Shown piece by piece: positions 1 to 64,000 of a stretch of DNA of 64,000 bases. Source of the DNA: a virus; IMG/VR virus record IMGVR_UViG_3300035099_000047, positions 1 to 64,000 of that record. One strand, written 5' to 3'. The notes beneath the pieces are model-generated. The model worked only from the letters and a program-made list of their open reading frames with translations. It was not told the origin of the DNA and searched no databases. The translations under genes were made by a program, and so were the position numbers. Position 1 is the stretch's first letter. Each line of letters starts with the position of its first letter.

Positions 1-227
1 CAAGCAACGTCCTTGTTATATCGTTGAGGTGTAAATGCAGCCCTGCGCCGGTAAATCGCCACACCTGTATATTTGACTAGATCGTCTATCAACCAACCAT
101 CCAGTTCCATCCAGCGAGGGCGAATCAACCACTTAGCACAATCCCAAAGTTTGGTCAGCGGATTGTACCGCCAATTCCAAAAATCGTCTTGAGACCAACC
201 ACACCCGTGACAATGCAAATATGCCAT
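1..227 (-). CDS. Hypothetical protein with N-terminal CxxC motif (partial, runs off window)
   Basis: Manual translation from ATG at 227 gives MAYLHCHGCGWSQDDFW..., open to the window edge. Confidence 0.6.
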   Translation of the reverse strand, partial: MAYLHCHGCGWSQDDFWNWRYNPLTKLWDCAKWLIRPRWMELDGWLIDDLVKYTGVAIYRRRAAFTPQRYNKDVA

Positions 228-228
228 A

Positions 229-471
229 TCAACACTCCAAATAAGGAAAGCCAAACCGTTCCAATAGATTGGGTTTCACACATTCCTGGCGGACCCTTTG
301 GCTCAGCACGGCAGCATCATACCAGGTGAAGCTCAAATCCGGATTGGCTGCAAATCGACCAAAAGTCGCACAGACCGCTACACGGCTGGCGTCGTCGTAG
401 AGGAATACATACCGTTCCGATCCCTTGACAAGGGCCAATACATTGATGTCTTGAATCCCAACCACCACCAA
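229..471 (-). CDS. Small conserved protein resembling a Planctomycete-specific hypothetical family
   Basis: DINVLALVKGSERYVFLYDD...GRFAANPDLSFTWYDAAVLSQ, recognised from memory as a Planctomycetota family. Confidence 0.7.
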   Translation of the reverse strand: MVVVGIQDINVLALVKGSERYVFLYDDASRVAVCATFGRFAANPDLSFTWYDAAVLSQRVRQECVKPNLLERFGFPYLEC

Positions 472-549
472 CCGTTCTCCAATACCTAAGTCACCTGTAC
501 AAACTCCCGAATCTCCGAGCCATTCCGCAATCTAGTGATTTGCATTCCA

Positions 550-750
550 TCATCCTCCCAACTTATCCAGGAACTCCACCTGCTTGGCTTTAACCTCTCC
601 CTGTCCCGTTGCCTGCCAACCCACCACTACCCGACTTGGATGGGCCTCAGCCAAGGCTTTGGCCTCTTGAGTCAACGGATCAGACTCGTTGGCTATGGTT
701 TCAGTTACCGTAAACTTACCACCTTCACAAATATAATAGAATTGTTTCAT
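550..750 (-). CDS. Hypothetical protein
   Basis: ATGA overlap with terminase stop. Confidence 0.6.
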   Translation of the reverse strand: MKQFYYICEGGKFTVTETIANESDPLTQEAKALAEAHPSRVVVGWQATGQGEVKAKQVEFLDKLGG

Positions 751-3700
751 CTCGCTCCTTTCTCCATCAGTTCCATCGCCTCCAACTGCTGACCAGTCAT
801 AGGCAAAAGTTCCCTAGCCTCTCTCACTCGTCCCAGCCCCTTGTCCTGACCCAACGCCCGGCTCAAGTAGAACACCACACTAGCAAATGAGTCAGAGATG
901 TCTTTACTCTGATGGTCAACGTGATCTACCTTCTTCCTTTCTCCGTCATAAACCAAACCCAACAATTCTTGAATCATCGGTTGGTAGTCGTAAAATTCCA
1001 CCCGATGTTCGTATATCACCTGGCGTGTAGCTTGATACGCTTCATCTGTGCGATCCACGCTGATGATGCTAGTTTGGAAGCCCAATTTTTCCATGATTTG
1101 CCTGGAATCTGAAGAATTGCCGGTAAACACCTCACTATTACCGCACCTAACCGCAAAGTTCCGATAAATACCCACACTGAGACAATGAACCTCTGAAGCC
1201 ACTTTCAAGAAAGCTACTCTAGTCACTTTGTGATTGAAATCCAGGAACCTCTTTGCTATGTGAAATTTAGGTATACTTTGAACAGAAGCTCCCTTAGAAA
1301 TCAAAACTGCCCGGCTAATATCCCAATCCAACGGATCCAAACCAGATTCAACCATTTTCTCCTTTGCAGCAATAGTTTTAGTTTTGAGTCCTCTCTCCGT
1401 CATTCGAGCCCATTCGTCTTTGGACTTGGTTGCTTTTGTTTTGGCTATACTCTCAATCACCGTCCGTCGATATATGGGGTCTTTCCAACATTGACGTATA
1501 GCTTCAGAATAACTCAAACGTCTTCGGGCTACCCATTCCGGATCGTTCCAAAGCCTTTCATTCATTTCCAAACAATGTTCCCGTGCTTTATCCTTCTGTT
1601 TTTTTGACGTCCCTTTCTTGGAAGCTTCCGATCGCCTTCTAAGGAAATTTTCCCTATAAACAGGGTCTTTCATCATCTCCTTCACCTTCGCTCTACATTT
1701 TTCTATTCCTCTCCTCAAACTGTTCAAAAACATAGGGTCATTAAACCTTTCTCGAATTACTTCAGAATGATAATTAAAATGGTCGTTAAAATTCATCCAC
1801 ACCAAATTTTCCCTACGATTGTCCCTCTTGTTAAAATTCAAATGATGCCTAATGGTTTGTTTCCCGTTCTTTTTACCAAAAACCAATTTCCCACCCATGT
1901 TAGTAGCTGATATTAGACGGTCGCAAAAGCAAACATGGGTATATTTGTATCTCAAAACATTTGGTTGGAAAACCATTTCATATCCATCACATCCAGAATC
2001 CTTATTACTAACAATCCTGTTTAGAGGTTCCAAACTGTCTCCAGGCTTCAAATCAGAGGTCTTTCGCCGCTCCCCACCCTTCAAAATCCATTCATGGTTA
2101 GATGTGCAATCATAGAATGATCCATCATCCAAAGTCACCCGGTACACTGGGCAATTTTTACCAACCACCCCCAGATGAGTAGCTTCACCTTCCACAATGC
2201 AATTGTTTCGTCTGTCAAACGAGTACACAGAAAATGACCTGTCTGTACCGTACTCATCCAATATCTGTTGCAAGGTCAAATTGCGGCCATCTACCAATGG
2301 GACGATGGTATTCGGAGTGAGACATTGAAAGGAGTCAAAACTCACACTCTTAATGGGGTATCCCAACTGATCCCGCAAATAAATGATGAACTCTCTGATC
2401 TTGGAAAAATCAATCGAACCCTGCTTAGGTGGTTGTATCCTCAACATGAAATCAATACATATACGGGGCAAGTTACCCACAGTGCTGGAAACATGACCCA
2501 TTGTAATTCCCACACAATCGTGGCGCTCAGCCAAATCCACATGGACATGCCTCACCGCCATAGGATTCAATTTAGGCTTGACAATGGAGTTCTTGACAGT
2601 TACCAAATCCCTCCATTTCAAATAATCTTGCAATTTAACGGAGGACTTGTCACTGAGAACTACGCTCTCCCGAGTGAAAGGGTGCTGGCGACTCGGATCG
2701 ACACACATCCTCACATGTTCCCTGTGCCGGACAAACAGGCTGTGCGCCAGTGTAGCCACCCCTGCAATATCACGCAATGCGTTTTCAACATCAGCGTCAA
2801 ATGATGCCCTATGCTCCACAGGCACCTCTACAACGCGGGACCCTTCTCTGGGCAACTCGCCATCTTCCAATATTCGGCTACCGCTGATGGCATCCCCTAC
2901 CTCTACCTGGAAAGTCTTACCGCTGTAACCCATCACCTCCCGCTTAACATCCCACAAAGCATAATCGGCTATAAAAGTGCCAGGTTTGTCTCTCACTAAG
3001 GCTATATGGTTTTCCAACCAGCTAGTCTCAACATTGCGACTGCTAATCAATATCATTAAGCCTGGCACAACCCCTTTGTATTGGTACCGGTTTTCCAACC
3101 GACGCTGGACCGCTGTGTAGAGCTTTTGGGCCTGGGAAATAGCAATTCCACCAGGTATGTTAGGCACCCGCATGAAGTTGGCTTCGTCGAGCGCTATTGA
3201 AAACAAATTCAATCCCAAGGCATGCAATTCAGTAGAACCATTTATCACCTGAACTCCATGATCAAAAATCAATCCATCCCTAGCCAATCTGTTGCGCATT
3301 TTCAGCGTAGGGGCATGCTGCTGAAAATAAGGGCTTTGCTCAATAAAATGTTTCAATATACTGTGGACATCCTCAGCTTTGTACTTGAAAATGTTATAGA
3401 TTCCCAGCAGCACTGGGGTACCAGGCATCAATCCAAAGTAAGCGCTAGGACTGCGCAAACAACTCAGCAAGTACAACTTGTAGGCCAAGGCGAAACAGGC
3501 TACTGTTGTCTTGCCTGAACCTATGCAACCTGTTGCTATCAATTCATAATAGTGATTTTGTGGGTCCAAAATTTCCAATAACACTTCCACCCATTTGTCG
3601 TACAAGTATTTTCCAAACTCACCTAAGTAATACGGGTCAAAGAGGAATGTTTCAGGGTCGACTGGCTCACGCAGGTAATCAATATCCAACAAGGACCTAT

Positions 3701-3791
3701 AAGTGGAAGACTGCCCGGTCTCCTCCACCTCCCGAGCTATGCGGAGGGCAAGATTTGCAACTTCGGGGTCTATATGCTCAATCGTACTCAA
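747..3791 (-). CDS. terL: Terminase large subunit, intein-containing
   Basis: Walker A GCIGSGKT, Walker B IALDEANF, motif III ISS, RNase H-like nuclease motifs HVDLA and KDISDS; 403-aa intein insertion. Confidence 0.9.
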   Translation of the reverse strand: MSTIEHIDPEVANLALRIAREVEETGQSSTYRSLLDIDYLREPVDPETFLFDPYYLGEFGKYLYDKWVEVLLEILDPQNHYYELIATGCIGSGKTTVACFALAYKLYLLSCLRSPSAYFGLMPGTPVLLGIYNIFKYKAEDVHSILKHFIEQSPYFQQHAPTLKMRNRLARDGLIFDHGVQVINGSTELHALGLNLFSIALDEANFMRVPNIPGGIAISQAQKLYTAVQRRLENRYQYKGVVPGLMILISSRNVETSWLENHIALVRDKPGTFIADYALWDVKREVMGYSGKTFQVEVGDAISGSRILEDGELPREGSRVVEVPVEHRASFDADVENALRDIAGVATLAHSLFVRHREHVRMCVDPSRQHPFTRESVVLSDKSSVKLQDYLKWRDLVTVKNSIVKPKLNPMAVRHVHVDLAERHDCVGITMGHVSSTVGNLPRICIDFMLRIQPPKQGSIDFSKIREFIIYLRDQLGYPIKSVSFDSFQCLTPNTIVPLVDGRNLTLQQILDEYGTDRSFSVYSFDRRNNCIVEGEATHLGVVGKNCPVYRVTLDDGSFYDCTSNHEWILKGGERRKTSDLKPGDSLEPLNRIVSNKDSGCDGYEMVFQPNVLRYKYTHVCFCDRLISATNMGGKLVFGKKNGKQTIRHHLNFNKRDNRRENLVWMNFNDHFNYHSEVIRERFNDPMFLNSLRRGIEKCRAKVKEMMKDPVYRENFLRRRSEASKKGTSKKQKDKAREHCLEMNERLWNDPEWVARRRLSYSEAIRQCWKDPIYRRTVIESIAKTKATKSKDEWARMTERGLKTKTIAAKEKMVESGLDPLDWDISRAVLISKGASVQSIPKFHIAKRFLDFNHKVTRVAFLKVASEVHCLSVGIYRNFAVRCGNSEVFTGNSSDSRQIMEKLGFQTSIISVDRTDEAYQATRQVIYEHRVEFYDYQPMIQELLGLVYDGERKKVDHVDHQSKDISDSFASVVFYLSRALGQDKGLGRVREARELLPMTGQQLEAMELMEKGAR
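1116..2324 (-). mobile_element. Intein with HNH homing endonuclease in the terminase nuclease domain
   Basis: N-junction SFDSFQ|CLTPNT, block B CTSNHEW, HNH motif HHLNFNKRDNRRENL, C-junction VFTGN|S. Confidence 0.88.
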
Positions 3792-4018
3792 TTCACAATT
3801 TCAGCTATCTTTTCATACTTGGAGTCAAAGTCAAAAGCGGGTAAAACTTCTGACACCCCCTTACCCGAAGCCCCCTCAATTATCCAATCTCCTGACACTT
3901 GTTTCCTAGCTCGGTAAATGCCTTTTGGCAATTGGTACTTCCCTTTTTCACTGCTTTTTTCTCGCACTAAAAACCAACCCAATTTAGAACCCTCCATTTT
4001 CGTTTCCAGGATTAACAT
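3788..4018 (-). CDS. Hypothetical protein
   Basis: ORF coupled to the terL start. Confidence 0.5.
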   Translation of the reverse strand: MLILETKMEGSKLGWFLVREKSSEKGKYQLPKGIYRARKQVSGDWIIEGASGKGVSEVLPAFDFDSKYEKIAEIVN

Positions 4019-4054
4019 CCAATTCGATTGCCACTATTCCATCCTCTTTGCTAT

Positions 4055-4369
4055 TCAAACATCGCAACCATACCCTCGCAAAGCTTCCAACCCACTTTCT
4101 GTGGTTTGATAGATTTCGTTTGGGTACTTCCCAAAACTGATCATCAGCCGATGTGAAATCAAATAATTCACATAAGCTTGCAACAAATTTTCCGAACGCA
4201 CTCTAATATCACCTCTTGCATCGGTTAGCAAATCATCCAACTCTCCCCTTGTAGCCCCTTTTACAGCAGACATCAACAAATCCATTTCAATGGGAGATAG
4301 GCCGTAACTTTCCACCAGGTGGTCAACAGCTTCTACAAATCTCATCCAACCTTCCCCAACCTTCCCCAA
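4055..4369 (-). CDS. Winged-helix-like protein, paralog 3 of a tandem triplet
   Basis: C-terminus YQTTESGLEALRGYGCDV shared with neighbours. Confidence 0.7.
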   Translation of the reverse strand: MGKVGEGWMRFVEAVDHLVESYGLSPIEMDLLMSAVKGATRGELDDLLTDARGDIRVRSENLLQAYVNYLISHRLMISFGKYPNEIYQTTESGLEALRGYGCDV

Positions 4370-4381
4370 CCACTGGCTTAT

Positions 4382-4693
4382 TCAAACATCGCAACCATAC
4401 CCTCGCAAAGCTTCCAACCCACTTTCTGTGGTTTGATAAACCTGGTTCGGAGGCTTTCCAAAAACTTCCATCAACCCATTAGATAATAAAACATCGAGTA
4501 TCTCTTCCCAACCGGAATATAAAAGAGTTTTGGGCGGTACTGGCCAAAAATCCTCCCTGGTACAACCCTTTATCCCCATTTTCAACAATTCAACCGCTAT
4601 ACCGAACTGGTATGACCTCGGTGCCAACCTATCAACTACTTCACCAAATCTCATCCAACCTTCTCCAACTCTTACAACCGATGGCTTATTCAA
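4382..4693 (-). CDS. Winged-helix-like protein, paralog 2
   Basis: Same C-terminus YQTTESGLEALRGYGCDV. Confidence 0.7.
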   Translation of the reverse strand: MNKPSVVRVGEGWMRFGEVVDRLAPRSYQFGIAVELLKMGIKGCTREDFWPVPPKTLLYSGWEEILDVLLSNGLMEVFGKPPNQVYQTTESGLEALRGYGCDV

Positions 4694-4962
4694 ACATCAT
4701 AACCATACCCTTGCAAAGCTTCCAACCCTTTTTCCGTAGTTTGACAAATCTCGTTTGGATACCTCCCGAAACAGGCCATCAACCCATTAGCTGACAAATC
4801 ATCAATTTCAAGTAACCAAACAGCCGTTGGAATAGATATGGACAATGCCTTCGGAATATCCTCCCAGGCACAACCACCTATCCCCAATTGTAACAACCTG
4901 GCCCCTAAATCTGACAGGTAAAACTCTTCTGTCAACTTGTCAACAGCTTCTACAAACTTCAT
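4690..4962 (-). CDS. Winged-helix-like protein, paralog 1
   Basis: C-terminus QTTEKGLEALQGYGYDV; N-terminus FVEAVD shared. Confidence 0.7.
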   Translation of the reverse strand: MKFVEAVDKLTEEFYLSDLGARLLQLGIGGCAWEDIPKALSISIPTAVWLLEIDDLSANGLMACFGRYPNEICQTTEKGLEALQGYGYDV

Positions 4963-5618
4963 TCCGCCTTCTCCAACCTCAACTTGCCCTTCCCATCATC
5001 CCCATTTGCAGCAGCCAACAACCGTTTGACCTTGGAAAGCAAATCACTCCTTTCTCTCGGATCTGACGGGATTGCTATAGGCTGAGACACCTGCTGTACA
5101 TTCACGTTTACAGCCGGTTGCGATTGAGTAATGGGTGGAACCGTCCGACCCTCATCGTACAATTCCTTGGCGTGTATTCGCAAATGTTCACTCAACTCCA
5201 ACAACTCAGGAAACCCCAGCTGAGACACCCTATTAGAATCAGTCAATTCCCGATCAGTCCGGTCCATAGCATCCAACAACCGATTCAATCGGTTCATGCG
5301 CTTGACAGTTGCTATATCCATCATAGCGTTGGCCCGAGCGGCCACCACCCTTTGCAAGTTATCCAAACCAGCCAAGCACTCAGATGGAACCTCTTCCCCC
5401 TTCAATATCAAGGCAGCCACGTGACTAACCAAATCCTGTGGAGGGGGCGGGGCATGTTTACGACGCAAATACTGTTGGTACTCCATCCAGCTACAAATGC
5501 CATGGGTTTTTAAATGACTCACACTCCTGTGATTGAAATGACGACCACATATCTCACAAGTGAATTCCGTTTGGACCGATATTGTAGCCATATCAAAAGT
5601 CCTATTCAGCTTCAACAT
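4959..5618 (-). CDS. C2H2-like zinc-finger/coiled-coil protein, possible terminase small subunit
   Basis: CEICGRHF...HLKTHG, helical middle, upstream of terL. Confidence 0.45.
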   Translation of the reverse strand: MLKLNRTFDMATISVQTEFTCEICGRHFNHRSVSHLKTHGICSWMEYQQYLRRKHAPPPPQDLVSHVAALILKGEEVPSECLAGLDNLQRVVAARANAMMDIATVKRMNRLNRLLDAMDRTDRELTDSNRVSQLGFPELLELSEHLRIHAKELYDEGRTVPPITQSQPAVNVNVQQVSQPIAIPSDPRERSDLLSKVKRLLAAANGDDGKGKLRLEKAE

Positions 5619-5994
5619 CCTTGACCTCTAATCCGTGCAATTCTACTTTATAACTGTGCTTTCTCATCTCCAAGGCTCGCATAGCATTCACTTCATGTTG
5701 CTTGAAAGGCAACATTTGACACCGAAACCACACTGACACCACTTGACCATTGTGGGTTTCAACATCCAAATGAGTGCTACCGTGAACTGTTCCTCCATCA
5801 CCATAAAATCTGGTACCGCGACACTTGAATGCCCGTTGCACCTTGTTCCATCCTCTGGAATACCAACGATGTTTCAACCAATCTGCTAACCCATGATACC
5901 ACCTGTATGGCCGATCGGGTAACAGCCCTTCAGGGTCGGCTATCCACTTGCTACCATCGGCCTTGAACACTAACATATCACCCTCCACCACCAA
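5602..5994 (-). CDS. Hypothetical protein
   Basis: ORF overlapping both neighbours. Confidence 0.55.
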   Translation of the reverse strand: MVVEGDMLVFKADGSKWIADPEGLLPDRPYRWYHGLADWLKHRWYSRGWNKVQRAFKCRGTRFYGDGGTVHGSTHLDVETHNGQVVSVWFRCQMLPFKQHEVNAMRALEMRKHSYKVELHGLEVKDVEAE

Positions 5995-6343
5995 TCACCA
6001 CGATACCCAATTTGCGCAGTGCAACATCCACTTTATTACAAGCCTGCTGAATCTCATGTATTGTCACACCATAACTCCCGGCTATGTCTCGCAGCCCTCG
6101 CTCACACCGTTGCACCTCAGCCCACAGCGATACATCTCTTACGTAGCGCTCTACTAATTCCCTAGACGGTATTCGGATGGTTTGGCCAGCGAAAATATCA
6201 AGGAATTTAATCACAGCCTCCCTACCAAAGATTTCATACATTTCCGGAAAAAACTGGGTTCTATCAGTAGCAACCAACATTGCATAAAGTGCATCCACGT
6301 GGCGATTGCTATTAACGTCAAACAAATGCAACTCGCCCACCAA
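5978..6343 (-). CDS. Mor/C-family transcriptional activator-like protein
   Basis: EIFGREAVIKFLDIFAGQTIRIP followed by C-terminal HTH LRDIAGSYGVTIHEIQQ. Confidence 0.7.
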   Translation of the reverse strand: MVGELHLFDVNSNRHVDALYAMLVATDRTQFFPEMYEIFGREAVIKFLDIFAGQTIRIPSRELVERYVRDVSLWAEVQRCERGLRDIAGSYGVTIHEIQQACNKVDVALRKLGIVVIGGGG

Positions 6344-6367
6344 CTCTCTCCCAACCCCATTTCACCC

Positions 6368-7102
6368 CTATTCCCCCACCAATAACCGACGGCCCACTTC
6401 ATCAATCACCTCGTGACTCCGCTCGTTCACCAAATCGTGGAACTTGTACCGGTACTGATACATAAACCACCGACACATCAGCCTAACGAAACTAATGCAC
6501 ACTTTGGGATTAGCTACATGATACCAGTTGCTCAATAAGCTTTCAGGGACTTTGTCACCCTTAATCATCAAAGACACCACCACAGCCAATACTCGTGCAC
6601 CAAATCCAAACCTATCTCTACTCAAGGCAAAGCTAGCCACTTGGTTAGGTAAATCTTCCAGTATAAGCTTGGCATCTACTTGGCGGGGTACCGAGGATTG
6701 AGATTTCAAAGTAATCTCCGCAGCCTTAGCCCTTGGAATAGAATCGGCTATGTCCCTCAAATCGTGAGATCGCAAATAGTCAATTACCATACGACGAACC
6801 GTTATCCACATCATACTACTAAACACACTGCGAGGACGGCCTGCATAATAATCCAACCGTCCAGACATACGCAACAACACCTCACTGATAATATCCTCCC
6901 GATCTGAGTCCTTGATCCATCCAAAACCGTCGTCTATAACCCAATGGATCAAGGGTACTATGGCATCTAACAACAATGTCAGATTTTCATCAGTCGGTTC
7001 AGCAATATACCGACAGTGGGCAAGATAGAGCTTGCCTTTAGAGTGGCTTACGTACCGCAAACGGGACCAATCCATGACGGCGGTTCCCACAGTCCCTGGC
7101 AA
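6368..7102 (-). CDS. Sigma70 region-2-like phage transcription factor
   Basis: REDIISEVLLRM...FSSMMWITVRRMVIDYLR. Confidence 0.6.
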   Translation of the reverse strand: MPGTVGTAVMDWSRLRYVSHSKGKLYLAHCRYIAEPTDENLTLLLDAIVPLIHWVIDDGFGWIKDSDREDIISEVLLRMSGRLDYYAGRPRSVFSSMMWITVRRMVIDYLRSHDLRDIADSIPRAKAAEITLKSQSSVPRQVDAKLILEDLPNQVASFALSRDRFGFGARVLAVVVSLMIKGDKVPESLLSNWYHVANPKVCISFVRLMCRWFMYQYRYKFHDLVNERSHEVIDEVGRRLLVGE

Positions 7103-7131
7103 ATGTTGCGAATACGCTATCGCACCAGCCT

Positions 7132-7160
7132 ACTATAATTGAATGTTCAAACTTAGTCAA
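7132..7160 (-). promoter_or_regulatory. Sigma70-type promoter TTGACT-17-TATAGT
   Basis: Directly upstream of the sigma-like gene. Confidence 0.6.
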
Positions 7161-7166
7161 ACCCTG

Positions 7167-7499
7167 TCAACAACAACTAGATCGCTCCGGTACATCCCTA
7201 CCAACAAACAACCCACGACACTCTGGATGAGCCCTCCACCACCAGATAGTGCTAATCACTACAGCCCTTACCACAGGTTCCAGGCTGCCACACAACAACC
7301 CACCGTAATGGCTCTGGTAAGCATCTCGAACGTGACGTTGCAAGCCTTTACGGGCCCGGTCACTAATATCCAACTGATTAGTTGGCCAGTATTCCAACAC
7401 CAACTTGAGCAAACTGCAATTCAAGTCATGATTGGACAACAATGGTCCAAAAATGCGACCAGCCACACAAATTTGCTGCTCAAGTTGGTTGAGGTCCAC
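7167..7499 (-). CDS. Hypothetical protein
   Basis: ORF on coding strand. Confidence 0.5.
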   Translation of the reverse strand: MDLNQLEQQICVAGRIFGPLLSNHDLNCSLLKLVLEYWPTNQLDISDRARKGLQRHVRDAYQSHYGGLLCGSLEPVVRAVVISTIWWWRAHPECRGLFVGRDVPERSSCC

Positions 7500-7554
7500 T
7501 GTTCTGCGACCTACTCAAAGACCAACTGAATAGAAACCACAACGTTTGGCCATT

Positions 7555-7752
7555 TCATGCTGTTCCATAGCTTAGCCCTTTCACGTCTGCCGATGGGGCA
7601 ACGATCCAACCAGCGTCGGTGATAGCTTCCGGTTCTTTCCCTTCAGATTCAGGCGAGTGCATCCACTGCACATAAGCATCCGGGAACGTCCCGGCCTGGA
7701 TGAAATACCGGCAGCCATCGCTCGTAAGTACCTCAAAGAGTCGCAGCTTCAT
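7555..7752 (-). CDS. Hypothetical protein
   Basis: ORF on coding strand, overlapping upstream gene. Confidence 0.55.
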   Translation of the reverse strand: MKLRLFEVLTSDGCRYFIQAGTFPDAYVQWMHSPESEGKEPEAITDAGWIVAPSADVKGLSYGTA

Positions 7753-8242
7753 CGCTTGGGTTCCTTTCTTTCTTGCTTAGTGATGGTAATAGTCTCAACT
7801 GCTTCTGTTTGGCGAGGGCAGCGACCAATTCACGGATACGCTCGACGAACGGCTTGCCGTCGGGCCAGCCGAGGGCCGAGGCAACTTCGCACTGAAACGC
7901 ATCGGCCTCGCCAATCAGTTCGTCTCGTTGCGCCTTCAATTCGGCGACCTGCTTCCAGAACCGGCAGAAAAGTCCGCAATTGGGGCATCGTGGCTCCCCT
8001 AAAGGCCGTTCGCTCCAAACTGGGCAAGTTGCAACTGTCTTACCGTCGTCAGAAGGCATTCGGTCACTCCCACACAGCGGGCACTTCTCACCAGCGGGAG
8101 GAGCCTCGGCCGCCTGAGCATCAATTGCCGCTTGCAACGCCTCGGGATCGAATCCGCGGTAGGCGGCAACCAACAGGGCATCGAAGGCCCGCTCTTCTGC
8201 CGAAGTAGTGGCTGAATAGTTGACTTCATCACTCTCACTCAT
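7733..8242 (-). CDS. Zn-ribbon/coiled-coil hypothetical protein
   Basis: CPLCG and CPNCG motifs; AAAGGAG RBS. Confidence 0.6.
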   Translation of the reverse strand: MSESDEVNYSATTSAEERAFDALLVAAYRGFDPEALQAAIDAQAAEAPPAGEKCPLCGSDRMPSDDGKTVATCPVWSERPLGEPRCPNCGLFCRFWKQVAELKAQRDELIGEADAFQCEVASALGWPDGKPFVERIRELVAALAKQKQLRLLPSLSKKERNPSDEAATL

Positions 8243-8277
8243 TCGCTTACTCCTTTCGCCGTCTCAGCAGCCTCACC

Positions 8278-8646
8278 TCAATCATTGGCTCTTACTTGTA
8301 CCGCCAGCTCATCCCGCTGCTGCGTAAGCAGGTCGATTTCTTCTTCCAGTCGCCGGACGGTATCCTTTAACGATGTTTCGGCTTCCGTGTAGCCCTCTTC
8401 GTAGCCCTTTTCCTTGGCGCTGTCCAAACATTTGTCACATGGTTCGACACGGAACTGTGGTTGATTCCGGGACCGACCGCGGGTGAACTCCGTCTGGTTG
8501 CAGAGCCCATTGCCGCAGGCTGCACAATACACCTCGATGTTCACGTTCATGGAGACTTCCGGCATATTCCACCTCCAATCACTTTTTGCACAGTCGCGAT
8601 CCCTTTGCAACCCCGGCGGCGTCCATAACGGCCTCCACAACAGCAC
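8278..8646 (-). CDS. Zn-ribbon/coiled-coil hypothetical protein (true start probably MPEVS)
   Basis: CAACG...CDKC followed by coiled coil. Confidence 0.6.
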   Translation of the reverse strand: MLLWRPLWTPPGLQRDRDCAKSDWRWNMPEVSMNVNIEVYCAACGNGLCNQTEFTRGRSRNQPQFRVEPCDKCLDSAKEKGYEEGYTEAETSLKDTVRRLEEEIDLLTQQRDELAVQVRAND

Positions 8647-8833
8647 GCATATCGCCCCACGTTTGTATCAGAGGGTCCCTCTCGCTCGGATATGTTTGGT
8701 CAAGGGCAACCTCCAACCGCCAGGTCAGTTCTTGGATTCCATCAGCATTGCCACCGAACAGCTTGAGCAGGCGTTCCCAGCAACGGGTTTCGATGCCGAT
8801 ATCCATTGCAAAAATCCTGAAAAACAATTTCAA
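8579..8833 (-). CDS. Hypothetical protein
   Basis: ORF on coding strand. Confidence 0.45.
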   Translation of the reverse strand: MKLFFRIFAMDIGIETRCWERLLKLFGGNADGIQELTWRLEVALDQTYPSERDPLIQTWGDMRAVVEAVMDAAGVAKGSRLCKK

Positions 8834-8840
8834 CCAAAAA

Positions 8841-9257
8841 TCATGCCTGAGTCCTCGATGTGTCTACAATCCGCACTAATGGCCCACAAGGGCACACCTG
8901 CACAAATGGTGACAGCCCCCTTCCACAGTTCGGACATCGCCAACCAATGAGGCCAAAGGCAGAAGTGGACATCTTTGCCGAACACTCAGCACAATATGGT
9001 CCACTCCCATCGCTGTGAATGGTACCCCCCATGATACTTTTGCCACACTTGATGCAAAACCATCCAGAGGACATCCGGAAAAACTCAGGTTGGATGTTAG
9101 ATTTAGTTGCCGTGTTTGTACTCCTGTGTTCTCCGTTCACAAAAACTCGCGATGTCGCGGAGGCACACTTCCTCGTAGAGGGTATACACCTTGGGATAAA
9201 AGGCGTACTTGCGCCAACGAATACACCATGCAATCCAGCCAAGCACTCCATCACCAT
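8841..9257 (-). CDS. Cys-rich small protein (true start probably MSSGWFC)
   Basis: CIKCG, CAEC and GWRCPNCGRGLSPFVQVCPC motifs. Confidence 0.5.
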   Translation of the reverse strand: MVMECLAGLHGVFVGASTPFIPRCIPSTRKCASATSRVFVNGEHRSTNTATKSNIQPEFFRMSSGWFCIKCGKSIMGGTIHSDGSGPYCAECSAKMSTSAFGLIGWRCPNCGRGLSPFVQVCPCGPLVRIVDTSRTQA

Positions 9258-9372
9258 ATTTGGAAACTACTCTCCAAATGTGGGTTTTTGATTTTGACCT
9301 CGCAGGCACAAACCGAATGTGTGTAGCCATACACTTGCCCATAACTGCGGTTGTCACGCCTTCCACCTCCAC
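9103..9372 (-). CDS. Hypothetical phage protein
   Basis: LGWIAWCIRWRKYAFYP...CLRDIASFC, typical small phage ORF. Confidence 0.6.
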   Translation of the reverse strand: MEVEGVTTAVMGKCMATHIRFVPARSKSKTHIWRVVSKYGDGVLGWIAWCIRWRKYAFYPKVYTLYEEVCLRDIASFCERRTQEYKHGN

Positions 9373-9620
9373 ATCAAGCCACCTTCCTGCGACGCTTGCG
9401 CTTGGTTTTGAGTGCCTCGCGCATGTGAGCTTGGGCCAATAGGCTAGTACCGTTGCGCCAATCCGTGACCTTGATTCGCTGGCGGTACAAATGCCCGCTA
9501 ACCTTGGTTACATCGTCCAAAGACCCCAACCCGGTCGGCTATTGCCTTGTGGCTAAAGCCACCGTTGCGGGCCAACATTTCAATGCGCGCCTTGCTCAAA
9601 TCATCCAACATTTCGACACC

Positions 9621-9860
9621 TCACGGGCCTGAACCAACAAGAACAAACTTCCCATCCTTCAAACTGTAATCAGAACTCGACTCCGCAATCAAAACGCTCC
9701 CCCGCTTTAAGTCACGAACTTGAGTAATTATCCTCAAGTCGGTTCTAACTACCCCTGATACATCTTCCACAATGTGCAAAGAGTGTCCTGCAAGAGGCCC
9801 TCCTACAAACGGGATCATAGTTCCTTCTTTTGGAGTCTTTACAATTTGAATGTCCATCAC
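9621..9860 (-). CDS. Hypothetical protein
   Basis: FVGGPLAG motif; RBS. Confidence 0.55.
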   Translation of the reverse strand: MMDIQIVKTPKEGTMIPFVGGPLAGHSLHIVEDVSGVVRTDLRIITQVRDLKRGSVLIAESSSDYSLKDGKFVLVGSGP

Positions 9861-9885
9861 AGCACCTCACAGGTTAAGACAAAAT

Positions 9886-10221
9886 TCAGAGAGCGGCAAC
9901 ACCCACCCTCACCATATCTCTCAGTGTGCCTTTCAACTTTTCCACCTCGGACCGCAAGAATTCGAGTTCACCCTGACCCTTCAAGCTAGCATTAACCCTC
10001 CAAGCATCTTTTTGCCTTGTCAAACGTTTTGCCAAACGTTCCTGACACTTGTTAACACCATGAGCCCGGTTCCAAGCCATCCCTGCTTCTTGGGCCCTCA
10101 CCTCCATTCCCGCCTTTCTTACCAACTCCATGACCTGGTCTCGATTGAGATCCATGCGATTTAGACACAACTGCAACAGTTCGTTCCTGTTGAGTTTACG
10201 CAACTTACGAGGCTTAGCCAT
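9886..10221 (-). CDS. Hypothetical coiled-coil protein
   Basis: GGAG RBS. Confidence 0.55.
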   Translation of the reverse strand: MAKPRKLRKLNRNELLQLCLNRMDLNRDQVMELVRKAGMEVRAQEAGMAWNRAHGVNKCQERLAKRLTRQKDAWRVNASLKGQGELEFLRSEVEKLKGTLRDMVRVGVAAL

Positions 10222-10256
10222 CTCAACATCTCCAACAAGAGCAACAGAAACTCTCT

Positions 10257-10601
10257 CTACACTTTTGACACATCGTCAGGGACAAAATCTCCATAGGTGC
10301 CCGTCACCGAATCAAACGGTTGCCTTCCCATGTGCCAATGTTCTGGGTGACGAATCAGGTCTGTCAAGAGATCTCCCGCCGTCATCAACGCCGACCCCCG
10401 ACCGAAATTATAAATATAATTACCGGCAGGAGAGTAATCAACCATGAACCACTCCCAATGGTCCTGGTCGTCCAGGTCGCAGCGGTAGGTCCTACCTAGG
10501 CACCGCAAATCCTCTGGAGGAGACTGTTCCTCTGGAGTAGCCTGTTCGAGGAATGCTAACAGTTCGCTTGCTTGTTTTCCGTGTGTTGCTCTCAAGTACA
10601 T
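10257..10601 (-). CDS. Hypothetical protein
   Basis: GGAGG RBS. Confidence 0.6.
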   Translation of the reverse strand: MYLRATHGKQASELLAFLEQATPEEQSPPEDLRCLGRTYRCDLDDQDHWEWFMVDYSPAGNYIYNFGRGSALMTAGDLLTDLIRHPEHWHMGRQPFDSVTGTYGDFVPDDVSKV

Positions 10602-10649
10602 GTTATCCCCTCCAACGAATTATTATACAAACTCAAAGCCCTGATCCCT

Positions 10650-10898
10650 TCATGCAACCTTGCGACGGCCATGGTGAAACTCATCATTTAATTCAATTTT
10701 GTCAATCTCCGCCCAATGGGTATCATGCTTGACTTGTAAACAACGGTCCAGTTTTTCTCCGCTTACCATTCCCCGTTCCACCAAATCACACAAAAACCAT
10801 ACCAAATCCAACAACTCCTTGCTACCATATTCCAACGAACCGATTTGCCGTTGCCAATCAGCGGGAACCATGCAGGTTGGAATACAGGACGTGAACAT
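10650..10898 (-). CDS. Hypothetical protein
   Basis: ORF on coding strand. Confidence 0.5.
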   Translation of the reverse strand: MFTSCIPTCMVPADWQRQIGSLEYGSKELLDLVWFLCDLVERGMVSGEKLDRCLQVKHDTHWAEIDKIELNDEFHHGRRKVA

Positions 10899-10906
10899 GA
10901 AACTAA

Positions 10907-11500
10907 CTACCTACTAACCACTCCCGAGTTGTATAACGTTATGCAAAGTTTGAAGATATGCTTGCAGGCGCCAACTACATGGAGTGGATTCACGGGGGGC
11001 CTTGTAGTAGTCTTACGCTTGTATTTGAATGGTTGACCATACCAACTTTTCTTCTGTGAATTCCACCAACTAAAGCGAAAGCGTGCATCCAGGCAATCGC
11101 ATCTCACGCGCGTGTCATTGCGTGACAAGCTAAGTTTGTCAAAGTAATAGTCCTTATTGCCCACCCGAATTTGGACCGAATTAGGCCCTTTCTCTGGCGT
11201 ATAATTCACTCCCGTAAAAAGCACCATAGGATTGTACCAGTGGCGACCATCCTCGTGTTGCTCCCCCAAAGCACTTGCACTCACCAACAAAGTTTTCATA
11301 CCTACATAAGGGGTAAAAGCAACTTTTTTGATGTCTACCTGTTGAACTGCATACTGTCTTTTGGTAGTTTTAGGAAACCCTCGACGGACTTCTTTCTCCA
11401 ACGTATCAATCGTTGCCTCGTCCAGCAGTTTCAACAACTCTTTACCTAAAAACTCAATCAGAGGCATAAACTGATCTTCTTGCAATTGGATCGTTTTCAC
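10907..11500 (-). CDS. SWIM-type zinc-finger protein
   Basis: VRCDCLD...GACKHI. Confidence 0.65.
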   Translation of the reverse strand: MKTIQLQEDQFMPLIEFLGKELLKLLDEATIDTLEKEVRRGFPKTTKRQYAVQQVDIKKVAFTPYVGMKTLLVSASALGEQHEDGRHWYNPMVLFTGVNYTPEKGPNSVQIRVGNKDYYFDKLSLSRNDTRVRCDCLDARFRFSWWNSQKKSWYGQPFKYKRKTTTRPPVNPLHVVGACKHIFKLCITLYNSGVVSR

Positions 11501-11580
11501 CGTTGGGCCCCCTTAAACTAAAGGACACTTAACGCCCGGAACGATAACCACTAATCAACATAAGTGCTCCTCAACCATCC

Positions 11581-11913
11581 TCATTGTAGCCTACCACTTC
11601 CCATACCATGTACATAACTTTTCACCAGATCAAACGCCTCATTTTCTTTGAAGCCTTCCCTGACCAAACCCTCGTACATCCCCTTCAGCAGTAGTGACAA
11701 AGTGTCCAACACCAACTTAAACTTAGTAGCCTGATCCAGCTCAGCTTGCCTTTCAGGCCCTAACATTACCGAAGCAGGTTCTCCCATAATCTCATCACGG
11801 TGTTTCTTACACACGCAAAGCACTATTTGTTTACTTTTGGACCATACCGAGTGGGTCTGATAGGCGGAGCACCCAGCAACCTCACAAAACATTAACATAT
11901 TAGGTAGTCTCAT
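11581..11913 (-). CDS. Hypothetical Zn-binding protein
   Basis: CEVAGC...CVCKKH; paralogous to 12703..12903. Confidence 0.55.
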   Translation of the reverse strand: MRLPNMLMFCEVAGCSAYQTHSVWSKSKQIVLCVCKKHRDEIMGEPASVMLGPERQAELDQATKFKLVLDTLSLLLKGMYEGLVREGFKENEAFDLVKSYVHGMGSGRLQ

Positions 11914-12083
11914 GTTTTTTCCTCAACACGCGGAACCTCCTCCACCACCTATAGTCCCCTTCCCATAATCAAAAAATCATACCCACGGAAGGCAAACACG
12001 GCAAATCAAATGCTCTCCACAAATTATCTTGAACTTAACCCTTTTCGTCTTTCCATTGAAGCACAAAAATACAAGATACCATT

Positions 12084-12275
12084 TCACCCCCCCTCACTTT
12101 TCCCCTCATCGTCGCTCGGGGGATCCAAATCTTCTGGCAGCAGCTCATCTGGAACATCATCAACCCGCAATCCCAACACGCCTAACATTTTCCTAGCCTT
12201 TGTTAATTGACCACAATACTTGGTTATCAACTTGTGCCTTTCATCATCGGGCCTAGCATGAAACTTGTATCACAT
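12084..12275 (-). pseudogene. Degenerate paralog of 12302..12604 with TGG-to-TGA at codon 2
   Basis: M*YKFHA...KYCGQLTKARKMLGVLG versus MWYKFHA...KYTGLLIHASEMLRVLG. Confidence 0.6.
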
Positions 12276-12301
12276 AAGCCTATCTCCAATTCATCAGAAC
12301 A

Positions 12302-12604
12302 CTAGACATTCCCCGCCTTCCCCATAACACAATGAACAATCATCTGGTCATTCACCCCCAACACTCGAAGCATTTCCGACGCATGAATCAGTAAACCAGT
12401 ATATTTATCAACCTGGACATTCATTACCTCTTCAGGAAGTTCCTCCACCCGTTCAAACCCTCCAACAGGCCAATCAAAATCACGAGTCCAATGGTCCCAA
12501 TGATTTTGCAATGCTTTTTTCGACCATTTGCCTGTCAACCACACGTACTCTTCGACACGAGATTGATGACCTGGGCCATGAATAGCATGAAATTTGTACC
12601 ACAT
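12302..12604 (-). CDS. Hypothetical protein
   Basis: ORF on coding strand. Confidence 0.6.
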   Translation of the reverse strand: MWYKFHAIHGPGHQSRVEEYVWLTGKWSKKALQNHWDHWTRDFDWPVGGFERVEELPEEVMNVQVDKYTGLLIHASEMLRVLGVNDQMIVHCVMGKAGNV

Positions 12605-12705
12605 AATTTTATTGTATCCCCTTCGATTAAAATTCGTACCCCATAATTTTAATACGCCCTTTTCAATTAAAATTCGTACCCCATAATTTTATTAGGTACC
12701 CTTCA
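12590..12705. repeat. Three ~39-bp tandem AT-rich repeats
   Basis: ttaaaattcgtaccccataatttta occurs twice, plus a variant overlapping the start of 12302..12604. Confidence 0.8.
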
Positions 12706-12903
12706 ATTCACTGGAATGCCACAACCACAATTAGGGCACACCACTGTGTACTCAGGTGATTTTTCCTCGATAACTTCAGAATAGTGTTCTCCACAAACAC
12801 AAATCACCTTTCCCTGAAGTCTACTAAAAACCACCAGAGCAGCTAACTTCGTACATCCATCAACTTCGCAACGAGTGTGCTCAAATACCACTTTCATCCC
12901 CAA
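12703..12903 (-). CDS. Zn-binding small protein
   Basis: CEVDGC, CVCGEH and CPNCGC motifs. Confidence 0.6.
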   Translation of the reverse strand: MGMKVVFEHTRCEVDGCTKLAALVVFSRLQGKVICVCGEHYSEVIEEKSPEYTVVCPNCGCGIPVN

Positions 12904-13219
12904 TCTCCTCGTCAGTAGCCACCAATTCAGTTATCTTGGATGACCAATCTGGCTCCCAATCATCAAAATAGAACATGCGAACCACCACCAATTCCTCAAA
13001 CCCTCTCGGTCGTTCTCCATCCCAACCAACATCAGCCACGGCGAGCCAAGCCCCAGCCAAAGCATCCTGAAACCATTGGGTTTGAACCATCTCCTCCAAT
13101 GACTCGTACCTCAAACAACCCGCCTTAGCCACTCCACTATTCACCATCCAAAGGGAGTAGGGTATCCCAATCACGTTTGAACACCCCATTTCCCTCAATT
13201 TTTGAGAAGTTACCAACAT
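12881..13219 (-). CDS. Hypothetical protein
   Basis: ORF in operon. Confidence 0.55.
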   Translation of the reverse strand: MLVTSQKLREMGCSNVIGIPYSLWMVNSGVAKAGCLRYESLEEMVQTQWFQDALAGAWLAVADVGWDGERPRGFEELVVVRMFYFDDWEPDWSSKITELVATDEEIGDESGI

Positions 13220-13222
13220 AGC

Positions 13223-13801
13223 TCAATCTCCCAGCTCAACCACCTTTCCGAAACGGAACTCAGTCACGTCAGTATTCAGCAAAATTTGTAAATCCAAATC
13301 CTTCACCAACCGTTCCAACATTGTCTTAGTACGAGCTCGATTGTCCTGACCCCTCACGTATCTGAAGGGTTCATCCAAGCAAAGAAATCGCCTCAACGGA
13401 GGTCGGTGCATCAACACACAACCCAATCTCAAAGCCAAAGCCGCCACATCCACCACCCCACCACCGATTTCATTCAACGGGTCCTCCAATTCCACCCCAT
13501 CCCTGCTGAACACCATACGAGCCTCGGTCTTACCCCGTTTGCGGTCAAACCGAATGCTAAATTGATACGGATCCTCAAACACGGCATTCAAGCACCGAGT
13601 TACGATACCTGCCATGCGCTCATGAACCCGCTGCTGTATTGATTGGGCTACTGACTGAAAAATCACTTGTGACTCGTTGGCCGCTTCCAAGTTGGTTTGA
13701 ATTTGTTGCAACGCTTTGCATTCACGATCTGCATCAGCTAGCGCTCGTTGTCGTTCCAATAACAACTCATTGACTCGTTGACGGTATTCAGCCAGGCTCA
13801 T
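13223..13801 (-). CDS. SbcC/Rad50-like ATPase, C-terminal half
   Basis: Coiled coil, signature-like IGGGVVDVAALALR, Walker B FLCLDEPF. Confidence 0.8.
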   Translation of the reverse strand: MSLAEYRQRVNELLLERQRALADADRECKALQQIQTNLEAANESQVIFQSVAQSIQQRVHERMAGIVTRCLNAVFEDPYQFSIRFDRKRGKTEARMVFSRDGVELEDPLNEIGGGVVDVAALALRLGCVLMHRPPLRRFLCLDEPFRYVRGQDNRARTKTMLERLVKDLDLQILLNTDVTEFRFGKVVELGD

Positions 13802-13810
13802 CGCAATCTT

Positions 13811-14218
13811 CTAACTTTCATCCACACCAGACCCATCTTCCCCTCCCCACTTCCAATCATCCCCCTCTCGCAATTCCTTATTGGCCTTCCTCAAACACTC
13901 CAGGCTCTCTTCCAACAACCGAGCCTGAACCTTTTCAAATTCCGACATCTTCCTATCTGCATAATTATACACCTCAACTCCAGACAATTTATCCACCTTA
14001 AATATAACCCCTCCCATGCAATTGAATTCGATCCACTCCTTATCGTAGTTCTTATTCACGATATAATGTTCAAACAACTCAACCACTTTCTTTGCCGTCT
14101 CTTCAGGCATCTTTCTGGAGATTGTAGTTCCATTCAAATGAAGCACTACACATTTATCCATATTTGTCCTCCCACAATCCCGGTTTCCCTTCCGATTGAG
14201 CTTGTTTTTGTTTAGCAA
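13811..14218 (-). CDS. Hypothetical protein
   Basis: ORF; start probably MDKC. Confidence 0.5.
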   Translation of the reverse strand: MLNKNKLNRKGNRDCGRTNMDKCVVLHLNGTTISRKMPEETAKKVVELFEHYIVNKNYDKEWIEFNCMGGVIFKVDKLSGVEVYNYADRKMSEFEKVQARLLEESLECLRKANKELREGDDWKWGGEDGSGVDES

Positions 14219-14393
14219 ACGGTGGTTCCCCGTAATACACCATCATGTTCACTTCAACCCAAGTTGGGTGCCCGGTACGGTCGTGATGTTGAGCAGCCAA
14301 GCCTTGGGCATTGGGGCCATGCCAATGATATTGCTCTCCCCAACACACAAAACAACCTGCTAGCACATCCCGGACCGTGGAAGTCTCTCTCAT
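14154..14393 (-). CDS. Hypothetical Zn-binding protein
   Basis: CFVC...HHDRTGH. Confidence 0.55.
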   Translation of the reverse strand: MRETSTVRDVLAGCFVCWGEQYHWHGPNAQGLAAQHHDRTGHPTWVEVNMMVYYGEPPFAKQKQAQSEGKPGLWEDKYG

Positions 14394-14400
14394 AAATCAG

Positions 14401-14598
14401 TCACACCAACTCCCACCGCTGAACAGGGGTGCCGTTATCCACCACCCAACGAATCTTGCCATCTTGATGAAGATACTCCACCAACTTATCTGGCACTTCA
14501 TAACATTCATCCCCGGTGTCCAAACACCAGCCTGTCAACCATGTCAACTCAGCCCCAGCACGCAAGTGATTGAGCAGTTCCTCTACATTACGAATCAT
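14401..14598 (-). CDS. Hypothetical protein
   Basis: ATGA coupling. Confidence 0.55.
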   Translation of the reverse strand: MIRNVEELLNHLRAGAELTWLTGWCLDTGDECYEVPDKLVEYLHQDGKIRWVVDNGTPVQRWELV

Positions 14599-14873
14599 TC
14601 CTCATCCTTACTTAACAAATCTTTGTATTCTTTCTCAAACGCAACCAACTCCTCATCAAACTGTTTACCTTTGGCAGACAATTCCCCTTCCAACCGCTTC
14701 AACTCCGCTTCAGCTTCCTCCACTGATTCACAATCATAATCAGTACGTAGGCGGGTCTGTTGAGTTTGTAATGCCCCTTCAATGCGATTCACTTCACGCT
14801 GAAGACGATCCACATTGTTTTTCAAAGTCTCGTAACGCTTTAAGTCCATATCAACTCTCTTCCAACATTTCAA
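14595..14873 (-). CDS. Short coiled-coil protein associated with the SbcCD module
   Basis: Heptad-rich; immediately follows the SbcD-like gene. Confidence 0.6.
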   Translation of the reverse strand: MKCWKRVDMDLKRYETLKNNVDRLQREVNRIEGALQTQQTRLRTDYDCESVEEAEAELKRLEGELSAKGKQFDEELVAFEKEYKDLLSKDEE

Positions 14874-15768
14874 CTACGCAACTCTTTGTAGCCTCACTCA
14901 CCTTGTTAACCGGGTCTGCTATGTACCGTTTGACCTCTTCCGCAAAATCCAAGTAATCAGCCTCAACCCCTTCCAACTCCCTGAGAAAAGCATCCAATTC
15001 AGCCGTTCGTCCTTCCAACTTAATTGCCTCCTCAACCCCAATCCACTTATCCTCAGAACAATCCAACTCGTGGGGCTCAATAGATCCATCCTCAAACAAA
15101 AAGCCCACAGCTGGCCTGAGTGACTTCTCATCAATCCTGCGACGGATCAAACATCCACAATTGTACAACCGACCCTTTTGAAACCTGATATGGTTGTCCC
15201 CAAACACTGCCACATCATAACCCTTCAACTTATCTAGCATCAAACTAGCATGCATTTTCTTTGGAGCATTGGAATAACAACTGTCTGAAGTCCAAACATA
15301 ACTGTGTATCACCGCCACCTGCACTTCCCCCACACCAGAATCTTCCAACGGCCTTATTGCCGACCCCCAAGGGAACGAATGCATACACACCCTTCCCCAG
15401 GGGCATAAGGCCCAACTTCCCGCTTTACCCAAATCGACAATTGCCTTTGCCCTTTCCAAAGTCCAATAAGCAGACCGATGGAGGTCCTCATAGCTATGCA
15501 AGGGCAAATCGTGTTGGCCCGGTACTGCGTACATAGTCGGCAAATTGTCGATTGCCCAATTGATTAGTTCTGGGGGGGAGTTGTGCCGGTCGAAGATATC
15601 TCCCGCACAGATTACCGGACATTGGTGCTGATCAGCCAATCGTCGAACTTGGTTTAACACCCGACCTTGGGCCGCTAACCAATCCGGCTCCGCTGAGCGA
15701 GCAACTGGTGCAGTTAGGCTCAAATGAATATCAGCACAAACTAGAGCAACCACTTGTTTCCCCATCAA
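14851..15768 (-). CDS. SbcD/Mre11-like metallophosphoesterase nuclease
   Basis: ADIH, AGDIFD, PGQHD and GDNH motifs. Confidence 0.88.
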   Translation of the reverse strand: MMGKQVVALVCADIHLSLTAPVARSAEPDWLAAQGRVLNQVRRLADQHQCPVICAGDIFDRHNSPPELINWAIDNLPTMYAVPGQHDLPLHSYEDLHRSAYWTLERAKAIVDLGKAGSWALCPWGRVCMHSFPWGSAIRPLEDSGVGEVQVAVIHSYVWTSDSCYSNAPKKMHASLMLDKLKGYDVAVFGDNHIRFQKGRLYNCGCLIRRRIDEKSLRPAVGFLFEDGSIEPHELDCSEDKWIGVEEAIKLEGRTAELDAFLRELEGVEADYLDFAEEVKRYIADPVNKVSEATKSCVVEMLEES

Positions 15769-15969
15769 TCAACTTTCTTTAAGTTTCCTTTCCTGGCACC
15801 TCAGTAATTCCCCCTTCCTTTCTTCAGAGTTGGCTTTCAGCATGGCCTTTAAGGCATTCACAGAGAGACCTAACTTCCTGGCTTGTTCCTTCAGAGTTTC
15901 TCCTTGATGAGGGAACCTCACATGTCTATTATACTTTTGGGCCATCCTTATTCGGTTCCTTTCCGTCAA
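15769..15969 (-). CDS. Small HTH-like protein
   Basis: TLKEQARKLGLSVNALKAML. Confidence 0.45.
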   Translation of the reverse strand: MTERNRIRMAQKYNRHVRFPHQGETLKEQARKLGLSVNALKAMLKANSEERKGELLRCQERKLKES

Positions 15970-16532
15970 CCAACCTCATGATTCTCCGGATTATGGTAGG
16001 CTTGCTTCCGCTGATCCTCAGTCAAAGGTTTCATCACTTGTTTCTCCTGATACTCTCCTGGCTTGTATGGATTGCCTAATTCTATCTTCCGCTCCGGTCC
16101 ACAAGCGTCAAACAATGGCCACAAGGCTTTATATTCAGGATAAGCCGCCCCTTGAGGTCGCATTTTTCTACGGCGAGCAGCGTACAACATATTGCCATAG
16201 AGTGGCCCAAAATCCGGAACTGCCTTTTCACAGTCCTTGAATGCTTGTTCCAACTGGCTCAAACTCTCGGAGGTAACTCTTTCTCCATCCGCCGAACCCC
16301 AAAAGAAATCATCTGAACAAATGACCTCGAAGTTCAAGTCATCATCCCAAATCAAGTCGTGGAATTTGTCATACTTACGCATTAGTTTGAATAGGCTACA
16401 CACAAAATGGTATCCCTGAAGATGCTCCAAAACGCTCTGCAGCACCCCAATTGGAGGGAACACGTTACCCATTACCCTTTCCCATGCAACCAATCGCTGA
16501 ACCTGCTGAATCAAGTCGGCTAAATCACTCAT
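15966..16532 (-). CDS. Hypothetical phage protein
   Basis: CSDDFFWGSADGE...RRKMRPQGAAY. Confidence 0.6.
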   Translation of the reverse strand: MSDLADLIQQVQRLVAWERVMGNVFPPIGVLQSVLEHLQGYHFVCSLFKLMRKYDKFHDLIWDDDLNFEVICSDDFFWGSADGERVTSESLSQLEQAFKDCEKAVPDFGPLYGNMLYAARRRKMRPQGAAYPEYKALWPLFDACGPERKIELGNPYKPGEYQEKQVMKPLTEDQRKQAYHNPENHEVG

Positions 16533-17550
16533 CTTTCAACTTTCCCCCACAAATAGGGCACAAGCCCTTGGTTTCTTCTTTCAACTGCTTGCGGGCGGCA
16601 ACCAACCGTTCCTTCAATCCCTTCAACTCCCTTTCAGAACTAGCAACAACTTCCAACAATCCACTCAGTCCCTCCTCACGTTTGACCGATGCTTCACATT
16701 CTTCCTTCAACTTAGTCAACTCGGATAAATCAGGCACTGGTCGCCCGGTTTTTCGTTGCAACTGATTGATGTCATCCACTATAGCCTTGACTTTATTATA
16801 CCAATTCTGCCGATTGATTAGCTCTCCACCCTTCCTTGCTAGCACCTTACCCTTGATTAACAAGCCCTTCAATTGAGCCAGCCTTTGTTGGTCCCATTTT
16901 ATCTCAGCAACCAACTGGTTCAATCCCAGGGACCGCTGCCGCAACTGGTGAATCTCGGATTGTAGGCTCTCCAGGCTCTGGAGTATTTCGTCCATCGTAG
17001 GCACGTAGGCTGTTGCCGTAACACGTCCGCAGGCATCTTTGTACCTTTCGCCAACCACCCGCTCCTCCACCGTATATTGGCGTATACGTGACGACACACG
17101 GGATGTCACCAAGTCAATCACATCCAAGTCCACCAGCTTGTTCAACTGACGCGCCAGCTCCGGAGGGCTCATACCCACCCAAAATGGTGGATCATGTTGC
17201 CCAGCAAATGAATAATCGTTCACCCTTAACAAGGACTGTATGGCGGGGGGCACTTCATCCCGGAACGCTCTGAACTCATCCCCATCCAACCTATAAAGGT
17301 TATCACTACCATTGCGTTCCCTGGTCAACTTGTGGCCATCGACCTTACCACGCACTCTCACCAATTTGCTACCCCACCTACAAAACGCACCGCCTTTCGG
17401 CTTGTTCTGAAATAACCACCGTATCCCCCGTACCAAAGAACTTTTACCACTATCCGATGGGCCACATATAGTAGTGATTCCCTCTGACAAAGAGAGCTCG
17501 AACCTGGCATGGGTTTGAAAGTTTTCAAAAAGAAACTTTTCGACGCTCAC
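16525..17550 (-). CDS. SbcC/Rad50-like ATPase, N-terminal half with terminal zinc hook
   Basis: ENFQTH, Walker A GPSDSGKS, Q-loop AGQHD, coiled coil, C-terminal CPICG. Confidence 0.85.
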   Translation of the reverse strand: MSVEKFLFENFQTHARFELSLSEGITTICGPSDSGKSSLVRGIRWLFQNKPKGGAFCRWGSKLVRVRGKVDGHKLTRERNGSDNLYRLDGDEFRAFRDEVPPAIQSLLRVNDYSFAGQHDPPFWVGMSPPELARQLNKLVDLDVIDLVTSRVSSRIRQYTVEERVVGERYKDACGRVTATAYVPTMDEILQSLESLQSEIHQLRQRSLGLNQLVAEIKWDQQRLAQLKGLLIKGKVLARKGGELINRQNWYNKVKAIVDDINQLQRKTGRPVPDLSELTKLKEECEASVKREEGLSGLLEVVASSERELKGLKERLVAARKQLKEETKGLCPICGGKLKDE

Positions 17551-18014
17551 TTCTTACTCCCCCTGCAATACTCACTCATCGCCAAATCGAGCAACCACAA
17601 AGCGTCAGCCTGGTTATCATCAACTATGTTAGTATCAGGCCACTTATCACATGCTGCCTCCACCATCATGTCCTTACTGGCATTGGCGTTGCCTGTAGCA
17701 TGCTTTTTAATTTCCTTGGGAGAATATCCTTTGTATTGAATACCAAAACTATCACACCACCTCTTAACCACCCCTTGCATCTCTGCATGAACCACCAAGG
17801 CCCCTTGCATATGAGGAGCCCCATGCCTAGCCGCTTCGTAGACCACAAAATGAACTCCCACGGAATCCAAGACTTCGTTGAGCTTAGCTTCCAATCGAAG
17901 GAGCCTCATCCCGGACGATTCGTCACGTTTGACGGAGAGATTCCAAACACCACTAGCGCCATTGCTATGGGCCCATCCACATTTCGTCGCAATATCTAAA
18001 CTCAATATCTTCAT
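17547..18014 (-). CDS. ruvC: RuvC-like Holliday junction resolvase
   Basis: ILSLDIAT, VVYE, PKEIKKHATGNANASK, NQADAL. Confidence 0.85.
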   Translation of the reverse strand: MKILSLDIATKCGWAHSNGASGVWNLSVKRDESSGMRLLRLEAKLNEVLDSVGVHFVVYEAARHGAPHMQGALVVHAEMQGVVKRWCDSFGIQYKGYSPKEIKKHATGNANASKDMMVEAACDKWPDTNIVDDNQADALWLLDLAMSEYCRGSKK

Positions 18015-18262
18015 GTTTGTATAATCTTAGAGTACAATTCATTCCAGCCACAATCGCACCTGCTTTCCCTTCCTATTGCAGCATCATCCACCTCCGGGCA
18101 GGAAGGTCTGTGGTCTCCATATTCAATCAAATCTTGCTTCAATTTGAATAGTTCTGACTTTAGCCGGTCACATTCGCACCACGGACACGGCTGATGCGTA
18201 GCACTACACCCGTAAACCCTTCCACAAATCACGCAAACCAACCCCTCAGCAGTTTTAAACAT
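18011..18262 (-). CDS. Cys-rich hypothetical protein
   Basis: Multiple CxxC motifs. Confidence 0.5.
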   Translation of the reverse strand: MFKTAEGLVCVICGRVYGCSATHQPCPWCECDRLKSELFKLKQDLIEYGDHRPSCPEVDDAAIGRESRCDCGWNELYSKIIQT

Positions 18263-18672
18263 TTCCGCAACCCTTTCAGTACAAATCCATCCGACTCCGG
18301 CTTAATCCCAACCTTGACAATATCCCCACGGGGGCCTCTAACATAGTTGTATTTAGGCAGGAGCCACCACAATTTAGGAACCCCAGCGTCTCGCCTTTCA
18401 CGACCTAGTTTCAATCTTTCATCGTTCAGCAACTTATGCTTAGCTTCCCTTTTAGCTCTGGCTTCAAAAATAGACGTTTCACCAACAGACATATACATAT
18501 TGCAAACTTCGCAAAGGGGTACTGGTTTACCCACTTCAGCATCCTTTTCCACCAAATACCTTCCACACCTAGCACAATAATGAAATTCCAACGGAGCTAT
18601 CCAAGCCCCCAAGTCATCGATCTCTTTCATTCCCACAATCCTTTCAACAAACGAATTGCATTTTGTCTTCAC
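18229..18672 (-). CDS. Zn-ribbon hypothetical protein
   Basis: CARCG...CEVC. Confidence 0.5.
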   Translation of the reverse strand: MKTKCNSFVERIVGMKEIDDLGAWIAPLEFHYCARCGRYLVEKDAEVGKPVPLCEVCNMYMSVGETSIFEARAKREAKHKLLNDERLKLGRERRDAGVPKLWWLLPKYNYVRGPRGDIVKVGIKPESDGFVLKGLRKCLKLLRGWFA

Positions 18673-18765
18673 GCCGTCTTACTACCATGTCTGTAGGGTC
18701 TGCATTCATTATACAACATTTTGTCATGAAGAGCTTCCACCAGGGGAATACGATATTTTTCCACT

Positions 18766-20044
18766 GTGACATTCCCCACACCTAAAGGTGGAGGCTTCTG
18801 ACGGACGCTTGTCCTTGCTTGCTCCATGAGGGGGCAAGTAGCGGGGCTACGTTATCCGGCATGGGTGTGTCCCACCCAGCTCGACGCAAGATGTTCAGCG
18901 CCGCGTTGTGATCACGGTCGAGCGACAGACCACAGGCGCAGGTGACCCAACGGGTCGAAAGGTCAAAGTTTGGGAACGCTGTTCCACACTTAGAACAACA
19001 CTTGGACGTATAGGCGGGGTCTACATAGGCGACTTCACGACCAGCGCTTTCAGCCTTGTACGTGAGGTACTGCCGAAATGCAGACCAGCCGCTGTCCAGG
19101 ATGCTCTTGCTCAGGTGATGATTGCAAACCATGTTGCGTACATGCAAGTCTTCCAGTGCAATACGGTCATATCGGCGAATCAAGTCGGTGCTCAGTTTGT
19201 GCAGAAAGTCTGCACGCTGCGCCGCAACATGTGACTGATGGCGCTGAACGGCAAGCAGCACCCGGCGACGGTTGTTGCTACCGCGATGGGCGCGGGCAAG
19301 TTTGCGTTGCAGGCGGCGCAATTCCCGCTGCCCGGCACGATAGAAGGCCGGATGCGCAATCTTTGCTCCATCACTGATAGTTAGCAAGGCGGAAATGCCT
19401 ACGTCAATCCCAGCGATCTTGCCTGTGGGAGGCAGCGGTTTGCCTTCTGGCACTTCACAGGCAAAACAGGCATACCACCATCCCGCTTTGCGCAGGATGC
19501 GAACCGTCTTGACCGTTCCCTCAAGTGGGCGATGCCAGCGTACACGCATCCGCCCAATGCCATACAGCTTCAGTCGCCGCCCATCGAGTTTTGCACCATT
19601 CCCGAATTGCTTGAACAGAAAGCTGTTGAATTTGTTGTGACCTTTGAATCGTGGAAAGCCGGGCTTCTCTCCAGCTTTTACACGGCGAAAAAACGCCTGA
19701 AATGCAAGGTCAACCTGGTCAATGACGCTCTGTGCCGTTTGGCTGAACATCCGTTTGCCACAGAGGAAAGTCTTCCGGTAGTGTTTGGCAAGTTCGTAGA
19801 GTTCCGATCTGCTAACGCTGATCCTTTCCAGCTTATAAGCATACTTGCGCTCTGCCAGCGCCATGTTGTACAATCCTTGGCAGGCTTCCAGTATGCGACA
19901 CAAGTTTTTCTCTTGCGAGCGCGAAGGGTAGAGGCGATAGCGGTAAGTTCGCAGCATTTAGGCTACCTTCATCTCCAAGGCTCTGTTATAAACCTAGCAA
20001 CACCCCCTAGCCTTGACGGTATTTGCACCTGTTTCAACTCCACT
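18766..20044 (-). mobile_element. IS200/IS605-family element carrying tnpB only (IS1341-like)
   Basis: Right-end hairpin GAAGCCTCCACCTTTAGGTGTGGGGAATGTCAC ending in TCAC at 18766; no tnpA; left end inferred. Confidence 0.7.
18782..19957 (-). CDS. tnpB: RNA-guided endonuclease TnpB (IS605 group)
   Basis: HTH YRYRLYPS, RuvC-I GIDVG, RuvC-II ALEDL, Zn finger CSKCG/CACG, RuvC-III DRDHNAALNI. Confidence 0.95.
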   Translation of the reverse strand: MLRTYRYRLYPSRSQEKNLCRILEACQGLYNMALAERKYAYKLERISVSRSELYELAKHYRKTFLCGKRMFSQTAQSVIDQVDLAFQAFFRRVKAGEKPGFPRFKGHNKFNSFLFKQFGNGAKLDGRRLKLYGIGRMRVRWHRPLEGTVKTVRILRKAGWWYACFACEVPEGKPLPPTGKIAGIDVGISALLTISDGAKIAHPAFYRAGQRELRRLQRKLARAHRGSNNRRRVLLAVQRHQSHVAAQRADFLHKLSTDLIRRYDRIALEDLHVRNMVCNHHLSKSILDSGWSAFRQYLTYKAESAGREVAYVDPAYTSKCCSKCGTAFPNFDLSTRWVTCACGLSLDRDHNAALNILRRAGWDTPMPDNVAPLLAPSWSKQGQASVRSLHL

Positions 20045-20377
20045 GTCATACTCATAATCAACCACAAAATAAGGTCTACCTCTAGGCATTTTAGGCCACT
20101 CCACGTACAATTTACCCAAAAATGGATCTAATCTCATTTTCAGGGGTCTCGGTCCCCAATCGTCCTCTTTCCAAATGATCAACCCTCCTTTTCGATTAAA
20201 ACGAAACTTGAAACGGTCCTTCAACCTATAAACCATGACACCTTTCAAAGTACCAGGCATTACAGGAAAGTACTGCAACTGGTATTCTTCCGACTTTTTT
20301 ACCCAATCAATGAATCTAGCTTCCAATCTTTCATTAAACACAACACTGGCTGTATGAAACCATTTGCTCATTCCCAC
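19994..20377 (-). CDS. Hypothetical protein; C-terminus altered by the TnpB element insertion
   Basis: Reading frame runs into the inferred element left end. Confidence 0.55.
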   Translation of the reverse strand: MGMSKWFHTASVVFNERLEARFIDWVKKSEEYQLQYFPVMPGTLKGVMVYRLKDRFKFRFNRKGGLIIWKEDDWGPRPLKMRLDPFLGKLYVEWPKMPRGRPYFVVDYEYDSGVETGANTVKARGCC

Positions 20378-21222
20378 AACCCTTTCAATATTCGTTTACG
20401 AGGCCCCTTCCTCCGGAGAGATTTCATCCCCAGCTCATCCATGATCTCATCCCACGCCCCTTGACTCACGTTGTCCTCTTGCAAATGACAAGGTTCCGTA
20501 CCTACAAAAGGCAGCCTCACCAAATCCAAATTGAAATTCCACACATTCGTACCAGCAACTATAGCTTGGAAAGCCTTGGTATCTGGCTTGAGCTTACCTG
20601 TTAGAAACTTTACAGCCGTTTTCTCCCCAACCCCCTTGATCCCTATCACCCCATCCCCTCTACATCCCGCAAGAGCCTTCACATCTGGCCATTTTGCGGG
20701 ACAAATACCCCACTGACGAGTAAACGAATCCGCTGTCACAATCTTGCCCTTAAGCAACCACATACACACCCGAGGACCAAGCAGCTGAAACAAATCCTCA
20801 TCACTGCTAACTATGATAGCTTCCTCACCTTTTGGTAAGTTGTCGCAAACCGAGGCAATAATGTCATCTGCTTCATAACCATCTTGTGACAGGACATTCT
20901 TGAACCCTATTTCTGGCAGATACCTAGTGCGCAACCGATACAGCTGCTTGCGTAAGTTGCTGAAAGCTTGTCGTTCTTCCGGGGACTGATCCTTGTGGCG
21001 GTTGCGCTTGTATTGACTGAAAATTTCCCTACGCTTATCGCAACCGCGATCAAACGTCCATGCAACCCGATTCGTAGAATGGAGATCCATCAGGTTAAGG
21101 ACAACTTGGAAGATTCCAAAAACAGCACCCGTATGGATCCCTTTATGAGAAAGTTCCCCTAAATGGTAAATAGCTCGATGAGCCAAAGCATTCGTGTCTA
21201 CAATAAGCCAAGGGGGACTCAA
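20368..21222 (-). CDS. 5'-3' exonuclease / flap endonuclease (Pol I N-terminal, T5 D15-like)
   Basis: LIVDTNALAHR, GYEADDIIAS, SSDEDLFQL, H3TH GIKGVGEKTA. Confidence 0.92.
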   Translation of the reverse strand: MSPPWLIVDTNALAHRAIYHLGELSHKGIHTGAVFGIFQVVLNLMDLHSTNRVAWTFDRGCDKRREIFSQYKRNRHKDQSPEERQAFSNLRKQLYRLRTRYLPEIGFKNVLSQDGYEADDIIASVCDNLPKGEEAIIVSSDEDLFQLLGPRVCMWLLKGKIVTADSFTRQWGICPAKWPDVKALAGCRGDGVIGIKGVGEKTAVKFLTGKLKPDTKAFQAIVAGTNVWNFNLDLVRLPFVGTEPCHLQEDNVSQGAWDEIMDELGMKSLRRKGPRKRILKGLWE

Positions 21223-21434
21223 ATCTGAACCACCCTTTTGAACTCAGCAGGGATATCGGGGTACAACCGATCTAACATCAGTTGAGCATCTTCCTTACAA
21301 TCATACCTATAGGCAGGCAAAACGTAGCCTTCAAGTGGACTAGGAACCACGTCCTTCCATTCCCCCATATCAACATAGTGGGTCCCGCCGGAAAACTCAC
21401 TCTTAGCCCCTACTTGTACTTGCATTTTCCACAT
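21219..21434 (-). CDS. Hypothetical protein
   Basis: ORF coupled to the exonuclease gene. Confidence 0.55.
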   Translation of the reverse strand: MWKMQVQVGAKSEFSGGTHYVDMGEWKDVVPSPLEGYVLPAYRYDCKEDAQLMLDRLYPDIPAEFKRVVQI

Positions 21435-21462
21435 AAATCACCCAAATTTCCAGTCCCAAACA

Positions 21463-22593
21463 TCAATGATACCTGCTTTTTCTGTGGATTTTACAAGCTT
21501 CTTCCACAGCATTCCAAGCGTCCACTACTAAAGCCTTCAAATCATCTTCCATATTTTCCTCTTCCACCATACGTACTATTTCCTCTCGGCGCATAATCCG
21601 TTCTGGCCCAAGACCTGTCACCACAATCTTGCCACCGCTCGCATTTTCACTCTGAGTTTCTTTTTCCTTTTTCCAAACCTTTTCCGCTACCAAGTAATCC
21701 ACCATCCCACCAACATCATCTACCCCTGCGCTATGATACACCGGGACCACCACAGACCGATCCCTACCCACCACGCGGTTTTTCTTGACCCGCACCTTGC
21801 AATACGTACCCAGTTCCCGTTCCTTACCATTGACTTCCCTCTTGATTTTACCCACTTGAGTGGACCACAACTGAAGCGTGGCAAAGAACTTCAAGGCTCG
21901 GCCACCAGCCACTGTACTAGACTCAAACAAACTGTAACTATCCCGCGTCTGGCTGACCACTATCAAAATGCTACCACTGCGCTTCAACGGGCCCATCAAT
22001 TTACGCAGATTACGAGAATTCCATTTGGCTATTTCTCCCCCAAAGCTACCCGTGACTTCCTTCTTACCCTTGCGCATAGCCGCCTTGACTTTATCAAACT
22101 GGTTTATCTCCTCCCGACTGGTGAGGCCGTCAAGGCTATCCAAAACGTATATGAAGGGCTTACTTTTTTTGAGTGAGTCATCCAAGTTAAAATAAAACTC
22201 TTGGATAGTCTCGCTGTCTTCACGGTTGCCTTCTTCGTCGTAACGCGGAGCTTCTAACCTTTGGGCCACTTTCGGTCCAAAGAAACGCTCAATGTCCATC
22301 AATGCACCGCCTTCAGGCGCATCATAAACAAACCTGTAATCATCAAAGCTAGGGTTAATGCTAGCTTCCGCCAAACAGGTCAACGTCAAAAATGTCTTAC
22401 CTGAGTCCGAATCACCGACGAACCAGTAAAACTTCCCTTTCACAAACCCCTTGTCTGGATGCCCTGTACATGCCAAATTCAAACAAGTGCTGCCCGTACT
22501 CAAAAACCGATCTGGACTCAGATCTTCCAACACATCCCGTTCCACTGGTTTACACAACGCCTGCTTAATACGTTCAATCTTGTTGGGACTCAT
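21463..22593 (-). CDS. recA: RecA/UvsX-like recombinase
   Basis: LSTGS, Walker A GDSDSGKT, VLDSLDGL, SQTR, GGRALKFFA, VKKNRV. Confidence 0.9.
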   Translation of the reverse strand: MSPNKIERIKQALCKPVERDVLEDLSPDRFLSTGSTCLNLACTGHPDKGFVKGKFYWFVGDSDSGKTFLTLTCLAEASINPSFDDYRFVYDAPEGGALMDIERFFGPKVAQRLEAPRYDEEGNREDSETIQEFYFNLDDSLKKSKPFIYVLDSLDGLTSREEINQFDKVKAAMRKGKKEVTGSFGGEIAKWNSRNLRKLMGPLKRSGSILIVVSQTRDSYSLFESSTVAGGRALKFFATLQLWSTQVGKIKREVNGKERELGTYCKVRVKKNRVVGRDRSVVVPVYHSAGVDDVGGMVDYLVAEKVWKKEKETQSENASGGKIVVTGLGPERIMRREEIVRMVEEENMEDDLKALVVDAWNAVEEACKIHRKSRYH

Positions 22594-22691
22594 AACTCAC
22601 CTCAACAAGGTTTCTGCCAAGTGGTCTTGGTCACAACCGATACTTTACTCGCTTATAATTGCTTATAAGTGGCATGCGAGAGGCTGGCGGT

Positions 22692-24314
22692 TTAGGCCAG
22701 CATCAGGGGAGTATCTTCCAAGGCCCGCAGAAACACTCCGCGAGCGCCGTTTATGTCCCGGTCCATCGAGACACCATCCGAACCACGCACACGATATCGG
22801 CTGCCCAAATTCAGGATGATTTCTCCCGACCATGAGCAAGTCTTGGACGTGTACGCTTCGTCCTGAATCAGAACGGTTTTCTGTTCTTGATCGGCCTTGG
22901 CAACCAATCTCAAACGGAAACGAGAATGGGCCAAGCCGAGCATGGCGCGAACGGACTTGTTGCGCAACTTGCGACTCGTTCGACTGGCCATGCGTCCCGC
23001 CGCGAATGGCGGGATGATGATGGTGTCGAATTCATCAAGCAAGAATCGAATCGTCTTCCAATGTAACTCGTCAATCAAGTTGCTGATCTTGCGCCGCATC
23101 CGTCCAATAGCTAAAGTCAAACGACGTTTCGATCGCTTGTCTCCCTTGGCGCGACGTGAAATCAGCCGATCAAGGTGAACGAGAAGACGGACGATTCGTT
23201 GTTGTGCTTGCTCTCCGATCTTGCCGTGAGAATCAAGAGAAAACAGAGTCTGAAACGTTCGGACGCCGGGGTCCAGAGCTACCGTCCGGCCTTTATCAGC
23301 CTTTTGTTGGACGGTAACTCTGAACGGAACGGACAAGAACCAAGCCCCATTGTCCCAGACGAGTCGGGAATCCCGATGCTGCTGGGGAAGCGGTTCCGCC
23401 GCCTTGAGAACTCCGGCAATTCTCAAGTAAACGCCGATGGCGTTATCTTTTTGCTTCACTGCCGATGCGGGAATGAAGCACGATTGTTTCGGGTTTCGCC
23501 TGGAGCGAAAGCGCATCTTGAACGGCTCGCCAGTCTGCTTGGCTTTCTTCTTTTGAGCCGAGAATGCTTCGCACGCATCGCTTACGGCCACGCTCTTGAT
23601 CTGATACGGGACAGCACGCATCCAGTCCGGGCACGTCGCCAAAATCATCTTCTTGACAACAGTCCAATGCGGACGCGGCCCGTCAAGGCCGTTGATATAC
23701 TCGATGGTTTGGTTGTAGCACCAGCGGCTTGCGGCCAACCAACTGCGGAACCTATTCGCTTGTTCCGGTGTCGGATAGAGTCTGATCTTCCTTGATCTTG
23801 TCGCGGTATTTTCTGAGTCCGTGCATTCGCGCAGAGAAGACGGCAAGGATGGCAAGCAAGTCTTGAGTGAGTTCGTCTGCTGGACTGCCTTTCGCAGACT
23901 TACCGAGAACCACGATTTTGCCACCGTTTCGCTCGACCACCCAACGGATGAGTTCGATTCCGAATCTGGCAAGCCGGTCGCTGTGGGCAACCACAATCGT
24001 AAGCTGTTCGCCGCGCAAGCTGCGTTCCAGTAAGGAGCGCAAACCTTTGCGTCTGAAGTTGAGTCCGCTGCCGATGTCGATGACGATTTCACTGCCTGGA
24101 TTGCGTTGTTTGAGCCATTCGACTTGCCGTTCAAGATCGTCTTTTTGTTTGTGGCTCGAAACTCTGGCGTAACAGACAATGGCTGATTTGACGCCGACCC
24201 AGGTATCAATGCCAAACAATTGCTGTCCAGTCGGAGTTCGTTTGCAAGGAATCTGTCCATGATCGGCATACTTTCTGAGTGTGTGTGGGTGCAAACCAGT
24301 GGTATCGACGGCAA
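22692..24314 (-). CDS. tnpB: TnpB, IS607 / pro-Fanzor-like (start uncertain; overlaps tnpA in another frame)
   Basis: KIRLYPT, RuvC-I ALDPGVRTF, IIIPPF at the usual RuvC-II Glu, DEAYTSKTC, RuvC-III DRDINGARG. Confidence 0.9.
   Translation of the reverse strand: MPSIPLVCTHTHSESMPIMDRFLANELRLDSNCLALIPGSASNQPLSVTPEFRATNKKTILNGKSNGSNNAIQAVKSSSTSAADSTSDAKVCAPYWNAACAANSLRLWLPTATGLPDSESNSSVGWSSETVAKSWFSVSLRKAVQQTNSLKTCLPSLPSSLRECTDSENTATRSRKIRLYPTPEQANRFRSWLAASRWCYNQTIEYINGLDGPRPHWTVVKKMILATCPDWMRAVPYQIKSVAVSDACEAFSAQKKKAKQTGEPFKMRFRSRRNPKQSCFIPASAVKQKDNAIGVYLRIAGVLKAAEPLPQQHRDSRLVWDNGAWFLSVPFRVTVQQKADKGRTVALDPGVRTFQTLFSLDSHGKIGEQAQQRIVRLLVHLDRLISRRAKGDKRSKRRLTLAIGRMRRKISNLIDELHWKTIRFLLDEFDTIIIPPFAAGRMASRTSRKLRNKSVRAMLGLAHSRFRLRLVAKADQEQKTVLIQDEAYTSKTCSWSGEIILNLGSRYRVRGSDGVSMDRDINGARGVFLRALEDTPLMLA
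23752..24294 (-). CDS. tnpA: IS607 serine recombinase TnpA
   Basis: MerR-like HTH HPHTLRKYAD, catalytic YARVSS, DIGSGLN, DRLARFG. Confidence 0.93.
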   Translation of the reverse strand: MHPHTLRKYADHGQIPCKRTPTGQQLFGIDTWVGVKSAIVCYARVSSHKQKDDLERQVEWLKQRNPGSEIVIDIGSGLNFRRKGLRSLLERSLRGEQLTIVVAHSDRLARFGIELIRWVVERNGGKIVVLGKSAKGSPADELTQDLLAILAVFSARMHGLRKYRDKIKEDQTLSDTGTSE

Positions 24315-24446
24315 CCCTTAACGGAATGTACCTCTTCCGGATTAAAATGACTTGGATTCAAGCAATCCTTACGATGTTTGATTAACAAACTCTTCAATTG
24401 CCTCAAGTTGTTAACAGACACCTCAACCCCAACCACCTTGCCTTCA

Positions 24447-24740
24447 TCATTTTGTATTGCTATTTTCACAACTGCTTTCTCCATCATTGTTAGCACTAGC
24501 CAACAATCCAGCGGCCAACAACACACAGCCCACCGGTAGACGGTCACTATCAAGTTCAGAACCCACGTACCAACACCTAACCTCCCAACACCTCTTCATG
24601 AGAGTACGGACCTGGTACAGACAGTTCAACGGATTTTCAAGGGGGCAATCCATATCACCAAAATAAAATGGAGCCAGAGCCAGGGTTTCACTGGGCCTCA
24701 TCTGTACTACAGAAGCGTGCTGCGTACACCACTCTGGCAC
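24447..24740 (-). CDS. Hypothetical protein
   Basis: ORF on coding strand. Confidence 0.35.
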   Translation of the reverse strand: MPEWCTQHASVVQMRPSETLALAPFYFGDMDCPLENPLNCLYQVRTLMKRCWEVRCWYVGSELDSDRLPVGCVLLAAGLLASANNDGESSCENSNTK

Positions 24741-25000
24741 CTTAATCGTTCAATCCGAACCTTTCCTTGACACTTCATCCATTCAATCAACCGACCCAAC
24801 TGCTGCCCAACAAACCTACTCACGATCGGAGCAGCATCCATAATACGTCCATCCTTGTCCGTAACCACCTTCACAGTCATTCTGGGGCTGCTCAACCACC
24901 AGCATTCAATCCCAGCCGTTATCAACTGGTGGTTTCTTGCTAGCAGGTTCGGTTTTTTTAGGGGCCGGTTCATCCCAGTCATCTTGCTTCTTGCTCTCAA
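24707..25000 (-). CDS. Hypothetical protein (start probably downstream of the called start)
   Basis: IMDAAPIVSRFVGQQL motif. Confidence 0.5.
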   Translation of the reverse strand: MRARSKMTGMNRPLKKPNLLARNHQLITAGIECWWLSSPRMTVKVVTDKDGRIMDAAPIVSRFVGQQLGRLIEWMKCQGKVRIERLRCQSGVRSTLL

Positions 25001-26210
25001 GTTCGCTTGATTGGTCCTTATCCACTTTTGGTGCTTGCTTTTCCTCCTTCAGCTTGCGCACCTCATCCACACCAACCGTCGTATGGATCTCACCATCTTC
25101 ATCTTCCACAGTCAGGCTTGTACCATCTCGGCTAATGCGAACGATTTCACACACACCAAACTTACGGGTCTGAACCTTTTCACCCTCTTCCAAACCAGCT
25201 TCCTGCGCCGTCACTCCCTTCCTCTTAGGGGGAGATTTTTCATCCTGTGCTTTTTCGGGCTGCCTGGGTTTTTCTGGCTCTTCAACCTTGTTGCTACCGG
25301 GCTTACCCTTCCTTCCCGGCGATTCATCCGAATCGTCGTCATTGGTCTTGAGAGCCTGTGGCTTGCAGCCCCGAGTTTCTTCCTCTCCGTTGCCCTGGTC
25401 CTCAACCTCCTGCTCGAACGCCTTTTTCAGCTCGTCATAGGGCAACACTTTGACTACGGCATCCAAGTCGATGCCATGTTCTAACAACTTAGGATCCAAT
25501 CCATTCGGCCTAGCCCGGAACTCAATTTTGTAGCACTCGATGTACTTGAAAGTACCGGCATCTTCTTCACGGTAACTAGCCTTCAACAACGCTCCAGCAT
25601 CCGGGTCGTCAAAATCCCTGATGTAGGTTTCATCATCTTCAGCATCCTGACGACAATCATCCAGCAGTCTGCCAAACGTAGCGTGGCTAGTTTCGTACAG
25701 CTGAATCTCATCATCATCCTCATCCTGACGGTGGAGGTGGATCAAAAACAACTGCCGTTCCCGGGGACGCAAAGCTCTAACCAGTTTTTCATCCCCATCC
25801 GGATCCTTGGCCATGCGAGCTCTAAACTCACAAATGGGACACTTTTTACCAGCCGTCTTGGCAGGGCAAGTATAGCTCTCTCGATTAGGCCCCACCCCAG
25901 TATGGACATAGTAAGTACGCTCATAGTACCACTCTCCCGCCCTGGCATAACGGTTGCCCTCAAGAGTTTCCATGCCTGTTTTCACCTCATAGGGCACAAT
26001 GTCAAAACGGTACGATGTGTCCTTGGGCTGAAACACACTGATACCTTCTGGAATGGAGATGGTAGTCCAATCTCCTCCACTACGGTGCCTAGCGTCTCGA
26101 ATGGAGCTACCTGCTCGACGCCGTTCTCTCCGTTCCTCACGATCTCTCCGGTCACTTGCCATTTCTGATCTTCTCCTGATAGTAACGTTTGTGAAACTGT
26201 CTACGACCAT
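24906..26210 (-). CDS. Single-stranded DNA-binding protein (gp32-like) with acidic tail and SH3/KOW-like insert
   Basis: YVH...YTCP...KCPICE Zn site; acidic C-terminal tail ending WD; adjacent to UvsY-like and RecA genes. Confidence 0.75.
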   Translation of the reverse strand: MVVDSFTNVTIRRRSEMASDRRDREERRERRRAGSSIRDARHRSGGDWTTISIPEGISVFQPKDTSYRFDIVPYEVKTGMETLEGNRYARAGEWYYERTYYVHTGVGPNRESYTCPAKTAGKKCPICEFRARMAKDPDGDEKLVRALRPRERQLFLIHLHRQDEDDDEIQLYETSHATFGRLLDDCRQDAEDDETYIRDFDDPDAGALLKASYREEDAGTFKYIECYKIEFRARPNGLDPKLLEHGIDLDAVVKVLPYDELKKAFEQEVEDQGNGEEETRGCKPQALKTNDDDSDESPGRKGKPGSNKVEEPEKPRQPEKAQDEKSPPKRKGVTAQEAGLEEGEKVQTRKFGVCEIVRISRDGTSLTVEDEDGEIHTTVGVDEVRKLKEEKQAPKVDKDQSSELESKKQDDWDEPAPKKTEPASKKPPVDNGWD

Positions 26211-26334
26211 TCAAGTATCCCAACACAGCCAACTTGGCTGAGTAGTACACCAACACAAGCAAGACGGGCATGGCAAAAACCACTACCACAATCCAAGACA
26301 TTACGCTGGACATATCAGTCCCCTCTACGACCAC
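26152..26334 (-). CDS. Small membrane protein
   Basis: Single hydrophobic helix. Confidence 0.5.
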   Translation of the reverse strand: MVVEGTDMSSVMSWIVVVVFAMPVLLVLVYYSAKLAVLGYLNGRRQFHKRYYQEKIRNGK

Positions 26335-26833
26335 GCCTGATTATGTGTTTTTTAAGATCCTCCATTTCCTCGCGAGCTTCATCCGGAGCCTCGCACTCAC
26401 TATAGTATTCAGACAACCGCAACCGGACCAACTCTTGCAATGCTGCCTTTTTGTGTTCTATTGCGGATACAGCAGCATACATTACATCCACAGCATGTTG
26501 GCAGTCCATCAGCTTTTTTTGAGCACTCTTGAAAACAGGCTGAAGCAATATGGTGGCCTTGACTGCGGTTTCCGTGATTTTGTCCAGTCCATAAGCTTCC
26601 TTGTCCGTCCGTATGGCTTGGTCTAATTCTGCTTCAGTCACATCGAGATTGGCTTTGGCATGGCTCAATTCTAATTTAGCATCCGCCAACTCCTTACCAT
26701 AGCGGTACCGCAAACGGGGTTGATCAACCCAGTTGCGATCCAATTGGTCAGGGTCCGGATTGATATCCAATTCGATTTCATCATACTCTTGGACGCTTGA
26801 CATGGTTCCCAGCCTTTCACACCTCTCATCCAT
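26315..26833 (-). CDS. UvsY-like recombination mediator
   Basis: Helical, KITETAVKATI...AIEHKKAALQELVRL; located between SSB and clamp loader. Confidence 0.6.
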   Translation of the reverse strand: MDERCERLGTMSSVQEYDEIELDINPDPDQLDRNWVDQPRLRYRYGKELADAKLELSHAKANLDVTEAELDQAIRTDKEAYGLDKITETAVKATILLQPVFKSAQKKLMDCQHAVDVMYAAVSAIEHKKAALQELVRLRLSEYYSECEAPDEAREEMEDLKKHIIRRGRRGD

Positions 26834-26869
26834 GGGCTTTTCCTATAGCTATTATACCATGCTAACCAA

Positions 26870-27280
26870 TCAATTATCTACATCACTTAACTCTGATCTG
26901 ACCCGCCTAGACCTCAAGTACCCACTCAATTTCCTAGCGGTTTTCAGCGAAGCGTCAGCTATCCATTCCACATAACCAAGATCCACATCATCCCAAGCTT
27001 CACCCCTGTGAGCCTGAAACGGACACAATTGCCTACCAAACAGCTTGGCCTCAGCATCTGTCATCGGAGAAACAGCAAAATCCTTAACCGACTTACTCTC
27101 CCCGGGCCTCCATTGACTTATCAATTCGTAAATGCGGTTGGCAACAATACGTCTACCATCATCATCCAACGATTCACATTCCTCCTTGACCAGTTCAACC
27201 AAACTGTCAGCTATTTCCCCTGCATTCATATCATCGCCTGATCGCCTCATAACACATAGCATCCACCCCAGCCCGTCCAC
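26870..27280 (-). CDS. DUF3820-like protein
   Basis: CPFQAHRGEAWDDVDLGYVEW resembles the MPFGKHKG motif. Confidence 0.5.
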   Translation of the reverse strand: MDGLGWMLCVMRRSGDDMNAGEIADSLVELVKEECESLDDDGRRIVANRIYELISQWRPGESKSVKDFAVSPMTDAEAKLFGRQLCPFQAHRGEAWDDVDLGYVEWIADASLKTARKLSGYLRSRRVRSELSDVDN

Positions 27281-28208
27281 TATAAAACGAAGAGTCCTTG
27301 AAAATATCTGTCACAGTCCAAGCGTATTCCGCCGCATCACCCACGGTATTCAACATGACCTTGCGGGCATAGCCCAACACTCCCCGCCGGATGTCCTCAG
27401 GATCTTCATCCAACTTGTTCAAGCACGCTGCAACCTCTTTCCACTGAACTCCTTTTTTGAATATCAATCGGGCCAACTCAAGTGTAGCACTGCTACCCAT
27501 CCCCCGTGTTACAGCATTTAGCTGCTTTTCCTTGCCCTCTACGTGGATCGCGGCATTTAACAACACCAATGCTTTACGAGGGCTGCCTTCCGCACATTCC
27601 ACGATCTTGTCTGCCACGTCCTCATCCAAATCAAACCGTTCACGGGCTGAAATGTCTTTCAGCAGGGCCAACATTTCTTCGTTTTTGAGCAGCCGGAAAT
27701 GAATTTCGGTGAATCGGGTATGAAGTGGCTTGATGATCTTTTCAGGTTCCGTGGTAGTCAAAATGAAATAGACATGATCTGGTGTAAACTCAGTCATATC
27801 CAACAGTGCATTTTGGCCATCGCTTGTTTCCTTGTGAAACTCATCAAGTAACCATATCCGCTTCCACCCTTCCTCTATTGGGCCACCCATAGGCACCATG
27901 CCCATACTATCACCAATGTCCCGTATAATGTCCACCCCCCGACCGTCGTTAGCGATATTGATGGCCTGCCAATCCATATCATGACACTTCAGCCTGTTTT
28001 TAAGTATAAGCGCCACTGTTGTCTTTCCAGTTCCACTTGGGCCAGAAAACATTAGTGAGTGAGGCACCTTGCCTTGGCGGCCCATTTCCTTCAGCGCCTC
28101 CACCGCGTCCTCCTGACCATACAGCTCACTGAACTTAGTCGGGCGGTATTTTTTGTACAACTCCATTTCACCGTCGTTGCTCATACCACTCGCCTTTTGT
28201 GAAACCAA
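27231..28208 (-). CDS. dnaX: Clamp loader AAA+ (DNA Pol III gamma/tau-like)
   Basis: LYKKYRPTKFSELYGQ, GPSGTGKTT, LLDEFH, AEGSPRKAL. Confidence 0.88.
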   Translation of the reverse strand: MVSQKASGMSNDGEMELYKKYRPTKFSELYGQEDAVEALKEMGRQGKVPHSLMFSGPSGTGKTTVALILKNRLKCHDMDWQAINIANDGRGVDIIRDIGDSMGMVPMGGPIEEGWKRIWLLDEFHKETSDGQNALLDMTEFTPDHVYFILTTTEPEKIIKPLHTRFTEIHFRLLKNEEMLALLKDISARERFDLDEDVADKIVECAEGSPRKALVLLNAAIHVEGKEKQLNAVTRGMGSSATLELARLIFKKGVQWKEVAACLNKLDEDPEDIRRGVLGYARKVMLNTVGDAAEYAWTVTDIFKDSSFYSGRAGVDAMCYEAIRR

Positions 28209-29590
28209 TTATCTTCACACACATCAACTTCCACATCAAACGGGACTATTGCCCATTGAAAATGCTCTCTCACATCCCGGGTCATTACCTGAATGATTTT
28301 GGCTACGTAGTCATCCAACTCACTACGGTGCACATCGCCTGTTATACTATCATGAGTTTCACATATAATCCGACTTTTCATACGGTTTTTGATAATCCAT
28401 TTTACCATCTGAATCATGTCCCAAAGCACACAATGATAAGCCGGACCTTGCACCCCATAGTTTGCCAACTGGTTTACACTGTACACACCCGTACAGCGAA
28501 ATCCTGTCATCATATCAAAATATCCCTTGCATTGGTAATCCTGTATGGCCTCCTGCAACCGCTTGTCCCATTCTGGAAACCGACTGTGAAACCGTTCGTC
28601 CACCTGTTGAATATGCCATTCAAACGTACCCTTAACTGGCTTCTCCCCCCGTTCACATCTACCCAACCGCTTAATGCCTTTAGAAGCCAGATGTTCTCTC
28701 AACGGTACCCCATCCTTAGTCTCCAACCCTTCCAATTGGATGGCCTCCCACAAGTTGCGAGAAGTATTGCGATAGTAGGAACCATAAAATGTGGGAAACA
28801 CAAACTTGTTCTTGGCCTGATCCCTAACTTTTTTAGGTACTTCGTCCAACATGTAACATTCAGCACCCATATCACGGTGTATGTCCTTCGTAGAATCACT
28901 GGCATATTCAATTAGCCTCTTATCGCGCCATCTGCAAGCCCCGCATCTAAATTCATGTGCACGCATATCCGCTTCTACCAACACGTGCCCCTCCGTTGGG
29001 ATATACAGTTGTCTCAACTTGGCTGCGAACTCCGCATCCCTTCGGATTTGATTTTGAACATTTGGGTGATCCGCCGAGGACCGATAAGTGTCTACTGAGT
29101 GCTGGTTAAAGCTGGGATGAATGTACTCACCTACCAACTCCCGTTTGATACCAACCAAGTAATTATCCCGCAATTTGCTAAGCTTGCGCAACCTCAACAA
29201 GCATTTAGCAAACGGGTGATCAATGGTATTGAGAACCTTTTCATCCATCTGCACCCGCTTACCTTTCTCTGTGCGAGCCTTTATTTCTATACCAAGATCC
29301 TTGGTTACCACGGAGGCTAATTGTGGAACACTACCCAGATTTGATCGATCCCCATAGCGACGTTTCCACAATCTCCAAACATCCGAACTCTTCAATTCAG
29401 AACTGATGCGTTTGATTTCATCATCAGATTCTTCGAGAACCCGATTCAACCCCTCAACATTTATACGCATGCCCCACTCTTCCACACGACTGAATGCCAT
29501 TGCCCCCTCATGCAACAACTGGTAGGCATCTTCGCTATTGGCATACACCGTCGGGCTCATCCAAACGATTCCACATTTTTGGGAGCACAA
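28181..29590 (-). CDS. polA: Family A DNA polymerase, polymerase domain
   Basis: RSSADHPNVQN, motif A VEADMRAHEFR, motif B RDQAKNKFVFPTFYG, motif C THDSI. Confidence 0.92.
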   Translation of the reverse strand: MCSQKCGIVWMSPTVYANSEDAYQLLHEGAMAFSRVEEWGMRINVEGLNRVLEESDDEIKRISSELKSSDVWRLWKRRYGDRSNLGSVPQLASVVTKDLGIEIKARTEKGKRVQMDEKVLNTIDHPFAKCLLRLRKLSKLRDNYLVGIKRELVGEYIHPSFNQHSVDTYRSSADHPNVQNQIRRDAEFAAKLRQLYIPTEGHVLVEADMRAHEFRCGACRWRDKRLIEYASDSTKDIHRDMGAECYMLDEVPKKVRDQAKNKFVFPTFYGSYYRNTSRNLWEAIQLEGLETKDGVPLREHLASKGIKRLGRCERGEKPVKGTFEWHIQQVDERFHSRFPEWDKRLQEAIQDYQCKGYFDMMTGFRCTGVYSVNQLANYGVQGPAYHCVLWDMIQMVKWIIKNRMKSRIICETHDSITGDVHRSELDDYVAKIIQVMTRDVREHFQWAIVPFDVEVDVCEDNWFHKRRVV

Positions 29591-29619
29591 TCCATTAACA
29601 ACTTACAACCATATGCATG

Positions 29620-29692
29620 TGGGTCTATCAGGAATCGGACCTGAGACCTGGTGTTTATAAGACACCTGCTCTAACCACTGAGCTATAGACCC
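29620..29692 (-). tRNA. tRNA-Ile(UAU)
   Basis: GGGTCTA/TAGACCC acceptor stem, D-arm GCTC-AGTGGTTA-GAGC, anticodon arm GGTGT-CTTATAA-ACACC, T-arm TCAGG-TCCGATT-CCTGA, discriminator A, no encoded CCA. Confidence 0.88.
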
Positions 29693-29716
29693 AACAACCA
29701 TTTTGTGCTACAAGCC

Positions 29717-29980
29717 TCAGTCCTCATCTTCATCTTCCCAGCCATCCTCATCATCTTCCCAATCTTCATCTTCATCTTCCCAATCTTCATCTTCCCAGTC
29801 CTCCTCGTCCTCCCAGTCCTCCTCATCATCCTCCCAATCCTCTTCGTCCTCCCAGTCCTCTTCGTCCTCCCAGTCCTCCTCATCATCCTCCCAATCTTCA
29901 TCATCATCTTCCCACCCTTCCCAATCCTCATCATCCTCATTCAAGCCGCCCGGATACCCATTTTTTGAAAACAAACTCAT
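29717..29980 (-). CDS. Hyper-acidic (E/D)nW-repeat protein, possible DNA mimic
   Basis: ATGA-coupled to the upstream gene; about ten EDEEDW-type repeats. Confidence 0.65.
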   Translation of the reverse strand: MSLFSKNGYPGGLNEDDEDWEGWEDDDEDWEDDEEDWEDEEDWEDEEDWEDDEEDWEDEEDWEDEDWEDEDEDWEDDEDGWEDEDED

Positions 29981-31191
29981 GACATCATCTCCTTTTTCAA
30001 CTTCAACTGCTTGTCGACACAAAACCATTCCATAACAGCATCCATCCCGTTGTAAATTAACAGATCCCTCAGATCTAATTCATTGATCCGATTGTTTTCA
30101 TTGCCCCCCTTCCTATCAGACTTCAAGTAGGGGCTTACCAGCTTATGCCAAGCTGGCTGCCCCCAAAGGACAAACCCGTTGAACTTCGCACCCACCTTCG
30201 ACCGATTATCCAAGATGTGAGCCATTAACATCCCATCTGCACCCCAATTTCGCACTCCATGACCAAACTCAACTCGGGTCCAACGTTGTTCAAACTTGAT
30301 ATTCCACCCCCATTTTTCATGCTCACTCTGCAAAAATTCGCTCATCACCTGTTTTATTCTACTCATCCAAGGGAACGCAATGGTTTCTTCCCCGTCCCTG
30401 CAGATGGCACAACTAAAAATCCTAGCCCCTTCTCCATCCGGTTTCAACCGATTGGTTTCATAATCAAAAGTGAACACCCCACCCCGTCGAGTCATCCGTT
30501 GGATACGCTTTTCCGCTTCCTCCCCTTCATAAATGCATTCCACCTGAGATTGAAAATCAGGTGGACCATTAGGCCAAGGCTTACCCTCCAATTCAAACAC
30601 AGCTTTCAAGTGTTGATCAAACCAGAACTCCAACACGGGGTCGTCCTGCCGCAACAAGTAACTACTGTGCCAAGTAGGACATATCCAAGCATTGAGTTCT
30701 TGACTAGGTATCCGAAACCCTGCCCAGCGACTAATACCACCCAAACCTTCATCGTCCCACCATATCGAACCTATAAGACTTTTAACAGCCGCCCCACCTA
30801 ACAAGACTATGACGTCCGGTTTCAATTCCATCAGAGTCTTGTTAAGGCTGGGGCGGCAGGCTTCTATCTGCTCATCTGTCGTTTCATTTTCTGAAGGCCG
30901 GCATATAACCGCATTTGTTTTCCAACAGTCCTCGTCCAAATCAACGCCTATCTTACCCAAGTGCTTGCGCAATTTTTGACCTGCACGGCCTATTAACTGA
31001 ACACCTTTTTCATCTTCCGCTTCACCAGGAGATTCCGCCACCACCAACACCTTACGCTTACCCCAGCCAGTCCAACCCATACGGGGACTCTTACAAGTGC
31101 GATACAGCCCACACGATCCACAACGAGGGGCTGTGACCACATCTTCCAACTGCCCTAATTGCGAATCAGAAAAAAATCCTTCAGACCTCAC
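29977..31191 (-). CDS. Uracil-DNA-glycosylase-like (family 4, Fe-S) domain fused to DEDD 3'-5' exonuclease; N-terminal half of split Pol A
   Basis: CGSCGLYRTC, VAESPG, NAVICRP, TWHSSYLLR; exonuclease motifs FDYET, NIKFE, YNGMDA. Confidence 0.88.
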   Translation of the reverse strand: MRSEGFFSDSQLGQLEDVVTAPRCGSCGLYRTCKSPRMGWTGWGKRKVLVVAESPGEAEDEKGVQLIGRAGQKLRKHLGKIGVDLDEDCWKTNAVICRPSENETTDEQIEACRPSLNKTLMELKPDVIVLLGGAAVKSLIGSIWWDDEGLGGISRWAGFRIPSQELNAWICPTWHSSYLLRQDDPVLEFWFDQHLKAVFELEGKPWPNGPPDFQSQVECIYEGEEAEKRIQRMTRRGGVFTFDYETNRLKPDGEGARIFSCAICRDGEETIAFPWMSRIKQVMSEFLQSEHEKWGWNIKFEQRWTRVEFGHGVRNWGADGMLMAHILDNRSKVGAKFNGFVLWGQPAWHKLVSPYLKSDRKGGNENNRINELDLRDLLIYNGMDAVMEWFCVDKQLKLKKEMMS

Positions 31192-31206
31192 AAGGCCCCC
31201 ATTTTC

Positions 31207-31416
31207 TCAGACATCGCTTACTTCCTCTTGCCCACGATTTCCACATTGTCCACTCTTTGTTACACTCTCAAGCAGCCCATTCTGATATTCAGCATTCCAC
31301 TCATTGTGAGTAGAGCCACATTTGGGACAAGCCAAATCCTGGTACACAGACAAAGCCGCTTGAAATGCTTCAGGTGGTCCTTCAAATCCGCACTCCAAAC
31401 ACTCCACCACAGACAT
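31207..31416 (-). CDS. Zn-ribbon protein
   Basis: CLECG...CPKCGS. Confidence 0.6.
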   Translation of the reverse strand: MSVVECLECGFEGPPEAFQAALSVYQDLACPKCGSTHNEWNAEYQNGLLESVTKSGQCGNRGQEEVSDV

Positions 31417-31419
31417 ACA

Positions 31420-32436
31420 TCACTCCTTCTCCACAGGACCGATCAACGTGATGTACTCCCACTTATCAGTCTCCACCCTCAAACGGCTAGGCGCCACAAT
31501 GGCCGAATCCGCTTTGCGGCTAATCTCAGACAACAACCGGGGGTTTATCCTAAAACTCATTTCTCCACCATCAAATTGGCAGTCCCGCGTGCCCCAATAC
31601 TGCCCATTTTTGCCCCGGCCCTTCACCCGGAGTTTGTCAGGCCGCAACTCCACCGTGACATAACCTTGTTCATCAGCATCGGTAAAATCACTGGCCCGAT
31701 CCAACACTTCATCCAAAGCCTTGGGAATGCTCAGTTTTTTGCCTTCCACTTTCAAAAAGGGAGTCAAGTCAGGGTAGCGGTAATTCCCAACCGTATTGTA
31801 CCGACGACAACTCAACATCAACCCTTCAGGGTTACGGAAGTGAAACCAACTATCAGTTTCACTGTACTGAGTCATCTCCAAGCCCGTGCACAACTGTATT
31901 GCCTCCCGGTGCAATAGGCAGTCCCGAGTCAACTTCAACTTGACAGGATAACGGCTGATTTGGAACTTATCACTGGCTTCAACCCAATCAGGGGTCAAAT
32001 GCACACAAGTGAGCACTGCCCGGACTGCTTTGTTGCTGCAGCAGTTCCGAACCACCCCCATTGCATCCCAAAAATTGGTAGGCAAGTCGTTCCACTCACC
32101 TGGATTTTCGATCTCTTCAGTAGGCAAGGCAATCTTGGCTTCCATACTGATCACAGCCCGGTCCCCAGGTACCCGAACACCCAAACCCCCCTGTTCCAAA
32201 CCAATCTCCACTTCATCCTGGGGCAGCTTGCGCAACAAAGACAACAACTCTTTACCGTGAACAGCCCCCTCAAAATCAACCTTGCATTCCACCCGGCAAG
32301 CCACAGTCTCGTTGTATGTAACCACATAACCACCATGGAACACAAAACAGTCGCTTTGGGCCAAATTCGGTATTTTAGCCAAACCAGCAGCCATGGCTTC
32401 CAATTTGTTCAACAGATCTTTGCGTTTAACTTGCAT
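31420..32436 (-). CDS. dnaN: Sliding clamp (DNA Pol III beta-like)
   Basis: 338 aa three-domain pattern; RAVLTCVHL, ASDKFQI, YPDL, INPRLLSE. Confidence 0.75.
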   Translation of the reverse strand: MQVKRKDLLNKLEAMAAGLAKIPNLAQSDCFVFHGGYVVTYNETVACRVECKVDFEGAVHGKELLSLLRKLPQDEVEIGLEQGGLGVRVPGDRAVISMEAKIALPTEEIENPGEWNDLPTNFWDAMGVVRNCCSNKAVRAVLTCVHLTPDWVEASDKFQISRYPVKLKLTRDCLLHREAIQLCTGLEMTQYSETDSWFHFRNPEGLMLSCRRYNTVGNYRYPDLTPFLKVEGKKLSIPKALDEVLDRASDFTDADEQGYVTVELRPDKLRVKGRGKNGQYWGTRDCQFDGGEMSFRINPRLLSEISRKADSAIVAPSRLRVETDKWEYITLIGPVEKE

Positions 32437-32583
32437 TATCCGGTTCCTTCAAACTAGAAATGACCTTTCGGCCTGTCAACGCCTCATATGTGAATTGCTT
32501 CCCTTTGCTCCTCACAGGTGTAATCGCAAGGGCCCAAACGTTGGTAACTTCCACAATTAGGGCACTGCATTTGCTCACCCTTT

Positions 32584-33396
32584 TCAACCGTTACTGTACA
32601 CCTTAGCAACCTTGATGGGGTTGAGTTTCTTCTTAAACTTTAGCAAACCCTCACTCCCCAGGCTTCCACCATCATTCACCAACTTTTTACGATTTTGAAC
32701 CCATTCGCTGGTGTAAAACAAATATCGCAGGTACTCCTGCAAAAACGGATCCCCCCGATCCACACACAAGCGATGGTTGATATACATCCAGTTCTCATCG
32801 CAAACGTTTAATCCCACCAACTCACCATTCAAGAACAACCCCCAACGCAGCAAACCCCGGATGGCAAACCGCAACATGACTTCAACATCTTCCAACTCCC
32901 TACCTTTTGCCCATTTGTCCAACAAGTTGGCTGCCCCCTTACTACATTCCCTTTCATCCAACCTACGATACCAAATGTTGCCTGTTGTGCGGCTACACCA
33001 TTTGTGTACGTTGCGACGGAATGTCAACCATTTATTACCCACCATGAACAAAAACTGCTTCGGATCATAAATGATTTGATAATCCAAAAATTTCGTCAAC
33101 TCACCATCACCCCAACCCTTGTCAGGTTGGCTAGCCCAACAAGGAACGCTCAAATCAGGGGTATCATTGGTGTCCAAGGGGCAAACAAACCAACCATCCT
33201 CCCCAGGCTCTACAAAACCCCTGTATTCAGCAACTTGATTCCATTCCAAATCCTTCAGAGTCAAGTATTCTGCACTCTGAAAGAAATTAGGCTCCACGCC
33301 CACCTTCATCAGGCAATTCAAATAGTCCAGGATTAGCCTTTCGTTTACCACCACCGCGTTCCTTTTTAGGCAACTCCCCCTTAACCTCTTTTTCAC
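32584..33396 (-). CDS. DUF2156 / Fem-like GNAT-fold (tRNA-dependent aminoacyl-transferase-like) protein
   Basis: DYQIIYDPKQFLFMVGNKW..FRRNV and VNDGGSLGSEGLLKFKKKLNP. Confidence 0.65.
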   Translation of the reverse strand: MKKRLRGSCLKRNAVVVNERLILDYLNCLMKVGVEPNFFQSAEYLTLKDLEWNQVAEYRGFVEPGEDGWFVCPLDTNDTPDLSVPCWASQPDKGWGDGELTKFLDYQIIYDPKQFLFMVGNKWLTFRRNVHKWCSRTTGNIWYRRLDERECSKGAANLLDKWAKGRELEDVEVMLRFAIRGLLRWGLFLNGELVGLNVCDENWMYINHRLCVDRGDPFLQEYLRYLFYTSEWVQNRKKLVNDGGSLGSEGLLKFKKKLNPIKVAKVYSNG

Positions 33397-33460
33397 GAAG
33401 CAATCGCTCGATAAGCTTCTTGCTCACCCCTCCTGATTTACGACTCTTGCCGCCCACTTT

Positions 33461-33748
33461 CTAACCCTCCCCCTTTCCAGAACAACTACCAGGCATCGAA
33501 GGGAAACGATGCAGCAGAGACTTCAATGCCTTATCATATTCAGCCTTCTGGAGGAAGTATTCCCTGTCGTCCTCCACAACCATAACAGAAGAAGGTTCCC
33601 CTTTATCACCTATTCCATCAGGCATCTCTAAATCATTACTACCACAACGCGGGCAACAATTGATTGGTGGCCCCCCATCATCTGCTACATAGGTCACTTC
33701 ATATTGCAACTCACAATCAGTACAACGGATCAGGCGCAATTCAGTCAC
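33461..33748 (-). CDS. Zn-ribbon protein
   Basis: CTDC...CPRCGS. Confidence 0.6.
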   Translation of the reverse strand: MTELRLIRCTDCELQYEVTYVADDGGPPINCCPRCGSNDLEMPDGIGDKGEPSSVMVVEDDREYFLQKAEYDKALKSLLHRFPSMPGSCSGKGEG

Positions 33749-33757
33749 GATTTTCCC

Positions 33758-34000
33758 CTAAAAAGCAAACACCTGAACCCCATTGCAAAGCACTCTCGCC
33801 CGTACCCCACTTCCTTTGCGCACCAATTCCGTGGCTTGAATAACAGCAGCCTCCAAAGTGTACATGGGAATGATTTGAGGATTCTGACCCTTACAAGTGA
33901 CTTCTATTTCAAACATGTTCGACAGCCTCCCAGCGCAAAAATTTAGCCAGTTGACGGTAGTCAGACCTCCACTCCACCCGCCAAGGTCCCCCTCGCTCAC
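33758..34000 (-). CDS. Hypothetical protein
   Basis: ORF on coding strand. Confidence 0.4.
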   Translation of the reverse strand: MSEGDLGGWSGGLTTVNWLNFCAGRLSNMFEIEVTCKGQNPQIIPMYTLEAAVIQATELVRKGSGVRARVLCNGVQVFAF

Positions 34001-34112
34001 CTATCAATTGCACCCGGGTGCCTCCACTCCGTTTAACAGCTAAAACCACCCGATCAGCTGTTTTCTTCAAGTGATACTCTCTGCTACAACTAAACCTATC
34101 AAGCCTCATCAC
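33909..34112 (-). CDS. Hypothetical protein
   Basis: Coupled to the upstream gene. Confidence 0.4.
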   Translation of the reverse strand: MMRLDRFSCSREYHLKKTADRVVLAVKRSGGTRVQLIGERGGPWRVEWRSDYRQLAKFLRWEAVEHV

Positions 34113-34831
34113 TTGTCCTCTTGCATTTCTCCACCCAGCTCATCATACACACACATACTTACTCTACCACGCATGTCTAGCTTCAAATCGTCAGACTCAA
34201 CATGAACCACGTCTTTCCCACCAAACCAAAACTTAACCTTATCTACAAACGTGTACAAAGCCATAAAATCATCCGTCCGCATACCCAAAGGCCCAAAGTG
34301 ATCAATCTCCACCGGGAACAACGGCATCCCTTTAGGCTTGTGTTCCACTTTAATCATTGTGCCTGTATAGATATTGCGCTGCACTATAGTCAGTTGTCCT
34401 TCGCGAGCACTAAACTCAATGTGACTCAAGCTATCATCCAGTAACTTACACACCTCACGAGGTATTACAGTCATACCGCCTATCGGCGGGCCTAACCTCC
34501 GAAACATATCCATTACCTGTTCCGGTGTATACTTGGGGGTCCTGCAACTCTTGGTGCGAATGTATTCTGGACTCTCCGCCCCATCAGTCAATATGAATTC
34601 CACTCGCCCGTCTTTCTCTACAACCTCTGAACTGTCGTAATCATTGGCTTCAAAGCTCACTGGGTGAGCAAACGGCTTTTCCCCAGTCAGGAACCGAAGC
34701 AACACCGTGCGATCGAAGTTAAGTATGTACACCCTATCATCAATACAATACACCGTGTTGCGAAACCGACCACACTGATGCAAAGCCACTGCATGCGAGA
34801 AAATGTTTTCTACGCGGTCAGATATTTTCAC
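34109..34831 (-). CDS. Hypothetical protein, possibly a divergent sliding-clamp fold
   Basis: 240-aa alternating alpha/beta pattern; coupled to a radical SAM gene. Confidence 0.55.
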   Translation of the reverse strand: MKISDRVENIFSHAVALHQCGRFRNTVYCIDDRVYILNFDRTVLLRFLTGEKPFAHPVSFEANDYDSSEVVEKDGRVEFILTDGAESPEYIRTKSCRTPKYTPEQVMDMFRRLGPPIGGMTVIPREVCKLLDDSLSHIEFSAREGQLTIVQRNIYTGTMIKVEHKPKGMPLFPVEIDHFGPLGMRTDDFMALYTFVDKVKFWFGGKDVVHVESDDLKLDMRGRVSMCVYDELGGEMQEDK

Positions 34832-36335
34832 AAATCAGGTCCTTTCTAAAATCGGTACCATCCCAAGTCCAAGTCTTACCATCCCGGTCATGCCCCACGG
34901 GTTCCAACCCTCTAGCCCAGCCGTGAGAGTAAGCATCATTACTTCCAGAGACATTCCAAAGCAAGTGGACCTCTTGTTTCAACGATTCACTCAAGAATCC
35001 ACCATGTTCATTTACCCAATTTACAAAATCTTGCCAATTGGTAGCCTGATTGCCCCGGCGTTTGATAAACCGGGCAGCCATCACCGCACAACCATAATTG
35101 AAACCCCCTCGGAACCAATCCCCCACTTCACAGCAAACGTCATCATCGTTGTCTGGCACATTGCCCATATCAAACGTGCTACATCGAATGCCCTTTTCCC
35201 TAAACAACTTCATAAACTCCCCAAGTAACAGACTACCCAACGGCTGACTGTCACACCCTAATAGGACCAAGCGATCCCAATCCAATCCAACATTGCAAAA
35301 TGCTTGATACATACCAGGGTTCTTAGCCGTATAGCTGTAAGTATCAAACGTAATGTGCCCCACCCCTGCATCCTTGAGGTCTGATATGTACCGCTCCACT
35401 TCGTCGGGTGGGTCACTCAAATACACCAAGAACGGTTCAATCCTAGCTACCACCCTCACCCCAGCCGAGGCCAATTGTTTCATAGCCCAAATGCGCCGTT
35501 CGTAACTAGGAGCACCAGGTTCCAACGCCTTGAGCACTTTGTTGTTGCTAGAAATCAACGTAACATGAACCGCCGCCTTGCCCTTGTTCTTGGCTAGGGC
35601 ATCCACGTAGTCATCTTCTCCAATCAAGTCACTCTTGGTGTTAACCATAGTAGGATAGGCCGTGTTAGACAAGTATCGCAGCAAACCGAGGCTAATACCC
35701 AACTTCCTCTCTTTGGGTAAAAAATCCTCGAACCGAATACCTAACCGCATAGGGATTTCCAAGGCAACTGCACGTTTCAAAGCTACCAAGGGGGATCCTG
35801 CATAGGCTTGCCAACCAGACTTACCTCCCCGAGTAGCCATCTTTTCCCCACTAGCAGTAACCCGAGCTATGCGACGCTCAGCCTTTTCATCGGATTCCCC
35901 TGATATGCTGTGGGTATCTTTACCCCGATAAGCCATCAACTTATCAAGCTCTCTGCAACTTTCATCCAAGTTACAATGGCGTAAGCCTACTGAGCGACTG
36001 TTGTCAAAAAAGGCTGTGTACAAAGTTGACTTAAAATTGCAAGCAAAACAGTATTTACATGCGTAAGGACAAAATATTGCATCGTACACATCCAAATTTA
36101 GAGGCATTGGACAAGCAGCTGCTCTGCAACTAACCTCAGCAAACGAGCCAAAATTATCCTCTTGCAACATGCGGGCCCGGCTTTGCCACTCTCTATTGTC
36201 CTGCTTAAACTCACGATACCCTTTTTTGCGCCCCTTTTCCTTTACAGCCTCCACCTTACCCCGGTCATCAACCAAGGGTTTCATGCGAGGGATCATTTGA
36301 CTCACAGCTTTGCGCAGCGCGTAGTAATTACTCAA
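34818..36335 (-). CDS. Radical SAM enzyme (SPL-like)
   Basis: CPYACKYCF, NTKS, LEPGAPSYERR, ARIEPF. Confidence 0.85.
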   Translation of the reverse strand: MSNYYALRKAVSQMIPRMKPLVDDRGKVEAVKEKGRKKGYREFKQDNREWQSRARMLQEDNFGSFAEVSCRAAACPMPLNLDVYDAIFCPYACKYCFACNFKSTLYTAFFDNSRSVGLRHCNLDESCRELDKLMAYRGKDTHSISGESDEKAERRIARVTASGEKMATRGGKSGWQAYAGSPLVALKRAVALEIPMRLGIRFEDFLPKERKLGISLGLLRYLSNTAYPTMVNTKSDLIGEDDYVDALAKNKGKAAVHVTLISSNNKVLKALEPGAPSYERRIWAMKQLASAGVRVVARIEPFLVYLSDPPDEVERYISDLKDAGVGHITFDTYSYTAKNPGMYQAFCNVGLDWDRLVLLGCDSQPLGSLLLGEFMKLFREKGIRCSTFDMGNVPDNDDDVCCEVGDWFRGGFNYGCAVMAARFIKRRGNQATNWQDFVNWVNEHGGFLSESLKQEVHLLWNVSGSNDAYSHGWARGLEPVGHDRDGKTWTWDGTDFRKDLICENI

Positions 36336-36897
36336 CTTTAATCCCCTTCTCTCCCACGTACTTGTCCTCTTCCCAACCCGGGAACTTCAATTTACCTGAC
36401 TTAAACAAGGGTCGGAATATCTGAACAATTTCCTTTTCCCATCTTTTCATCATTTTTTCGTATGCTTTGAGATTAACAAGGGTCCCTTGACGACAAAGAT
36501 CCCGACAGCGATCCTGATGCTTGCGCCGTTGCAAATTGAGAAAATGTTGAAGTGAACAACAAGGGTCTCCTTCCCCACACAGTTCGTCTCCGAACATGCC
36601 CTCTTCTGCAGCCAGCTTCCAAGTCCCTTTCCGACACATGTCCGTAAACTCTTTACCTGCAGAACCTGACCACAACAACGTCCCCGGTAGCCACTTTTTT
36701 CCCTCAGCCACTAAGTAAATACGACACCTTTCTGCTTTAGCTATACCTTCACCCGGGTAAGGCTCAGCTGGCCGAATCGCCACATCCTTGCTGCCTATAC
36801 CTTCTCCGAAAGGGTGAAAAAGATCTATTGACTCAGCCATTTCCCGCACACCCGCCGCATGACCCACGTTAGACATTTCAAATCTCCCTTCCAACAT
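36328..36897 (-). CDS. Hypothetical protein in the modification cluster
   Basis: Overlaps both neighbours. Confidence 0.55.
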   Translation of the reverse strand: MLEGRFEMSNVGHAAGVREMAESIDLFHPFGEGIGSKDVAIRPAEPYPGEGIAKAERCRIYLVAEGKKWLPGTLLWSGSAGKEFTDMCRKGTWKLAAEEGMFGDELCGEGDPCCSLQHFLNLQRRKHQDRCRDLCRQGTLVNLKAYEKMMKRWEKEIVQIFRPLFKSGKLKFPGWEEDKYVGEKGIKVE

Positions 36898-37753
36898 TCC
36901 AAAACAACACTGGGTCTTTCAACCCTTTTATTCTACACCTCAACCACTCCCAAGCCTTCAAATCATAGTACCTATGACATGGAAATGGACATTCCACGGT
37001 ACTTGCTTGAGTGTATTCCCAACCCGGGTCCTCCAAGACCAGTGGACTACCACCGAGGCCTCCCCCCATTGGGTAGCCCCGAGCCTCGATTGATTCCTTT
37101 TTATGCTCCAAGTCCCCAGTACGCCCCATCACGCCTATTATTATACCATCCCCAGGCTTCCAACCCCGTAACAAACCCGCACAAACCGTTCCACTGCCCA
37201 CCGGTACCACTGTGGTCGCCGGTCGAATCAACTGAGTAACCGTTTTAACCCATTGATCCGCTGTAGCCTCTACAGTTTCACTCAATGGCAAACCCAACTC
37301 AAGCATTTCTGAACCATTCTTGTACCTATCCTTCAACATTTTCTTGCTGGAGTAATAGTTGATCTTGGCCCGTCCAGCCTCAATAGGCACCAACTCAGCC
37401 CCAAATTCCTTCCATTTGGCCCGGTGTTTCAACAACAATTCATTCGGCTGATTGTATTGAGGATCAAATATCACAGCCCTCATACCCAATTGTTGAGCTA
37501 CCCAAGCCACCCCGACCCCAGCCATGCTAATGGATGTCTCTGTGTATCCCACCACTGAGATCCCATTAGCTTTCAAACTACTCATCTTTTCCCACAGTCC
37601 ACGAACCTTGCTGAACGGAGGACCAGGCGCAGGGCAACATTGGTCTTCCCGCTTGACATACACGGTACGGCCCTTTACTTGATACACCTCCACCGGGGTA
37701 AGGGGATTTAGCTGAATCACACTTTCAAGCCCCACCGCAAACGCTTGCGACAC
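36878..37753 (-). CDS. PLP-dependent enzyme (fold type II)
   Basis: LTPVE...YVKRED...SKVRG, VPVGSGT, YYDLKAW, LFWNVG. Confidence 0.85.
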   Translation of the reverse strand: MSQAFAVGLESVIQLNPLTPVEVYQVKGRTVYVKREDQCCPAPGPPFSKVRGLWEKMSSLKANGISVVGYTETSISMAGVGVAWVAQQLGMRAVIFDPQYNQPNELLLKHRAKWKEFGAELVPIEAGRAKINYYSSKKMLKDRYKNGSEMLELGLPLSETVEATADQWVKTVTQLIRPATTVVPVGSGTVCAGLLRGWKPGDGIIIGVMGRTGDLEHKKESIEARGYPMGGGLGGSPLVLEDPGWEYTQASTVECPFPCHRYYDLKAWEWLRCRIKGLKDPVLFWNVGREI

Positions 37754-38568
37754 AACTCAATTTGGCTCTCCCGTACATCCACACCCACGCTGTTCCTACC
37801 CCACCATTGGGCCACTTCACACGTAGTGCCCGAACCAACAAAAGGGTCCAAGACCCATCCTCCCGGAGGGCAACAACTCAAAATAAAAATCTCTGGCAAC
37901 CCTTCCGGGAAGGGGGCTTCGTTTTCATGAGCCAACTGATCCCCAATGTTACCACCTCCTACCACAAAGTGAAATACATTGCCCGGATTGGCCTTTTCCG
38001 GCGTTGTACGGCAGTTACGTTCCGGCTGCCTACGATGGGTAACCCGAGTGCCATCCTTGTTACGATTGCTCATCGCACCCCCAGTTCCATATTTAGGCTC
38101 GTGTCCACAAGCAGTGTTATCTGACCAGGGCAATTTACCAGGCCGCTTGAGGCATATAATGTACTCCCAATCCGCTCGAAACCAATCGTCCCCGCCACTG
38201 CCGGGAATGCCTACTCTATAATACACACATGGCCGATACATATGACAATCACCACCAGTCTGAAACCATTTAACCATCAAGGCTTCAGCCACTGGATAGT
38301 AATTGCGGTCCCTAGTAGGACAACCCATCACCCAAATCACCGGACCCTTGCAAATACGGGCGGCCTCAGTACTGACCTCCAACATATGGTCCACATATGT
38401 TTCAAAATCATCCCACCACTGCCATTCCTTCGACATCCCGTAGGTGCGAGCAAACAAATATGGCGGACTCCCGAACACCAAATCGAATCGATCGGCTGGT
38501 TGGGCTCTCATCCAAGTCAAGTTATCAGCACAAACCAGCTCGACCTTGATCACAACACAAATCTCCAC
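37717..38568 (-). CDS. DNA methyltransferase, beta class (probably N4-cytosine)
   Basis: SPPY catalytic motif precedes SAM motif VLDPFVGSGTT. Confidence 0.88.
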   Translation of the reverse strand: MEICVVIKVELVCADNLTWMRAQPADRFDLVFGSPPYLFARTYGMSKEWQWWDDFETYVDHMLEVSTEAARICKGPVIWVMGCPTRDRNYYPVAEALMVKWFQTGGDCHMYRPCVYYRVGIPGSGGDDWFRADWEYIICLKRPGKLPWSDNTACGHEPKYGTGGAMSNRNKDGTRVTHRRQPERNCRTTPEKANPGNVFHFVVGGGNIGDQLAHENEAPFPEGLPEIFILSCCPPGGWVLDPFVGSGTTCEVAQWWGRNSVGVDVRESQIELCRKRLRWGLKV

Positions 38569-39524
38569 GATCTACGTTTATCCAACCCTAGCTTTTGCTT
38601 GAACACATCTATTGTGTCTCCACAAATTATCCTACTCACCCCCAACCCACCAATCCATTCCAATGTCTTGGCAAAACCAAACACAGCAAAGCTATTATCT
38701 CCCAACTGGTGCTTATTAACCGTGATTTGTGCCTTGTCTCCCTTGACCTCAAATCCCACTGTGGCCCAAAGTACCCCATCACTTTTACGTCGGAACGACA
38801 AGAATTGGATATTCCCCACACCAGCGAAATACATGTCCAAATAAGCCAAATAATGACCCTTAAACAACATGAAATGACGATCCTTAGCATCTTCCGTCCA
38901 GGTGTCCCACAATTCTCTCACCTCTTCCTTTGAAAACTCACCTAAACCAACCTCGTACCGTTCTTGAGACAACCTGTAGTCCCGACGCATAACGTAACGA
39001 TGTTTGCCACTGTGGTGTGCTATCCTGTCCTCTAACACAAAAGGCGTGTCCACATAGTATTCATAATCACCTAATGGTTGTCCTTGCGGCCTCTCCCTAA
39101 ATGCAAAAGTCAATGATTTGACTTTACCTTTTATCCCTTGCAACGTTTGCAAGGCTTCCTCTGCACTACCACGAAACGTAATCAATTTGTAGTGGTCTCC
39201 ACGCCTTCGCAACAAGCAATTATCCACAAAACGGGCTTCACTGTTGTTCAAACTCAAACAAAAAGCAGCAGCAGAAGCTGGAAAATCAAAATAATCCAGT
39301 GGAACTTCACCTGCCAACCACTCACTAACCTTACCATAGGTTTCTTCCAACAAACCACCACCAATATCAAAATCAAAACCTTCCAACACGGCTATCCACC
39401 CCAAAACCTTAAAAATCAAATCCTTCCATCTCTCCAACCTGCTCCACCTCAATAGGTATTGGCTCCAAAAACTGAATATCAGTAGGGTCTCCATGGCCCA
39501 ATAGCACCACCGAAGCAAAGCCAA
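38550..39524 (-). CDS. Second DUF2156/GNAT-like protein (start probably internal)
   Basis: DYEYYVD...RYVMRRDY...WDTW...FKQKLG pattern parallels 32584..33396. Confidence 0.5.
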   Translation of the reverse strand: MALLRWCYWAMETLLIFSFWSQYLLRWSRLERWKDLIFKVLGWIAVLEGFDFDIGGGLLEETYGKVSEWLAGEVPLDYFDFPASAAAFCLSLNNSEARFVDNCLLRRRGDHYKLITFRGSAEEALQTLQGIKGKVKSLTFAFRERPQGQPLGDYEYYVDTPFVLEDRIAHHSGKHRYVMRRDYRLSQERYEVGLGEFSKEEVRELWDTWTEDAKDRHFMLFKGHYLAYLDMYFAGVGNIQFLSFRRKSDGVLWATVGFEVKGDKAQITVNKHQLGDNSFAVFGFAKTLEWIGGLGVSRIICGDTIDVFKQKLGLDKRRSWRFVL

Positions 39525-40116
39525 ACATACCCACCATTTCCACTCTCAAGTTCACTCTAGCCAATCCCTTGCTGAGCAACCAATAGTATTCCTCCACAGA
39601 CTGCACCCCATAGCTTTTACTCAAAGTACCAAACTTGAAAGCAAAACAAGCAGTATCCGTAACCATCAATCTATGACAAGCCTTACCAAACCTGCCCAAC
39701 ACCTCCCACCAATTCTCCAACTTACGATAGGTAAAATTATCACAGTCCATGAAGCACAGATCACAATCTGGAGGGTCCCAATTCCTAACATCAAAATTAG
39801 TGATTTCAGAGCAATACCCCCAATTGTCCTTTAGTATACTACAACAGTCTTCACTAAAGTCATTTAGATACATTTTGTCTATATCAAAACAACTGCTGGC
39901 CACAGCGGCACTAAAACCACAACCAGCCATAGCATCCAGGTAACACTGCAAATGTTTATCCGGTATAGAGCAATAAACCGCAGCAATTGCTCCGTACTTG
40001 TTTTTTATGTCCTTCCAGTGCCTTCCAACAAACTCACCCGGGGGCAAAAGCGCCCCATCTGCCCTCCGAACCATATCAGGCAACTTCAAACTCTTCCCCA
40101 TCACATGATAAATCAC
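39409..40116 (-). CDS. SAM-dependent methyltransferase-fold protein
   Basis: LDAMAGCG, LNDFSEDC, DLCFMDCDNFT. Confidence 0.65.
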   Translation of the reverse strand: MIYHVMGKSLKLPDMVRRADGALLPPGEFVGRHWKDIKNKYGAIAAVYCSIPDKHLQCYLDAMAGCGFSAAVASSCFDIDKMYLNDFSEDCCSILKDNWGYCSEITNFDVRNWDPPDCDLCFMDCDNFTYRKLENWWEVLGRFGKACHRLMVTDTACFAFKFGTLSKSYGVQSVEEYYWLLSKGLARVNLRVEMVGMFGFASVVLLGHGDPTDIQFLEPIPIEVEQVGEMEGFDF

Positions 40117-41171
40117 AGCCCAGCATCCTTTAATGTAAAAAACTCACAACCATCTTCGCCCATCACTATTTGTTTGCCCTTATCATAGTCCCCTACACCT
40201 TCCCAGGTTCCTTCTAACACTTCCACTTTACTCCTACCCTGTTGGATACGGTGCACCCACCAATGAGTGTTAAACTTACTAGGATTAGGCACTGTTACGC
40301 CACAGCAGGTATTGCTCCGCTGCCGCCAACCCGGTTCCACATTAACAAAATCAGGACAACCCAGCACCATACCTTCCTCATCAGCTATTCTACACAATTC
40401 ACGCTGTATAGGTCTCCAATGTTTGTCTTGATTCATCTCCCAAATCCGCTCTATGTCCAACCCAATCTCAACAAACCGTTTAGCCACATGGTCATTCATG
40501 TGTAAATTGTAAGTGTTGTAGCTATGAACCCCAACAGATTTCAACCGTTTCAGCATATCACGGAACTGCTCAACCGTGTGATAGCCAGGTATGAATGGCT
40601 CACCATTAACTCCCACCTTGAATCCCCGTTTGACCCACTGAGCCATCAACTTGAACCGTTCCGGAACAGGTGTGGTCCGCCCTCGCTCTAACACCTCCCA
40701 ATCGCTCTCAGCTCCAGGACTGATGATGGGCATAATGGTCAACCCACCTAGCTTGTCCGCCTGCGCTAGCAAACCCTCTTCCATGTACAGTAACCCAAGA
40801 AACCGGGTTTGGATCACGTAGGACCACTCTAGTTGGATTAAGTGTTGCTGTATTCGATGAGACACCCGGTGTTCCGACTCAGCTAACTGATAAGGATCAG
40901 CCTTGTTGCCCAACCGAATAGTTTTTTTACGCTTGAGGGCCCAAGCCAAGCTGCTCTTGGGATTGGGGTTTTTCAAACCTCGCTCAAGCTGTCGGCGCAC
41001 CTCGTCTGGATCGGCCGGGCGGAGATCTTGACCCCAAGTGCGGTTCAGACGCCGCATATAGCAATGGTGACAGTCGGTCAAGCAATTCCAATAGGAATCA
41101 ATGGAAAGAGGCAAGGGGCAATACAGACAGTCCCCTCGGATGCCAACTGCCGATTGGTAATGTCCGGGCAT
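40113..41171 (-). CDS. Radical SAM enzyme (SPL-like), paralog of 34818..36335
   Basis: CPLPLSIDSYWNCLTDCHHCY, RLGNKADPYQ, EPFIPG. Confidence 0.85.
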   Translation of the reverse strand: MPGHYQSAVGIRGDCLYCPLPLSIDSYWNCLTDCHHCYMRRLNRTWGQDLRPADPDEVRRQLERGLKNPNPKSSLAWALKRKKTIRLGNKADPYQLAESEHRVSHRIQQHLIQLEWSYVIQTRFLGLLYMEEGLLAQADKLGGLTIMPIISPGAESDWEVLERGRTTPVPERFKLMAQWVKRGFKVGVNGEPFIPGYHTVEQFRDMLKRLKSVGVHSYNTYNLHMNDHVAKRFVEIGLDIERIWEMNQDKHWRPIQRELCRIADEEGMVLGCPDFVNVEPGWRQRSNTCCGVTVPNPSKFNTHWWVHRIQQGRSKVEVLEGTWEGVGDYDKGKQIVMGEDGCEFFTLKDAGL

Positions 41172-41238
41172 CTTGCTCTGACCCTAAAATAGGATCACTT
41201 CCACCATCGAGGCACCTTAACCCCTTCCTACAAAAATC

Positions 41239-41288
41239 AAAAAAGGCGGGGGAACGCAGAGTTTCAACTCAACACGCTCAACCCCGCC
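41239..41288 (-). terminator. Intrinsic terminator
   Basis: GGCGGGG...CCCCGCC stem followed by TTTTTT on the minus strand. Confidence 0.65.
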
Positions 41289-41289
41289 C

Positions 41290-41490
41290 CGGGGTTTGGT
41301 CCCACCGGGACTGGTAGATCTCATTCAGAAAGAGCTACCAGTCCCATCTTCTTCTGATTCCTGCTTCAACAACCATTGCCTGACTAGTCAGGTCTTACAC
41401 AGTTTCCACAGGCGTTTGCTTGCCTAGGGCAAGCCTGTTCCAGTGGAACTCACCGTACAGCAAAGTCGATCCCCACCAATCCCAACGGAG
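41290..41490 (-). ncRNA. Candidate structured non-coding RNA / 3' UTR
   Basis: Several perfect stems: GGGACTGGTAG/CTACCAGTCCC, CCTGACTAGTCAGG, GCTTGCC/GGCAAGC. Confidence 0.35.
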
Positions 41491-41492
41491 GC

Positions 41493-42074
41493 TCAATTGG
41501 TGACAGGCGTGACCTTGTCTCCATCCACGGTCAGGGCCCCAAACATCTGTCCAGCCATGGTGGACCACTTGGCTACAACGTAGGACTCTCTGGAGTTGCT
41601 CTTACCACCAGCAGCCACGTAATGCTTATCGATAGCTTCCGTCAGCTGTGCAATGGTGGAAGGACCCTTCAGTGCCACAACCACCTCCAAACCGGCCTTC
41701 ACCCGGCTGAGCTTAGATTGCTTGGGGGGCTTGGGGGCCTTGGCTGTCCCTCGTGGCCTTCCCCGCTTTTTCTCAACCACAGGGGCCGCAGGCTCAGTCG
41801 CCTCAGCAACACCTTCATCACCATTGGCTTCCACCACAGGCTTAGCCTCTTTAACCACCTCAACTTCGCCCTTGGTGCGGATCAACGTCTGAAGCGTTTC
41901 CAACTGCTCATCGGTCAGCTCCGCATCCTCCGGCTTCACCTGTTCAGCAATCTTGGCAACCTGCTCCATGGTCTTTTCCCGGCTCCAAGAACCCGCGTTC
42001 TTGTACCCGAGTGCCACACACAAACTCACAACATCCGACCTTAACAACTGAGTCATCTCCGGTCTCCCTATCAA
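41493..42074 (-). CDS. DNA-binding protein with AT-hook (nucleoid-like)
   Basis: KKRGRPRG AT-hook, Lys/Pro linker, winged-helix-like C-terminus. Confidence 0.6.
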   Translation of the reverse strand: MIGRPEMTQLLRSDVVSLCVALGYKNAGSWSREKTMEQVAKIAEQVKPEDAELTDEQLETLQTLIRTKGEVEVVKEAKPVVEANGDEGVAEATEPAAPVVEKKRGRPRGTAKAPKPPKQSKLSRVKAGLEVVVALKGPSTIAQLTEAIDKHYVAAGGKSNSRESYVVAKWSTMAGQMFGALTVDGDKVTPVTN

Positions 42075-42221
42075 CTAGAAATCGAACCTTTTGTTCAACC
42101 CACCTTGGGTCTCATCATTATCTATTATACACAGAGTTGAGTACAAACACACAGGATTCCAATAAAATTTTCAAAAATAGTTGCTACTCTTGAGTCCCCA
42201 ACTGGTTAGAACTTCAGTTCT

Positions 42222-43661
42222 TCATTTCACTGACAAAATCACAGGACAAGCAATGTCCAAGCAACCAGCTATCAGTACCTCTTGCCTCTCCGTACTATGA
42301 GCAAACCGACGATCCAGCAAATTGACGTGGATAATATCCTTTTCCTTCTCCTCCTCGCTGCTGTATAGCCCCAACATAGCTGTTACATGATCGTGTACCC
42401 TGCGATCATTGTTAAAATTGCGTTTACGCAATTGCATCCCGCTGTAACTCTCTGCATCCGCCTGAGTAGCAGTCACCACACAACAGTTGAAATCCTGACT
42501 CAAGCGGCGCAAATCCATCCAGTTGCGATTGATTTTGTCCCGTCGATCCTCCCTGCCATGGGGCAAAGCCAAAATGTCAGCATAATCTACCAACAACACA
42601 TCCACGTGCCATCCCTCACGGCCCCAACCTTGCAATTTAGATCTGATTTCAGCTACAGCCAAGCTACCAGCGCTATAACAACTCAAACGAAACAGATCTT
42701 TACCTCGACTAATCTTGCGCCAAGCCCGGAATGCTTCCACCCCACTAATACCCTCCAACCGCCTTTCTTCAACAACCGGGGGCAGCCTTTTGTCTTTGAA
42801 CTCTACAGGATACAAAACTGTCTTGGTCTTCAATGGTCGCCTCAACACCCGCTGACCCAGCCGCATCAGCACTTCGTATTTGGTATGATCCCCAGCATCA
42901 AAGTAAGCCAAGTTGCACCGAGCTTTGACAACCCGATAGGCTAGGTCTTGAATGAAAAAGCTCTTCCCCCGTTTAGAGCTTGCTATTAGCACCACCAACG
43001 CATCCCTGCGGAACTCGTTACCTATAAACCTGCCCAGCACCCCAGGGTAAGTAACCAACGGCCGCATGTGATCTTGATCATCAATTGCTTCCATCCACAC
43101 ATCCAAATCCTCAGTCACCTTAATCGTATCATCCCCATCCAAGTTCACAGGCCCCAGAGCACTCAACCGACCCTGAGCCCCGTAGGCGTCATTGCGGTCC
43201 TCGAGGTCAACCTGAGCCTCTTCTATTGCTTTCTTGACTTTAACTCTGGTAAGCAACGTACTACCCAAATCCAGAGCGTAGTCGGTACGATAGTGTTCCT
43301 GATTGTTTAGCCACTCATCGTTCAAACTAGTCAGCAACCGTTCCACCAACTTAACACTGTCTTCACTCCGACCAACAGCCCAATCCTCATACATACCCCG
43401 TATAGCCGGACCCGGGCTGGTGCCATACTTGCGCATGTAATCTATGCACCAACCGGCTACCATGTTTTCTTCATTGGTGCTAAACAAGTCCCCACCATTC
43501 CATATACCAGCTACTCTGGCGCAGACCACAGGGTCCATGATCATGGAACCCAGAAATCGCCGGGCATCCTTGCCTTCGTAACGAACCGATTTCATTAGTT
43601 CACACCCCAGCCTCGGCCATACAATTGTATACCGGATTGATGAAACCAGCCGGCAACCCAA
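42222..43661 (-). CDS. DnaB-like replicative helicase (start probably MKSVRY)
   Basis: Walker A ASSKRGKS, LLVDYADIL, VVTATQ. Confidence 0.85.
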   Translation of the reverse strand: MGCRLVSSIRYTIVWPRLGCELMKSVRYEGKDARRFLGSMIMDPVVCARVAGIWNGGDLFSTNEENMVAGWCIDYMRKYGTSPGPAIRGMYEDWAVGRSEDSVKLVERLLTSLNDEWLNNQEHYRTDYALDLGSTLLTRVKVKKAIEEAQVDLEDRNDAYGAQGRLSALGPVNLDGDDTIKVTEDLDVWMEAIDDQDHMRPLVTYPGVLGRFIGNEFRRDALVVLIASSKRGKSFFIQDLAYRVVKARCNLAYFDAGDHTKYEVLMRLGQRVLRRPLKTKTVLYPVEFKDKRLPPVVEERRLEGISGVEAFRAWRKISRGKDLFRLSCYSAGSLAVAEIRSKLQGWGREGWHVDVLLVDYADILALPHGREDRRDKINRNWMDLRRLSQDFNCCVVTATQADAESYSGMQLRKRNFNNDRRVHDHVTAMLGLYSSEEEKEKDIIHVNLLDRRFAHSTERQEVLIAGCLDIACPVILSVK

Positions 43662-44832
43662 ACTCCTGCAACACCACGTCTAACTCCTCTTGAGTGGGCC
43701 TGCGTCGAGGGTTTTCAAATGATGCTGGATTGTATCGCTTTTGCCAAGTGTAGCAAATGGCTTTATACAACTTGTCCTCCGGACAGCCCGCATCCACCTT
43801 GTAACGATAGTATTGGGAATCTTGAGCAAGGAGCTTGAACCGCTTAGTGTCTATTGTACCGAACCCGGTCAAAGTCATGTGGCCATTGGTACCTTCTCGT
43901 TGATCCAATTCCCACAATCCCATATCTCTTTGATACTTGCCCCAGTAAGTACACATATCAGTTAATGCCCACAGCCGACGTATGTACTGCCACCAATAGG
44001 CTTTTTTGTACCACTTGATAAACTTCCAAACATCCTCGTTTGTAGCATTTCTTTCCTTCTTTACTCTATCAATTTCTCTCATGCAACCCTCTCTTGTAAC
44101 CGCTCTCCTTTTGGGTCCTGCATGGACTAAATCATCATCTTCATCAACTAACACTCCAAACAGGTAAGCTCCCTGTTCCCTTGTTTCTTGGTCATATTCG
44201 GATCCGCTGGGTTTTCCATGAGGACATTCCTTCATTTTGTGTGTGCGACATTTTTCGTTAGAAAAATGTCCCGCCTTTTTCCTAGTTGCCTTACTCTTAA
44301 TATAGGAGTTGGGGGTTTGACTAGGATCCAATACCGCAGTTTCACGGTAATTGGAGTCATGATTTTCTGGTTCCAAATACCGTGGTTCCCCAGTAGATGG
44401 AGTTCCTTGGTCACTAGTGTTTTGCACTTCTAAATACCCATTATCCAAAAGCCACAAGGTCACTACCCTGTGTATCCATTTAGCATTGATGCGAATGTGT
44501 CGCCTTGGAGGGCAACCGAACCTTGCTACTTCTATAGGAGCTCCATCTGCCTCCGATAGTTGCTTCAGTAGTCGGGCTTGTACCTCGTAGGATAGACCTA
44601 GTTCCTTTTGCATTTCCTCCACTGTGTAGAAAAACCAACCCCTATTCCACTTGTATCCCTTACTCTTCATAACCCTAGCGTGAAAACGCACTAGGGCATG
44701 AAGAAAACAAGCTTTTTCCAACCCTAGTTTTAGCACAATAGCTTGATGTACAGTGAAATGGCCTTTGCTAATCAGATCCCTCTTCATCAACTTCTTGAAT
44801 CCTTCCATCGTGAAATCTGCTGTTACTTTCAT
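43600..44832 (-). CDS. Phage replication initiator-like protein (N-terminal winged helix)
   Basis: GWFFYTVEEMQKELGLS...GCPPRRHIRIN, low-complexity linker, upstream of helicase. Confidence 0.65.
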   Translation of the reverse strand: MKVTADFTMEGFKKLMKRDLISKGHFTVHQAIVLKLGLEKACFLHALVRFHARVMKSKGYKWNRGWFFYTVEEMQKELGLSYEVQARLLKQLSEADGAPIEVARFGCPPRRHIRINAKWIHRVVTLWLLDNGYLEVQNTSDQGTPSTGEPRYLEPENHDSNYRETAVLDPSQTPNSYIKSKATRKKAGHFSNEKCRTHKMKECPHGKPSGSEYDQETREQGAYLFGVLVDEDDDLVHAGPKRRAVTREGCMREIDRVKKERNATNEDVWKFIKWYKKAYWWQYIRRLWALTDMCTYWGKYQRDMGLWELDQREGTNGHMTLTGFGTIDTKRFKLLAQDSQYYRYKVDAGCPEDKLYKAICYTWQKRYNPASFENPRRRPTQEELDVVLQEFGLPAGFINPVYNCMAEAGV

Positions 44833-45271
44833 GTTCGTTCTCTCCCTCTTTGGGGTTGACTGATTTCATTTGATCAACGGCCCATTTAGCAATCATTTCG
44901 TTGACCGATTCCCACTTTATCCGTATATGTCTTTTTGCAGGCAATCCCATCCTTTTAGTTTCTATTACACCCTCCGCCATGAGCCTATTCAGTAATCTAG
45001 TTTGAGCCTCTACAGGTATTTCTAAACCTCGTTCTATCAAACTGGATGGACAACAGAACCACCCCCCTACCCGCATAGCTATTGGCAACTCACTGCAGTA
45101 ATCAATCAGGTAGTGCAGTAATCCAGCGGCCTCCAATCCCAAACGAGAAGCAGTACCTCGATGAACTCGGATGTAGTCGTCTAGTGATAGAGCGCTAAGC
45201 ATAAACGCTTGTTCTGTACAATTGTCATAGTCCATGTTCATTTTCCTATGTTGTGGTTTACAACTTCTCAC
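44768..45271 (-). CDS. Stand-alone paralog of the initiator winged-helix domain
   Basis: LGLEAAGLLH...GWF...QTRLLNRL...GLPAKRHIRI aligns with the N-terminus of 43600..44832. Confidence 0.65.
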   Translation of the reverse strand: MRSCKPQHRKMNMDYDNCTEQAFMLSALSLDDYIRVHRGTASRLGLEAAGLLHYLIDYCSELPIAMRVGGWFCCPSSLIERGLEIPVEAQTRLLNRLMAEGVIETKRMGLPAKRHIRIKWESVNEMIAKWAVDQMKSVNPKEGENEHESNSRFHDGRIQEVDEEGSD

Positions 45272-45303
45272 TCCAGGCCAGTCTGTGTTTAGGTCTGGAT
45301 GAA

Positions 45304-45672
45304 TTAGAAAGGGGTGTAGTGTTTTTCATCGTGTTCTTCCGGCGTCAGCGCAAGCAGATTTCCTGGTCGGTTGTTGGTATTATTGCTATCTTTGTGATGG
45401 ATGTCATGGTTTTCTGGTACAACTCGTCGATGATAATTCATCCATACCAGACGGGACAGGCTTATGGCAGCTACGGTTCGATGACCCCCACATCTCAATT
45501 CAGCTTGAATGAATAACCTATTTTCCCCGTCAACTTTTGGGGACAGTTTGACATACTTACGACGGGAATTGTGGAACTTCCATACCGATCCATCCCGGTT
45601 GACTAGCAGCCTAGCGCTCCGCAGTAGATCAAAGAAAAATTGGTCATTCTTGGCTTTGTTGTCCCGAGGCAT
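45304..45672 (-). CDS. HNH endonuclease
   Basis: SRLVW...DIHHKDSNNTNNRPGNL...EH. Confidence 0.85.
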   Translation of the reverse strand: MPRDNKAKNDQFFFDLLRSARLLVNRDGSVWKFHNSRRKYVKLSPKVDGENRLFIQAELRCGGHRTVAAISLSRLVWMNYHRRVVPENHDIHHKDSNNTNNRPGNLLALTPEEHDEKHYTPF

Positions 45673-45705
45673 GTTGGCAGCGCTAGCGTAACATCATCTC
45701 AGTGG

Positions 45706-45754
45706 AAAAAAGTAGAGCCCGTCCGACCCTTGCGGGTTAGCTCCGGACGGGCTC
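45706..45754 (-). terminator. Intrinsic terminator / attenuator hairpin
   Basis: GAGCCCGTCCG...CGGACGGGCTC followed by TACTTTTTT. Confidence 0.7.
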
Positions 45755-45809
45755 AAATACGGCTCGATGGGATCGCGGTGGACGGGACCTTACCGCATGC
45801 CGTGTTTCT

Positions 45810-45838
45810 ATTATATTAGGTTGATACATACGGGTCAA
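45810..45838 (-). promoter_or_regulatory. Sigma70 promoter TTGACC-17-TATAAT
   Basis: Near-consensus hexamers with 17-bp spacer. Confidence 0.75.
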
Positions 45839-46009
45839 GGCCCCGCCAATAAATAACCCACCGAACCACTGGGAGCTAACCAGGGTGGCCAACCATCTGC
45901 ACCTCCGTCACGAGGGACCTTATGTCCATCAGCCTCAAGGCTATAGCCTTAAACGTTTTAGCCTAACTATTATACCACTTGATTGGCGCGGATTTTTAGA
46001 ATCCCAAGG

Positions 46010-46480
46010 TCATTTGGAAGCTTTGACAAATCTACCCCGCTCTCGGGGCTGCTGTTTAGCAGCTTCACTCCACTCCTTGCGGGATCGATCGTCCCAGGGC
46101 AACCCGTTGACATACCTCCAGGGCAATTCGGCCCCCTTGGGAATTAACTGCTCCGTTGCTGGTTCCAGGTCCTGCTCCAACACCTCTACGGGTTGGTTAG
46201 TAACACCCCGAGTCACCAACCAAACCAGCACTGAACTATCAACAGCCAGGTAGGGAGGATCAGATCCACCGTCCGGGTAGCAGGCGTCGTTTGGGTAGCA
46301 GGCGTGAACGTAACGCCCTAAAAACCGCTTGCGGGCTCCCACCACCACACCAACAAAAGGGGTGGTGGTTGTTTCACGGTGGACCCGCTTGTGCTGATCC
46401 TCGTCATAATGGACACTGCAGGTTGCCTTGACCAAAACCCATTGACCAACGTGGAACCGGGGTTTACCTTTTTTGCTCAT
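46010..46480 (-). CDS. Hypothetical protein
   Basis: ORF on coding strand. Confidence 0.6.
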   Translation of the reverse strand: MSKKGKPRFHVGQWVLVKATCSVHYDEDQHKRVHRETTTTPFVGVVVGARKRFLGRYVHACYPNDACYPDGGSDPPYLAVDSSVLVWLVTRGVTNQPVEVLEQDLEPATEQLIPKGAELPWRYVNGLPWDDRSRKEWSEAAKQQPRERGRFVKASK

Positions 46481-46763
46481 TCAATTGTTTCCTCAGTTTT
46501 TCGATATCTTTGATAGTCTGATCCGGCCAGCTACCTGTAGGCCAGACCTTTTCATTGACCTTCATCGCCTCAACTATCAATCCGATAAATCCTTTTTGGA
46601 TCTCAACCTCAGACTTCAGCTCATTTATCTCGTTTTGAGCCTGCCTCAGTTCAGTTTTCAAACGTCTAACCTGAAAAGCAGGATCAACAACAATCATTGC
46701 CATCAGAACCACTCCTGCAATAAAAGTAAGTACCAACAAAACTCGCAGTGAAAGAGTCAACAT
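46464..46763 (-). CDS. Membrane-anchored coiled-coil protein
   Basis: N-terminal TM helix followed by heptads. Confidence 0.6.
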   Translation of the reverse strand: MLTLSLRVLLVLTFIAGVVLMAMIVVDPAFQVRRLKTELRQAQNEINELKSEVEIQKGFIGLIVEAMKVNEKVWPTGSWPDQTIKDIEKLRKQLNEQKR

Positions 46764-46960
46764 GGTTTTTGTCCCTCCAATTTCTCATTGTTCTCAATGT
46801 GGATCACAAACCGTTGACCCCTGACCACCATGAACCGAATGGAGTGATACTGATTGCTTTCGTCCTCCACAACTACTTCAAGATGTTTATCGCAAGGTTG
46901 CAGGTATTTGAGGAACTTGCCAATAGTCATTGTATTCCTCCTATTGGGGACCTTATGCAA
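46757..46960 (-). CDS. Hypothetical protein
   Basis: ORF on coding strand. Confidence 0.45.
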   Translation of the reverse strand: MHKVPNRRNTMTIGKFLKYLQPCDKHLEVVVEDESNQYHSIRFMVVRGQRFVIHIENNEKLEGQKPC

Positions 46961-47214
46961 TTTCCTACCAATAGTAGGTCCCCTTTTTATCCAAATTTCA
47001 ACTTCTTTTGCTGTATTTTACCACAGATAGTGCATCGGCGCTCTTGCCAAATCACTGTTCTAGTTAAAGGTTTCCCAATAGTCACTCCCCCTCGATGATG
47101 TTGGATGCCCCCCAATCTGCCACCTTTTTCTCCCACTGAGTAAATTCCTCACACACATGGACACCCATCAAACGGCCATATAATCGTTTCAATTGTTTCC
47201 ACATTTCCAACCCC

Positions 47215-47529
47215 TTAGCAATGACCAGACATCAAAGTGGAACCTGCGCAATAAGGAGCAAGAACCATCCTTTTCGTGCACATGGCGTATGAAGTCAATC
47301 TTTGGCTGAAGACCAAAGGAAGGGTCCTCATCGTTCGTTTTCGGCGGCTGCCGACTATCCGAGGGGGGAGTGAACTTCTGTTGATCGGGAATACACGGAA
47401 CTTGCTGTTCGAGTTGTTTTTTCGATCACAAACAACACTCAAACACACTATAACCACACCAACAAACACTATGAAACTAAGGCGGCCCACAGCTTCATCT
47501 ACCACGTAAACAGGTATGGGCTCTGGCAT
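47215..47529 (-). CDS. Hypothetical membrane protein
   Basis: N-terminal hydrophobic segment. Confidence 0.35.
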   Translation of the reverse strand: MPEPIPVYVVDEAVGRLSFIVFVGVVIVCLSVVCDRKNNSNSKFRVFPINRSSLPPRIVGSRRKRTMRTLPLVFSQRLTSYAMCTKRMVLAPYCAGSTLMSGHC

Positions 47530-47599
47530 GGTTTTGTCCTAATTCTGCTTTTTGTAAGCAACTGTGTGGATAATCCTTTGAAAGACCCAGATGATAACA

Positions 47600-47947
47600 T
47601 CCTTGTCTAGTCTTGTCGGGTCAGGTCTGGTTTCGTCGAGTCGGGTCGCATCTCGCCTGGTCCGGTCCGGTCTAGTCACGTCCTATCATGTCCAATCCGG
47701 TCTTGCCGTGCCCTGGTCCAGCCTGGTTTGGTTGGGTTTTATTTGGTATAATCTTGTTGCACCCAGCCCTATCTAACCCAATTGTGTCGCGTTGCATCGG
47801 TCTGGTCTAGTCTTGTCTGATCCGGTCTCGTCCCGCCCTGTCTCGCCTGGTCAGGTCCAATCGTGTCATGTTCGATCTGGTTTGGTCTTGTTGGGTCAGG
47901 TCTTGTCAGGTCTAACCTTGTCCTGTCAAGTCTGGTCCAATCTAGTT
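47600..47947 (-). repeat. Pentamer array C, (RRY-NN)n, mostly GAC-NN, ~70 units
   Basis: GTC/GCC/ATC/GTT every 5 nt on the plus strand with a variable dinucleotide. Confidence 0.9.
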
Positions 47948-47953
47948 GTGGGG

Positions 47954-48481
47954 TCAAGTATCCTTCATCAGCTCTAACAACTTGCTGGGCTCTATTTGAC
48001 GTAGCCTAGTCCGGCCATCTTGTGAAAGCAAACGCTGTGCCTTATTGTGAAAGCCGCCAGAACTCAGCAATGATTCCATACCCATTTGAGCCGTCCTGAT
48101 ATTCAGTTCCAGTCGTTCCTCTGGGCTCATTTCCGACCGATCAGTCCCAACTGCTATGCGCATCATCCTCTTGGAAAACTTGTGGATGCGCTTGGAACCT
48201 CGATTCAATACCTTTAGTCGGCCCTTTGAATCTAAACACACCCAAGCTTTCTCCTCGGGAAACCACCTCCACGTCACGTTGTAATTGACTTCGGTGTAGT
48301 AAATCGCGTAAGTTACATTGCGGTATCCCGGAGATTTGGAATCGCAGGGCCTACCTACAATTTTGTTCATTTCCTCCAGGGGAATTTTGTCCCCTGGTTT
48401 TCCTTTGCACATGTGTTGAACAGCTGCAGCAGTGTAACTGCTAAGCTCATACATGCGCCTGCCGTCTCCCACGTTACTCAT
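47954..48481 (-). CDS. Partner protein of the RAMP/pentamer locus (putative winged helix + helical)
   Basis: GAAAGGA RBS; lies between arrays B and C. Confidence 0.7.
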   Translation of the reverse strand: MSNVGDGRRMYELSSYTAAAVQHMCKGKPGDKIPLEEMNKIVGRPCDSKSPGYRNVTYAIYYTEVNYNVTWRWFPEEKAWVCLDSKGRLKVLNRGSKRIHKFSKRMMRIAVGTDRSEMSPEERLELNIRTAQMGMESLLSSGGFHNKAQRLLSQDGRTRLRQIEPSKLLELMKDT

Positions 48482-48499
48482 AAATCGATCCTTTCTTTG

Positions 48500-49065
48500 G
48501 TTAAGTCTCGTCTTGTCTTGTTGTGTCGCGTTCAGTTTTGTCTAGTCTAGTCGGGTCAGGTCACATCGGGTTGGGTCTAGTCTGGTCGGGCCCTGTCATG
48601 CCTTGTCTGGTGTGCTTTGATCGCACCGTGCCCCGTTTAATCTAACCGTGTTGTGCTTGATTAGACCTTGCTTTGTCCAGTCAGGTCATATTGCGTCAAG
48701 TCGGGTCTGGTCCAGTCTCGTCAAGCCTTGTCAGGTCCGGTCTCGTCCAGTCATGTCTAGTCACGTCATGTCCAGTCCAATCCTGTCACGTCATGTCCCG
48801 TCTTGTCATGTCTAGTCAAGTCCGGTCCAGTCGAGTCCTGCCCCGTCCTGTCTAGTCACGTCATGTCCAGTCCAGTCTCGCCCAGTCAGGTTTGGTCTGG
48901 TCCGGCATCGTCCAGCTATATCTAGTCCTGTCTTGTCGCGTCACGTCCAGTCCCGTCACGTCCAGTCGCGTCCAGTCTAGTCCTGTCCCGTCTCGCCTCG
49001 CCTAGTCCAGTCATGTCTCGTCATGTCCTGTCAAGCCGTGTCCTGTCAAGCCTTGTCCTGTCATG
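48500..49065 (-). repeat. Pentamer array B, ~113 units in unbroken 5-nt register
   Basis: GTCNN periodicity on the plus strand; no long minus-strand ORF. Confidence 0.92.
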
Positions 49066-49076
49066 ACATACTGAGT

Positions 49077-49655
49077 TCATTCGTCGGTTTGGAAGTCCAA
49101 CTTATCAATCCGGAACCGTCCATTGATACCACCGTTTTCCACCCTCATGGCGCCCCAACCAATGAACTGACCAACACACCGCAGATGATCGTGGATCTGA
49201 TCCGGGGTGATTTTGCCGTCAAAGACGTCAAAATCTCCGTGGGCCACCCATTGATGGAACGTTGGGAAAATGCGAGGTACCCGCTTGGTACCTCCATGCT
49301 TACCGTCGGATGGTACCGGAAGGGGGATGGGATCCACGTCTTCGACCGTCATAGGAGATCCATCAGGTTTAAACAATAACACTGATGAACCAGGTGAAAT
49401 ACCCTTGACAAATCGGCTGGCAAAAGTGGTACGACCCTCCACCTTGCGCCCCAACCATTTGGCTGCAGACAGTAGAGAGTTGGTAACGCAGAAGGAATTC
49501 AGGTAACATTGACCTTCTGGGTTGACCCAAAGTTTCTTCTTCCAAATCCTTTCCTCGAACTGTTCATAAGTCTCCCCGTCCTGCTTTTTGTCCAGCAGAT
49601 ACCTGGAAACCATGAGATCAGCCATCCCGATCACTTGAAAAGTAACCTTCAACAT
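49077..49655 (-). CDS. Stand-alone RAMP (Cas7/Csm3-like) protein
   Basis: N-terminal strand ending G..LM, YLNSFCVTNSLLSAA helix, RIFPTFHQW, C-terminal Gly-rich loop GQFIGWGAMRVENGGINGRF; AAGGAG RBS. Confidence 0.75.
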   Translation of the reverse strand: MLKVTFQVIGMADLMVSRYLLDKKQDGETYEQFEERIWKKKLWVNPEGQCYLNSFCVTNSLLSAAKWLGRKVEGRTTFASRFVKGISPGSSVLLFKPDGSPMTVEDVDPIPLPVPSDGKHGGTKRVPRIFPTFHQWVAHGDFDVFDGKITPDQIHDHLRCVGQFIGWGAMRVENGGINGRFRIDKLDFQTDE

Positions 49656-49761
49656 ACAAACTTCTCCTTGAAAAGGGCTTCACGACTGATTGGTTCTTGA
49701 GTGTCGGCCCTGTGCCGTACTGCTAACCATGTCTTGCGCTTGCCCTTGATTCACCTAACAA

Positions 49762-50014
49762 GTTCTTGTCTGGTCTAGTTTGGTCTAGTCATATCTCGTC
49801 AGGTCTAGTCTGTTCCCGTCCGGTCCTACCGCGTCTTGTCGGGTCACATCTAGTCACGTCCGATTCCGTCGTGTCTTGTCGGGTCACATCTAGTCACGTC
49901 CGGTCAGGCTTGGTCAGATCATGTCTCGTCATGTCAGGTCGGGCCCAGTCTCGTCAGGTCTAGTCTGGTTTGGTTCGGTCCCGTCTTGTCCCGTCCTGTC
50001 AGATCGGGTCAAGC
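49762..50014 (-). repeat. Pentamer array A, ~50 units
   Basis: GTCNN periodicity; internal 30-nt duplication gtcttgtcgggtcacatctagtcacgtccg. Confidence 0.9.
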
Positions 50015-50022
50015 TAATTACT

Positions 50023-50904
50023 TTATTCTACCAAGAATCGTTTACGCAACTCAGCAATTTCATCGGAATCAGCCTCAGCTGCATCTTTACCAGTTTCCAA
50101 TTTTACTCGATGGGTCTCTCCAGAGTATCTGGCCAACTCGTCAGCCAACCTGTTAGCTCGCCATTGAGCTTGAGTTTCACTGTCAAAACAAACCACCCTG
50201 ACCGGATACTTGATCATTTTGTTCAATTGGGCTGGAGTGTAATTCAATCCCATAGTGGCTACGGCTCCAGGTCCAATGGCCCAAGCATCAGCTGGCCCTT
50301 CCACAATTATTATACACTGTCTGGCCAAATCATTCCCGTAAAGCAACTCTTTTGCAGGAATGGCTTCTTCTGCTACTGGAGCATTACTGTACCGTTTGCC
50401 TTTGTCGCCAATAGAGCGGGTTGTCCAGCTAACTGTTTCACCCCGGTACTGAATAGGTATGAATAGGCTCCAACTGTACCTAGCCGCAATCCCTATGCCT
50501 TGCACACCCCACAACCGAGCTATACGGTCCGGATCAAATCCCCTGCCTTGCAGGTACTTGCGATGAGCCTTGGCCAGCAGTCCTACACCAGGAGGAATTT
50601 TAAGCTTACCTGCTAATCGTTCAGCCCATTTACGATTCCGCTCCCAACCAACACTTTTGAGCAAATCATAGCATTCCAGAACGGACAGATGGGTAGTTTC
50701 AGACAGAGCATCAACTAACCGAATTGACCCACATGACCAGCAATTGGCATAACCTCCGGACACATTGATGCCCAGTCGAAACCGGCCACTGCGGGGACTG
50801 CACCTTGGACAGTCGATTTGCACCCATCCCTCACGAGCGTGCTCATGTTGACCCACCGTGCGAGTCGGTATCCTCAATTCGGCAAGTAATGAATCAATCC
50901 TCAT
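50023..50904 (-). CDS. DNA primase (Zn ribbon + TOPRIM)
   Basis: CPRC...CWSCG, IIVEGPADA, CFDSE, KDAAE. Confidence 0.88.
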   Translation of the reverse strand: MRIDSLLAELRIPTRTVGQHEHAREGWVQIDCPRCSPRSGRFRLGINVSGGYANCWSCGSIRLVDALSETTHLSVLECYDLLKSVGWERNRKWAERLAGKLKIPPGVGLLAKAHRKYLQGRGFDPDRIARLWGVQGIGIAARYSWSLFIPIQYRGETVSWTTRSIGDKGKRYSNAPVAEEAIPAKELLYGNDLARQCIIIVEGPADAWAIGPGAVATMGLNYTPAQLNKMIKYPVRVVCFDSETQAQWRANRLADELARYSGETHRVKLETGKDAAEADSDEIAELRKRFLVE

Positions 50905-51230
50905 GACAACACAGCCTCAGCCCGCTCAACCACAGCCTTGACACGGTTGAAATACTCACGTACAAACTTCATGGCCCGACGCACGGCCTTGTTGGGATCA
51001 GAGTATTGTTTAAGGTTTGGATCGTCCCATATTGACCAACCGCCCCCAGCGTGATCTGGATTGTTTGATACCACGGCCCAATACTCAACCTTGCCATGGA
51101 CTGATATTGGACCATTGTAAGCATAGAACTGCCAGCCGATGTTTTTCCACACCCGTAGCTTCCAGCCCTTACCCTTCAACTTGCGAATCAGAGCCCGACC
51201 TGCTTCAACTGCTTCTCGCTTGGTTTTCAT
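50901..51230 (-). CDS. Hypothetical protein
   Basis: AAGGAG RBS; coupled to primase. Confidence 0.6.
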   Translation of the reverse strand: MKTKREAVEAGRALIRKLKGKGWKLRVWKNIGWQFYAYNGPISVHGKVEYWAVVSNNPDHAGGGWSIWDDPNLKQYSDPNKAVRRAMKFVREYFNRVKAVVERAEAVLS

Positions 51231-51240
51231 GATTAACTCC

Positions 51241-51453
51241 TTAAGCTGTCCAACGAGGAAACTTGAGCCGCTTAGTTTTCAACACAATCTTGGCCAGTTC
51301 CTCCAACCCAGTGACATCCCACCCCTTGCAGCTTGCCACATGTCGGGCGAACTTCGTATACAGTTCATCCTCCAAGGCATGAGCCTTCTCCGGATCGTAA
51401 TTCTTGGCTTCTTTGATCCTTTCCACCATACATTCCGCCTGCTCAAGAGTCAT
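51241..51453 (-). CDS. Hypothetical phage protein
   Basis: DPEKAHALEDELY...FPRW. Confidence 0.6.
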   Translation of the reverse strand: MTLEQAECMVERIKEAKNYDPEKAHALEDELYTKFARHVASCKGWDVTGLEELAKIVLKTKRLKFPRWTA

Positions 51454-52814
51454 AACCGCATCTCCTTTCCCATTTGAATCAAGAGTTCGTCATACACCCC
51501 CAATTGCTCTCCACGGCCATTGCCATCAATGACCTCATTGAATGTTTCCTGCCTACGTTGTATTATACACAAAACCTTCTCTTCAATTGTATCATGAGCC
51601 ACTAAATAATAGACAGAAACGTCCTTGGTCGTGCCGATTCTCCAACACCTGTCTTCATTCTGGATAGCAGTACCGGGGTTCCAAGGCAATTCCGCAATGG
51701 CTACGTTGTGAGCAGCAGTCAGGTTGGTACCAACTCCAGCGGCCTTATGTTCCCCAAACAGTACCCGCACCCGTGGATCTTGTTGAAACTTGTCCGTTAA
51801 GGCCCCTCGCTTGTTGCTAGGCACGCTTCCGTCAATCGTAACAGACGAGTACCTACAACCCTGTCGAAGTCCATCTAGGAACGCTCGATGGTGAGCAAAA
51901 AACACCATCTTCTCTTCACTCTGGTCTAGCCAATTGTTTAGCCAATCTATTACAGCTGGTAGCTTCTCTTGGGATGCCAATCTCATCAAGTACCCAACCT
52001 TTGAGAACCCCTCAGTCTTCAATGCACGACGAGCCTTGACCGTCCCATACTTTTGGATCCAATTGCGAAAATCGTTTTCTGCCCGTTGATACTCATCAGG
52101 ATCTCGCAACGGTACCGGCATTACACAACGGAATTTGTCTGGCAAGTCCTTGAGCACTTCCCGTTTGTTATGGCGCACTAACACCCTACGTTTCAATTCC
52201 TCATGCAATTCATCTAGGTGGCGGGTGTGATTGAAATTCCAACCCCACGGGGTCAATTTGGGTGGGCAGTAGCGTTCGGCATACCTGGCACGATTACCCC
52301 ACACCTTGGGTTGCAAAATGCTGAGCACGGGCCATAGTTCAATGACTCGGTTCAAAAAAGGGGTACCACTGAGTGCCAATACATGAGGAACGTTGAGGCA
52401 AATGGCTCTGGTGCAAATCGTCCTAACGCTACGCGGCGAACTGAGCATCTGACATTCATCAATTATGATTGTTTCAGCCCCGTACCAATACAACCATTTC
52501 ATCCAGTACTGCAAAATGTCATAATTGATGATGACTATATCTGGCCGTTTGCTTTTGTAAACAATATCCCGTGGGGTGGTGGACTCTGCGATGAAAATGT
52601 TTGGGTTATTTAACACCCGCTTGGCCTCCCGTTCCCAATGGAACTTGACGGAAGCGGGGCAGATCACCAGGGCCGGGAGGGCATCAGGATGATGCTTCAG
52701 ATACAGGTAAGACGTGAAGGTCTTACCAAGACCAGGGTCCATCGCCAAAAGAGGACGGCCGTCGAACCACTCGATTTCTCTGAGAGCTTGGATTTGGTAG
52801 GGGTAGGGTATCAC
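51450..52814 (-). CDS. SNF2-family helicase
   Basis: MDPGLGKT, IIDECQ, LSGTP, QNEDRCWRIG. Confidence 0.92.
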   Translation of the reverse strand: MIPYPYQIQALREIEWFDGRPLLAMDPGLGKTFTSYLYLKHHPDALPALVICPASVKFHWEREAKRVLNNPNIFIAESTTPRDIVYKSKRPDIVIINYDILQYWMKWLYWYGAETIIIDECQMLSSPRSVRTICTRAICLNVPHVLALSGTPFLNRVIELWPVLSILQPKVWGNRARYAERYCPPKLTPWGWNFNHTRHLDELHEELKRRVLVRHNKREVLKDLPDKFRCVMPVPLRDPDEYQRAENDFRNWIQKYGTVKARRALKTEGFSKVGYLMRLASQEKLPAVIDWLNNWLDQSEEKMVFFAHHRAFLDGLRQGCRYSSVTIDGSVPSNKRGALTDKFQQDPRVRVLFGEHKAAGVGTNLTAAHNVAIAELPWNPGTAIQNEDRCWRIGTTKDVSVYYLVAHDTIEEKVLCIIQRRQETFNEVIDGNGRGEQLGVYDELLIQMGKEMRL

Positions 52815-53434
52815 TCAATGGTTGCTCCCTGAGCCTTTTTCTTACGGTATTCCCCCAGGGCGTCACATATCTTTCCATAAATCTCGGGCCCGATGCCATT
52901 GGCTCGCTGCAAATTGCAAGCCTCTCTGACTAAATCCCCAATGGTGTATAAACCAGCACAGCAAATAAGCAAGTGATTGACATGTTCGGACATCCCTAAC
53001 TGCTCAATAGGAGTCTTGTCAAATCTCAGGGGATCGCCATAATCATTTGGAGGCTCTGACTCACTGATCAGCTGTAGCAGCTTGCTTATGATCTGTTTGT
53101 GTAGTTGTTGGAGTTTGGCATTTTGTCCCTTGGTTAAGTATTTGCGACTGCCCACCTCACCTTCAAACTCCACCCGGCGCACCGGATCCCTGTAAGGTCT
53201 TTGGATATGACCGGATTGGTCCTGCCGTGCAATTCTAACCTCTCTGATGTACACAGACACCAACCGGCCCATTTTTCCAATCGAAGCCAAATAGGGCAAC
53301 ATTGCATAAGTCCATTTCAGGGCTCCCACCATCGCCTCTCCCTCAGTATCAAATTCTACCAAGGTGGATTCATTGCGATGATCGTATCCCGTCAAACGAC
53401 TACGGTAGTTAATGGTGAATTCCCAATACATCAA
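52811..53434 (-). CDS. Protein with C-terminal RNA polymerase alpha-CTD-like domain
   Basis: TPIEQLGMSEHVNHLL...GLYTIGDLV...NGIGPEIYGKICDAL. Confidence 0.65.
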   Translation of the reverse strand: MMYWEFTINYRSRLTGYDHRNESTLVEFDTEGEAMVGALKWTYAMLPYLASIGKMGRLVSVYIREVRIARQDQSGHIQRPYRDPVRRVEFEGEVGSRKYLTKGQNAKLQQLHKQIISKLLQLISESEPPNDYGDPLRFDKTPIEQLGMSEHVNHLLICCAGLYTIGDLVREACNLQRANGIGPEIYGKICDALGEYRKKKAQGATIE

Positions 53435-53641
53435 TCAACTCGCAGGCAAGACTGAAACCTCTATCAACCAATTTTCCTCATTCAGTTCATCTACCAAACT
53501 CCTGGCTTCCAACTCACTGAGTTCCTTTTTGTTTAGATACCCAGCCACAAATCGCGGTTCCCTTTGCGGCCCGCGATCCAAGGTTAGCAGCACGTTGTAC
53601 TTGCCATTACGGCTTTTAATGAACTTAGCAACCATTTTCAT
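53435..53641 (-). CDS. Hypothetical protein
   Basis: ORF on coding strand. Confidence 0.5.
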   Translation of the reverse strand: MKMVAKFIKSRNGKYNVLLTLDRGPQREPRFVAGYLNKKELSELEARSLVDELNEENWLIEVSVLPAS

Positions 53642-53838
53642 TTGATCTCTTGCCTTTCTTCCTTACTGGGGTCTAAAGTGGCCTCGGCCAAGGGGGCCGT
53701 TCGCTGCCGAGGCCAAACCGACTCAAGGAGGGCCGACCCTACCGAAGTTAGCCCAGCAGGTCGGCGACAGCCATCGTTCACCCGACGGTCCCGGCGCAAG
53801 TGAGCAGGCCGCTCTATGAACCTGGGCTAGCAATTCCA

Positions 53839-54186
53839 TTATTTGACCTTGACCTTTCCTACCGCCTTGCCTGTGTAGTTGTAATAAATGATGTCTTTGC
53901 CCCGCTGTTCGGCGCTGCCTAGCAGCTTACCTTCGCGGTTGTAATACCTGGTTCGGTTCCCCCGTTGGATGGACCGACCTTCGTATTTACCCGTGCGGTC
54001 GTAAAATTTGTTGTAGCCAGTGGGACCAAAGATTTGGTCGTTTTGGACCCCCTTGGAATGTCCTACCGTCCGTTGGTGGGTTTGAACTTGAAGTTGGGTT
54101 GGAACAGTCTGGTTGCATTTGGTCAAACACACCGCTAATACTCCCACCAACATCAGTCCGAAACCAGTCTTCATTGTGCCCTCCAA
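53839..54186 (-). CDS. Secreted/membrane protein with Y-x-x-x-G-K repeats
   Basis: Signal-like N-terminus; FYDRTGK, YYNREGK and YYNYTGK repeats. Confidence 0.6.
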   Translation of the reverse strand: MEGTMKTGFGLMLVGVLAVCLTKCNQTVPTQLQVQTHQRTVGHSKGVQNDQIFGPTGYNKFYDRTGKYEGRSIQRGNRTRYYNREGKLLGSAEQRGKDIIYYNYTGKAVGKVKVK

Positions 54187-54187
54187 T

Positions 54188-54943
54188 CTATTGGCTTTGG
54201 GGAGTGTTGGTCATAGGGACCGCATACATAGTTATTCTACCATTCACGAGCTTGGCCCAGTGATCACTCCAAACGTGTTTGCCAATAATTTCGTTGTTTG
54301 CAATAGTAGCAGACCGCAACTGCTCCGATGAATTGCGTGCACCGTTTCCCCTTTGGTAAGCCAAAAATACCGGAAGGATTTGGTTCAATCGCCTAAAAAT
54401 TCCAGCCTCATTGCTATCCCCATAACGGCGATAGACCACCAAACCATAATAGGTAGGACCTCCGCAGATTACTAGCCGTACCAGTGCCCTCCACAGGAAC
54501 TTACCAGCCTTATCAGGTACGAACACTATGGCAATGTCTGGGTCCGCTAAGTATCGCAATTGTTGGGCCCCCCGCCATGATGCAAAGCAACTTCTATAGT
54601 GTTCAGTCTCGGCCAACCTAAGCAAATCGTTGTGACGACAAGATAACTTAAAGTTGATGGGTTTGAGAACCTTTCCCAACTCACTAGCCCGCTTGTCGTC
54701 AATTCGTCCCCTGCGCAGCAACCATCGCGTGAACTTCGTTCTGCCCCCCTCAGCGGCCCAAAGGTCGTAGGCATTCAACAAATCGGCCGGTACGAGATCC
54801 CTCTGGAAAGGGGCCTCGTACCAGCCTTCTATTTCTAGCAGCTTTTTATGCCGTGGCCGCACGTCCAAACTGCCAACGATCCCACGGCGTCCACCGTTGA
54901 CTGTCTTTGTTCGCTCCCGTTCAATTCGTTGCTCTAACACCAC
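54188..54943 (-). CDS. Hypothetical protein
   Basis: 251-aa ORF. Confidence 0.6.
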   Translation of the reverse strand: MVLEQRIERERTKTVNGGRRGIVGSLDVRPRHKKLLEIEGWYEAPFQRDLVPADLLNAYDLWAAEGGRTKFTRWLLRRGRIDDKRASELGKVLKPINFKLSCRHNDLLRLAETEHYRSCFASWRGAQQLRYLADPDIAIVFVPDKAGKFLWRALVRLVICGGPTYYGLVVYRRYGDSNEAGIFRRLNQILPVFLAYQRGNGARNSSEQLRSATIANNEIIGKHVWSDHWAKLVNGRITMYAVPMTNTPQSQ

Positions 54944-55082
54944 CTTAGCTCCCTTGTTTCCTCCGGCTAGCGAGTCCCCGAAGGGTACGCCATCAAGTCA
55001 GGTTGCCAAGCCTAACCGCCACGGATTTTAAAGAATCAAAAATCATTTGTCTCTAAAGTCCGCTATCTAACACTCACACCCT

Positions 55083-55625
55083 TCAACCCTCCACCAATGC
55101 CTGTTCAACCTCGCTTAACCCATCTATAACCCGAGCAACTGACCACCCCAACTTGACCATGTATTTGACCACCATATGTTTCATGGTGCTTTGGTTGCGC
55201 TTCAAATGCAATGAAGCTAGTTCCGCTGGCCCTTCTATTATAGCTGTCAGGATTGTACGAGCATCATCACTCAATTCTTGAGTCAAACTATCAAACCAAC
55301 CAATATAGCCCTGCCGGATATAGTCCTGCCGAATTAAACCCTGCCGTTGGTCCAAGACTTCCGGATCAATGTTCCTGATATGCTGGCGACGGTAATCGTG
55401 AACCAGATCTTTCATCGTGTTTTCTAACACCTTGTGCAAGTAGGTGGTAAATCGCACGCTCTTGTCTGGGTCCCAATACTTATAAGCGTAGCAGTAAGCC
55501 AACTGGCCTTCGGCCACACAATCCTCCAATGGAATACCAGTTTTGCGGTGGCACCTCCAAGCCACCTTGTAAATGAGTTGTTTCACGTCTCGAAACGTTT
55601 CTGAGCAAGCATCAGTTGTTACCAT
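55083..55625 (-). CDS. Sigma70 region-2-like phage transcription factor
   Basis: EDCVAEGQLAYCYAYKYWDPDKSVRFTTYL. Confidence 0.75.
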   Translation of the reverse strand: MVTTDACSETFRDVKQLIYKVAWRCHRKTGIPLEDCVAEGQLAYCYAYKYWDPDKSVRFTTYLHKVLENTMKDLVHDYRRQHIRNIDPEVLDQRQGLIRQDYIRQGYIGWFDSLTQELSDDARTILTAIIEGPAELASLHLKRNQSTMKHMVVKYMVKLGWSVARVIDGLSEVEQALVEG

Positions 55626-55670
55626 GGTAAATCCTTTTCCAAATTGAGCCTTGTCACTGCTGAAAGCCCC

Positions 55671-55699
55671 AGTATACGCGAAACCGTAAACCGGGTCAA
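55671..55699 (-). promoter_or_regulatory. Sigma70 promoter TTGACC-17-TATACT
   Basis: Upstream of the sigma-like gene. Confidence 0.7.
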
Positions 55700-55707
55700 T
55701 ACCCTTA

Positions 55708-56007
55708 TCAGGGGGTTTTCACTGGATTTTTTTGCCAACACTCGACGATCCGGTAAGCCCATTTAGCCCCATAATCTATGTGACCCATTGCATATCGCTC
55801 AGCCGCTTCAATTTCTTCCAAAGACAACACCCGCAACCCATGTTGCTGGGCGTAATCCCTAGCAGCTGACCAAACTGCTTTCCGCTCACTCAAAATCCAT
55901 TCCTCAACGGGCTTCTCAGGACGCTTTTTAGCCTCGTTCTGGAAAGTGTCATATAGCAATTGAGCCGGTTCTGTTTTAGGTCGAAAGAAACCTTGCATGT
56001 TACTCAT
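55708..56007 (-). CDS. Hypothetical phage protein
   Basis: AMGHIDYGAKWA; GGAGG RBS. Confidence 0.6.
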   Translation of the reverse strand: MSNMQGFFRPKTEPAQLLYDTFQNEAKKRPEKPVEEWILSERKAVWSAARDYAQQHGLRVLSLEEIEAAERYAMGHIDYGAKWAYRIVECWQKNPVKTP

Positions 56008-56219
56008 TTCACCTCCTCCTTTCTCACTCCGTCGGTTACACAGACAACACGGTGAGGTATCAACCTTTTGATCTCCTTGGCCGCTCTCAAGGCTTCCTCC
56101 CTACTACCGTAGACCTTCTGATTAGCAGGCTGAACACTGGCCGGGATGCCCCGATGCTGCTTGGTGATGTACCATTTCATGCTAGTCCCTCCACACAAAC
56201 ATACCGGACCAGGACGCAA
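56004..56219 (-). CDS. Hypothetical protein
   Basis: Coupled ORF. Confidence 0.45.
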   Translation of the reverse strand: MRPGPVCLCGGTSMKWYITKQHRGIPASVQPANQKVYGSREEALRAAKEIKRLIPHRVVCVTDGVRKEEVK

Positions 56220-56460
56220 ATTGTTTCAGCGACATTTTCTCAATAGCATCCGCCACATTGGGCCGGACTGAACACGGCAAAGGCCCCAAATGCCCAGTCC
56301 GTTTGGCCTCGGCATACCGCTGCTGGGCTCGCTTAACCGCGGCAGCAGAAATCCTTTTCCCAGAACGCAAGAACCACCTGGTCATGTTCGAGCCCTTTCC
56401 CCACCCAGGTATTGATGCCATCTCCCTCACACAGGCTGCCTGTTTGATTCTACCTTTCAT
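56182..56460 (-). CDS. Hypothetical protein
   Basis: ORF with RBS. Confidence 0.45.
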   Translation of the reverse strand: MKGRIKQAACVREMASIPGWGKGSNMTRWFLRSGKRISAAAVKRAQQRYAEAKRTGHLGPLPCSVRPNVADAIEKMSLKQFASWSGMFVWRD

Positions 56461-56571
56461 GTTCCTGCTCCGTTCGCTGGCTCATTTGAATCTTCCCTCG
56501 GCAACTAACCATTGTGGCATTCCAAGCAGCTTGGGCTACCCCTTGAAAACAGCCGATTAGCTCTCTCATCT

Positions 56572-57261
56572 CTATTGCCCGAGTAATGCATTTGGTTTCA
56601 CCGGTCGGAACATCCACTGTTCGCTTGTAGTAACATGGTTTTTTCGCACAAATTTAGCCACGTATCTCTCGGAATCCGCATAGGGAAAACTTTCAGCTAG
56701 CCGTACCACGTAGCCCTCTGCTCCTGTTGGGGGTCCACCAGGCGATTCAAAGGATGGAAAGATGCTTGTTCCCCTCCAACTCTCGTGGAACTTTGCATCC
56801 CAAATGCCATTGTAAAGTACCGGCACGGTTTGAATGCCTAACAGTTCGCACAACTCTGCGGTTTCTTTCCAAGACAAACATTTGTTCTGTTCGTCATAGA
56901 TGCCAAAAGCAAAGAAATAGGTGGGCAGGTTGGTGTAGAAAATAGAGTGGTATGCATAGAGGTTTTCCCCACAAACCCTGTAACCAGCAGGGATATTATA
57001 GGCCCATTCAGAGGCAAATGCCTTCATCCAGGAACGGGAAGGGTGTGAGCCACTATCTAAGGAGCGGGCGTGAATCCAACCGTCTGGATAGACGGTGGTG
57101 CATTCTCCATCCAGCTTCTCTGTGATGACAACCTCTTTATCTTCAAAAACGGCAACGGCACAGTCGCTCCACCGCAAGTCGTCGCTGGAAATCAACTGCG
57201 ACCATGGCAAATGATGGGTGCGAGGGTATTTAGTCCTTTGCATGGTACACCTCAAACACAT
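56572..57261 (-). CDS. RNA ligase family nucleotidyltransferase
   Basis: KYPRTHHLPWS, motif I TEKLDGECT, CGEN, EGYVVR, AKFVR. Confidence 0.88.
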   Translation of the reverse strand: MCLRCTMQRTKYPRTHHLPWSQLISSDDLRWSDCAVAVFEDKEVVITEKLDGECTTVYPDGWIHARSLDSGSHPSRSWMKAFASEWAYNIPAGYRVCGENLYAYHSIFYTNLPTYFFAFGIYDEQNKCLSWKETAELCELLGIQTVPVLYNGIWDAKFHESWRGTSIFPSFESPGGPPTGAEGYVVRLAESFPYADSERYVAKFVRKNHVTTSEQWMFRPVKPNALLGQ

Positions 57262-57306
57262 CGAATTTAGCCGTCATTGGTCTTGCTTTTCCCTCACAAC
57301 ACCGTT

Positions 57307-57335
57307 ATTATACGGTTTCTTGCGTTGCAGGTCAA
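57307..57335 (-). promoter_or_regulatory. Early sigma70 promoter TTGACC-17-TATAAT
   Basis: Near-consensus; shared AAACCGTATAATAA extension. Confidence 0.8.
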
Positions 57336-57355
57336 TAGGAAAACTGAAAAATTCC

Positions 57356-57643
57356 TCACGAAGTTTGAGAATTTGCCTTGGCCATGATGCGAATGAAGAC
57401 CTTGCGCTGTTTGGGGGTCATGCGATCTATGCCATAGATGGACATCAAAAAATTACGTTCCCAGTCGTTCAACCGGTTACTTTCAATTACAGCCACAATC
57501 CTTGCATCCAAGCTCATCCTCCCTGCCGAACCAGAAGAAGGGCTATTAGGGTTGTCAGTAATTTGAACAGGACCGCCGATACCCTGCCCGTATGGGCCAA
57601 TTTTATACCTCACTGTTGAATCTCCTTTTTTAACAACAATCAC
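57356..57643 (-). CDS. Hypothetical protein
   Basis: LNDWERNFLMSI...MTPKQ. Confidence 0.55.
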   Translation of the reverse strand: MIVVKKGDSTVRYKIGPYGQGIGGPVQITDNPNSPSSGSAGRMSLDARIVAVIESNRLNDWERNFLMSIYGIDRMTPKQRKVFIRIMAKANSQTS

Positions 57644-57774
57644 AAAATGGGGGCAGCCGCACTGCTTTAGGCCCCTATCCTCCTATTCAACGTCCTGTAT
57701 CCAAAAAGGCAGGGTTGGACTTACTGCATGTCAGGCTAGTAGGGTTGCTGACGGTTGCCAATCCTGACACCATC

Positions 57775-58818
57775 CTACAAAGCCACTTCCAAATTAGCAA
57801 ACTTGCAAGCCATTGCCAAGGCTCGCTTTTTCATATCCCGGCCGGGCCCAAACATCGTCACATTGAAGCGGGCTTCCGCTTTTTGCTGTCGTGTGGCCCC
57901 CCTGCGGGGAAGGTGGTCGATGTGTTCAACCACGGCGTTGTAAGCAGCCCAGCAAGTGTTCTCCATGCCTTCTAGCGTGTTCCGCTCATTGTGATAACAA
58001 CTGGCAATGGCTAACCGTGTGTCGGCCAATCGCTCAGCCCGCAGCTCACTGTAGTCCGGATCTCGGGGGTCCAACTCCGGGCACATCAGGTTCAAGTAAT
58101 CCCGCCACTCCTGAGCAGTCAGCTTACGCTGAGCCAACTGCTTGCCGATTTCAGCGTACTGAGCAAATTGATTGCTAGCCACCCCAAGAATGTTGCGGGC
58201 TTGGGACAATTTGCTCTCAATGTTACCCATATGCCGAACACTCAATTCCTTGACAGTACCACTCCCCACTGCTAATGCATAAGTGTTGGCGCACACAACA
58301 CGGACCGCCGTTGGCCCGAACCGAATCGCCTCTGAACCATCGTGGCTCAAGCTCAACAGAATGTAGGGCAGAATGTGATCGCCTTTGACCACTTCCTGCA
58401 CTCCTGGCATGCGAGCCAACATGCAAACCTTGCGACCACCGTACAAGCTGAAAGCGCTCTCGTACAACATCTCGTGGTTTTCCACAAGCTTGTCCAGGAA
58501 TGCGAAAGCCTCTTGGTTCTGCACCACCTTGTAATTGTTGGTAACCAGGCCCATCAGGGCATTGGTGTCCTGACGCACGTTGGCTTTGAAGCCCTCTTGG
58601 TAGTGCCAAATGGTCTTGACCTCGTCCGGGCTAACCGGCACCTCCTCCCCAACGGCAACAGGCCGTTGGACGATTAACCAATCCAGCCCACCTTCCTTGA
58701 GACACTCCAGACTGGTCATGGGGTGGTCAAACACCTTGCCCAAGCCATGCCATGCCGGCTCCATGGCAAACACTGCCTCAGCAAACCCATCCTCTCGAAT
58801 CGTGATCTCGTGACTCAT
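57775..58818 (-). CDS. DUF932-family phage/plasmid protein
   Basis: PAWHGLG, YKVVQNQEAF, SHDGS, VRVVCANT, RHMG, WAAYNAVVE. Confidence 0.88.
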   Translation of the reverse strand: MSHEITIREDGFAEAVFAMEPAWHGLGKVFDHPMTSLECLKEGGLDWLIVQRPVAVGEEVPVSPDEVKTIWHYQEGFKANVRQDTNALMGLVTNNYKVVQNQEAFAFLDKLVENHEMLYESAFSLYGGRKVCMLARMPGVQEVVKGDHILPYILLSLSHDGSEAIRFGPTAVRVVCANTYALAVGSGTVKELSVRHMGNIESKLSQARNILGVASNQFAQYAEIGKQLAQRKLTAQEWRDYLNLMCPELDPRDPDYSELRAERLADTRLAIASCYHNERNTLEGMENTCWAAYNAVVEHIDHLPRRGATRQQKAEARFNVTMFGPGRDMKKRALAMACKFANLEVAL

Positions 58819-59054
58819 ACTCGGTTCTCCTCATTGTCACTCGCTATAGTGATCTCAACCGCTGGATTGCCAGCCAATACCAAGCCTCGTTGAGGATCAT
58901 CGCCCAATGGATGAACGGAACAGGGATTCATCACCCCCATATCGTGTAACAGGGCCCCAACACCAGAGGCCAACACCTCGCTCTCTAGTTCCAGCCCACT
59001 CGGGTAGACAAATGTCACCTTGAACCTCATTGTGTTGCTCCTTACACCACCTTT

Positions 59055-59083
59055 ATTATACGGTTTCTGTGCTTGCAAGTCAA
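59055..59083 (-). promoter_or_regulatory. Early sigma70 promoter TTGACT-17-TATAAT
   Basis: Near-consensus; shared AAACCGTATAATAA. Confidence 0.8.
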
Positions 59084-59157
59084 CAAAAAACTGGTAATTC
59101 CTGAAAATAATTCCAGGATAGGTCAAAAACCCCCTTTCAGGTTTTGGATCAACCTGT

Positions 59158-59475
59158 TCATTTGACTAATCGCTCATCCGGGGGTATCCGATACCACTCA
59201 GAAGCATATCGCAGAATGAATACTATCCACCTTGCAATATTATCAGGATCCTCTTCTACCGTTCCGTTTCTGCGCCATTTGGCGATCCGCTCATCGAGGT
59301 ATGCAGCAACCTTCTTCATGGCTGCCTTGGTTTTGTCACTCACTTCACCAGCGGGTTCGATGTAAGGCATGAGAAATGGTCCTTGACTACTGTGCCAAAA
59401 TACAACTAAACAACGAGCCATCAAACTTTCGCTGGAACTTGCTTCCATTGCCTTACCATTTCGGGGGTCCACCAA
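59158..59475 (-). CDS. Hypothetical protein
   Basis: ORF on coding strand. Confidence 0.45.
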   Translation of the reverse strand: MVDPRNGKAMEASSSESLMARCLVVFWHSSQGPFLMPYIEPAGEVSDKTKAAMKKVAAYLDERIAKWRRNGTVEEDPDNIARWIVFILRYASEWYRIPPDERLVK

Positions 59476-59744
59476 CCATGCCCCCTGGGCCTATGGTCCG
59501 GCAACGGGTACGCCTCCCCAACCTCTATCTCCAGGATGACACTCCGTTGAGTCCTTTTGCCCCAATCCGCCGCCGACTGGTAGAATCTCCAAAACCTCAC
59601 AGGGGGTAAAATACAGCCTGTGGAAACATACCTAGCTAACTTCGCGGGGGTGGTCACATGATACCCTACCATTTTCCTCTTCCCTAAAGAATCTGACCAA
59701 TGCCCGCAAAAAAGCGTCTTGCACCTCCTTGGAACATGAATCAA
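59421..59744 (-). CDS. Hypothetical protein (start probably MVGYHVTT)
   Basis: YHVTT motif. Confidence 0.45.
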   Translation of the reverse strand: MIHVPRRCKTLFCGHWSDSLGKRKMVGYHVTTPAKLARYVSTGCILPPVRFWRFYQSAADWGKRTQRSVILEIEVGEAYPLPDHRPRGHGWWTPEMVRQWKQVPAKV

Positions 59745-59853
59745 CCAACATGTGGTCCAGAAACAGCGGGATAAGATAGTCGCCCCGCCTTTCGATCTTG
59801 GACAGCTTGGACACTTCCCTATCGAACACCAAGCTCAGTACATTCCAATCCAT
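59632..59853 (-). CDS. Hypothetical protein
   Basis: AAAGGAG RBS. Confidence 0.5.
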   Translation of the reverse strand: MDWNVLSLVFDREVSKLSKIERRGDYLIPLFLDHMLVDSCSKEVQDAFLRALVRFFREEENGRVSCDHPREVS

Positions 59854-59879
59854 AGCAGTCTCCTTTCATTCACTGCCTT

Positions 59880-60158
59880 TCAACATCGTGCGCGATGCAG
59901 CAGACGACGGAATTGGATTTCTTGTTCGAGAGCGGTGAACACGTCCGCGACCAAGCGAATCATTATGTTGGCGCGTCCATCCAGCAATCGGGTGACGAAC
60001 CCCTTGCTTCTTCCCATCCGCCGGGCAAGCTCCGCGCGGGTGACACCTTCCCTCTCCATGACTTCACAAATCAACTCGGTCAATTCAAGCATCGCCCGCT
60101 CTCGGTTGAATCCCCGCTTTCCCATCTCGGTTGAAACAACCTTTTTAACAAACGTCAT
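59880..60158 (-). CDS. XRE-family HTH regulator
   Basis: GVTRAELARRMGRSKGFVTRLLDGRAN. Confidence 0.85.
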   Translation of the reverse strand: MTFVKKVVSTEMGKRGFNRERAMLELTELICEVMEREGVTRAELARRMGRSKGFVTRLLDGRANIMIRLVADVFTALEQEIQFRRLLHRARC

Positions 60159-60373
60159 AATACATCCTCCGTCACGGTCTGATTGGATGCCGCCTTCGCT
60201 TTCAAAACAGCGGCTACGGGATCAAGATCATAAAATACTTGGCCTGGCATCCCGGGGGACTTGTATGCCATAAATACTCCGTTCTTACCCCCAAGGTACC
60301 TTCTGACCACATCAACGGCCCCAGACCGAAGCGACTCCCACGCTTCATGCTTCCGCTCTTGTTCGTCACTCAT
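60155..60373 (-). CDS. Hypothetical protein
   Basis: AAAGGAG RBS. Confidence 0.55.
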   Translation of the reverse strand: MSDEQERKHEAWESLRSGAVDVVRRYLGGKNGVFMAYKSPGMPGQVFYDLDPVAAVLKAKAASNQTVTEDVL

Positions 60374-60439
60374 TATTGTGCTCCTTTACTAATCTTCACC
60401 ATTCCCACCCCTGCCGCAGCAGAGGTGGAGGGGAGGTAG

Positions 60440-60826
60440 TTAGGTCTTCGGGGTCTTTTGTAGGACGACACTCAATTCTGGCTCCGCACCACCAAAGGCG
60501 GTGCGGACCATCTCCGGCTCGCCGTTAATGGCGGCGAGCCTGTCGAGGTCCCCATCAATGGGGACCTCGATGAGGTCTGGCCTGGGCAAGTGCTCTGTCC
60601 CGCGCTTCGCGCCCAGAAACGCGGGGGGAATATCGGACTTTCCGGAGGCCCAGAGTTCGAGGGCCTCGAGGATGCCCGCGGTATAGCGGACATCGCCCCA
60701 ATAGCCCCTGAACTGTTCCGCTCGCTCTACATCGTCGGCGAGCGCCGCCAAGCACAACTTGCGGGCTAGCTTGTAGCCCGGCATGGCCCGACGGCCGCAC
60801 TGGTGTTCGCCCCAGTAGGTCAACAT
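60440..60826 (-). CDS. Hypothetical protein
   Basis: AAGGAG RBS. Confidence 0.55.
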   Translation of the reverse strand: MLTYWGEHQCGRRAMPGYKLARKLCLAALADDVERAEQFRGYWGDVRYTAGILEALELWASGKSDIPPAFLGAKRGTEHLPRPDLIEVPIDGDLDRLAAINGEPEMVRTAFGGAEPELSVVLQKTPKT

Positions 60827-60920
60827 GTTTTTTCTCCTTGCTTTCCCGGCCTGTTCTCCGGCCAGGTCCGAGTTGCCAGCACCATGCCGGTCCGACTATC
60901 CAAAAAACACCCGAGTAGGC

Positions 60921-61283
60921 TCATGGTGAGGTCCTCCACGTTATCACATACCAGTCAACCCAGGCCTCCCAGCTTCCGAAAGTAGCTCCTTCTGGGAGCC
61001 GCAGGCCCCTATACTGCCCAACCAGGGCTGGGCAATTCGGGGCCAAAGTAACAGAGACCCACCGAGGCTCAACGGGGACCCCGAGCAGGTTGGAGAAGAT
61101 CGCCGCCGTGTCAGCATGGCCGACTGCGGACTCAACACCCTTGCTGCGGCACATGGCCGCAGCCTCGCCAGCGCTGATGACCCGGACTTCTAAATTCCCC
61201 AAGGGGGAATCCGGGAGCATGTTCAGCGAAATCGCATTTAGCAACAACATTTTCGGCTTCTTAAGATGCTTGACTGCCACCAC
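60921..61283 (-). CDS. acrIII-1: DUF1874 / STIV B116-like ring nuclease (AcrIII-1-like); start probably 61250
   Basis: LLNAISLNML, SAVGHADTA, LVGQY.G.RLPEG. Confidence 0.8.
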   Translation of the reverse strand: MVAVKHLKKPKMLLLNAISLNMLPDSPLGNLEVRVISAGEAAAMCRSKGVESAVGHADTAAIFSNLLGVPVEPRWVSVTLAPNCPALVGQYRGLRLPEGATFGSWEAWVDWYVITWRTSP

Positions 61284-61332
61284 CCCGCTTCTCTCGGCGA
61301 GAGGGGCGGGGGGCAGTCACTACTCCTCCTCC

Positions 61333-61599
61333 TCAACCGCCCTCATTGGTCACTTGCGGCGCTTTGCGCCGGGAGATTTGGATGATACGCGGTTCGGCGC
61401 CACCGCACAGCACCCAATTGTGCACGTCGAACCACGTCTTCTCTAGCCGGATTCTTTCATGCTCTAGCCTGTCAAATACCGGCTGTGCGATGGCCCTGCG
61501 CGCTAGACAGCGCGCCCGCAGGTCTTCGCCCTTGATGTCGTTGTTGGTCATGGGTTCTCTCCTTTTTTGCTTTTTTGTCCTGTAGACACACGGCTTCAA
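61333..61599 (-). CDS. Hypothetical protein
   Basis: AAAGGAG RBS before MTNND. Confidence 0.5.
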   Translation of the reverse strand: MKPCVYRTKKQKRREPMTNNDIKGEDLRARCLARRAIAQPVFDRLEHERIRLEKTWFDVHNWVLCGGAEPRIIQISRRKAPQVTNEGG

Positions 61600-61673
61600 C
61601 CGCTGGCCTATTGACTGCCCTCACCCCGCCCCTGCTGCAAGAGTGGCGGAGGGGAGGCGGTCACTCACCAACC

Positions 61674-61997
61674 CTACAGCTTGCCATTCTTTGCCACAAC
61701 CCGCACATTGGTTTGTGACTTGGTGGAAGTGTGGGCAGCAACCAGCTGGTAGTTAGGTTCCAGCTTTTCACAGATGGCCTTGTAATCCACCCTAACTGCG
61801 TCAAAGGTGGAAACCGTAGCCCGAAACAACTCCCCCTCCACCGCCTTCTCCCCCGATTCCTTGAGCAACTGTTTGAGGCATTCTTCCCGCTTGGAAAGCT
61901 CCGCCTTTTGGGCCAGCAATAACCCCAACTCGTCCACCACCACCCCCAAATCCACCCCCCGCTCAACTCCCCGATCCAACTCAGCAATCGCAATCAT
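61674..61997 (-). CDS. Hypothetical phage protein
   Basis: AAGGAGG RBS; first gene after a promoter. Confidence 0.65.
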   Translation of the reverse strand: MIAIAELDRGVERGVDLGVVVDELGLLLAQKAELSKREECLKQLLKESGEKAVEGELFRATVSTFDAVRVDYKAICEKLEPNYQLVAAHTSTKSQTNVRVVAKNGKL

Positions 61998-62029
61998 CTC
62001 ATCCCTCCTTTTTTCCTCACGACACCTTT

Positions 62030-62058
62030 ATTATACGGTTTTCAGTTCATCAGGTCAA
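62030..62058 (-). promoter_or_regulatory. Early sigma70 promoter TTGACC-17-TATAAT
   Basis: Near-consensus; shared AAACCGTATAATAA. Confidence 0.8.
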
Positions 62059-62084
62059 CACCCAAAATGGGTATTTTCTGAAAA

Positions 62085-63536
62085 TTATTTGAAGATTTCT
62101 GGCTGGTTCAACGCCAACCGAACCAACTGGGAACCCAAGTCAGCCAATGCATCGTAATACTTTTGACTCAGGTGATCACTCTCGTAGTGGTGAGCGAACT
62201 CATGAATGAGTAAACTGTTTAACTCATTGCTGATGCCCTGATCGAAAAATCTGTGCCCAAGACGCCCCAGGTTGAATGTCAAATGGCCGTTGCCATAGGT
62301 TGCCCCATAAGGCCAAGCCACCTCAGAGGCTATGTCCACACAAACCTCTTGACCGAGCAACTCGTGGGCAATTCGCTTGGTATAGGCAGCGACCCCTCGC
62401 ATCCCACTAGTCCACCTGTTTTCTGGTAATAGCTTGAGTGGAGTACCATTGGGAGAGTAGGGCTTGGGGCTGGGTGTAACCTTGCCGGCCGGAGGAATTA
62501 GTCCAGCCTGTTTAATGTTTTGCCACTCCGCCCCAGTCAAGCTCCTTCCATACACAACTGGGCGACCTTCAGCCTGGCTGCGCTTGTTGGCTTCAGGGTC
62601 CGTAGGATCAAAAGCAACTGCATTTTCCCCAAATCGCAAAGTCACGGCAGTCTTGAGCGCTTTGGGGTCTACCCGCTTATCCCCACAAGCTTCCCGCACC
62701 CAAGTTTGAGAGGCATCCGAGTCCGTGATCAAATGGTGAGTAGCATTCAACACAGCCACCCTGATAGCTTGCAAATAGCTAGGGGTGACGTTATCACGGT
62801 CCATGTTGAGAGGCACCTTTTGTTGCACATCCACATGGAAACGGTCTCCGGTCTCCACCACTGGAATGCCCATTTCGTACAAAGAGGCTTTCTCACCAAG
62901 CTTTGGTTCATACACATTTACCACGGTCTTGCGAACTGTGGGCTTCATCACCCCATCCCCGCTTGCGACCACAGTAGGCAAAGCAGCCTCAAAGCTGGTC
63001 ACTGCCTTGGGTCGCTCCAGCTGGACCCCGTTGATCGTGGTAGCAATCCTAACCGGAGCGATCAGATGTTGTGCCGATCGAATGATCTCTTCCACTTCCG
63101 ACTTGGTCAGAGGCATTACCACCTCAAACCAGCTGCCTGAAGCTCTGCAACAATTGGAGACCAACCGGGTGCCCTTCTCAGTGAACTCCACCGTACCCTT
63201 GGTGGTTTCCAACCGAGCGGACTTGGCCAACGCCAACACCAGCTTCTCCCCAATGTTGAAGCGGCCTCGCTGTTGAGCATTGGTCTTCTTACGACTCTCT
63301 GCAAACAGCGTGTAAGCGTCCCGTAGGTCATTGAACCCATTGGGATCGTCGTCTTCAATTGCAATCACGGCATGCTTATGGCTACCTGCGACCATTTGTG
63401 CTGTCACGTCCACTTGAGTCACATTCTGATCCCAGGCATTTTGCAACAGTTCGTACAGCACAAATGCCTTGGGGCGGCTGGCTACCAGCTTGGCTAGCCC
63501 TACCTTATCTACTATCAACCAATTGTTCACTCCCAT
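62085..63536 (-). CDS. GHKL ATPase fused to a zincin-like HEXXH metallopeptidase
   Basis: ELLQNAWD, IEDD, RGRFNIGEK; C-terminal LLIHEFAHH. Confidence 0.8.
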   Translation of the reverse strand: MGVNNWLIVDKVGLAKLVASRPKAFVLYELLQNAWDQNVTQVDVTAQMVAGSHKHAVIAIEDDDPNGFNDLRDAYTLFAESRKKTNAQQRGRFNIGEKLVLALAKSARLETTKGTVEFTEKGTRLVSNCCRASGSWFEVVMPLTKSEVEEIIRSAQHLIAPVRIATTINGVQLERPKAVTSFEAALPTVVASGDGVMKPTVRKTVVNVYEPKLGEKASLYEMGIPVVETGDRFHVDVQQKVPLNMDRDNVTPSYLQAIRVAVLNATHHLITDSDASQTWVREACGDKRVDPKALKTAVTLRFGENAVAFDPTDPEANKRSQAEGRPVVYGRSLTGAEWQNIKQAGLIPPAGKVTPSPKPYSPNGTPLKLLPENRWTSGMRGVAAYTKRIAHELLGQEVCVDIASEVAWPYGATYGNGHLTFNLGRLGHRFFDQGISNELNSLLIHEFAHHYESDHLSQKYYDALADLGSQLVRLALNQPEIFK

Positions 63537-63560
63537 CTCCTTTTGCCTTACAACAACGTT

Positions 63561-63589
63561 ATTATACTATATCGGCTAATTGAGGTCAA
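63561..63589 (-). promoter_or_regulatory. Early sigma70 promoter TTGACC-17-TATAAT
   Basis: Near-consensus hexamers. Confidence 0.8.
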
Positions 63590-63619
63590 GGGCTTTCCTC
63601 AAAAATCCTGAAAATAATC

Positions 63620-63823
63620 TCAACTCAACTCATGCCGCCTCAGTGCATCCCGAAGTGCCCACCCCTCCAATTCCATAATCTCCTTCAAAAACGGTTCGGA
63701 TCGCCTCAATCCTCTCAAGTCCTCCTCAGCCTCTCCCCTGGTATCGTAAGGTCCCATGTCAGGATCGGATAGATACTCCACAATCCACCAACCATCCGAT
63801 CGCTTCTCTAGTCTACCGTTCAT
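63620..63823 (-). CDS. Hypothetical protein
   Basis: MGPYDTRGEAE motif. Confidence 0.55.
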   Translation of the reverse strand: MNGRLEKRSDGWWIVEYLSDPDMGPYDTRGEAEEDLRGLRRSEPFLKEIMELEGWALRDALRRHELS

Positions 63824-64000
63824 GGTCCTTTTACCTTGTAATGCTTGACCACCTTACCCAAGTTCTCGCTCCCACGCGCGTGCTGGGGAATCCAGAACCT
63901 GCCGTGCAACTTTCCAAATAGTCCCGGCGAATCCTCTCCATACGTGCGAAAGTGACCCCGGCAAATATGAAGTGCTTTTTTAAGACCTTCTTGATCCATT

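What the first reader, a model, noticed from the sequence alone, without database searches (positions are those of the whole stretch)
48500..49065. Array B keeps an exact 5-nt register for ~560 nt while NN varies, with a degenerate block that may delimit guides
The triplet's G/A falls at positions divisible by 5 from 48500 to 49060 without indels, although neighbouring dinucleotides differ. This is unlike a slippage microsatellite, which homogenises units and gains indels. A block at ~48611-48674 relaxes from GTC to other RYY triplets. Array C has a similar relaxed block (47716-47799), shifted by exactly +1 nt and then restored. Short NN runs recur within and between arrays (ctagtcacgtcatgtccagtcca twice in B; gtctagtcacgtc in A, B and C). 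Inference: selection acts on register and on NN information, the relaxed blocks are processing boundaries or linkers, and recombination shuffles guide segments.
Basis: partly seen in the sequence, partly recalled or inferred. Interest (0 to 1): 0.8.

Follow-up and report, generated by a model that had tools for sequence, protein, structure and literature searches.

The report
Phage VIPR guide arrays, GAC-NN type
The 565-base five-letter repeat is one of three guide-RNA arrays of a VIPR system (a CRISPR-related, phage-borne RNA-guided DNA silencer first described in 2026); it is a real and unusually long, spacer-less example of a kind that is already known.

Summary
Array B (48500-49065) is 113 five-base units in one register with no indel. 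Three positions are near-constant (GTC on the + strand) and two are at maximal entropy.

VIPR was described in 2026 preprints, and one of them already lists GAC/NN as a non-canonical repeat. This scan has also noted VIPR loci in at least 115 other genomes.

Features particular to this locus:
- There is no inter-guide tail, and the single-register run is about twice as long as in any of 181 loci examined here.
- Triplet variants are almost all transitions (74 of 78).
- A second sediment strain has 23 substitutions and no indel in 106 bases of array A, next to identical flanks.

The relaxed blocks do not resemble relatives' tails or each other. Sharing between arrays is at chance level. No target was found, and no RNA data exist.

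The parts
49763..50012 (-). Array A: about 50 units of GAC-NN in RNA sense, lying between the primase gene stop and the vipr gene.
   Evidence: In-phase GTC on the + strand. It is hypervariable between strains at 49887-49992, with 23 substitutions and no indel.
49656..49762 (-). Structured non-repeat RNA between array A and the vipr start codon. It is a candidate 3' tail or leader.
   Evidence: MFE -31.2 kcal/mol, z -2.65; 1 of 200 shuffles folds as well. No Rfam family matched.
49077..49655 (-). vipr homologue, 192 aa: a minimal Cas7-type RAMP.
48500..49065 (-). Array B, the finding: 113 GAC-NN units in one register. It runs from 11 nt after the vipr stop to 19 nt before the next start codon, with no tail.
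   Evidence: No tail match. Longest single-register run of 181 loci. Identical in strain X2 over 48638-48960.
48610..48674 (-). Relaxed block of array B: 13 in-register units whose triplets are RRY in RNA sense rather than GAC.
   Evidence: Fold z -1.8. Not similar to the block in C or to relatives' tails beyond chance.
47954..48481 (-). Conserved partner gene, 175 aa: a vap-like accessory protein with a winged-helix-like N-terminal domain and a helical hairpin.
47605..47945 (-). Array C: about 68 units of GAC-NN, including the shifted block.
   Evidence: Strain X2 diverges into other array-like sequence beyond 47648.
47716..47799 (-). Relaxed block of array C: 17 RRY units, one base out of register, with the register restored at 47800.
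47530..47604 (-). Structured region after array C, beginning GGAUGUUAUCAUC. It is a candidate 3' tail.
   Evidence: MFE -18.4 kcal/mol, z -2.57. It resembles the start of tails in L160 and L125 (GATGCCATCATCC), but this is not significant in a region-wide scan.

Best explanation
The three arrays, the 192-aa RAMP gene between A and B, and the 175-aa gene between B and C form a VIPR-type system of the non-canonical GAC/NN class.

Shown here:
- The protein is a Vipr homologue.
- The arrays lie on its coding strand.
- The pairing of gene and arrays recurs in dozens of uncultured phages.

Inferred from the published SUSP1 work:
- The minus-strand transcript (GAC-NN)n is coated by Vipr, one protomer per five bases.
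- The protein holds each GAC (tolerating RRY) and presents the two free bases.
- Together the free bases read double-stranded DNA of a competing element through a gapped code and silence it.

Inferred from this locus:
- The arrays grow by in-phase duplications of whole units, which keeps the register automatically.
- NN diversifies fast by substitution.
- Selection keeps purine-purine-pyrimidine at the triplet.

Array B is unusual in having no inter-guide tail, so how or whether it is cut into guides is unknown. The relaxed blocks are most simply older or weaker-binding units rather than punctuation.
For: Protein:
- The fold is Cas7/Csm3-like over the whole length.
- The family profile matches SUSP1 Vipr at 98.2% probability, E 3.9e-14, residues 2-184 against 1-190. 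SUSP1 vipr and its GGT-NN arrays were read directly.

Association of gene and arrays:
- 37 of 120 IMG/VR loci picked only by 7xGTCNN carry a Vipr-family ORF within 1.5 kb.
- 34 of 37 metagenome loci picked only by the protein carry GAC-NN runs on the gene's strand, on both sides.
- The 175-aa partner is conserved beside vipr.

Specificity residues:
- SUSP1 R179, which holds the pyrimidine, is invariant here as R171.
- The two residues that hold the second G are replaced: R138 by F130 and W178 by M170. Both replacements are invariant in the GAC clade.

Constraint:
- Entropy profile across the five positions.
- Transitions against transversions at triplets are 74 to 4.
- The strain comparison shows substitutions only.

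Literature:
- VIPR description (10.64898/2026.04.26.720920).
- GAC/NN arrays next to Vipr-like folds (10.64898/2026.10.21.760802).
Against: - The defining GGY triplet is not present; the units read GAC.
- Array B lacks the 3' tail and the 9-30 repeat length of described vrRNAs.
- NN composition fits no codon-frame model better than a uniform one. The published wobble-skip frames fit worst, at -14 and -30 bits.
- Expression, processing and binding were not observed.
Confidence: 0.85

Rival explanations
1. The relaxed RRY blocks are punctuation. They are weak-binding stretches or linkers where the long transcript is cut, or where Vipr filaments end, so that they delimit guides.
For: Both long arrays have one such block, and both blocks keep or restore the 5-nt phase. 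A tail-less array needs some way to set guide ends. Relatives' tails themselves begin like degenerate units, for example GATgc ACTca.
Against: The blocks do not resemble each other or any of 46 relatives' tails above shuffle nulls. No significant fold, promoter, terminator or ribozyme was found. One block per 68-113 units would still leave segments far longer than any described guide. Array A has no such block.
Confidence: 0.15
2. Much of array B is a runaway expansion. A once-short vrRNA grew by in-phase duplication, and most units are now functionless passengers. On this reading the register reflects the mode of growth, not selection.
For: Within-array duplications of 4-6 units occur at offsets of whole units. 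Close relatives carry 8-45-unit runs. NN composition is not codon-like.
Against: Only a small part of B consists of recognisable duplicates. Triplets stay RRY with almost no transversions. Zero indels over 113 units, and zero in the diverged strain block, is unexpected for unconstrained repeat DNA.
Confidence: 0.15
3. The arrays are DNA-level priming sites or an origin. 5'-GTC-3' is the recognition triplet of the T7 primase (established knowledge), and the arrays lie beside a Toprim primase gene in the replication module.
For: Primase (phrog_47, Toprim), an SNF2 helicase and an O-like initiator flank the locus. All GTC triplets are on one strand.
Against: In relatives the arrays travel with vipr, not with a primase. 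Neighbours there include integrase, portal, terminase and CsrA genes. Sister clades use GUC, GAA or CGC triplets in the gene's sense. The window's primase specificity is unknown.
Confidence: 0.03
4. The arrays act as a decoy or sponge RNA that soaks up Vipr protein of competing phages, or buffers the phage's own, rather than guiding it to targets.
For: Competition for Vipr by solo vrRNAs is reported for SUSP1 satellites (10.64898/2026.10.15.759431). The arrays are very long, tail-less and without identified targets.
Against: The arrays sit in cis with their own vipr and partner gene, as in ordinary VIPR loci. The fast NN turnover seen between strains would serve no purpose in a sponge.
Confidence: 0.05

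Closest known systems
Type II VIPR of Escherichia phage SUSP1 (Vipr + Vap1 + four vrRNAs): bioRxiv 10.64898/2026.04.26.720920, with structures in 10.64898/2026.04.26.720927
   Same: A lone RAMP protein of about 195 aa, homologous over its full length. A small partner gene. Sense-strand arrays of 5-nt units with three fixed and two free bases on both sides of the genes. Phage-borne, and no self-target.
   Different: The triplet is GAC, tolerating RRY, not GGY. The residues that contact G2 are replaced. Arrays have 50-113 units against 9-16. Array B has no pseudoknot tail. An array lies between vipr and the partner gene. The partner has no sequence similarity to Vap1.
Non-canonical VIPR arrays (GAC/NN, CAC/NN, WGT/NN, TGH/NN) found by entropy periodicity: bioRxiv 10.64898/2026.10.21.760802
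   Same: The same repeat pattern, GAC/NN, next to a Vipr-like fold. The window's locus is most simply a member of this class.
   Different: That report is computational and gives no architecture that I could read. The window adds a tail-less 113-unit array, the RRY tolerance, strain-level variation and a conserved 175-aa partner.
VIPR 'staggered' arrays, in which vrRNAs abut without spacers (fig. S18 legend of 10.64898/2026.04.26.720920)
   Same: Contiguous repeat tracts in which one vrRNA ends where the next starts. This could explain a tail-less array.
   Different: The figure and the type assignment are not available to me. Whether those arrays use GAC, or keep one register for hundreds of bases, is unknown.
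Class 1 CRISPR backbone (Cas7 / Csm3 / Cmr4 on crRNA)
   Different: No CRISPR repeats appear in the window's repeat scan, and none of the nine flanking ORFs scanned against Pfam or PHROGs is a cas gene. The step is 5 nt with two bases read, and the target is read with a skipped base (published for SUSP1, not tested here).

Membership tests
VIPR system | Vipr protein: a minimal RAMP with RRM core, G-loop and thumb | tested here: met
VIPR system | Sequence homology to an experimentally characterised Vipr | tested here: met
   hhalign of a 61-sequence family profile against SUSP1 Vipr: probability 98.2%, E 3.9e-14, full length. Pairwise BLASTP E 0.001.
VIPR system | Flanking non-coding tandem 5-nt repeats with a conserved trinucleotide alternating with hypervariable NN, on the vipr strand | tested here: met
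   Entropy 0.5-0.7 bits at the triplet against 1.94-1.97 bits at NN. Same-strand GAC-NN runs in 34 of 37 protein-selected relatives.
VIPR system | Constant trinucleotide is GGY (canonical definition) | tested here: not met
   The RNA-sense triplet is GAC. Variants are GGC, GAU and AAC. The papers allow 'a related consensus', and GAC/NN is listed as non-canonical VIPR.
VIPR system | Each vrRNA has about 9-16 repeats (up to 30) followed by a conserved structured 3' tail | tested here: not met
   Array B has 113 units in one register and no match to relatives' tails. Arrays A and C are followed by regions folding at z -2.6, which may be tails. Relatives of the same clade do have tails, mostly 15-28 nt.
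VIPR system | Accessory vap gene with a predicted DNA-interacting function | tested here: inconclusive
VIPR system | vrRNAs are expressed, processed and bound by Vipr | not testable with these tools
   Only two DNA sediment-metagenome runs hold the sequence.
VIPR system | NN dinucleotides match natural targets under the 1-nt skip rule, with no self-target | tested here: inconclusive
   No self-target under skip 0-3. No enrichment in a 1.2-Mb local set. Six exact 10-unit scans of IMG/VR returned nothing. One 8-unit seed scan gave 11 chance-level hits.
CRISPR-Cas (class 1) | CRISPR repeat-spacer array and a cas operon with several RAMPs | tested here: not met
   No 25-40-nt repeat array appears in the window's tandem-repeat scan. 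The locus has a single RAMP, and its neighbours are replication genes. PADLOC gives no significant Cas hit.
Primase recognition-site cluster or origin | The arrays co-occur with a primase or replication genes in relatives | tested here: not met
   The arrays follow vipr into unrelated neighbourhoods with integrase, portal, terminase and CsrA genes.

The most novel reading that the evidence does not exclude
Array B may not be cut into short guides. Because it has no tail and keeps one register for 565 bases (and array C restores its register after a slip), a Vipr filament could nucleate once and run the whole transcript in 5-base steps. That would give a 'poly-guide' in which any stretch can engage DNA. 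The low-affinity RRY blocks would then be where filaments break, a punctuation written in affinity rather than in a separate tail sequence.
Probability: 0.12. Interest if true: 0.7.

Novelty: new member of a known kind. Interest (0 to 1): 0.4.

Why it matters
VIPR is months old as a concept, and only the GGY type has been tested experimentally. This locus is a clean natural example of the GAC/NN class.

What it offers:
- A conserved partner protein.
- A prediction for the residues that set the middle base: F130 and M170 here, in place of R138 and W178 in SUSP1.
- Natural evidence that the triplet needs only purine-purine-pyrimidine.
- A strain pair in which the guide letters change fast while the frame never slips.

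Its tail-less 113-unit array exceeds the stated natural range of up to 30 repeats. It therefore poses a concrete question about how guide length is set. None of this changes the picture of what VIPR is.

Tried and rejected
- Primase-site idea. GTC is the T7 primase triplet and a primase gene is adjacent. I dropped this once the arrays proved to follow vipr, not primase, in relatives.
- TRAP-like protein-binding RNA. Superseded by the Vipr homology.
- blastn and tblastn against cultured phages: nothing significant.
- Pfam, PHROGs and PADLOC give no name for the 192-aa and 175-aa proteins.
- Relaxed blocks as homologous elements or tail remnants. An alignment looked 68% identical, but the local alignment score equals the unit-shuffle mean. 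An nhmmer tail profile and Smith-Waterman comparison with 46 tails stayed within null.
- Promoter/terminator scan and folding of the blocks: nothing above shuffles.
- Rfam, including hammerheads: nothing.
- Target hunts. Own genome under skip 0-3. A 1.2-Mb local set at chance level, with 7-8-unit seeds that did not extend. Four window guides and three relatives' guides in IMG/VR found nothing real.
- Reading the guides as codons gave no recognisable motif. Codon-frame likelihoods were no better than uniform.
- No RNA holder is listed among public runs, so expression and RNA ends could not be examined.
- The first metagenome scan, with the single protein, found no relative; the scan with the alignment did.
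- Genome collection: only one cellular genome, Paracoccus litorisediminis, holds a relative of the close clade, and it uses CGC-NN.
- The X2 joint 49600 to 50129 has only 22 letters on its shorter side, and I did not interpret it.

Full report
**1. What is there**

The window is the first 64 kb of a single-contig 172,227-bp phage genome from a sediment metagenome. Between 47.6 and 50.0 kb lie three arrays of five-base units. Each unit reads GTC plus two free bases on the + strand. These are the only such arrays in the genome.

Array B (48500-49065) has 113 units and no indel. Entropy is 0.50, 0.61 and 0.68 bits at the triplet and 1.94 and 1.97 bits at the two free positions.

All three arrays fill the gaps between minus-strand genes. 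In transcription order the locus reads:
- primase, 50904-50023
- array A
- a 192-aa gene, 49655-49077
- array B
- a 175-aa gene, 48481-47954
- array C
- a 104-aa gene

The one exception is that the 13-mer said to be in all three arrays lacks its first base in A.

**2. What it is**

A literature search on 'pentanucleotide repeats' led to the VIPR preprints. These describe phage-borne systems made of a minimal RAMP (Vipr), a small accessory gene (vap) and vrRNAs built from GGY-NN units. In them the NN bases read double-stranded DNA with one base skipped per unit.

I fetched phage SUSP1 and read its vipr gene and its GGT-NN arrays directly. A 61-sequence profile of the window protein's family aligns with SUSP1 Vipr over the full length at 98.2% probability, E 3.9e-14. 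The family is large, with 686 representative clusters.

**3. The link between protein and arrays, tested in both directions**

A blind scan of IMG/VR for seven GTCNN units returned at least 120 loci. Of these, 37 carry a Vipr-family ORF within 1.5 kb.

In the other direction, 37 metagenome loci were chosen only by the protein and oriented by it. Of these, 34 carry GAC-NN runs on the gene's own strand, usually on both sides. This fixes the RNA sense in the window as (GAC-NN)n on the minus strand.

The 175-aa gene is a conserved partner. It lies next to vipr in six relatives at 22-41% identity. Its N-terminal domain looks like a winged helix, but the structural matches are weak. It shows no sequence relation to SUSP1 Vap1.

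**4. How it likely works**

By homology, and not shown here, Vipr binds one protomer per unit. It holds the triplet and presents NN for gapped pairing with DNA of competing elements.

The published contacts give a check:
- R179, which holds the pyrimidine, is invariant here as R171.
- The two residues that hold the second G are replaced: R138 by F130 and W178 by M170. Both replacements are invariant in the GAC clade.
- Sister clades with GUC-NN (L054, L056) or CGC-NN (L181) carry R-F at the G-loop positions.

So the middle base co-varies with the residues that read it.

**5. Constraint and turnover**

Within the arrays, departures from GAC are 74 transitions to 4 transversions. The triplet therefore tolerates purine-purine-pyrimidine, including in the relaxed blocks.

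A second sediment study holds a near-identical phage. Its contig across 49803-50261 has 23 substitutions, all inside 106 bases of array A, no gaps, and no differences in the other 353 bases (p = 3e-16). All nine changes at triplet positions are transitions. At NN positions there are eight transitions and six transversions. In array B the two strains are identical over 323 bases. In array C the second strain runs into different array sequence.

Shared NN strings of 4-6 units occur only within an array, at whole-unit offsets. Sharing between arrays is at chance level. Growth by in-phase duplication is enough to explain the register. The absence of indels in the diverged block hints at selection as well.

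**6. What is unusual**

In relatives the arrays are strings of vrRNAs of 8-45 units. Each ends in GACaa-GACgc or a similar pair of units, followed by a conserved tail that is mostly 15-28 nt and breaks the five-base phase. The last vrRNA before a gene ends in GACaa-GACtt plus a T-run, as in the window.

The window's arrays contain no such tail. The longest single-register RRY run is 89 units, or 113 if two non-RRY units are bridged. The next best among 181 loci is 45 units, and the median is 14. The structure preprint puts natural vrRNAs at up to 30 repeats.

The regions after arrays A and C fold better than shuffles (z -2.6) and may be terminal tails. Array B runs straight into the next gene's ribosome-binding site.

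**7. What could not be shown**

No target was found in the phage itself, in the local set or in IMG/VR. NN composition fits no codon-frame model. No RNA data exist. The relaxed blocks resemble neither each other nor any tail beyond chance, and they have no detectable signal. Their role is therefore open.

**8. Novelty**

VIPR is published as preprints from 2026. GAC/NN arrays beside Vipr-like folds are explicitly listed in 10.64898/2026.10.21.760802. This scan has already noted VIPR loci in at least 115 other genomes, including longer arrays.

The locus is therefore a new member of a known kind. It has an unusually long, tail-less, single-register array and useful natural-variation data.

Noticed in passing
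L054:4956-5519 (-) and arrays; L056:10801-12090; L109: A sister clade of Vipr proteins (about 30% identity) has arrays that read GUC-NN in the gene's sense. Each has 12-13 units and ends GTCaaGTCaa plus a T-run or terminator. The middle base of the triplet therefore differs between clades (A, U, G).
   Followed up: partly
L130:3900-4660; L181:2300-3400 (Paracoccus litorisediminis NZ_WMIG01000026.1): Further triplets were seen next to Vipr homologues: GAA-NN in a 647-kb metagenome contig, and CGC-NN in the only cultured-genome relative found. G-loop residues differ accordingly: A-M-R in L130 (as in the GAC clade), R-F-R in L181, D-W-R in SUSP1.
   Followed up: partly
83 of loci L001-L120 (e.g. 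L007, L010, L031, L038): These are single GTCNN arrays of 11-47 units (mostly 13-25) in viral contigs, with no recognisable Vipr ORF within 1.5 kb. They may be solo vrRNAs of the kind reported for SUSP1 satellites, loci with more distant Viprs, or plain microsatellites (L001 is low-complexity).
   Followed up: no
L124:4838-5017; L125:4922-5107: In two relatives a CsrA-family gene lies directly after the arrays downstream of vipr.
   Followed up: no
window 49656-49772 and 47530-47612 (minus strand): The non-repeat RNAs after arrays A and C fold at z about -2.6. The one after C starts GGAUGUUAUCAUC, like the tail starts in L160 and L125. Array B has no such region.
   Followed up: partly
window 49887-49992: Strain-level hypervariable cassette in array A: 15 of 22 units differ between two sediment samples while the flanks are identical.
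   Followed up: yes
window 43600-52814: The VIPR locus sits inside the replication module: O-like initiator 43600-44832, Toprim primase 50023-50904 and SNF2 helicase 51450-52814, all on the minus strand.
   Followed up: partly
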